Virus record (IMG/VR): IMGVR_UViG_3300031994_000043
Coordinates: 1-64,000 of that record
DNA from: a virus
Taxonomy: Duplodnaviria > Caudoviricetes
Direction: 5' to 3' (one strand)
Length of the DNA: 64,000 nt
Position numbers and translations under genes: made by a program. Below the pieces are notes generated by a model. The model did not search any database. It was not told the origin of the DNA and worked only from the letters and a program-made list of their open reading frames with translations. Below, piece by piece: positions 1 through 64,000 of the stretch (the first letter of the stretch is position 1; each line of letters opens with the position of its first letter).

Positions 1-10209: not shown

Positions 10210-10511
10210 TTGAAATCCTCTTTTAATTCTTCAGTTCGTTTTTGTTCTTTAATTTGTTTGAACCATAAAGATTTTCTATCAAAGAATTCTCTTAATTTAT
10301 CTTCTTTATTAAACAGTGTAAAGCCATCTATATTATCTGGGTCATTCTTTTCAGGCACAAAATGGTAATCTTCACCATAGTGGCTTTGAATATAATCAAA
10401 CCAGCCAATTCGTTCACCCATAAAATAAACACCACTGGAAATTGAAATCTTCAATGAATAATCACCAAATACTTTAAACAGTTCCTTCATCGTCATCGGT
10501 AAAATCCTCAT
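10206..10511 (-). CDS. DF-tail family protein (start uncertain)
   Basis: Ends RTEELKEDFK. Confidence 0.7.
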   Translation of the reverse strand: MRILPMTMKELFKVFGDYSLKISISSGVYFMGERIGWFDYIQSHYGEDYHFVPEKNDPDNIDGFTLFNKEDKLREFFDRKSLWFKQIKEQKRTEELKEDFK

Positions 10512-10818
10512 TCAGTTCTCTTATTTTCAATTCCTGTTTGTATTTCTTATATGCCAGTTCAAATTCAATAAATTTCAATCTGCAAAATTCATAACAATCA
10601 CCATTAGTTCCGAAAATCAAAGTATAAACTAAACCATTCTTGTCTATACCAGTTAAATAAGAATTTAAATCATAAGTTCCATTAGTACATCTGAAATCAA
10701 ATACATCTGGAACATTATGGTTTATAATTGGCATTGACAAAGTAATTGAATTTGTATACTGGTTTTTTAACAAATTAAATTCTTTTGCCAATTTAATTAT
10801 ATCATCAGGTTTAATCAT
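10474..10818 (-). CDS. DF-tail family protein
   Basis: KIRELNEDF plus short extension. Confidence 0.7.
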   Translation of the reverse strand: MIKPDDIIKLAKEFNLLKNQYTNSITLSMPIINHNVPDVFDFRCTNGTYDLNSYLTGIDKNGLVYTLIFGTNGDCYEFCRLKFIEFELAYKKYKQELKIRELNEDFTDDDEGTV

Positions 10819-11141
10819 CTAAAATCTTCCTTCAAATTTCTTTCCCTTTCGGCCTGTATGATTTCCTTCTTTATTTTCGTCATATTATTCAAATGCTTTT
10901 TATAATTGTATTCTGATATATCAGTCAATTCAACTGGTTCAACTGGGTAAATTTTATCTATGCTAAACTGCATTCCTATTGGATAATTCCAATCTATACA
11001 ACATCTCAATTTTCGTTCGTTAGCAAATTCAGCTAGCCAGACACCATCTCGTTTATCATTAACCGCGAAAATTACACTTCCACCGTCAATGTAAGTATAT
11101 CCACATTCTTCAGTATATCGTTTAAATTCTTCGTTAGTCAA
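10815..11141 (-). CDS. DF-tail family protein
   Basis: Ends RERNLKEDFR. Confidence 0.7.
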   Translation of the reverse strand: MTNEEFKRYTEECGYTYIDGGSVIFAVNDKRDGVWLAEFANERKLRCCIDWNYPIGMQFSIDKIYPVEPVELTDISEYNYKKHLNNMTKIKKEIIQAERERNLKEDFR

Positions 11142-11397
11142 AGTCGCTCTCCATTTCTCCGAGTTTCTTCCTGAGTAATCTTTTCTTCAATTCTAACATT
11201 TTATCGTCTAAATACTCACGCAAACTTTCTTCTTTTGTTGTTCCTACTACACCCTTATCAGTATACAAAAATGCTTTCTGTACTCTTGAAGCATAATCGC
11301 AAACACAATAATCACCTGACATGGCTTGATAAAATATATCTTTTTTTACTCTCAAGCCATATCCTTCACATATTCGTAAAAATGCTAGGAGTGTCAT
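11134..11397 (-). CDS. DF-tail family protein
   Basis: Ends KLGEMESDFD. Confidence 0.7.
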   Translation of the reverse strand: MTLLAFLRICEGYGLRVKKDIFYQAMSGDYCVCDYASRVQKAFLYTDKGVVGTTKEESLREYLDDKMLELKKRLLRKKLGEMESDFD

Positions 11398-11753
11398 TTG
11401 AAATCCTTTTTCATTTTATTCAGTCTCTGTTTTACAATATACTTCTTATAATCGTTAACTGCCTCATTGAACTGTTTTTCTAAAGTCGCTAATTTAGCTT
11501 CGTATTTGTCTTCTGTTATTAGCTTATCCCAGCCAAAACAAGTTATATAAGGAACACCATCTGTTACTGTAAATTTTACTTCTTTGGCAAATGATACCAT
11601 CGGCATTCCAATCAACCCATATCCAACTGCACAACCTTCATATACATTATCCATTGGATGAAAAACATACATTTCACCGACACCGATTTGGTATTCAGTT
11701 TCCCTAACTAAATGATACTTTGTTAGTAATTTGTAAAGTTCTTTTGGGTTCAT
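11394..11753 (-). CDS. DF-tail family protein
   Basis: Ends RLNKMKKDFK. Confidence 0.7.
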   Translation of the reverse strand: MNPKELYKLLTKYHLVRETEYQIGVGEMYVFHPMDNVYEGCAVGYGLIGMPMVSFAKEVKFTVTDGVPYITCFGWDKLITEDKYEAKLATLEKQFNEAVNDYKKYIVKQRLNKMKKDFK

Positions 11754-12019
11754 TCAAAGTCCTTCTTCATTTTTATAATCTTTCTTTCTAATTCTTTTTG
11801 CTTCAAATATGGCAAAATTTCATTTAACCATTCTCTACAAGTACTTTCCGAATTTGTAGAATAATAATTTCCGTCCTCGTCCAATACATCAATTAAATTG
11901 GATGTCAATAAGTACATTACAATCCTACCGTGATAACAAGCAATCGGTCCATCTTCAATCGGGTCCTCTCTCAATTCAAATCCATATTCTTCAACAAGTT
12001 TATTAAATACTTTTTTCAT
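11750..12019 (-). CDS. DF-tail family protein
   Basis: Ends KIIKMKKDFE. Confidence 0.7.
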   Translation of the reverse strand: MKKVFNKLVEEYGFELREDPIEDGPIACYHGRIVMYLLTSNLIDVLDEDGNYYSTNSESTCREWLNEILPYLKQKELERKIIKMKKDFE

Positions 12020-12285
12020 TTGAAATCACTCTCTAATGCAAGTTCTCTAAAATGTACTTTCCACTTCTTAATAATTGGAATATATGCTTTAACACATTCT
12101 TCAGCAAACTTTATATCTTGTGTTTCTTCAAACATACTCTTTTTATTATTATACACAACAACATTGTTATATCCCGCCCCAATAACAAAATAACCCAAAT
12201 AACTTGCTTTTATATTTGGTCCTTGTTCTATTACTAAACCAAATTTATTACTAAATTCATATACTGTCTGTTCCCATTTAGTCAA
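12016..12285 (-). CDS. DF-tail family protein
   Basis: Ends RELALESDFK. Confidence 0.7.
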   Translation of the reverse strand: MTKWEQTVYEFSNKFGLVIEQGPNIKASYLGYFVIGAGYNNVVVYNNKKSMFEETQDIKFAEECVKAYIPIIKKWKVHFRELALESDFK

Positions 12286-12556
12286 AATCCCTCTCCATTT
12301 TTCTCAATCGTTCTTTTCCCAATTCTTTCTTATATTCCAACTCCGCCTTAGCAATATAAGCCAAACACTTTTCTAATTTGTCCACTGCGTCATCCAAATC
12401 ATCTGCATATTGAAATCCCAAATCCGAACCTAACCAAATACTTAAATTATTTGTCCCTGGAAAATATAACATAACTGCATAGCCTAAATAACGAGCCACA
12501 TTATTCTCTACTTCAAACTTGTGTTCATTACTTAGTTTTTCAAAAATTTCTTTCAT
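12278..12556 (-). CDS. DF-tail family protein
   Basis: Ends RLRKMERDFD. Confidence 0.7.
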   Translation of the reverse strand: MKEIFEKLSNEHKFEVENNVARYLGYAVMLYFPGTNNLSIWLGSDLGFQYADDLDDAVDKLEKCLAYIAKAELEYKKELGKERLRKMERDFD

Positions 12557-12831
12557 TAAAAATCCTTCGCAATCTTCCCAAGTTTAATTTCTAATTCTTC
12601 TTTCTTACATTCTATAATAGTGTTTTTCAAAATTACTTCAACATCTGATTTTAAATCCATATAATCACTAAAATCTGTACCCATCCATACTGAAACTTTA
12701 CCATCGGAATTATCATACATCAATACAACTAAATCCTTATAAATGCAGTAAATATAATTCACTTGTTTTTCTACTTTCAATCCATAAGATATAACAAGTT
12801 CATTAAGTTCACTATTAGTCATAACTGACAT
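12556..12831 (-). CDS. DF-tail family protein
   Basis: Ends KLGKIAKDF. Confidence 0.7.
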   Translation of the reverse strand: MSVMTNSELNELVISYGLKVEKQVNYIYCIYKDLVVLMYDNSDGKVSVWMGTDFSDYMDLKSDVEVILKNTIIECKKEELEIKLGKIAKDF

Positions 12832-12839
12832 TTCTCCTT

Positions 12840-13380
12840 AGAAAAAATAAAGTTTTTATAAGCGCAGATTTTTTTCTAACACCCATTTTCCTATAATATA
12901 GAAACTTTCCTATAACTTAGCAATATACAGAAAACACATTTTTTCCATATAGAACTTATAAATATGTTGCCTTAGCAACCCGGACATTTTATAGAGAAAT
13001 CGTCAGTATTTTTCAGCGCTGATTTTTTATTTTTTCACCCAGATTAAGAAACTAATAGAAGTTGCCTTGGCAACCCTAATTGGGTATTTTTCAGTACTGA
13101 ATCAGTTCAGTTTTGAATCAGATTAAGAAACTGACGACTGATTTTTGATAGAGCTTTGGTTCGCCACCATTCGCCCATACACCCCCTATATGGCCTTAAT
13201 ACAAATTTTCAGACCCATCTGACATCCATCCTGCGAAAAATATGCCCAAAAACGGGCATTTTTGGGGCATTTTGGGTGTCTAGGAAATGACATATTTAGG
13301 GTCCCATTTTGGGTTGTATTTTATGACATACGCACTTTCGGCAGTTCAACTGGGGCAGCTCGGGACTGTCAGTATGGCAA
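12840..13380. other. Repeat-containing non-coding region, candidate replication origin
   Basis: GTTGCCTTRGCAACCC x2, CAGATTAAGAAACT x2, inverted repeats; local GC skew flips here. Confidence 0.45.
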
Positions 13381-13707
13381 TTAGAAGTCGGATTGGAGTC
13401 GGGCCTGACGCTGTTGAATCTCAATCTCTTTCAGTTCCTTGACCAGACGATTAAACTTTAAACACATTAACTTGAAAAGTTTAGGGCTAAATTGAGAAAC
13501 AGAGAACAAAAAGATATGTTGATTATCTCTTTGTATATTAGCGGGCATATATAAGGAATCTTTAGATATATTATATTCTAGTATAAAACCACCCACAACA
13601 TAGTTAGAGGGTATGATAGCATGGATAACAAATTGGTTTTGAAGGACAATAGTAAGGTTATATTCCTTACACAGGGAATAGAATAGTTCTTTATTTGAAG
13701 TCTTCAT
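13381..13707 (-). CDS. DF-tail family protein
   Basis: Ends RQARLQSDF. Confidence 0.7.
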   Translation of the reverse strand: MKTSNKELFYSLCKEYNLTIVLQNQFVIHAIIPSNYVVGGFILEYNISKDSLYMPANIQRDNQHIFLFSVSQFSPKLFKLMCLKFNRLVKELKEIEIQQRQARLQSDF

Positions 13708-14014
13708 TTACTTTTTCAATTCGTTTTCTTTCAATAAGGGATTTAAGGAATAAAACGGCTTCATTTATAATAGGGATAGCTTTATCAACGGACTTAGTAT
13801 CTGTATGGAAGAATTCGGGAGAACCCCAACGAAGTATATGGATTTTATTAGTAACTTGGAATACGGGTTTACCTTTATAGAAACCAGTATAGGTATGTTC
13901 ATCAATAGAATTTAAACCTAAACCTTTAGTTTCTTTTACTTCTGTGACATAGGGACGCAGTTTATCAACTACTTCTTCTGCATTGAAGGTATAATTTAAT
14001 CTAGAAGTCTTCAT
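13691..14014 (-). CDS. DF-tail family protein
   Basis: Ends RIEKVNEDFK. Confidence 0.7.
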   Translation of the reverse strand: MKTSRLNYTFNAEEVVDKLRPYVTEVKETKGLGLNSIDEHTYTGFYKGKPVFQVTNKIHILRWGSPEFFHTDTKSVDKAIPIINEAVLFLKSLIERKRIEKVNEDFK

Positions 14015-14315
14015 TTATTTGTGTTACCTTACATAGATTATCAAATTCTTTTATAGTTCTCATAGTAGTAGATAAGGCTTTTAATGCAGGTTTTTCTGTT
14101 TTATAATACTTTGAAGACCAATCTGTACTTACATATAACTTACCTTCATTATCATATTGTTTAATGATTTTGATAGAGTGAATAGTTATATCTTTAGATA
14201 ACTTATCATAATAAAACAAGTAGTATTCCGGAGCAGAATACTTACCAACAACATCCACATCAGTTTCATAAACTTTAGGTACTAAAGTTTTAAATTTATC
14301 AACATTAGCAATCAT
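14001..14315 (-). CDS. DF-tail family protein
   Basis: Ends KVTQINEDF. Confidence 0.7.
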   Translation of the reverse strand: MIANVDKFKTLVPKVYETDVDVVGKYSAPEYYLFYYDKLSKDITIHSIKIIKQYDNEGKLYVSTDWSSKYYKTEKPALKALSTTMRTIKEFDNLCKVTQINEDF

Positions 14316-14625
14316 CTTGTATTCTCTTAAGTTTTTCGTGATAACCTGGAAATTTAAGTTCTAGGAAAGTATCTTTGATTTTAGGTAACAAACGGAGGAC
14401 ATCAAAGTAGTTCTTACAGACTTCATAGTCCCAGTCAAGTCTAGTACCTTGCATTTCAATATGAAATTCATTTATAAAATGAACTGCCATATTATGTTCA
14501 CCGAAATAGGTAAACATTGTAAAACCATTCAAGCAACCAAGGACCCAACCATCGTGGGTTTTAAATTCCATATAGGGACTTAGTAAGTCTTTTATTTTCT
14601 TCCATTCAAGTTCTTTAGAAGTCAT
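14305..14625 (-). CDS. DF-tail family protein (DC variant)
   Basis: Ends KLKRIQDDC. Confidence 0.65.
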   Translation of the reverse strand: MTSKELEWKKIKDLLSPYMEFKTHDGWVLGCLNGFTMFTYFGEHNMAVHFINEFHIEMQGTRLDWDYEVCKNYFDVLRLLPKIKDTFLELKFPGYHEKLKRIQDDC

Positions 14626-14974
14626 CTTTAATCTTCTTCAATCGTTGAGTTTCTAGGTGTCTTTTATAGTTTCGTTCAAATCGTGCAAGTTTACTTTGGA
14701 GATAATCTAATTTTCTGTATGCATCTTCCAAGGTTGTATATCTTCCCCAACCAATACAGGCTATATCGGAATCACCTGGAGTGTATTCAAAGTCATTTAC
14801 AATCAAGAAGTTATTATGTTCATCAACCTTAGCAGTATAACCATAAAACTCTAGGGCAGATGGGAAATTATAACAATTCCATCCATCAATCTTACTCAAT
14901 GAATACTTTAGAACACAAGCATTCAACAGCTCTTGTGCGTTAAGTGTGTCCTTTGCCATAGTTAGTATCTCCAT
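14615..14974 (-). CDS. DF-tail family protein
   Basis: Ends RLKKIKDDF. Confidence 0.7.
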   Translation of the reverse strand: MEILTMAKDTLNAQELLNACVLKYSLSKIDGWNCYNFPSALEFYGYTAKVDEHNNFLIVNDFEYTPGDSDIACIGWGRYTTLEDAYRKLDYLQSKLARFERNYKRHLETQRLKKIKDDF

Positions 14975-15005
14975 ATCCCCAGGTTTACTGGGGCTTGTAC
15001 GTCAA

Positions 15006-15494
15006 TTACTGTAGATTACTGACAATCTCGTCAAACATTCCGTCAATGGATTTGGCTTGAGAGAACAGTACAGAATGTCCACCAGCATTGCGGTAGTTCT
15101 CAACATTCTTTTCCTTATCGTCAATTAGGATAGAATCAGGCGTGGCTTCTTGATGCTTAAAATTACCATTGTTGATAATCTTAATTAGTTCCTTCGGAAT
15201 GAATGGAGCATACTTCTTTAACCAAGCTTTCTTTCCACTCTTACCTTCCCAAAGATGAACGGCAGAGAAGATACCAACCTGAACATTTGGATTCTTATCG
15301 GCATATTCTTTCACCTTCTTCAAGAGCATAAGGCCCTCTGGGATTGGCTTCATATCACTCCAAAATGACGGACCAATCTCCTTCATCTTATTCCAATTAC
15401 ACTTATGAACATCGGGTTTCCAACATTCAAGTTCATCACAACGGGACTCAAAATCACAAAGCACACCGTCCATATCAAAGTAAATCGTTTTCAT
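15006..15494 (-). CDS. HAD-family 5'(3')-deoxyribonucleotidase (NT5C-like)
   Basis: IYFDMDGVLCDF, K..WL, ILIDD motifs. Confidence 0.85.
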   Translation of the reverse strand: MKTIYFDMDGVLCDFESRCDELECWKPDVHKCNWNKMKEIGPSFWSDMKPIPEGLMLLKKVKEYADKNPNVQVGIFSAVHLWEGKSGKKAWLKKYAPFIPKELIKIINNGNFKHQEATPDSILIDDKEKNVENYRNAGGHSVLFSQAKSIDGMFDEIVSNLQ

Positions 15495-15496
15495 TT

Positions 15497-15688
15497 TTAA
15501 TTATCCTTTTCGTTTAACCAGTTCATTACCTTCTTGTCTTTCAGCGTTAAGAACAGAAAAAGCAAGAAGCCCATATTTATTACTGCCACAATAGACAAAT
15601 CTTGTGTAATCAAGTATACAATAAGATTTGTTACAATCCAAAGGGCGGCTGTGACATTTACAAACATATCTTTTCTAGGTGTTCTCAT
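15497..15688 (-). CDS. Small membrane protein
   Basis: Two hydrophobic segments; AAGGA RBS. Confidence 0.6.
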   Translation of the reverse strand: MRTPRKDMFVNVTAALWIVTNLIVYLITQDLSIVAVINMGFLLFLFLTLKDKKVMNWLNEKDN

Positions 15689-15920
15689 TATTTTGTCCTT
15701 TTGTTAAAATTTAAATCTCGGGGGATTTTCACCACCATCTTCAGCTTGGTATTCTGCTGCACTAGAGTCTAAGCACTTTATGCTACGAGATTTGTTTTTA
15801 CATATACAAATATAGATTATTTTGCGGTATTTGTCAATCAAAGTTTTGTAAACTTTTATAAACAAAAAATGCCTCCGTTTGATAGGAGGCGGCCTTAATT
15901 GGTAATTATGAAAAAAAACT

Positions 15921-16400
15921 TTAACTATGCCATTCTTCATTTAGATTATAACCAGGTTTGGTTTGTAATCTTTTAGCTTCTGTAATACCTTGTGGGCATT
16001 GAACATTGAGCTGATGCATAAATCTCTTAAACATACCATTGTCAAAAGCATAAGGAATCTGGTCCTTAATCACATATTCTACGGAAGTAGAATCATAAAA
16101 TCTGTCAATCAACACCCTAAGTGCTCGTTTTAAGGCTAATGCTCTGCCATAAGCATACACATAATTGTCCTTTTTCGCACATACTGCAACGGCTTTGGCT
16201 AGTAATAGTTTAGATATAGTTTCCGGGTGTTTAGGTGAAGGACACCCACGAACCTTAGAATTTGGGTATTGGTATTCAAGTTCATTCGTAGCAAGGCCTG
16301 TCATTTCCCATATTTCACAGGTACAAGTCTTATTTTTATGAGTGAAGAATACTTGGAATTTACGGTCTTTTCCGTCTGTACATTTAGTTGTAAAAATCAT
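15921..16400 (-). CDS. Hypothetical protein
   Basis: ORF with RBS and early promoter; AVCAKKD..Y..GRALALKRA motif. Confidence 0.65.
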   Translation of the reverse strand: MIFTTKCTDGKDRKFQVFFTHKNKTCTCEIWEMTGLATNELEYQYPNSKVRGCPSPKHPETISKLLLAKAVAVCAKKDNYVYAYGRALALKRALRVLIDRFYDSTSVEYVIKDQIPYAFDNGMFKRFMHQLNVQCPQGITEAKRLQTKPGYNLNEEWHS

Positions 16401-16469
16401 TGTCTTTTCCTTTTTTATGTAAAATTATATTATATCTGTCTGGTTGTCAATAGAAGTGTAAAATATAAT

Positions 16470-17465
16470 TTACTCAAAGAAATCTGATATTGTTGATACA
16501 CTTGCTTTCTTATTAAGGATGTTTTCAAAATCATTATTGATGCGAGTGAACACCTTTTGATACGTTTTATCATCAAAGGTCACAGTTAAATCTTCCCATC
16601 CAGGCATATTTTCATCAAGTAGAATCTTTAATTGCGGCCATAACTTCTCATAATAATTAGGCACAAATCTAATTCCCCAACAGTTCCATTCATTAGACCA
16701 ATGAACCTTGCAGTTCTGTTTAATTATTCTCAGAGCATTTATATTGTTCTTCATTACATTGGTTGAGGTTGAGGCAATAGAAGAATAAGATTTACTTCTT
16801 TGAGTATTAAATTCAAAATACAGAAATTCAAATGAGTAATACTTCTGTTCGTTACACCAGCAATCATACCAGATAACATTATCTTCAGACACATTCTGTA
16901 AATCTCTAAACATACACTGCGGATGGTCTTTAACCCACTTATTATTAAAACAGAATGTCTGGTAGAAATAGGTATTTTTGTATAACTTATCTGACAGAAT
17001 ATTTGTATTTGCTCCAGCACCACCGGAAATTGTATTAGAATACTTCTTATGAACTTCTTCAAGTATACCAAAAGCATTTTTAATTGGGATATATTTACTT
17101 GTTACACTCCCATTTTCTTTAAAGCATCTTACTTTAGCCTTTCTTATATCGTCATCAATCATTATATAATTTTCAATTTCAGGACGATTATTAGCCAAAT
17201 ATACTTGAATCCAATGTCTTTTTCGTTGAATACTGCGCCATTTTTCAGGAATTTGGACGATTTCTACTTGATTATCTTCATATTGCTTGTATTTTGGATA
17301 ATCTGTATCGTAGATAAAGAGCATTATTTTATTATCACTTAATGATTTTAAATCCTTTAGGATAGTGCCTTCTCTGTTTTGATATGAAGGAATCACTATA
17401 GGGCATTTAGGTAAATAATCTTGATAATGTTCACTATAAAATTTTATTTGTTCTAATTCTGTCAT
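16470..17465 (-). CDS. Second GT-A glycosyltransferase (GREB1/TET-associated-like)
   Basis: PIVIPSYQNR, KRHWI, YIMIDDDI, SED motifs. Confidence 0.7.
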   Translation of the reverse strand: MTELEQIKFYSEHYQDYLPKCPIVIPSYQNREGTILKDLKSLSDNKIMLFIYDTDYPKYKQYEDNQVEIVQIPEKWRSIQRKRHWIQVYLANNRPEIENYIMIDDDIRKAKVRCFKENGSVTSKYIPIKNAFGILEEVHKKYSNTISGGAGANTNILSDKLYKNTYFYQTFCFNNKWVKDHPQCMFRDLQNVSEDNVIWYDCWCNEQKYYSFEFLYFEFNTQRSKSYSSIASTSTNVMKNNINALRIIKQNCKVHWSNEWNCWGIRFVPNYYEKLWPQLKILLDENMPGWEDLTVTFDDKTYQKVFTRINNDFENILNKKASVSTISDFFE

Positions 17466-17544
17466 ATCAGTATGTATATACGAAAAATGGGTGGGCTTTG
17501 TGCCCGCCCCATTTCAATTAACCGGAGAGTTAATTATGGTTAGA

Positions 17545-18219
17545 TTAAGCCTTCTTGACTTCGGCCTTAGGAGCCTGTGGCTTCTTTCCACGCTTCTTGG
17601 CATTAAAAGCCTTCTGCAAGAAAATCAAACCACCACCTTCGGCAAACAACTGGCCATTGATGAACAACTGGCGACCGAACACACGCTTGTGGTCATTCTT
17701 CATTGGCTTCACATGACCGATGATAAGCTTGAAATCGCCCTGAGGAACCTTACCTGTGAGAGTAGTGTCAGTCATTGTAAATTCGGACTTGTGTTCCTTA
17801 ATGTAGGCACACATAGCCTTAATTTCGTTGAAATCACAATCCTTAACACGTTCACGAGGAGCCTTCGTAGTTGTCAATCCGTGTACAATCTTATACAAAT
17901 ACTCCTTCTTGTATTCGCCCAGTTCAACCTTCTGTTCCGCACCGTCCACAACGCGGTAGAGTTCACGCTTCTTAAACTGCTTACCACTCTTACCAGTCTT
18001 GGCAACGAGCTTCACAATGTAGTCATTTACCTTGGAATCAACTTCAACACTCGGAAAACGCCAGGAGTTGTCATCAATCTTGACGATAGACTGCTTGTTG
18101 GTTGAAACCATATCACGGAGCTTACTTGCTAGAAGTTCGCGGGAGTTCATCTTTGTTGGCTGAGCCATAGTTGAATTAGTCTTCATAGTTTTATTCCTTT
18201 TAGTTAAATTGTTAAACAT
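17545..18219 (-). CDS. Basic hypothetical early protein (probable start 18186)
   Basis: Long ORF, AAGGA RBS before MKTNST, early promoter upstream. Confidence 0.7.
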   Translation of the reverse strand: MFNNLTKRNKTMKTNSTMAQPTKMNSRELLASKLRDMVSTNKQSIVKIDDNSWRFPSVEVDSKVNDYIVKLVAKTGKSGKQFKKRELYRVVDGAEQKVELGEYKKEYLYKIVHGLTTTKAPRERVKDCDFNEIKAMCAYIKEHKSEFTMTDTTLTGKVPQGDFKLIIGHVKPMKNDHKRVFGRQLFINGQLFAEGGGLIFLQKAFNAKKRGKKPQAPKAEVKKA

Positions 18220-18294
18220 TCAACATAATCAAATGTAAAAAATACGAAACAAGTTGTCAATAGTTACATTGACAACTTTTGTTCCGATTAGAAC

Positions 18295-18675
18295 TTAGAG
18301 TTTGATAGTCAAACGATACTTGTCAGCATTAGGTTCTTTCTTGATTACTTCGGAAAGGGAGGCAATCATCTTGATGACCTTTTCACGCGGGATGAGCATA
18401 TCAATCTTGTCATCGTCGGCAACATACTTAATTCGCTTCTGTTCCTTGGCGAGAGCCTGTTCAGCAGCTGCGAGTGCGTCCTGTTCTGCCTTGATGCGGG
18501 CCTTGTGTTCGGCAATTTCCTGTTCCCAATTTCGCTCAGGCTGAGGTGATGGAGGTGCCGGACGGCGAATCTGTGCCGGCTTGATGACACGCTGGTCATA
18601 CTCTTCCAATTCATTTCCCTGAAGAACATTGAGAAGGTCACCGAGATTCAAGAACTGATAGTTGGTATTTTGCAT
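18295..18675 (-). CDS. Hypothetical early protein
   Basis: ORF with RBS and early promoter. Confidence 0.7.
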   Translation of the reverse strand: MQNTNYQFLNLGDLLNVLQGNELEEYDQRVIKPAQIRRPAPPSPQPERNWEQEIAEHKARIKAEQDALAAAEQALAKEQKRIKYVADDDKIDMLIPREKVIKMIASLSEVIKKEPNADKYRLTIKL

Positions 18676-18780
18676 TAGTTTTCCTTTTGTTAAAATGTTT
18701 TTGTCATTGTCATATTATAATATAGTAAATAAACTTATGGTTGTCAATGGTTTTTTACCCATTTTTATGTAAAATTTTAT

Positions 18781-19533
18781 TTACTTTTTAATAATATAGT
18801 TGTCATAGCAGTTCGTCATTACAGGTTTTTCAAACATTTTCATATAACCTTCGGCAACTTGCTTGATTTCGTCATAAGTTCCAATATAAGTACAGTATTC
18901 TTCTTTAGTGAAAGGCCAATAAGCATTTATTCTCCAACACTGTACATTCTTTGATTTAATAGTGAATGATTCAAAGGTTATGTTATATAAACTGTTGCCA
19001 TTTTTGACAAACTTATAGGTATTATACATCGCAGCTGGGCTACAAGGATGTTCTGAAGAAAACTCATAACCATACTTCTCTGCCAATGTCATAAAATCAA
19101 GTTCTATTTCATCGGTGTTTATATCGTTAATTTTTCGTGCAGTTTCCGTTTCTTTTCGTTTTAATTCATACTTAGCCGCTGGTTCCGCATATTTCTGTTT
19201 ATATGCTTCAAACAGTTCTTCAAGTGTTAAGGCCATATTCTTAAAGAAAGGTCTGGAAACATAAGTATAATCGGACTGTATATCTGCCAAATAAAAATTA
19301 TCCGAACCAGGTTGTTTTTCTTCAAACTTAAAGTATAACTCGGCACCGCGTTCATTCCATACAATGTTTGAATAAACAGTTATAGAACTATTTTTCCAGT
19401 TATAATTATATGTTCGGTAATTATACAGTTTAGCAAAATCTTCAATTTCTTGCCTTGTATAATAAGAAAACTTCTCTGCAAAATAATGAGAAGTTTTATC
19501 TTTTGAAATGTTATTATTAGTTACAATTTTCAT
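18781..19533 (-). CDS. Hypothetical protein, apparently two tandem DF-family-like domains
   Basis: Internal RKINDINTDEIELDF followed by second F..L...YGY start motif. Confidence 0.6.
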   Translation of the reverse strand: MKIVTNNNISKDKTSHYFAEKFSYYTRQEIEDFAKLYNYRTYNYNWKNSSITVYSNIVWNERGAELYFKFEEKQPGSDNFYLADIQSDYTYVSRPFFKNMALTLEELFEAYKQKYAEPAAKYELKRKETETARKINDINTDEIELDFMTLAEKYGYEFSSEHPCSPAAMYNTYKFVKNGNSLYNITFESFTIKSKNVQCWRINAYWPFTKEEYCTYIGTYDEIKQVAEGYMKMFEKPVMTNCYDNYIIKK

Positions 19534-19549
19534 AGTTATCCTTTATGTA

Positions 19550-19635
19550 AAGAGGTGGAGGGATTCGGACCCCCGGACCCTTGCGGATCTCCTGTTTAGT
19601 AGACAGGCCTATTAAACCAGCTCTAGCACACCTCC
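19550..19635 (-). tRNA. tRNA-Ser(ACT)
   Basis: Cloverleaf with long variable arm; anticodon loop CTACTAA. Confidence 0.8.
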
Positions 19636-19644
19636 ATAAACCCG

Positions 19645-19800
19645 TTAGTAATCATACTTTTCGGATTGTTTCTTTTCAGTCTTTTCCTTCTTAATTCCAG
19701 CTTGTTTTGCGAAAGACTTTGCCATCTTTCTCATCTTTTCCCAACGGGCCTGTTTCTGTTCTTCAGTTTCCTTTTCTTTTACTTCTTTTCTCTTTTTCAT
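19645..19800 (-). CDS. Small basic protein (51 aa)
   Basis: MKKRKEVKEKETEEQ...; AAGGA RBS; below ORF-track cutoff. Confidence 0.55.
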   Translation of the reverse strand: MKKRKEVKEKETEEQKQARWEKMRKMAKSFAKQAGIKKEKTEKKQSEKYDY

Positions 19801-20010
19801 CTTGTTTTTCCTTCAAAAAGTTCGGGTATTGGTCTGCGCCCAGCGATAGTTGAGTTGCTACCTAAACCATACATTCTCTTTCAAATCTTCGTGCCTTGCG
19901 ACAAGGATAACTCACCAAACCTTTCACAGAGGTCTTACTACGGGCTTCTTGAACACGCATTCTAGAACTGTGTGCAGAGAATTATACCCAATTCTGTTTA
20001 TAAAAAATAG

Positions 20011-20125
20011 CGGGTGCCGGGGATTTGAACCACCACCTGGATGTTATATATTACTATATAAGTGTAATATATGTTTTAATCTATTATTATATCTCTATGT
20101 CCCGTACTACTTATACGAAGCACCC
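20011..20125 (-). ncRNA. tRNA-like RNA with long AT-rich insert in place of the anticodon loop
   Basis: Acceptor GGGTGCT/GGCACCC, D-stem, TTCAAAT T-loop. Confidence 0.55.
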
Positions 20126-28841: not shown

Positions 28842-29111
28842 CTATTCGTAGATACCCAAATCCATACACTTATCACGGGCATTTGCCAAACCAATCAGTG
28901 CCCAGTAATAATCGTCATCATAAATCTTTTCGTAATTCGTGATTGGATCTGAGCCAGTGACGAACTGTTCGTAATATGCGACCTTGAACTTCGCAAATTC
29001 CAAACTAGCCTTGGCGGCTTCAACTTTCTTACCGGCATGATTAAGAGAGTTAATTTCCTTAATCTTCTTGTCGGCAGTCTTCAAAAATTCTTCGTGATAA
29101 ATTGTAACCAT
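28842..29111 (-). CDS. Hypothetical protein
   Basis: AAGGAG RBS. Confidence 0.65.
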   Translation of the reverse strand: MVTIYHEEFLKTADKKIKEINSLNHAGKKVEAAKASLEFAKFKVAYYEQFVTGSDPITNYEKIYDDDYYWALIGLANARDKCMDLGIYE

Positions 29112-29132
29112 TTCTTTACTCCTTATTAGTAG

Positions 29133-30272
29133 TTAATCGCAAAGTCCACTCTGTTCAAGCTGGTCATTCAGGTCAATGAAGTTCTTAATGAAATCGGGAG
29201 AGTTCTGTAATTCAATTCCATTGGACTGAGCATCGTTAATGGCCTGACCCAAATTCTTTGCAGTCTGTTGCATCTGTTGCATCAGCTGCGGGTCTACATC
29301 AGTTTTGGACTGAACATTATTGTCCTGTGTTCCATTCACACTGGTACCATCGTCCTTCGTTACATTCAAACCATGAGCATGGATAAGTGCGATAGCCTTT
29401 TCCAATTCGTCATCCACAGGAGTTTCAGCAACCGGAGCAAGCTCGTAGTCCAACACACCCTTAATTTCGTGTTTAGGATCTGCCCATTCGGTAAACTTTT
29501 CAACCTTGGCTATCAAACCTTCGGTAAATGCTCGGTAAGAATCCAAATCCTCAATTTCGTCACTCTTAACAACCTTGCCATGATTGTCAAACACCAGATG
29601 TCCCTGTTCGTCACGAAGGTCCTTCATCCACGGCTTAATGATTTCACGATACTTATCCCACCATTCACGGGTCTGATTCTGCTTATCGTAGTTCATCATA
29701 TTCGTGATGTTGGTTTCAAGGATAGTACGGTCACCCTCAGGATACAAGCGGTGAATAGCATTATAATAAACAGAACGATAACCAGCTTCAAATTCTGCTT
29801 CACGGCGGACCTTCGGTGAATGAATGAGCTGTTCCATCGTGTAGGATTTGCCCTTCATAAGCGGGCTAGTAAATTCGCCCTGGTCACGGGAGAAATGAAG
29901 GAAGTGACATGCTTCGTGAACGAAAATAGCAAAAGCCTTTTCAGCAGTCATTGGTTCATAGTCAGGATGTTCCTTCATAAAATCTGCCGACACAGTTTCA
30001 TCCACGAACTTAATGGTCTTATTCGCAATGTCTGGAACTGCAATTCGTGGAAGGTTGATCTGGTCCAAATTCAAAGTATTAGTGAAATAACCACCAACAC
30101 CTTCTTCCATCGGCACACCAACTGAGAAAGTTGCGAACCCAGATTCATTGTTTTCCATCGCATCCATAACAGTTGCGAAAAATTCACGGCGACCAGGATT
30201 CGGGTCATCCAAAGTCCAATCCTGGAAATCACAAGAAATGTTAAACGGCTTTTCGTCTGATTTTACGAGCAT
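29133..30272 (-). CDS. Putative zincin-like metallopeptidase
   Basis: IFVHEACH (HExxH) and downstream EAEFEA. Confidence 0.55.
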   Translation of the reverse strand: MLVKSDEKPFNISCDFQDWTLDDPNPGRREFFATVMDAMENNESGFATFSVGVPMEEGVGGYFTNTLNLDQINLPRIAVPDIANKTIKFVDETVSADFMKEHPDYEPMTAEKAFAIFVHEACHFLHFSRDQGEFTSPLMKGKSYTMEQLIHSPKVRREAEFEAGYRSVYYNAIHRLYPEGDRTILETNITNMMNYDKQNQTREWWDKYREIIKPWMKDLRDEQGHLVFDNHGKVVKSDEIEDLDSYRAFTEGLIAKVEKFTEWADPKHEIKGVLDYELAPVAETPVDDELEKAIALIHAHGLNVTKDDGTSVNGTQDNNVQSKTDVDPQLMQQMQQTAKNLGQAINDAQSNGIELQNSPDFIKNFIDLNDQLEQSGLCD

Positions 30273-30323
30273 TTATTTACCTCTTTTTCTAAGTTTTCTT
30301 AATTAAATATAGATTTTTAAAAT

Positions 30324-30560
30324 CTACTTGTCAATAGTTTTTTCATTTTTCTTTGAAATAAATTTATCGTGAACTTTCATTGCTGAGATAAAGTTCTCAA
30401 TTTTTTCATAAACCTTATCGTCTTCAATGTAAAACGGGTCAATTCCATACCAACGTTCAAAATTCACAATGAACTGCCAAAATCTCCAATCAGGGAAGTT
30501 CTGCTTATGAACTTGCTTGAGGTATTCATACAACGGGTCCAAACGATCTGCATCTCTCAT
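30324..30560 (-). CDS. Hypothetical protein
   Basis: MRD..R.....PDWRF.Q....DPFYIED pattern. Confidence 0.65.
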   Translation of the reverse strand: MRDADRLDPLYEYLKQVHKQNFPDWRFWQFIVNFERWYGIDPFYIEDDKVYEKIENFISAMKVHDKFISKKNEKTIDK

Positions 30561-30626
30561 TTCTGTTTTCCTTTAAAAAGAAAAGAACAGTCCCGTTTCC
30601 GGGACCCGTTCCGTTTTTAGTTTCGG

Positions 30627-31433
30627 TTAGGCGTCAATGCCAAATTCGTCAATGTAGTTTTCAACATTGAGGTTGACGTCAAACTTATCATTGATGCCAC
30701 GGGCGAAGGCCACAGTCTTGAGCTTTTCGTAGTCCTTGTATGAGTAGGCACACACAACCTGACCATTCTTGGTGATGTAACGGAAGCTCTTCCAGTCGTA
30801 GTCCGGCACATCCTTTTCAGTTTCTTCAAAGATACGAACCAGCTTGCGGAAGATTTCAAGGTGCTTACCATCCTTGGTCGCACGAAGGCGGTTGGTGACG
30901 AACGGACCGTTATTCTTTGCGTATTCGTCAAGTTCAGCAAGGATGTTGCGGTCAGTGCAGATGTGGTTAATCTTACGGAAGTAGACGTGCTTGGAAACCT
31001 TCCACTGCATAACGATGGACTTGTTCATAAGAAGTTCTTCTTCAACACGAACCATATTACGTTCGTATTCGTCATTCTTAATCTTCTTATCACGCTTGGT
31101 CATGACCTGTTCGGACTTCTTGACAACATCTGCGATGACCTGGTCCGGGTTGGCACGGTAGTCATCCGCCTGGATAACATACACAAAGTCCGGGGAAGTA
31201 ATCATCTTATGGTCCTTGTAACCCTTGAAGCGATACACACGGGCATGCTTCTTACCGCTCTTGATACAGAGGCGATGCTTCATCAGGCGTTCCTGAATGT
31301 CAGCGTGTTCGGCGTCGGTGAGGGGAGCCGGTTCGTAATGGGTCTTCTTTTCTGCGACAGTCTTCTTCATAGAAACCTTCTTGTTGGAGTTGAGGGTGGA
31401 AATCTTCTTGGTGGTGTTGGTGGTCTTCTTCAT
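30627..31433 (-). CDS. Hypothetical early protein
   Basis: GAGG RBS, early promoter, terminator downstream. Confidence 0.75.
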   Translation of the reverse strand: MKKTTNTTKKISTLNSNKKVSMKKTVAEKKTHYEPAPLTDAEHADIQERLMKHRLCIKSGKKHARVYRFKGYKDHKMITSPDFVYVIQADDYRANPDQVIADVVKKSEQVMTKRDKKIKNDEYERNMVRVEEELLMNKSIVMQWKVSKHVYFRKINHICTDRNILAELDEYAKNNGPFVTNRLRATKDGKHLEIFRKLVRIFEETEKDVPDYDWKSFRYITKNGQVVCAYSYKDYEKLKTVAFARGINDKFDVNLNVENYIDEFGIDA

Positions 31434-31543
31434 AGTTAGTACCTCTTGTTTTGTGGTTTTGTTTTGTTTACAGTTTAAATATAGTTATTTTAGACTGTCT
31501 TGTCAATGATTTTTGTGTATTTTTGTGTAAAAAGAAATTTACA

Positions 31544-31906
31544 TTAAAAATCTTCTGTAATTTTAGCTTGTTTTTCAATCTGTTTAGTTTCTTTGGCTAG
31601 ATAATTTAAAGCAAATTGGACGTCGCTTTCTTTAAATATGTTGAATAAATTGAAAATCTGTTTAAGATAAACAACATTATAAGATATATTGTTATACCGA
31701 ATAATATAATAAGGTTTTGACTTATTATCTGTTAAATATGTTGTACCGCAAGTAATTTCCATTTTTTTGTTATCCAACTTAATAACAAATGAACATCCAA
31801 TGTATTCTTTTGAATAACCTTCTAAAACGAAATTGTACTGATTTTCTTTTAAGAAATCTTCAATACGTTTCACATTTATTCTGTATGCGCTGTTCCAAGG
31901 TTTCAT
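31544..31906 (-). CDS. DF-tail family protein
   Basis: Ends KQAKITEDF. Confidence 0.7.
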   Translation of the reverse strand: MKPWNSAYRINVKRIEDFLKENQYNFVLEGYSKEYIGCSFVIKLDNKKMEITCGTTYLTDNKSKPYYIIRYNNISYNVVYLKQIFNLFNIFKESDVQFALNYLAKETKQIEKQAKITEDF

Positions 31907-31918
31907 ATCTTTCTCCTT

Positions 31919-32428
31919 TTACAAAGTGTCAGTTTTCTCAATAACCTCATCATAAGCGATGTTAATGAGCTTTACCATTTGTTCCCTCTCACGAAGGTAA
32001 ATTTTCATAAACATAAAATACTCCTGGAGCCTACGATAACAGAAATCTAACTTCTCTTTGAAAATGTTCAGATCACTTTTACAATCATCTACAGTCCAGG
32101 AAAATCTCCAATTTCGGTCTACATCACGATAAAGAAGATTTTTATATCCCAATTTATCTACTTCTTTACCATAACCAACACAAACAAGCGCATACTGTTT
32201 GTTGTTTTCATCAGGATTCGTCCAATCTACTCCAAAAATAGGTGCATTTTCTGTATATCCGAACTGAAGCATAGCATTCTTATAATTCTCTGGCAAATCC
32301 TTTACTGTCAAAGCATTATGGTAAATGACCCACGAACCAGGAACATTAGCTTCAATTAGTTCCTCAATCTTACCGATGTTTTTGAAAATACCCATGTGAA
32401 ATTTCCTTTTTATGGCAGTTATTAACAT
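31919..32428 (-). CDS. Hypothetical protein
   Basis: ORF in operon. Confidence 0.6.
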   Translation of the reverse strand: MLITAIKRKFHMGIFKNIGKIEELIEANVPGSWVIYHNALTVKDLPENYKNAMLQFGYTENAPIFGVDWTNPDENNKQYALVCVGYGKEVDKLGYKNLLYRDVDRNWRFSWTVDDCKSDLNIFKEKLDFCYRRLQEYFMFMKIYLREREQMVKLINIAYDEVIEKTDTL

Positions 32429-32670
32429 ACTTCTGTTACTACTTCATATTGAATGTTCTGTTTGTCAAGTTCTGCTTTGACCTGCGGCAGTTCATACTCG
32501 GCAAAACAAACTCGGTCATTGAAATCATATCCCCACTTAAATTCGTAAGTGCGTTCAATAGGGCGACATCCAAGCATACCCGGTTTACCCATAGTGGCTC
32601 TTGTAATAAAGTCCACCATTATCTTATCACCACTTTCAATATGATAAACCATTCTTACACCTTCTTCCAA
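32422..32670 (-). CDS. Hypothetical protein
   Basis: ORF in operon. Confidence 0.55.
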   Translation of the reverse strand: MEEGVRMVYHIESGDKIMVDFITRATMGKPGMLGCRPIERTYEFKWGYDFNDRVCFAEYELPQVKAELDKQNIQYEVVTEVC

Positions 32671-32972
32671 TATGTAATACGATACTTAGAACCTTCATAC
32701 AGATATGGAACCTTACCGATATAATCGTGTTCAGGATGCTTTTCCATAAACTTCAAACATTCTTGCTCAGATCCCACAAACTCACTAAACTCATACTTGC
32801 TCGGGTCATTGGGATCCGAGACCTGGAAGTCAACCGGACGCATACCCAAAACCTGCGGATGTTCGTCAAGTTTCTTGTCCATCTTTGCTTGGAACTTTTT
32901 GGCAATCTTTTCTGCTTTTGCTGCGCGGGCTATTGCCATTTCTGCCTTAGTTCTGCGGTGACGCTTTGCCAT
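32655..32972 (-). CDS. Hypothetical protein
   Basis: MAKRHRRTKAEM basic N-terminus. Confidence 0.65.
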   Translation of the reverse strand: MAKRHRRTKAEMAIARAAKAEKIAKKFQAKMDKKLDEHPQVLGMRPVDFQVSDPNDPSKYEFSEFVGSEQECLKFMEKHPEHDYIGKVPYLYEGSKYRITYWKKV

Positions 32973-32976
32973 ATTC

Positions 32977-33264
32977 TTACCCCAACTTGTTCTGGTTCAA
33001 AAGTGTAACGAATGTAGTATACTGGCACTTATCATACTTCAAATGAAGCATCTTGCCATTAACCTTCAAATCTACTCCATCGTCCTTGAATTCGCCAATC
33101 TTTCCATTATTCTTGTAAATCGCAAGTCCCATAACATTTGTCTTGTCATTCTTGAAACCCTTGATTTCACAGCCCATAACAGAAAGCAACTGCATAACGA
33201 GATTCTTATTGATGTTCATTTTCGGTTTCTCCTTAAAGTCCCATTTGAAGGTTGATAAAGCCAT
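32977..33264 (-). CDS. Hypothetical protein
   Basis: ORF in operon. Confidence 0.6.
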   Translation of the reverse strand: MALSTFKWDFKEKPKMNINKNLVMQLLSVMGCEIKGFKNDKTNVMGLAIYKNNGKIGEFKDDGVDLKVNGKMLHLKYDKCQYTTFVTLLNQNKLG

Positions 33265-33503
33265 CCAAGAAAATCAAACCAAAGAACACTACCATACCGA
33301 TAACACCCTGGAGAATGTAATTTCTCTTTTGCTTACGAGCCATAGCGCGGTTGTATTCTGTCCAGTTCGTGTAACCATTCGGGATGTATTCGTTCATAGT
33401 TGTTACCTCTTTTAATTTTCTATATAAAATATACTAAATTTAAACTGCGCTGTCAATAGTTTTATTTCCTTTTATTGTAACTTTTTCTTTACATACATAA
33501 TCT

Positions 33504-33779
33504 ATGACAATTTTTGATGGTTTCTTAACAAATAATAATGCAGTTTTAATTAACTTTGAGTCAATCTATGATAATGACCCTTATTTACAAAAGTTTACAG
33601 AAGATTCATTATATGAAAATAAGGTAATCTATAAGACTACCTTTAATGGAATTTTAACTAATCTAGAAGATCCATTGAAATGTTCTTTAACAGAATTTAA
33701 GAGTGTTTATGAGAATGATTTGTATTTAAGTAACTTTAAAGAAACAATTAAAGATGAATTAGATGAATTTTTAGTGTAA
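33504..33779 (+). CDS. Small acidic hypothetical protein with internal duplication
   Basis: FDGFLTN..FESIYDNDPYL repeated as FNGILTN..FKSVYENDLYL. Confidence 0.55.
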   Translation: MTIFDGFLTNNNAVLINFESIYDNDPYLQKFTEDSLYENKVIYKTTFNGILTNLEDPLKCSLTEFKSVYENDLYLSNFKETIKDELDEFLV

Positions 33780-34247
33780 TTTCTAGTTTGCTATCGCAAA
33801 CAAAAACATTTGAAGGATAAACCTTCAAATGTTTTTTATTTTCATAAAGGAGAATTATTAGTAACAATCTCTTTTTGGGTAACTGGGAAGTTTGAAACTT
33901 CAGCCTATTTAGGAACACTAGAACTGAAGTTTTTGATTCTTTTTGGTATAACGTATGAAGAATCACTTCTGTGGGATTTACGAATAAGCTTATGGGTCGG
34001 TCTTCCTGTACTCCAGCTACATCTTATTCAACCAAGGCGGCTATTTGTTAAACTTGCGAGGTTTAACTACGATGTTCTTTCATTCAGATGTGTACGAACT
34101 ATTACACAAAATGGCTATCCCTCTACCGATAGTGGCATTGAGTTGTACTTCGCTCCGAGGAAATAGACTTTCAAATGTCAATAGCCAAATATAGTAATTA
34201 TTACTTTATGTGTAAAAGTTTTTTATTTTTTAGATCTTTGGTTTTAG

Positions 34248-34320
34248 AGCCCTATTCGGGATTTGAACCCGAAACAGATGAGTGGAAGTCATCTATGTTA
34301 GCCAGTTACACTAATAGGAC
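34248..34320 (-). tRNA. tRNA-Gly(TCC)
   Basis: Loop CTTCCAC, U73. Confidence 0.85.
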
Positions 34321-34329
34321 TAATGTTCG

Positions 34330-34398
34330 TTGCAGGTATGGGTGCCGACCCCACTGCCACAAAGATATGAGCTTTATGTGTATGCCGATACTCCTGCA
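34330..34398 (-). tRNA. Atypical tRNA-Met(CAT)
   Basis: Loop CTCATAT; reduced D-arm, non-canonical T-loop. Confidence 0.5.
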
Positions 34399-34402
34399 AT
34401 AG

Positions 34403-34473
34403 TTGTTCGTGCTGGAATCGGACCAACATTAAGTGAGTCAGAGTCACCTGTACTACCGTTATACTAACGAACA
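34403..34473 (-). tRNA. tRNA-Gln(CTG)
   Basis: Loop CTCTGAC. Confidence 0.82.
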
Positions 34474-34480
34474 GTAATTT

Positions 34481-34556
34481 ATCCCAATGCCGGAGAACGA
34501 TTCCGAACTTCAAGTGCCACAAACTTGCGTGCTACCAGTTACACCACACCAGGGAT
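34481..34556 (-). tRNA. Atypical tRNA-His(GTG)
   Basis: Loop TTGTGGC; aberrant T-loop. Confidence 0.6.
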
Positions 34557-34563
34557 GAAGTAG

Positions 34564-34637
34564 TGCTCCATCAAGGACTCGGACCTTGGACTCATCGCTT
34601 AAGAGGCGATTACTCTGACCAACTGAGTTAATGGAGC
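34564..34637 (-). tRNA. tRNA-Lys(CTT)
   Basis: Loop CTCTTAA. Confidence 0.88.
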
Positions 34638-34643
34638 ATTTAG

Positions 34644-34717
34644 AGCGCTTGGAGAGATTTGAACTCCCGAATCGCGGAGTTGCAGTCCGCTGCATTACCA
34701 GGCTTTGCTACAAGCGC
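34644..34717 (-). tRNA. tRNA-Cys(GCA)
   Basis: Loop CTGCAAC, U73. Confidence 0.88.
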
Positions 34718-34780
34718 ATGAGATTACTGTGGAAATTTATTTAAATGGCGACGTATCCTCCACCACAGTAATCTTTTTAG

Positions 34781-34851
34781 AGCACCTATCCGGATTTGAA
34801 CCGGAGCTTCAACTTTGGTAAAGTCGCTTGCTACCACTACAACATAGGTGC
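34781..34851 (-). tRNA. tRNA-Gly(ACC)
   Basis: Loop TTACCAA, U73. Confidence 0.8.
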
Positions 34852-34863
34852 AAAATTTGTTCG

Positions 34864-34936
34864 TACTCCCGCCTGGATTTGAACCAGGAATACCAGGTTC
34901 GTAGCCTAGTGGTTTATCCAGTTAGCCTACGGGAGC
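34864..34936 (-). tRNA. tRNA-Arg(ACG)
   Basis: Loop CTACGAA. Confidence 0.88.
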
Positions 34937-34942
34937 ATTTAG

Positions 34943-35026
34943 CGGAGAATGAGAGACTTGAACTCCCAAGTGCCGAAACACAGCGGTTTTCAGGACCGCG
35001 CCCTTACCAATTAGGGGTAATTCTCC
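34943..35026 (-). tRNA. tRNA-Ser(TGA)
   Basis: Loop CCTGAAA, long variable arm, G73. Confidence 0.82.
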
Positions 35027-35030
35027 ATAG

Positions 35031-35114
35031 TAGCCCAGGTGGGAGTTGAACCCACATGCCCATAGGGCGCTTGCTTCTAAGGCAAGTACGTCTAGCCAAT
35101 TCCGTCACCAGGCC
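35031..35114 (-). tRNA. tRNA-Leu(TAG)
   Basis: Loop CTTAGAA, long variable arm. Confidence 0.88.
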
Positions 35115-35128
35115 ATAATTTGTTTTAA

Positions 35129-35199
35129 CAGAAGTACCAGGACTCGGACCCAGACGAACAGACTTGGAAACTGCCATGCTACCGTTACATCATACTCCT
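35129..35199 (-). tRNA. tRNA-Trp(CCA)
   Basis: Loop TTCCAAG, A1-T72, G73. Confidence 0.75.
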
Positions 35200-35205
35200 A
35201 TTTAG

Positions 35206-35279
35206 CGACACCGGCGGGATTCGGACCCGCGAATGATGGTTAGACAGACCACTGTGTTAGACCACTTCACCACGATGCC
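35206..35279 (-). tRNA. tRNA-Asp(GTC)
   Basis: Loop CTGTCTA, G73. Confidence 0.85.
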
Positions 35280-35285
35280 ATATAG

Positions 35286-35360
35286 TCCATAGGGATGGAT
35301 TTGAACCATCAGTCTCCACCTTATCAGAGTGGCAAACGGAACCAATCGTTATGCCTATGG
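35286..35360 (-). tRNA. tRNA-Ile(GAT)
   Basis: Loop CTGATAA; unusual D-arm. Confidence 0.75.
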
Positions 35361-35372
35361 ATAATTTGTTAG

Positions 35373-35445
35373 TGCCGCCGGGTGGAATCGGACCACCGAC
35401 GCGAAGCTCTTCAGGCTTCCGCTCTACCAACTGAGCTACAGCGGC
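35373..35445 (-). tRNA. tRNA-Phe(GAA)
   Basis: Loop CTGAAGA. Confidence 0.9.
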
Positions 35446-35451
35446 AAGTAG

Positions 35452-35525
35452 TGGATACAGACGGGGTTCGGACCCGTGACCTCTTCAGTGCTAATGAAGC
35501 GTTCTTCCAACTGAACTACTGACCC
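35452..35525 (-). tRNA. tRNA-Ala(AGC)
   Basis: Loop TTAGCAC, G3-U70, bulged U in acceptor. Confidence 0.8.
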
Positions 35526-35532
35526 AAAGTTA

Positions 35533-35607
35533 TGGACACATAAGGGATTTGAACCCTTGACATCCTGCGTGCAAGGCAGGCGTTCTACCAAACTGAACTA
35601 ATGGCCC
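35533..35607 (-). tRNA. tRNA-Ala(TGC)
   Basis: Loop CTTGCAC, G3-U70, bulged U in acceptor. Confidence 0.85.
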
Positions 35608-35614
35608 GTTTTCG

Positions 35615-35686
35615 TAGTACATTCGGGATTCGGACCCGAGTTTCCGCCTTGAAAGGGCAGCGAACTAACCGCTATTCTAATGTACC
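35615..35686 (-). tRNA. tRNA-Glu(TTC)
   Basis: Loop CTTTCAA. Confidence 0.85.
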
Positions 35687-35692
35687 GTTTCG

Positions 35693-35766
35693 TAGTGCTA
35701 TCCGGATTTGAACCGGAGTTTTAAGAGTGAAATTCTTATGTCCTAACCAAACTAGACGATAGCACC
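35693..35766 (-). tRNA. tRNA-Glu(TTC)
   Basis: Loop ATTTCAC. Confidence 0.82.
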
Positions 35767-35768
35767 AT

Positions 35769-35805
35769 AAAAGAAAAATCCCGTGGTTTGTGTTCCACAG
35801 GATTT
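35769..35805 (-). terminator. Attenuator terminator directly before tRNA array 2
   Basis: AAATCCTGTGG/CCACGGGATTT plus U-tract; overlaps antiterminator. Confidence 0.8.
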
Positions 35806-35830
35806 AATTTGTTACGCCGGAAAATTATAA

Positions 35831-35944
35831 CTAATCAAATGCCTGTGGAGAACCTCTATCTTCGCCTGCGAATGCACCTTCAAATCGTTCGTCAATGGCG
35901 AACCAATCCTGGGCGAGGCAAATGTGGGACTTAAGCATCATCAT
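35831..35944 (-). CDS. Leader peptide 2 (MMMLKSHICLAQDWFAIDERFEGAFAGEDRGSPQAFD)
   Basis: AAGGA RBS; last codons and stop pair with the terminator 5' arm. Confidence 0.78.
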   Translation of the reverse strand: MMMLKSHICLAQDWFAIDERFEGAFAGEDRGSPQAFD

Positions 35945-36137
35945 AATTTCTTTTTCCTTATATTGTATATATAACTTTTAATTCCTGTTTTTTGATTCTT
36001 TTGTTAAACACATCCAAAATAATTGTTATTGGTTTTTCAACCGCTACACAATCATTTTGTTTACATAGACAAATATAGTTTATTGTTTTTTATTTGTCAA
36101 TGGGTAAATGTAATAATTTTGATTTTTTTGATCTTCG

Positions 36138-36608
36138 TTATTTAAAGTCTTTTGCTAATTTAGCTTCTTTGATATATTCTTGCATAGCTTTTGAGGCTTC
36201 GCTTACTTCCATCCATTTGCCAAATTTAGTAACCAACTTCTGTAACTGTTCAAAAGTCAAATTCTTACAAACAGATTCAAAATCTTTCTGTATATTCCAC
36301 CAGTCGGGAACATTAGCATATCCAGTACCGGAGTAGGCAGGCGTGTAATAAAAACTGTATCTAGTATTATTCTTAACTGTACCAATTTTTATAATAGCGT
36401 CATATCCATATCCACTGTAACCAGATGAATTGAACGTGATTTTACATTCAATTCTCGGTTTGCTTTGTAGATTGCCTATAATGTCAAAGCAATCAAACTG
36501 CCCACCGAATTTTAATGTTGCTAGCTTATCAACTGCTACTTTAATGTTTTGGGCATTAGTTATAGCATTGTCGCATAAACTTTTAATTCTTTCTTCTGCG
36601 TAACTCAT
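36138..36608 (-). CDS. DF-tail family protein
   Basis: Ends KEAKLAKDFK. Confidence 0.7.
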   Translation of the reverse strand: MSYAEERIKSLCDNAITNAQNIKVAVDKLATLKFGGQFDCFDIIGNLQSKPRIECKITFNSSGYSGYGYDAIIKIGTVKNNTRYSFYYTPAYSGTGYANVPDWWNIQKDFESVCKNLTFEQLQKLVTKFGKWMEVSEASKAMQEYIKEAKLAKDFK

Positions 36609-36675
36609 TTAAACTCCTATGAAAAAGAGGGTTAGGTTGTTACACCCAACCCTCTCGGGAGGTACAACAAACTAA

Positions 36676-38139
36676 CTATTCTTCAATGGAGAAGAGCTGT
36701 TCAGTAGTGAGATGATACAAACACCAATCCGGGATGTAACTCTCAGTACCTGGCGTGGAAATCATAAAGATTTTCTTGAAGAAATGTTCCGGCTTCGGGA
36801 AATCAAATCCCATATCAGTGAAATAGATAATACCATCAAATTTCGCCTTTCTTTCCTTAATTGCTTCAAGAACGCATTCAGGATTCGTGCATCCGCGACC
36901 AATCAGCTTGAAGTCGGACTTCTTCTGCTTCTGTTCGGTGAATGGACCGCAAACACCATCCCAGAAACAATAGGACACATCAGCATGTTTTACGAACTTG
37001 TTCACAATCGCACAACCACGTTCCACATCCTTATCGTCCATAGAACCGGAGCAGTCAATCGCAACAAGAATACGAGAACGGAACTTATGCTTCTTACCAG
37101 GAACATCAAATCCCTTTCTACGATCTGGTCGCATACGGGTATCTTCAGTGTACTTATCCACTGTGTTCGCCTTGAATCTCTTCAGGACTGTCTTCGGGTC
37201 AAATTTCGGAGTATTGGCAGCAAGAATAGCCTGGAGCAAACCACCACTAATGTTACCCCACTGAGAAGCATTTTCTGCAATGTGGTGAGTGATTTCCTGG
37301 ATTTCCTGGTCTACCAGAGTATTTTCTTCCCAACCTTCCGTAGCCTTTTCAGCTGCGTCCTGGGAGCCGTCAAAATACTCATCCAATGCATCCTTCGTCG
37401 GGTTTCCGCTTCCGCCCTTACCCTGTTGGTTGCCCTTGCCCTGGCCCTGTCCATTACCTTGTCCCTGACCCTGGCTTTGTCCCTGACCCTTTCCTTGGCC
37501 TTGGCCTTGTCCCTGTCCTTGACCCTGTCCCTGGCCCTGTCCGCCACCACCCTGCTTTTCAGCGCAATCCATCAACATAGAGAACACCTTTTCAAGGAAC
37601 CAGTGGTCTTCTTCATTGAACTTGATTTTAGCGGTTTCTTGACGGAATTTTGCCTTGTTCGGAAATTCCTGGAGCATCTGCATAACTTCTTGCTTGTGAG
37701 TATTCAACACAGAACGCTGATTTTCGTCAAACGAGATATAGTCAGATGCCTTCTTGAAAATCTGGAGCGGGTAGCATTTACGAGTAGTGATATGGTGCAA
37801 AGCAATTCGCAAACATTCACTAAACATAATGTAAGCCAAAATGGAACATTCCTGAATCTTGTTCAACCAAATCGGGTTATATTCCATGTTGATAGCACTA
37901 CCAGTGCCACGGCAATTCAAGCGGAGAGTGACCTGCGGGTCCTTGACCGGCTTTAAATCGCACAAACCAAAATATGTGAGAACGGCAGGTTCAAACTGCA
38001 TCAACTTCACTGCTGAAGTAATGAGCTGTTCGGACTTGGAATTACATTCATCCCACAGTTCCATATATTTCTTGTTATCTTCCTTATAAAGCTGGGCAAG
38101 TTCGTCCTTGGGAAGATTTGAAATTTGAATTAGAGCCAT
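36676..38139 (-). CDS. VWA-domain protein (DUF2201-like) with Gly-Gln repeat linker
   Basis: VAIDCSGSM MIDAS, GRGCT, IYFTD; next to MoxR ATPase. Confidence 0.85.
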   Translation of the reverse strand: MALIQISNLPKDELAQLYKEDNKKYMELWDECNSKSEQLITSAVKLMQFEPAVLTYFGLCDLKPVKDPQVTLRLNCRGTGSAINMEYNPIWLNKIQECSILAYIMFSECLRIALHHITTRKCYPLQIFKKASDYISFDENQRSVLNTHKQEVMQMLQEFPNKAKFRQETAKIKFNEEDHWFLEKVFSMLMDCAEKQGGGGQGQGQGQGQGQGQGQGKGQGQSQGQGQGNGQGQGKGNQQGKGGSGNPTKDALDEYFDGSQDAAEKATEGWEENTLVDQEIQEITHHIAENASQWGNISGGLLQAILAANTPKFDPKTVLKRFKANTVDKYTEDTRMRPDRRKGFDVPGKKHKFRSRILVAIDCSGSMDDKDVERGCAIVNKFVKHADVSYCFWDGVCGPFTEQKQKKSDFKLIGRGCTNPECVLEAIKERKAKFDGIIYFTDMGFDFPKPEHFFKKIFMISTPGTESYIPDWCLYHLTTEQLFSIEE

Positions 38140-38326
38140 AAATTTGTACCTCTTAAATTAGTTTCGTTTTTCGTGTATAGTCTAATATAGTAAATTGTGA
38201 GACGTATGTCAATCCAAATTGGGTAAAATAAAATTTACAAAGAAAAAAGGTGGTTTTCCCATTAGTTGAGAAAACCACCCTCAACCACCAATAAGGAAAT
38301 TTGGGCGAACCCAAAACGAATTAAGA

Positions 38327-39532
38327 TTACTTAAATTCGTTCTGGATACGGACAATGCTAGTATAGAGAGCGTTCAGTGCGTTCACTTCCATACCATTTT
38401 CGTCCTTGACGCGGATTGGGCAGCTCTTACCGACCAACTTCGTCCACTTCTGCTTCTTTTCACGAGCAGTTTCTACTGCGTTCGTGTACACTTCCACCTG
38501 GATTTCCTTGGCGAGATGGGTGAGGAAGTAGTAGTAGTTAGTTGCGTACTTCTTGCCGAGTTCGGTCGGAGAATCAGGAGTTCCCATCTTGGATTCCTGT
38601 TCGTGGAGATACTGGCACACAGACTGTCCGAGCTGTACTGCCTCAATCTTGGACTTCTTGCAGAGGCTTTCTACCTTCTTGCCGAACTCCTTTTCAAAGT
38701 CCTTGGATTCCATAAGAGCCTTAGCATCCATACCAGTACCATGCTGAGCATAGTAGGTCTTGAACTTGGCAGCGATTGCCTGACCCACATAACCGGCACA
38801 GGATTCCTGGAGAATACCGAGACCCTTGTTGCCTTCAAACAAACCCTTTTCTGTTGCCATATCAAGGAAGTTTGCGAAATGAACCCAGGTACGGCGGGAT
38901 GGGAGAATACCATCAAAGCTCTTACCGGCCGTCTTGCTAGCCTGGGCATTGGAATACGGGTCAAGGTCACCGGAGTACTGGGAGATGTAACCCGTGACAA
39001 CGCGGTTCACACCAGCTTCAGTTGCCCAGTCAAGCCATTCCTGAACAGTCGGAGTGAAATTGTACACAACGAAACGGTCCATCTTTGCCGGGTCAAATTC
39101 TTCAACATCATAGTTACCATCGTCACCCGGATTGATGGCACAAATGACGTGTGAACCCGGAGCAAGCTTGAAGTTCAAAATCTTGTGGTCAAGGCCCAGC
39201 TGCATCATAGCATTGGTGACGAGGGTAGTACCACGGTTGATTTCATCCAGGAACAGAGTTACCGGGAGCGGATTGCCGTGTTCGTCCTTCTTATACCAAT
39301 ATGGCGGAACGAATTCGGTTTCACCAGTTTCGGAATTGATGCGAGGAAGACCAATAAGGTCACCGACATCGGAAATCTGGGAGGCCTGGAATTCAATACA
39401 GTCCTGATGCCAAACATTCTTTGCGAGCCAGCGAATGACTTCGGTCTTACCGATGCCGTGCGGGCCCTTCAACATCACGGTGTGAGAGTTAGGAGTTGCT
39501 GCGAGAACCATCTTGAGAGTCTGAATATCCAT
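38327..39532 (-). CDS. MoxR-type AAA+ ATPase
   Basis: GPHGIGKT, DLIGLP, LFLDEINRG, AINP, DPAKMDRF. Confidence 0.9.
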   Translation of the reverse strand: MDIQTLKMVLAATPNSHTVMLKGPHGIGKTEVIRWLAKNVWHQDCIEFQASQISDVGDLIGLPRINSETGETEFVPPYWYKKDEHGNPLPVTLFLDEINRGTTLVTNAMMQLGLDHKILNFKLAPGSHVICAINPGDDGNYDVEEFDPAKMDRFVVYNFTPTVQEWLDWATEAGVNRVVTGYISQYSGDLDPYSNAQASKTAGKSFDGILPSRRTWVHFANFLDMATEKGLFEGNKGLGILQESCAGYVGQAIAAKFKTYYAQHGTGMDAKALMESKDFEKEFGKKVESLCKKSKIEAVQLGQSVCQYLHEQESKMGTPDSPTELGKKYATNYYYFLTHLAKEIQVEVYTNAVETAREKKQKWTKLVGKSCPIRVKDENGMEVNALNALYTSIVRIQNEFK

Positions 39533-39655
39533 AATTTATCTTTTTTCCTTTTTGTTTTATGGTGATTGTTTCAGTTAGTTAAAAATTACAAGTTAAAATA
39601 TAGTTTCTGTTTTTTGCCTTGTCAATGGTAGGTTTTGTAAAATGATTTTTACATT

Positions 39656-40033
39656 TTAGAAATCTTCCATCAACGCAGCGAGACGTTTCTTTTGGAAATG
39701 TGCCTTGTATTCCTTACACAGTTCACCCAAATGTTCACACAACATTTCATCTGTGTAAGTCCACGCCGGAACACATCCATTGAAGACGAAATCCTTATTT
39801 CCCAGGCTATCCTGCATATCTTCTACAGTTTCCAAACACGCATAAACGCATTCATCAATCATAGACAGAATGTAGCCTGAATTGTTCAGGAAACTTTCTT
39901 CATTGACATAAGCCATGACCGGTTCGTGCTTCATCCGTTCAGGGTCATTCAAAATCGCCTGGGAGTTCTGGTCTACATAAAGACCCAGGAGCATTACAAT
40001 TTTGTTAAACCTTTCAATACCTTCTGTTACCAT
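39656..40033 (-). CDS. DF-tail family protein
   Basis: Start moved to ATG after GAGG; ends RLAALMEDF. Confidence 0.7.
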   Translation of the reverse strand: MVTEGIERFNKIVMLLGLYVDQNSQAILNDPERMKHEPVMAYVNEESFLNNSGYILSMIDECVYACLETVEDMQDSLGNKDFVFNGCVPAWTYTDEMLCEHLGELCKEYKAHFQKKRLAALMEDF

Positions 40034-40326
40034 TGAAACCTCTTGTTGTTCGTTTCGTATTATAATATAGTAAAAGAAAAACGGCTTGTCAATGGACAAA
40101 CCGCTTAAATTGTGTAAAAAGATGTTTACAATTAGTAATCTTCGTCTGAGTCACTCAAACCTATACCACACGCTTCATCCCATCCTTCCTTTTCAATAAT
40201 GTCCTGGACAGTATCTGCGTCAATATACATTAGTAACTGCTCTACAACTTCAGCTGCGTCTAAGGCACCATCTTGTGCGGCAGTTAAGAGTTTTTCCTTT
40301 ATATCTTCCATTTATAATCTCCTTTA

Positions 40327-40893
40327 TTAAAAATCGTTTGCGATGTTTGCTTGTTTACAGAAACTTTGTTTGTATTTCTTTTTTATATCTTTGATTTCAC
40401 CATTTATTCTTTCTATATCCGCTATTCGTTGTTTGTACTGATCCGTCCAATTTCTTAAATCCTGAGAATTTTGTAATGATTTACATATTTTCAAATAAGT
40501 TAATAGTTCTGTATAAGCCTTTTCTAAATCATCTACTGTATATATAGGAACTGGTTCACTACTCCATCTTCTGAAAAATTGAGGTGGAATCTTTCCTTTT
40601 TCCAAAAACAAATCTACATCGTAATTACTTATATTACTTAAATCTGCTGGCTTATAATAGAATACCGGGGCTTTAACTGTTTTTCGCCCATTCATAGTCC
40701 AAACATATCTTTCAAAATTCATTAAAGAACTTCCATCGTGTTTGTATGAATCACCAGAAAATTCAAAGACATCCCACTTTGGTCTGCGCTCAAAGTACTG
40801 TTTTGTTTCTGGGATTTGGGCAAATCGTATACTGTTAAACCCCATTGTTATTTCGTGCTTCGCACACCATTCTTTTATTTCTTTCCATATCAT
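40327..40893 (-). CDS. DF-tail family protein
   Basis: Ends KQANIANDF. Confidence 0.7.
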   Translation of the reverse strand: MIWKEIKEWCAKHEITMGFNSIRFAQIPETKQYFERRPKWDVFEFSGDSYKHDGSSLMNFERYVWTMNGRKTVKAPVFYYKPADLSNISNYDVDLFLEKGKIPPQFFRRWSSEPVPIYTVDDLEKAYTELLTYLKICKSLQNSQDLRNWTDQYKQRIADIERINGEIKDIKKKYKQSFCKQANIANDF

Positions 40894-40953
40894 TTTTAAA
40901 AATCCTCATTTAATTTGTTTAATTTAGTAAATTTCCTTAAACCTTCCAATACA

Positions 40954-41334
40954 CTAAAAATCGCTTTGAATACGATTTAGTTTCATTTCATACTTCTTCT
41001 GCTTGATTTCTTTTTCCAATTCTAGCCACTTTAAGTGCAATTGTCCGACTTTGTAAATTAAGGTATTATCATCGCATAATTCCATCCTAAATGTAGTATT
41101 TTCCCATATAAGTTCATAACTTTCTAATTCCAAAGTATTCTTATCCCTATGTTCTAACCAATGCCATTCGTACTTTTCACGGACATTCAATAAACACTTA
41201 TTCATCCCATAACTTACTACCCACTGCGTACCTTCCCCAAATCGCAGATATCGCATACCACCTCTATCCCTAGTTTCTACCATATTGAACTTTTCTTTCA
41301 ATAAGTCCATTACTTCATCCTGCGACATTATCAT
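40954..41334 (-). CDS. DF-tail family protein
   Basis: Ends KLNRIQSDF. Confidence 0.7.
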   Translation of the reverse strand: MIMSQDEVMDLLKEKFNMVETRDRGGMRYLRFGEGTQWVVSYGMNKCLLNVREKYEWHWLEHRDKNTLELESYELIWENTTFRMELCDDNTLIYKVGQLHLKWLELEKEIKQKKYEMKLNRIQSDF

Positions 41335-41863
41335 ACTTTAACTCCAATTTCGTTACTTCATCGTGTATAATACCAATAGGATAATAACTGTCCGAATGAT
41401 CAGTATAACACTCAAATATAGTCTTATGCTTACACTTAACCTTCAAATGAATCTTATATATCTTCTTATCAACCCACGAATCTTTTACTTCTTTTTCAAT
41501 CCTTTGATTTTCTGTATAACTGCAATTTAAGTCAAATGCTTCTAGATTCTTCGTCAAGCACAGTTCTTTATTTTTAATTTGATATAACCCGGCATAACTA
41601 CGATAACCATCGTCCTTATCTACAAAACAAATCCAATTATAATATAAATCCTTGTTCTTCATTGTAACAAAGTAAACTTGTTCACACCATCCTTCACTAT
41701 ATCCTTTATGATAAGAACAATCTTTTACTTCATTTCCCCTTTCATTATATACTTTAATCGTACTTTCTTCAAATTCATTACTTATTGTTTGTAACTTATG
41801 TAACATCGCCAATACTTTCTTGGCTCTGTCTAAATCAGTCCTTTCTATCCCTATTAACTTCAT
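41315..41863 (-). CDS. Hypothetical protein
   Basis: ORF inside DF cluster, lacks tail; start set at ATG 41863. Confidence 0.6.
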   Translation of the reverse strand: MKLIGIERTDLDRAKKVLAMLHKLQTISNEFEESTIKVYNERGNEVKDCSYHKGYSEGWCEQVYFVTMKNKDLYYNWICFVDKDDGYRSYAGLYQIKNKELCLTKNLEAFDLNCSYTENQRIEKEVKDSWVDKKIYKIHLKVKCKHKTIFECYTDHSDSYYPIGIIHDEVTKLELKYDNVAG

Positions 41864-41864
41864 T

Positions 41865-42227
41865 TTAAAAATCTTCCTTAATCTTGTCAATTTTCTTTTG
41901 TTCTTGCCACTTTTTACTCTTTTCTATATCCTTATTAAAATGCTCAATAACCTGCTCCATCTTCCATAAATCACATCTGTATTCCTTTCGCTTTTCCTTC
42001 CCACCAATCCTTGCTATATAATAAAAACTCTTCGTATCATTATGATAATATAACCTTATAAACGTGTCACTCATTTCACAGTCACCAAATAATAACGGCA
42101 AATCCCCATAATATACCATTTCATAGAAAAAATCGTCTTCTACATGGTGCTTCAATATAGGGCACTTTTCTAGCAATTCACTGATTACTTCATCTTTTTT
42201 ATATCGCTTTAGTATCTTCATATCCAT
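41865..42227 (-). CDS. DF-tail family protein
   Basis: Ends KIDKIKEDF. Confidence 0.7.
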   Translation of the reverse strand: MDMKILKRYKKDEVISELLEKCPILKHHVEDDFFYEMVYYGDLPLLFGDCEMSDTFIRLYYHNDTKSFYYIARIGGKEKRKEYRCDLWKMEQVIEHFNKDIEKSKKWQEQKKIDKIKEDF

Positions 42228-42229
42228 AA

Positions 42230-42405
42230 TATAATAACTTTTCCAGGTTTTTCCAATATATACCGCGTTTTCAAAAAATTTTTTATTTTAAGTATAAACT
42301 TCACATAAAGTGGGTCAAACAAAAGTCTCGGTAGGTATGCCACATTATGAAGTACTTTCCGGTCGCAGATTTCACAAATAAATACCATAGGAAGTATTGG
42401 ACAGT
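42230..42405. other. Non-coding gap at second GC-skew flip, candidate origin
   Basis: Local skew inversion; CGCAGATTT also present near 12863. Confidence 0.35.
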
Positions 42406-42819
42406 TTAGAAATCATCCTTTATCTTTTTTAATTTAATATATTCCTTCATTCGTTTAATCTCATTAGAAATAAACCCACATAAATCTTCTATATCTTTAG
42501 ATGTAGGGGATAAATTTATTAGATACTCATTGTACTTACTAATTATATTATTATTTTTATCAATACAAGCTATACCTGTATATCCATAATAAGGTAAATT
42601 TTGAACATACTCTAAATGATGTGGATAAAGTAATCTATCTTTATCATAGAATATAAGAACACATTGGCCTTCGTCTTTAAAGTAATACTGAGCATACAGA
42701 TAAATTGAATAATTAGAAGGATGGTCAATGATAGCTTCTTTAGGGAAGTGAAGGTATAGGGCTTCTTTTACTCTATAATAGTTTTTAATTTGAGTTCTTT
42801 TGGTATTAGATTTAGTCAT
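42406..42819 (-). CDS. DF-tail family protein
   Basis: Ends KLKKIKDDF; paralogous to 45011-45391 (EI.RMKEY.KL). Confidence 0.7.
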   Translation of the reverse strand: MTKSNTKRTQIKNYYRVKEALYLHFPKEAIIDHPSNYSIYLYAQYYFKDEGQCVLIFYDKDRLLYPHHLEYVQNLPYYGYTGIACIDKNNNIISKYNEYLINLSPTSKDIEDLCGFISNEIKRMKEYIKLKKIKDDF

Positions 42820-43174
42820 TGAAGTCCTCGGAAAGTTTAGATAAGCGTTTATTTTGTATAGATTCTTTGTATCGTTTAACTGCCTCTGTATAGTTGAATT
42901 TGAGTTGTTTTAGTTTAGTTCTTATTTCTTCAATAGAAAAGACAACATCGGCAGAGAAGTAGCACCATTCAAATTTATCCTGTTTAGTGAAAACGTATAT
43001 ATCGTGAGCAACATACCAAGCCGTAGAATCGTGCCAGATTAGATGAGTATTATAGGACACATTCTTTTGGGCTATATCTATGAAATCATACTCTAAAATT
43101 TTAGGAGTATTGACTTTCACATATAGGCCGAGTTCTTTTAAGAGAGAAGGTGGAAGTTCATTGAAAGGTAGCAT
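42812..43174 (-). CDS. DF-tail family protein
   Basis: Ends RLSKLSEDFND. Confidence 0.7.
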   Translation of the reverse strand: MLPFNELPPSLLKELGLYVKVNTPKILEYDFIDIAQKNVSYNTHLIWHDSTAWYVAHDIYVFTKQDKFEWCYFSADVVFSIEEIRTKLKQLKFNYTEAVKRYKESIQNKRLSKLSEDFND

Positions 43175-43176
43175 TT

Positions 43177-43500
43177 TTAGAAGTCCTTTTCTATATTAGA
43201 AAGTTTCTGTTCTATTTTATATGTTTTATAGAGAGAGATGGCAGCATTGTATTCTTTTTGCATCTCAGCAAAGTACTGTTCATACTCTTCAGGATAGATT
43301 CTTTCCCAACCTGCATACTCTATACAAGTTTCTGTCGCAAAGATATGAGTCGCGGCAAAGACATTATAAGGTGCAATCTTACTAAATGCGAACAAATTAC
43401 CAACAATAGGATAGTGACAAGGGTTTTTGAAATTATAATAGTTTTTAAGAGCGAGCTGTTCTAAATCGTATTCTCTAATGTAATCTTCTAAAGTTTTCAT
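43177..43500 (-). CDS. DF-tail family protein
   Basis: Ends KLSNIEKDF. Confidence 0.7.
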   Translation of the reverse strand: MKTLEDYIREYDLEQLALKNYYNFKNPCHYPIVGNLFAFSKIAPYNVFAATHIFATETCIEYAGWERIYPEEYEQYFAEMQKEYNAAISLYKTYKIEQKLSNIEKDF

Positions 43501-43865
43501 TGAAAGTCCTGTTTGATTTTGAGTTCTCTTAATTTGTTTTGAATTTCTTTAATTTGTTTAAGATACTTATAACATTCTTTTTTGAATAGAGCGAGAGAAG
43601 GTGCTTTAATCTTACGAAAAGACTCTATGAGAACGGCAGTTTCATCACTATCTTTTTCCATAGGTCGTATTCTTCCATTACTATCTAATTCTAGTTTGTA
43701 TGGAATAAAGAGAAATTCATTATCATACTGTAAGATAGTATAACTACACCGCGGGCCAAAAAGAATCTGGCCATTTAATTCAAAATACCCTTGATATTCT
43801 TTTAGTGCATCAGAATGGAAAATTTCTTTAGCTGCATTAAAATAATCTTCATAAGTGTGTTTCAT
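43497..43865 (-). CDS. DF-tail family protein
   Basis: Start set at overlapping ATG 43865; ends RELKIKQDFQ. Confidence 0.7.
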   Translation of the reverse strand: MKHTYEDYFNAAKEIFHSDALKEYQGYFELNGQILFGPRCSYTILQYDNEFLFIPYKLELDSNGRIRPMEKDSDETAVLIESFRKIKAPSLALFKKECYKYLKQIKEIQNKLRELKIKQDFQ

Positions 43866-44212
43866 ACAAAATCCTTTTGCATTTTCATAAGTTTTCGGTG
43901 TGTTATTCTTTCTTTGCCTTCTTTGATTCTTTTCTTTATAGAGGTTCTCAAATGATAGAGATGGTTTCTTACTTCGTTCTCTGTTTGGAAATTTATAGAG
44001 CCAGCATAACCCCACCAAAAATGAGTGTCATCGTTATTCATATAGATTTGCTTTGCCATTCCAAAACTGCCATTCTCATAGAACCACAGTAAATGCCCAG
44101 AGTCTGGAGTGAAGTCTCTAAATCCATATTCAAGTCGGTCTGTATCTGTATCATAGTTTATTTTGACTAAATTTAATTCGTCTATGAGAGATTGAGAGAG
44201 CTGTGCTATCAT
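43862..44212 (-). CDS. DF-tail family protein
   Basis: Ends KLMKMQKDFV. Confidence 0.7.
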   Translation of the reverse strand: MIAQLSQSLIDELNLVKINYDTDTDRLEYGFRDFTPDSGHLLWFYENGSFGMAKQIYMNNDDTHFWWGYAGSINFQTENEVRNHLYHLRTSIKKRIKEGKERITHRKLMKMQKDFV

Positions 44213-44631
44213 TAGAAGTCCTTTTTCATATTAGCAAGTTTCTTATTTACAAGTTTTTCTTTTTCACATTTCTTATAGAATTGAAGGAGATTAAATTGTG
44301 CTTCTGCCCATTGAGAGAGAATTTGGAAATTGAATTTATCTGTATCTTCTACTTTATAACTAGCAGTATTACAAGAGAAGGAGTGTTTCCCTGTCGGAAG
44401 GAAAGAATACACCATAGTATCATACTCAATAGAGAGATAGCCAGTTCTAACATTACCTGAGACATAGACTGAACTAATCTTCTCCTCACCAAAATTTAAA
44501 CAAGAAAAACAATAGAAATCGTCATTACATCTTCTTTTAAGAGAACTACTGTAATTGTAATCATACTTTGTTAGAGTATCTTTTATTTTGTCCAAAAAGG
44601 TTCGGAGTTCAGTGTATTCGTCTTTTTTCAT
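44212..44631 (-). CDS. DF-tail family protein
   Basis: Ends KLANMKKDF. Confidence 0.7.
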   Translation of the reverse strand: MKKDEYTELRTFLDKIKDTLTKYDYNYSSSLKRRCNDDFYCFSCLNFGEEKISSVYVSGNVRTGYLSIEYDTMVYSFLPTGKHSFSCNTASYKVEDTDKFNFQILSQWAEAQFNLLQFYKKCEKEKLVNKKLANMKKDF

Positions 44632-45014
44632 TCAAAATCCTTTGATATATCATTTAGTTTATTCTTAATCTTATATGACTTAATCTTATGTTCAAAATCT
44701 ATAATCATCTCATTATAGTCAGATTCTGTAATGTTGTCAATGGTTTCTTTGGAAGAAACTTTTATAACATAATTATATTCTGGCGTATTGAATGGACCTA
44801 TATCCTTATAGATTATACTTCTATCTTCTAATTCGTGGTCAGTGTCATGATAGAATGCACAGGCTTTTTCTGTTTCAGCTAATTTTGGGTTGTATTCGGA
44901 AAAAGTTAGTCCTACATAGAAATTCTTTTTGTAATATGAATACTTTTTAGGATTCCAAGCCAAATATCCGTTTCTCCAATGATTTATAGCACTTTCATAA
45001 GATGTAGATTTCAT
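44628..45014 (-). CDS. DF-tail family protein
   Basis: Ends KLNDISKDFE. Confidence 0.7.
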   Translation of the reverse strand: MKSTSYESAINHWRNGYLAWNPKKYSYYKKNFYVGLTFSEYNPKLAETEKACAFYHDTDHELEDRSIIYKDIGPFNTPEYNYVIKVSSKETIDNITESDYNEMIIDFEHKIKSYKIKNKLNDISKDFE

Positions 45015-45391
45015 TCAAAATCTTCCTTCATTTTATTCAGTTTCAAGTATTCTTTCATTCGTAAAATTTCACTGGAAACTATATCACAGATGCGATTATA
45101 TTCCTTTTCTGTATTGAATTTAGCCACAGAGTAATCACGCAAATCCAGTACACGTTTACCATTATTAGATGGAGAAATTCGGTTGTTAGTTTTGTCATAA
45201 TAGAGATTTTCCGCATAAAGTATGTTTTTGTTCTCTTTGACAATTAGAACATAGGGACACAGTTCATAAGTGAAAATTTTACTACCGTCCAAAAATGCAG
45301 ATTTGGCACCGTCATTGATGTAAAGAACCTTTTCAGGAAATCTTTTTAAAAGAACACTTTTAAGCAGTTCAAATACTTGTTTATCAGTCAT
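45011..45391 (-). CDS. DF-tail family protein
   Basis: Ends KLNKMKEDFE. Confidence 0.7.
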   Translation of the reverse strand: MTDKQVFELLKSVLLKRFPEKVLYINDGAKSAFLDGSKIFTYELCPYVLIVKENKNILYAENLYYDKTNNRISPSNNGKRVLDLRDYSVAKFNTEKEYNRICDIVSSEILRMKEYLKLNKMKEDFE

Positions 45392-45582
45392 TAAAAATCT
45401 TCCTCCATTTTCTGTAAACGGCGGTCAATTTTATCTATCTTTCGGTCATATTCAGTTTGTTGTTTAGCCAATACTGCACTACGAAGATTTGTTTTCGCAA
45501 TCGTATCAGTAAGACCAGTCGCCTGAGCATATCGCTGAGCGGCTCTCTTGGATAAAAATGTTCTGCGACTGATCCAACTCAT
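45391..45582 (-). CDS. DF-tail family protein (short)
   Basis: Start at ATG after AAGGA; ends RLQKMEEDF. Confidence 0.6.
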   Translation of the reverse strand: MSWISRRTFLSKRAAQRYAQATGLTDTIAKTNLRSAVLAKQQTEYDRKIDKIDRRLQKMEEDF

Positions 45583-45595
45583 TTTCTTTCCTTTA

Positions 45596-46375
45596 TTAGA
45601 AATCGTCATTGACCTTGTCAAGCTTGGTAATGCGAGCAATCTGCTGGATAATCATATCTTCGTAATTCTTACGAGCTTCTTTCCATTCCTTATCTCGCTT
45701 GTTGTACTGTTTCATTGTGGCCTTGAACGGTTTACCATTAGTCTTAATGTAAGCCAACACATCAGCACACATCTTACCCTGAGCAACCACACGCGGCAGA
45801 TATGCTTCAAACTTATCAAACCAGGCGTTAATTGCTTCAGGAGTGGTGAGAATCCTGACATCATTGCTGGCGTAACGGTCTTCAAAATAGTTCAATTCGT
45901 TGTCTCGGAACAAACGATAGGACAGCGGAACCTTAATGTAGGTAGACGAGGCCTTAATGTTGCCTTCGTACATAAATTCAGTTTCCACATTATCCAAATC
46001 GCAAGCAATCATACACGGACGCTTTGGGTCAAGTGATAGACCGAGAATAAGTTCACCAGTGAACCAACCATCACGGGCATAACAGTACTGCTTTCGCATA
46101 TTCGGAAGTGTTTCCATTCGCAAGCCCTGATAGGTGATGAAATTGCCATTCCAGTCCGGTTCTGTCTTTAGATTTTCAAGCGACAAATTGAGTTTAGACA
46201 AACGATCTGTGACTAGCTGCTCAACATCCTGAGCAGACATGTTGTATGTAAAACCCTGCTTTTGCTTGTTGTGTAAATTGAGAGTAATCGGTCCATTACC
46301 CATATTACCAGCCATCTGTTGATAGAACTGTTGTGCCATTTGCATAATTGAATTTGGAGTAGGTCCATTTGCCAT
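45596..46375 (-). CDS. DF-tail family protein (long)
   Basis: Ends KLDKVNDDF. Confidence 0.75.
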   Translation of the reverse strand: MANGPTPNSIMQMAQQFYQQMAGNMGNGPITLNLHNKQKQGFTYNMSAQDVEQLVTDRLSKLNLSLENLKTEPDWNGNFITYQGLRMETLPNMRKQYCYARDGWFTGELILGLSLDPKRPCMIACDLDNVETEFMYEGNIKASSTYIKVPLSYRLFRDNELNYFEDRYASNDVRILTTPEAINAWFDKFEAYLPRVVAQGKMCADVLAYIKTNGKPFKATMKQYNKRDKEWKEARKNYEDMIIQQIARITKLDKVNDDF

Positions 46376-46401
46376 AGTTATTTTTTCCTTTTAGTTTATT
46401 G

Positions 46402-46650
46402 TTAATTTTTCTTCTCAGCTAACAGAAACACATTTATGACGTGTAGAATTAGTGAGAGTGTCATAAGTAATGCGAAGAAAAACCAATTAACCCCGTCCAT
46501 TTTGTCAAATCCACGGGCAATAGGATAGAACACAAGCATTACAATCATTACAGTTGATGCTAAAGTTTCAATAATCAAATTAGGCTTGAAAATTCGCATA
46601 CAAATTGAGATAGCTGCGCAAGCAATTAGAATAGCCAAATCCAAAGTCAT
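46402..46650 (-). CDS. Small membrane protein
   Basis: Three hydrophobic segments. Confidence 0.65.
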   Translation of the reverse strand: MTLDLAILIACAAISICMRIFKPNLIIETLASTVMIVMLVFYPIARGFDKMDGVNWFFFALLMTLSLILHVINVFLLAEKKN

Positions 46651-46651
46651 T

Positions 46652-64000: not shown

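Follow-up and report, generated by a model that had tools for sequence, protein, structure and literature searches.

A short leader open reading frame (ORF), followed by an intrinsic terminator and an alternative helix, stands directly before a 17-gene tRNA operon in what is a large, uncultured phage of the gut or rumen. Because of its architecture, the amino-acid census in the leader peptide, a replicate of the arrangement before a second tRNA array and the conservation among relatives, we read this element as a ribosome-coupled transcription attenuator that would exert feedback on tRNA supply by gating the operon. We consider this reading reasonably likely, and under it the tRNAs would probably be made only when decoding is slow. 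The sequence itself establishes that the switch has its parts, that these are mutually exclusive and conserved, and that the census is non-random.

The 64-kb stretch of DNA analyzed here (the window) is the start of a 109-kb IMG/VR viral contig, for which CheckV gives a completeness estimate of 32%. One relative lies on a contig of 312 kb, indicating a large phage. The contig carries tail, terminase-like and HMC-glucosyltransferase-like genes, and the best-covering matches to the ATPase among cultured phages were Vibrio phages, at about 27% identity. Megablast of positions 35600-36700 against 50,697 phage records returned no match, and the relatives came from rumen, pig-gut and similar metagenomes. 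The leader, the switch, the operon behind it (array 2) and the leader of the other tRNA array (array 1) are all on the minus strand.

The upstream neighbour of the leader promoter is a gene for a 156-residue protein (36608..36138). The promoter itself is of the sigma-70 type, TTGACA-17-TATATT (36072..36100), matches the consensus at 11 of 12 positions and is kept in all relatives. A Shine-Dalgarno site, AAGGA (35955..35959), lies 10 nt 5' of the ATG of an open frame of 37 codons, MMMLKSHICLAQDWFAIDERFEGAFAGEDRGSPQAFD, with a TAG stop (35831..35944). This is the leader ORF claimed in an earlier note on this DNA; it is present where it was placed, with a Shine-Dalgarno site and a promoter upstream. 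A spacer of 25 nt separates the ORF from the terminator stem, and the G+C content of the leader region is higher than that of the genome. An Rfam cmscan of 33800-36300 at E values up to 1 returned tRNAs, cow-rumen-2 and chance-level matches, none of them in the leader. The T-box and the Rfam leader families (His_leader, Leu_leader, Thr_leader, Trp_leader and others) likewise gave no covariance-model match in the leader at E values up to 1.

The intrinsic terminator (35767..35805) comprises an 11-bp stem (35805..35776; -14.8 kcal/mol), an 8-nt loop and a U-run, TTCTTTTAT (35775..35767), that ends one base before the start of tRNA-Glu at 35766. The antiterminator is formed by a 5' arm made of codons 33-37, the stop and 3 nt (35828..35848), which pairs over 20 bp with a 3' arm (35814..35795) that includes the terminator 5' arm (35805..35795). 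Since the arms overlap at 35805..35795, the two structures are mutually exclusive. The antiterminator helix (20 pairs, -19.6 kcal/mol) is the minimum-energy state of the whole leader in RNAfold. The terminator leaves no space for a promoter ahead of the first tRNA, and no promoter-like site was found on the minus strand inside array 2, so that all expression of its tRNAs must pass the terminator.

To map how a ribosome would affect this choice, we folded the window's sequence with a 28-nt footprint masked at each A-site codon. The antiterminator stayed when A-site codons 1-9 and 13-28 were masked, and the terminator formed from codon 29 to the stop. The codons AGA 30 and CCA 33, which belong to array-1 boxes, fall where a stall would not antiterminate according to this map. 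The earlier note had described a pairing of about 20 bp between the ORF end and the terminator 5' arm, and had proposed that stalling leaves the antiterminator free; the folding bears out the first, and the mask map agrees with the second over codons 1-9 and 13-28. In the RNAfold comparison of the two states that it suggested, the antiterminator is the minimum in the window but weaker than the terminator in other tail variants. In the types represented by loci L056, L014 and L027, the antiterminator reaches only about -13.5 kcal/mol, and equilibrium folding yields termination whatever the ribosome position. In these types a kinetic switch would therefore be needed, in which the earlier-transcribed helix forms first. 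The antiterminator of the classical trp operon is likewise weaker than its terminator, and the weaker helix in some tail types need not be disqualifying. No anti-antiterminator (1:2) was found in the leader; untranslated transcripts would therefore be expected to read through.

Array 2 was identified by ARAGORN and Rfam at 34247..35766. Its 17 genes are, in order, Glu (two copies), Ala(tgc), Ala(agc), Phe, Ile, Asp, Trp and Leu(tag) as genes 1-9, and Ser(tga), Arg(acg), Gly(acc), Cys, Lys(ctt), His, Gln(ctg) and Gly(tcc) as genes 10-17, with spacers of 3-13 nt among the first twelve. The set covers 14 amino acids (E, A, F, I, D, W, L, S, R, G, C, K, H and Q). Residues 4-23 of the leader peptide, LKSHICLAQDWFAIDERFEG, contain all 14 of these and nothing else. 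We therefore propose codons 4-25 (35870..35935), in which the census is complete by residue 23, as the putative sensing zone. Each amino acid of the census has between one and five codons, spread out and without tandem runs, and the only leader codons outside array-2 boxes are ATG 2-3, AGA 30 and CCA 33.

The census is far beyond chance, with a probability of about 1e-5 under three nulls. Random peptides with the phage composition matched it at a rate of 5.5e-6, and the analytic probability was 6e-7 per 20-residue window. When 82,246 such windows, free of stops and taken from all six frames of the contig, were compared, only those of the leader showed it. It was reached by 5 of 298,505 mononucleotide shuffles of the ORF and by 2 of 383,814 codon-position-specific shuffles. 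At the codon level, all of codons 4-24 lie in array-2 boxes, which has P = 0.004 given the peptide (synonymous draws from phage usage). Under strict wobble, the same test gave P = 0.16, because the U34 anticodons TAG and TGA are not classical readers of CTT, CTC and TCC.

These results qualify the codon claims of the earlier note in several respects. It had counted 15 amino acids served by array 2 and used in the peptide; 14 are served and all of them are present, but the fifteenth, Met, has no tRNA gene in array 2 or in the entire 109-kb contig. The reported lack of N, T, Y and V in the peptide is correct, and random peptides and shuffled ORFs placed the amino-acid census far above chance (about 1e-5). 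The split-box codon match holds at box level (P = 0.004), but CTT, CTC and TCC fail under strict wobble (P = 0.16). As described, the off-array codons AGA 30 and CCA 33 sit at the antiterminator end, but ATG 2-3 are off-array as well.

A second leader with related features precedes array 1. Its ORF, MNQIINTQIRLPKHYLEDSGISVV (27072..27001), starts four bases after the motif TTATATATACAAT, and by sequence reading a 9-bp terminator follows, with its end at about 26933 and a 5' arm that can pair with codons 19-23 of this ORF. In common with it, the array-2 leader has the motif TTATATATACAATAT in an A-rich stretch (35961..35975). Within the 64-kb window, 35973 and 27084 are the only perfect matches to TATATATACAAT, and TATATATA has just four sites in the entire contig, which rules it out as a general late promoter. 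The first 15 residues of the array-1 leader include N, Q, T, R, L, P, K and Y, eight of the nine amino acids for which array 1 has tRNAs (P = 0.003), and array-1 boxes account for 11 of the 15 codons (P = 0.017). Box usage is reciprocal between the two leaders, with CAA/AAA/AGA/TTG before array 1 versus CAG/AAG/CGA/CTY before array 2 (Fisher P = 9e-4 and 3e-3). The array-1 leader is kept in one relative with census-preserving changes. Two promoter-like sites lie between its terminator and array 1, and its control would therefore be partial. Another ORF, at 26673 (MRLVRETNEK...), was considered as the array-1 leader and dropped, as it has neither a Shine-Dalgarno site nor a terminator.

To investigate the conservation of the array-2 leader, we collected relatives through the 156-residue neighbour protein, which has 113 clusters of relatives at 69-100% identity. 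About 40 metagenome loci provided 21 distinct leader sequences. Each of the 21 has the promoter, Shine-Dalgarno site, ORF, spacer, both antiterminator arms and the terminator, although the neighbour protein is just 76-100% identical. AGGA is invariant in the 18 aligned relatives, at 8-11 nt from the start, and the ORF is open in every one of the 21 homologues, with 31-37 codons. Gene callers of other pipelines also called it in other contigs. Mean pairwise identity is 95% in codons 1-24, 92% in the spacer and switch, 76% in the ORF tail and 75% in the promoter and 5' UTR.

The variable sites of codons 4-24 are five synonymous third positions, each change staying inside the box of the same array tRNA, and two replacements (A11V and A24E). 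Across codons 2-25 the amino-acid changes are M2I, M2L, L4M, A11V, A24E and F25V, all of which keep the census; codon 25 is Phe in the window's leader and Val in most relatives. Third positions make up four of the six variable sites in codons 5-24, with too few substitutions for significance alone. Nucleotides 34-68 of the ORF are 100% identical in all relatives, without a synonymous change, while the flanking codons vary. Because this identity extends to synonymous sites, it points to an added RNA-level constraint at codons 12-23, around a 5-bp hairpin with a 7-nt loop (35886..35904) inside codons 14-20. This hairpin is a candidate RNA polymerase pause hairpin, and a pause signal is perhaps its role; it never varies across the relatives, and no pairing with the antiterminator arm was identified.

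In the ORF tail, frameshifting indels produce five C-termini. The stop is nevertheless a TAG inside the antiterminator 5' arm in every variant, and in three types it forms a Pro-stop (CCA-TAG). The terminator stem is invariant in the relatives, with 99.5% of cells paired. In the antiterminator, 94.6% of cells are paired, and its four variable pairs change on one side and stay paired. No compensatory double changes were found in either helix across the relatives; the helices are simply conserved.

The leader element seems restricted to the present clade, as far as the sequences searched indicate. IMG/VR queries with the exact first tRNA, the leader core and a back-translated peptide pattern each gave one relative contig. 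Eight further loci, obtained from IMG/VR with a degenerate terminator pattern, were discarded as unrelated and devoid of tRNAs. In the part of the region read in a distant relative with 29 tRNAs (G001; ATPase 41% identical), no homologous leader or terminator precedes the Lys(ctt) block.

Every array-bearing locus has the leader, and both array-less lineages lack it: in one (L016-21) the neighbour gene runs straight into the cow-rumen-2 RNA, and in the other (L039-46) it runs into inserted ORFs. The co-variation of leader codons with array content proposed in the earlier note failed to appear, since the leader is nearly invariant while the arrays gain and lose tRNAs. Loci L047-56 and L032-35 have lost the Ser, Arg, Gly(acc), Cys and Lys tRNAs and have kept the matching leader codons; in two lineages, an ORF of 285-324 residues stands in place of these tRNAs. 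In L064 the full leader precedes only two tRNAs. An apparent co-variation for Val, with a Val codon and an extra tRNA-Val in L004, was undone by several other loci. L015 has tRNA-Val and no Val codon in the leader, L026 has the codon and lacks both tRNA-Val and tRNA-Phe, and L048/49 and L032-35 have the codon without tRNA-Val. GTC, the Val codon of the relatives, is unread by the U34 tRNAs of the array under strict wobble. The census fits the full, probably ancestral array of 15 amino acids, and judged from these loci the leader is not re-tuned during array decay. In L057-61, a gene that reads as homing-endonuclease-like by sequence lies exactly at the 5' end of tRNA-Glu.

The following mechanism would account for these features. 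As RNA polymerase moves along the leader, a ribosome would be translating the short ORF. An unhindered ribosome at the stop would mask the antiterminator 5' arm, the terminator would form, and transcription would end before tRNA-Glu. If the ribosome were delayed in codons 1-28, the 3' end of the ORF would pair with the terminator 5' arm and the array would be transcribed. Within codons 4-25, every amino acid served by the array is represented by a single codon or by a few, and slow decoding of these census codons is most likely the trigger. A scarce, uncharged or damaged tRNA would slow decoding and raise tRNA output, and the accumulating phage tRNAs would shut output down again, resulting in negative feedback. 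Here we infer that the ORF is translated, that ribosomes stall at single codons, that polymerase and ribosome are coupled, and which sign the regulation has. The multi-input tRNA sensor that the earlier note envisaged agrees with the layout, the census, the second leader and the mask map, but Met has no tRNA in the array, co-variation is lacking and three codons match at box level alone.

The leader peptide also resembles TnaC. Residues 6-21, SHICLAQDWFAIDERF (35882..35929), align without gaps to TnaC residues 4-19, with identical H, I, C, W, F, I and D. In Pfam, Tna_leader (PF08053) was the sole family found for the peptide (E 0.005-0.007), at 16.7-17.1 bits against a cut-off of 25; in NCBIfam, tnaC_leader (TIGR02616) was the sole family (E 0.013-0.023), at 14.8-15.6 bits against a cut-off of 23.55. 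The only PDB sequence matches were TnaC chains of stalled-ribosome structures (E 0.63-1). None of 200,000 composition-preserving shuffles reached the TnaC score, so the residue order is non-random with respect to TnaC. W12, D16, I19 and P24 are critical residues of TnaC, W12 and D16 forming its tryptophan sensor and P24 with the stop its stalling domain (PMC10941005). The equivalents of the sensor pair, W14 and D18, are four residues apart (WFAID versus WFNID in TnaC). The I19 equivalent is F21, and the P24 equivalent is A26, or K26 in the L014 type. No Pro-stop stands 12 residues after the Trp; in the types that have one, its distance from the Trp is 17 or 19 residues. By these comparisons the leader peptide is not a member of the TnaC family; it may be TnaC-derived or convergent on the same tunnel contacts.

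This resemblance allows a different account, in which a TnaC-type arrest peptide senses a ligand in the exit tunnel (L-tryptophan or another small molecule) and arrests the ribosome at a fixed codon; this arrest, instead of tRNA supply, would set the switch, and the census would be secondary or coincidental. The gapless core with both sensor residues at the right spacing, the single family retrieved from Pfam and NCBIfam, the exclusive PDB matches and the shuffle result all speak for it. It would account for a conserved residue order alongside five tolerated synonymous changes, and an arrest with residue 26 (equivalent to TnaC P24) in the P site would leave the antiterminator arm free. The profile scores are, however, under the curated cut-offs, Phe stands in place of I19, the Pro-stop that is essential 12 residues past the Trp is missing, and the segment around residue 26 is not conserved among tail types. 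The stop is UAG rather than UGA, and the terminator is intrinsic rather than Rho-dependent. It also leaves unexplained both the census (P about 1e-5) and the complementary array-1 leader, for which Pfam and NCBIfam gave no TnaC similarity. We regard such a ligand-dependent arrest, whether as the trigger or as an added input, as a live but unlikely alternative. A census alone, for its part, explains neither the conservation of residue order nor the invariance of codons 12-23 nor the TnaC-like core.

A combination of the two is conceivable, in which a TnaC-derived module, possibly captured from a gammaproteobacterial host, had its non-core residues rewritten to array amino acids and would join tunnel sensing, of a ligand or of a general slowdown in elongation and termination, to a tRNA read-out with 14-15 inputs. 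In the alignment, all four TnaC positions with off-array residues (V, T, N and N) hold array amino acids (L, A, A and E). We hold this hybrid sensor, too, to be improbable; if true, together with the array-1 leader it would give separate homeostatic control of two tRNA sets.

The pattern of conservation could also be read as that of an ordinary micropeptide gene of 31-37 residues with a function of its own, followed by a leaky terminator or insulator that constitutively dampens read-through into the tRNAs, with the census and the alternative helix coincidental. Consistent with this, the order of the first 24 residues is conserved, the ORF is recognized by gene callers in other contigs, the leader is unchanged as the array shrinks, and the switch helices lack covariation. 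However, the census (P about 1e-5) and the reciprocal codon use in the second leader would then have to be accidents, as would the 20-bp helix that links the ORF end exactly to the terminator arm. Freedom to frameshift in the C-terminal third would be unusual in a functional micropeptide, no synonymous change occurs in codons 12-23, and the leader is deleted along with the array. We therefore think a plain micropeptide gene quite unlikely. An untranslated structured RNA serving tRNA-precursor processing or stability (RNase P, RNase E/III entry or a 3'-protected fragment), with an accidental ORF, would suit the G+C-rich region, the invariant core, the several hairpins, one of them covarying in the 5' UTR, and the hairpin with U-run that adjoins the RNase P cleavage site of tRNA-Glu, but is very unlikely given the Shine-Dalgarno site and start codon conserved at proper spacing, the frame kept open through four to five indel-bearing tail types, the variation of codons 4-24 mostly at synonymous third positions, the lack of any Rfam match in the leader at E values up to 1 and the census left unexplained.

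The attenuator reading places the leader next to several known systems. Multivalent attenuators include the ilvGMEDA leader (Ile/Leu/Val) and the thr leader (Thr/Ile), and trpL, hisL, leuL and pheL are further examples of attenuator leaders. Like the attenuators of amino-acid operons, the leader has a promoter-proximal short ORF with a Shine-Dalgarno site and codons that would report aminoacyl-tRNA supply, an intrinsic terminator before the regulated genes, and a strand-sharing antiterminator that a ribosome at the stop would mask. Unlike them, it is phage-encoded, would regulate tRNAs instead of biosynthetic enzymes, carries scattered codons for 14 amino acids instead of tandem runs for one to three, and has no 1:2 anti-antiterminator that we could find, which would make read-through its untranslated default. 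Single codons per amino acid should stall a ribosome far less than classical codon runs, a point that weighs against an attenuator.

With TnaC, the leader shares the HIC-x4-WF-x-ID core, the putative control of transcription by ribosome position on a leader ORF and, in several relatives, a Pro-stop. It differs in using an intrinsic terminator and antiterminator rather than a rut site and Rho, and in having tRNAs rather than tnaA/tnaB downstream. T-box riboswitches are similar in that tRNA status is sensed in a 5' leader, a choice is made between terminator and antiterminator, and the output concerns translation supply. However, a T-box binds one uncharged tRNA through RNA-RNA contacts and needs no translation, and its targets are synthetase, transport or biosynthesis genes.

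Bacterial tRNA operons are textbook examples of control at the promoter level, by growth rate and the stringent response, and not of attenuation. To our knowledge, next to nothing has been described about the regulation of tRNA genes in phages. A full-text literature search for phage tRNA arrays and leader peptides returned nothing, and we found no paper on leader-peptide control of tRNA genes. In the sections consulted of three papers (PMC10264068, PMC11555353 and PMC11464382), phage tRNA sets are described as replacing depleted or cleaved host tRNAs and as a counter-defence against tRNA-targeting nucleases; tRNA function is the subject there, and these sections supply a biological rationale for the leader described here. 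That the leader is itself a countermeasure against anticodon nucleases, as the earlier note suggested, is speculation.

If the attenuator reading is true, a leader that takes a roll-call of the tRNAs downstream would sense decoding capacity through many inputs within one compact element, and would provide a direct mechanistic link from host tRNA depletion, whether through codon mismatch, host shut-off or tRNA-cleaving defence, to phage tRNA supply. Such a leader could also be put to work as an engineered sensor of translational capacity, and its TnaC-like core suggests a possible recruitment of arrest-peptide modules outside the tna operon.

The sequence of the leader promoter also occurs at 15797-15838 and 20211-20240 of the contig. 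At the 5' end of the leader transcript, covariation supports a 43-nt hairpin (36016..36058), in which six pairs show compensatory double changes among 18 sequences and none of 500 shuffles reached the observed covariation; this hairpin may stabilize the 5' end of the transcript.

Upstream of tRNA array 1, a tRNA set on the same contig separate from the 17-tRNA array 2, lies a second leader, a 24-codon ORF (27001-27072, minus strand) with its own antiterminator and a terminator that ends near 26933 on the same strand. Its codons fall in the codon boxes read by array 1 (11 of the first 15) and complement the codon set of the array-2 leader. Between the array-1 leader and the first tRNA of array 1 there are two promoter-like sites, at 26900 and 26714. 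Both leaders carry the motif TTATATATACAATAT on the minus strand, at 35961-35975 for array 2 and at 27071-27086 for array 1, and TATATATA has only four sites in the whole 109-kb contig. The TTATATATACAATAT/TATATATA motif may serve as a promoter element of its own kind or as the binding site of a regulator. The array-2 leader transcript also contains a 5' UTR hairpin (36016-36058, minus strand) with six compensatory base-pair changes across relatives.

Immediately 3' of array 2, a cow-rumen-2 RNA (Rfam; 33969-34073, minus strand) was detected with 105 bits against a cut-off of 66, together with its own promoter-like site (34216..34188, minus strand) and a terminator-like hairpin at 33802-33836. 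Among relatives without a tRNA array, this RNA directly follows the 156-residue gene in L016 and inserted TnpB-like ORFs in L039. The 156-residue gene is the neighbor upstream of the array-2 leader promoter in the window phage. Further upstream, a 487-residue protein with a long GQ/GK dipeptide repeat (36676-38139, minus strand) corresponds in relatives to DUF2201_N adjoining a MoxR-like AAA ATPase.

In relatives, genes have repeatedly been inserted into the tRNA array, making it an insertion hotspot. The inserted ORFs in three loci (L049:2003-2860, L034:6474-7448 and L062:6673-7635) encode 285-324 residues with a weak C2H2 zinc-finger-like match at the N-terminus; in both L049 and L034 they stand in place of five tRNAs, whereas in L062 only Ser(tga) and Arg(acg) are replaced. 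The insertion point in L057 (5844-7071) coincides exactly with the 5' end of tRNA-Glu. Of the ORFs inserted there, the first reads like a homing endonuclease by its sequence, and the 359-residue one had no match in Pfam.

Directly 5' of a tRNA, the window phage has a lysine-rich ORF of some 50 residues (19645-19800, minus strand) that is conserved in a distant relative with 41% identity in the ATPase (L068:14249-14398). This ORF is not a leader matched to tRNA content, and it is not followed by a terminator.

In another relative, only two genes of the array are left; the second of these tRNAs (L064:5348-5420) has the anticodon TCA and was called SeC by ARAGORN; if this call holds, it is possibly an opal-reading tRNA. 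Several tRNAs have A34 anticodons unusual in bacteria, namely Ser(act), Gly(acc) and Ala(agc) (19550-19635, 34780-34851 and 35453-35525, respectively; minus strand), Arg(acg) being the usual one. Gly(acc) is replaced by Gly(gcc) in one relative.
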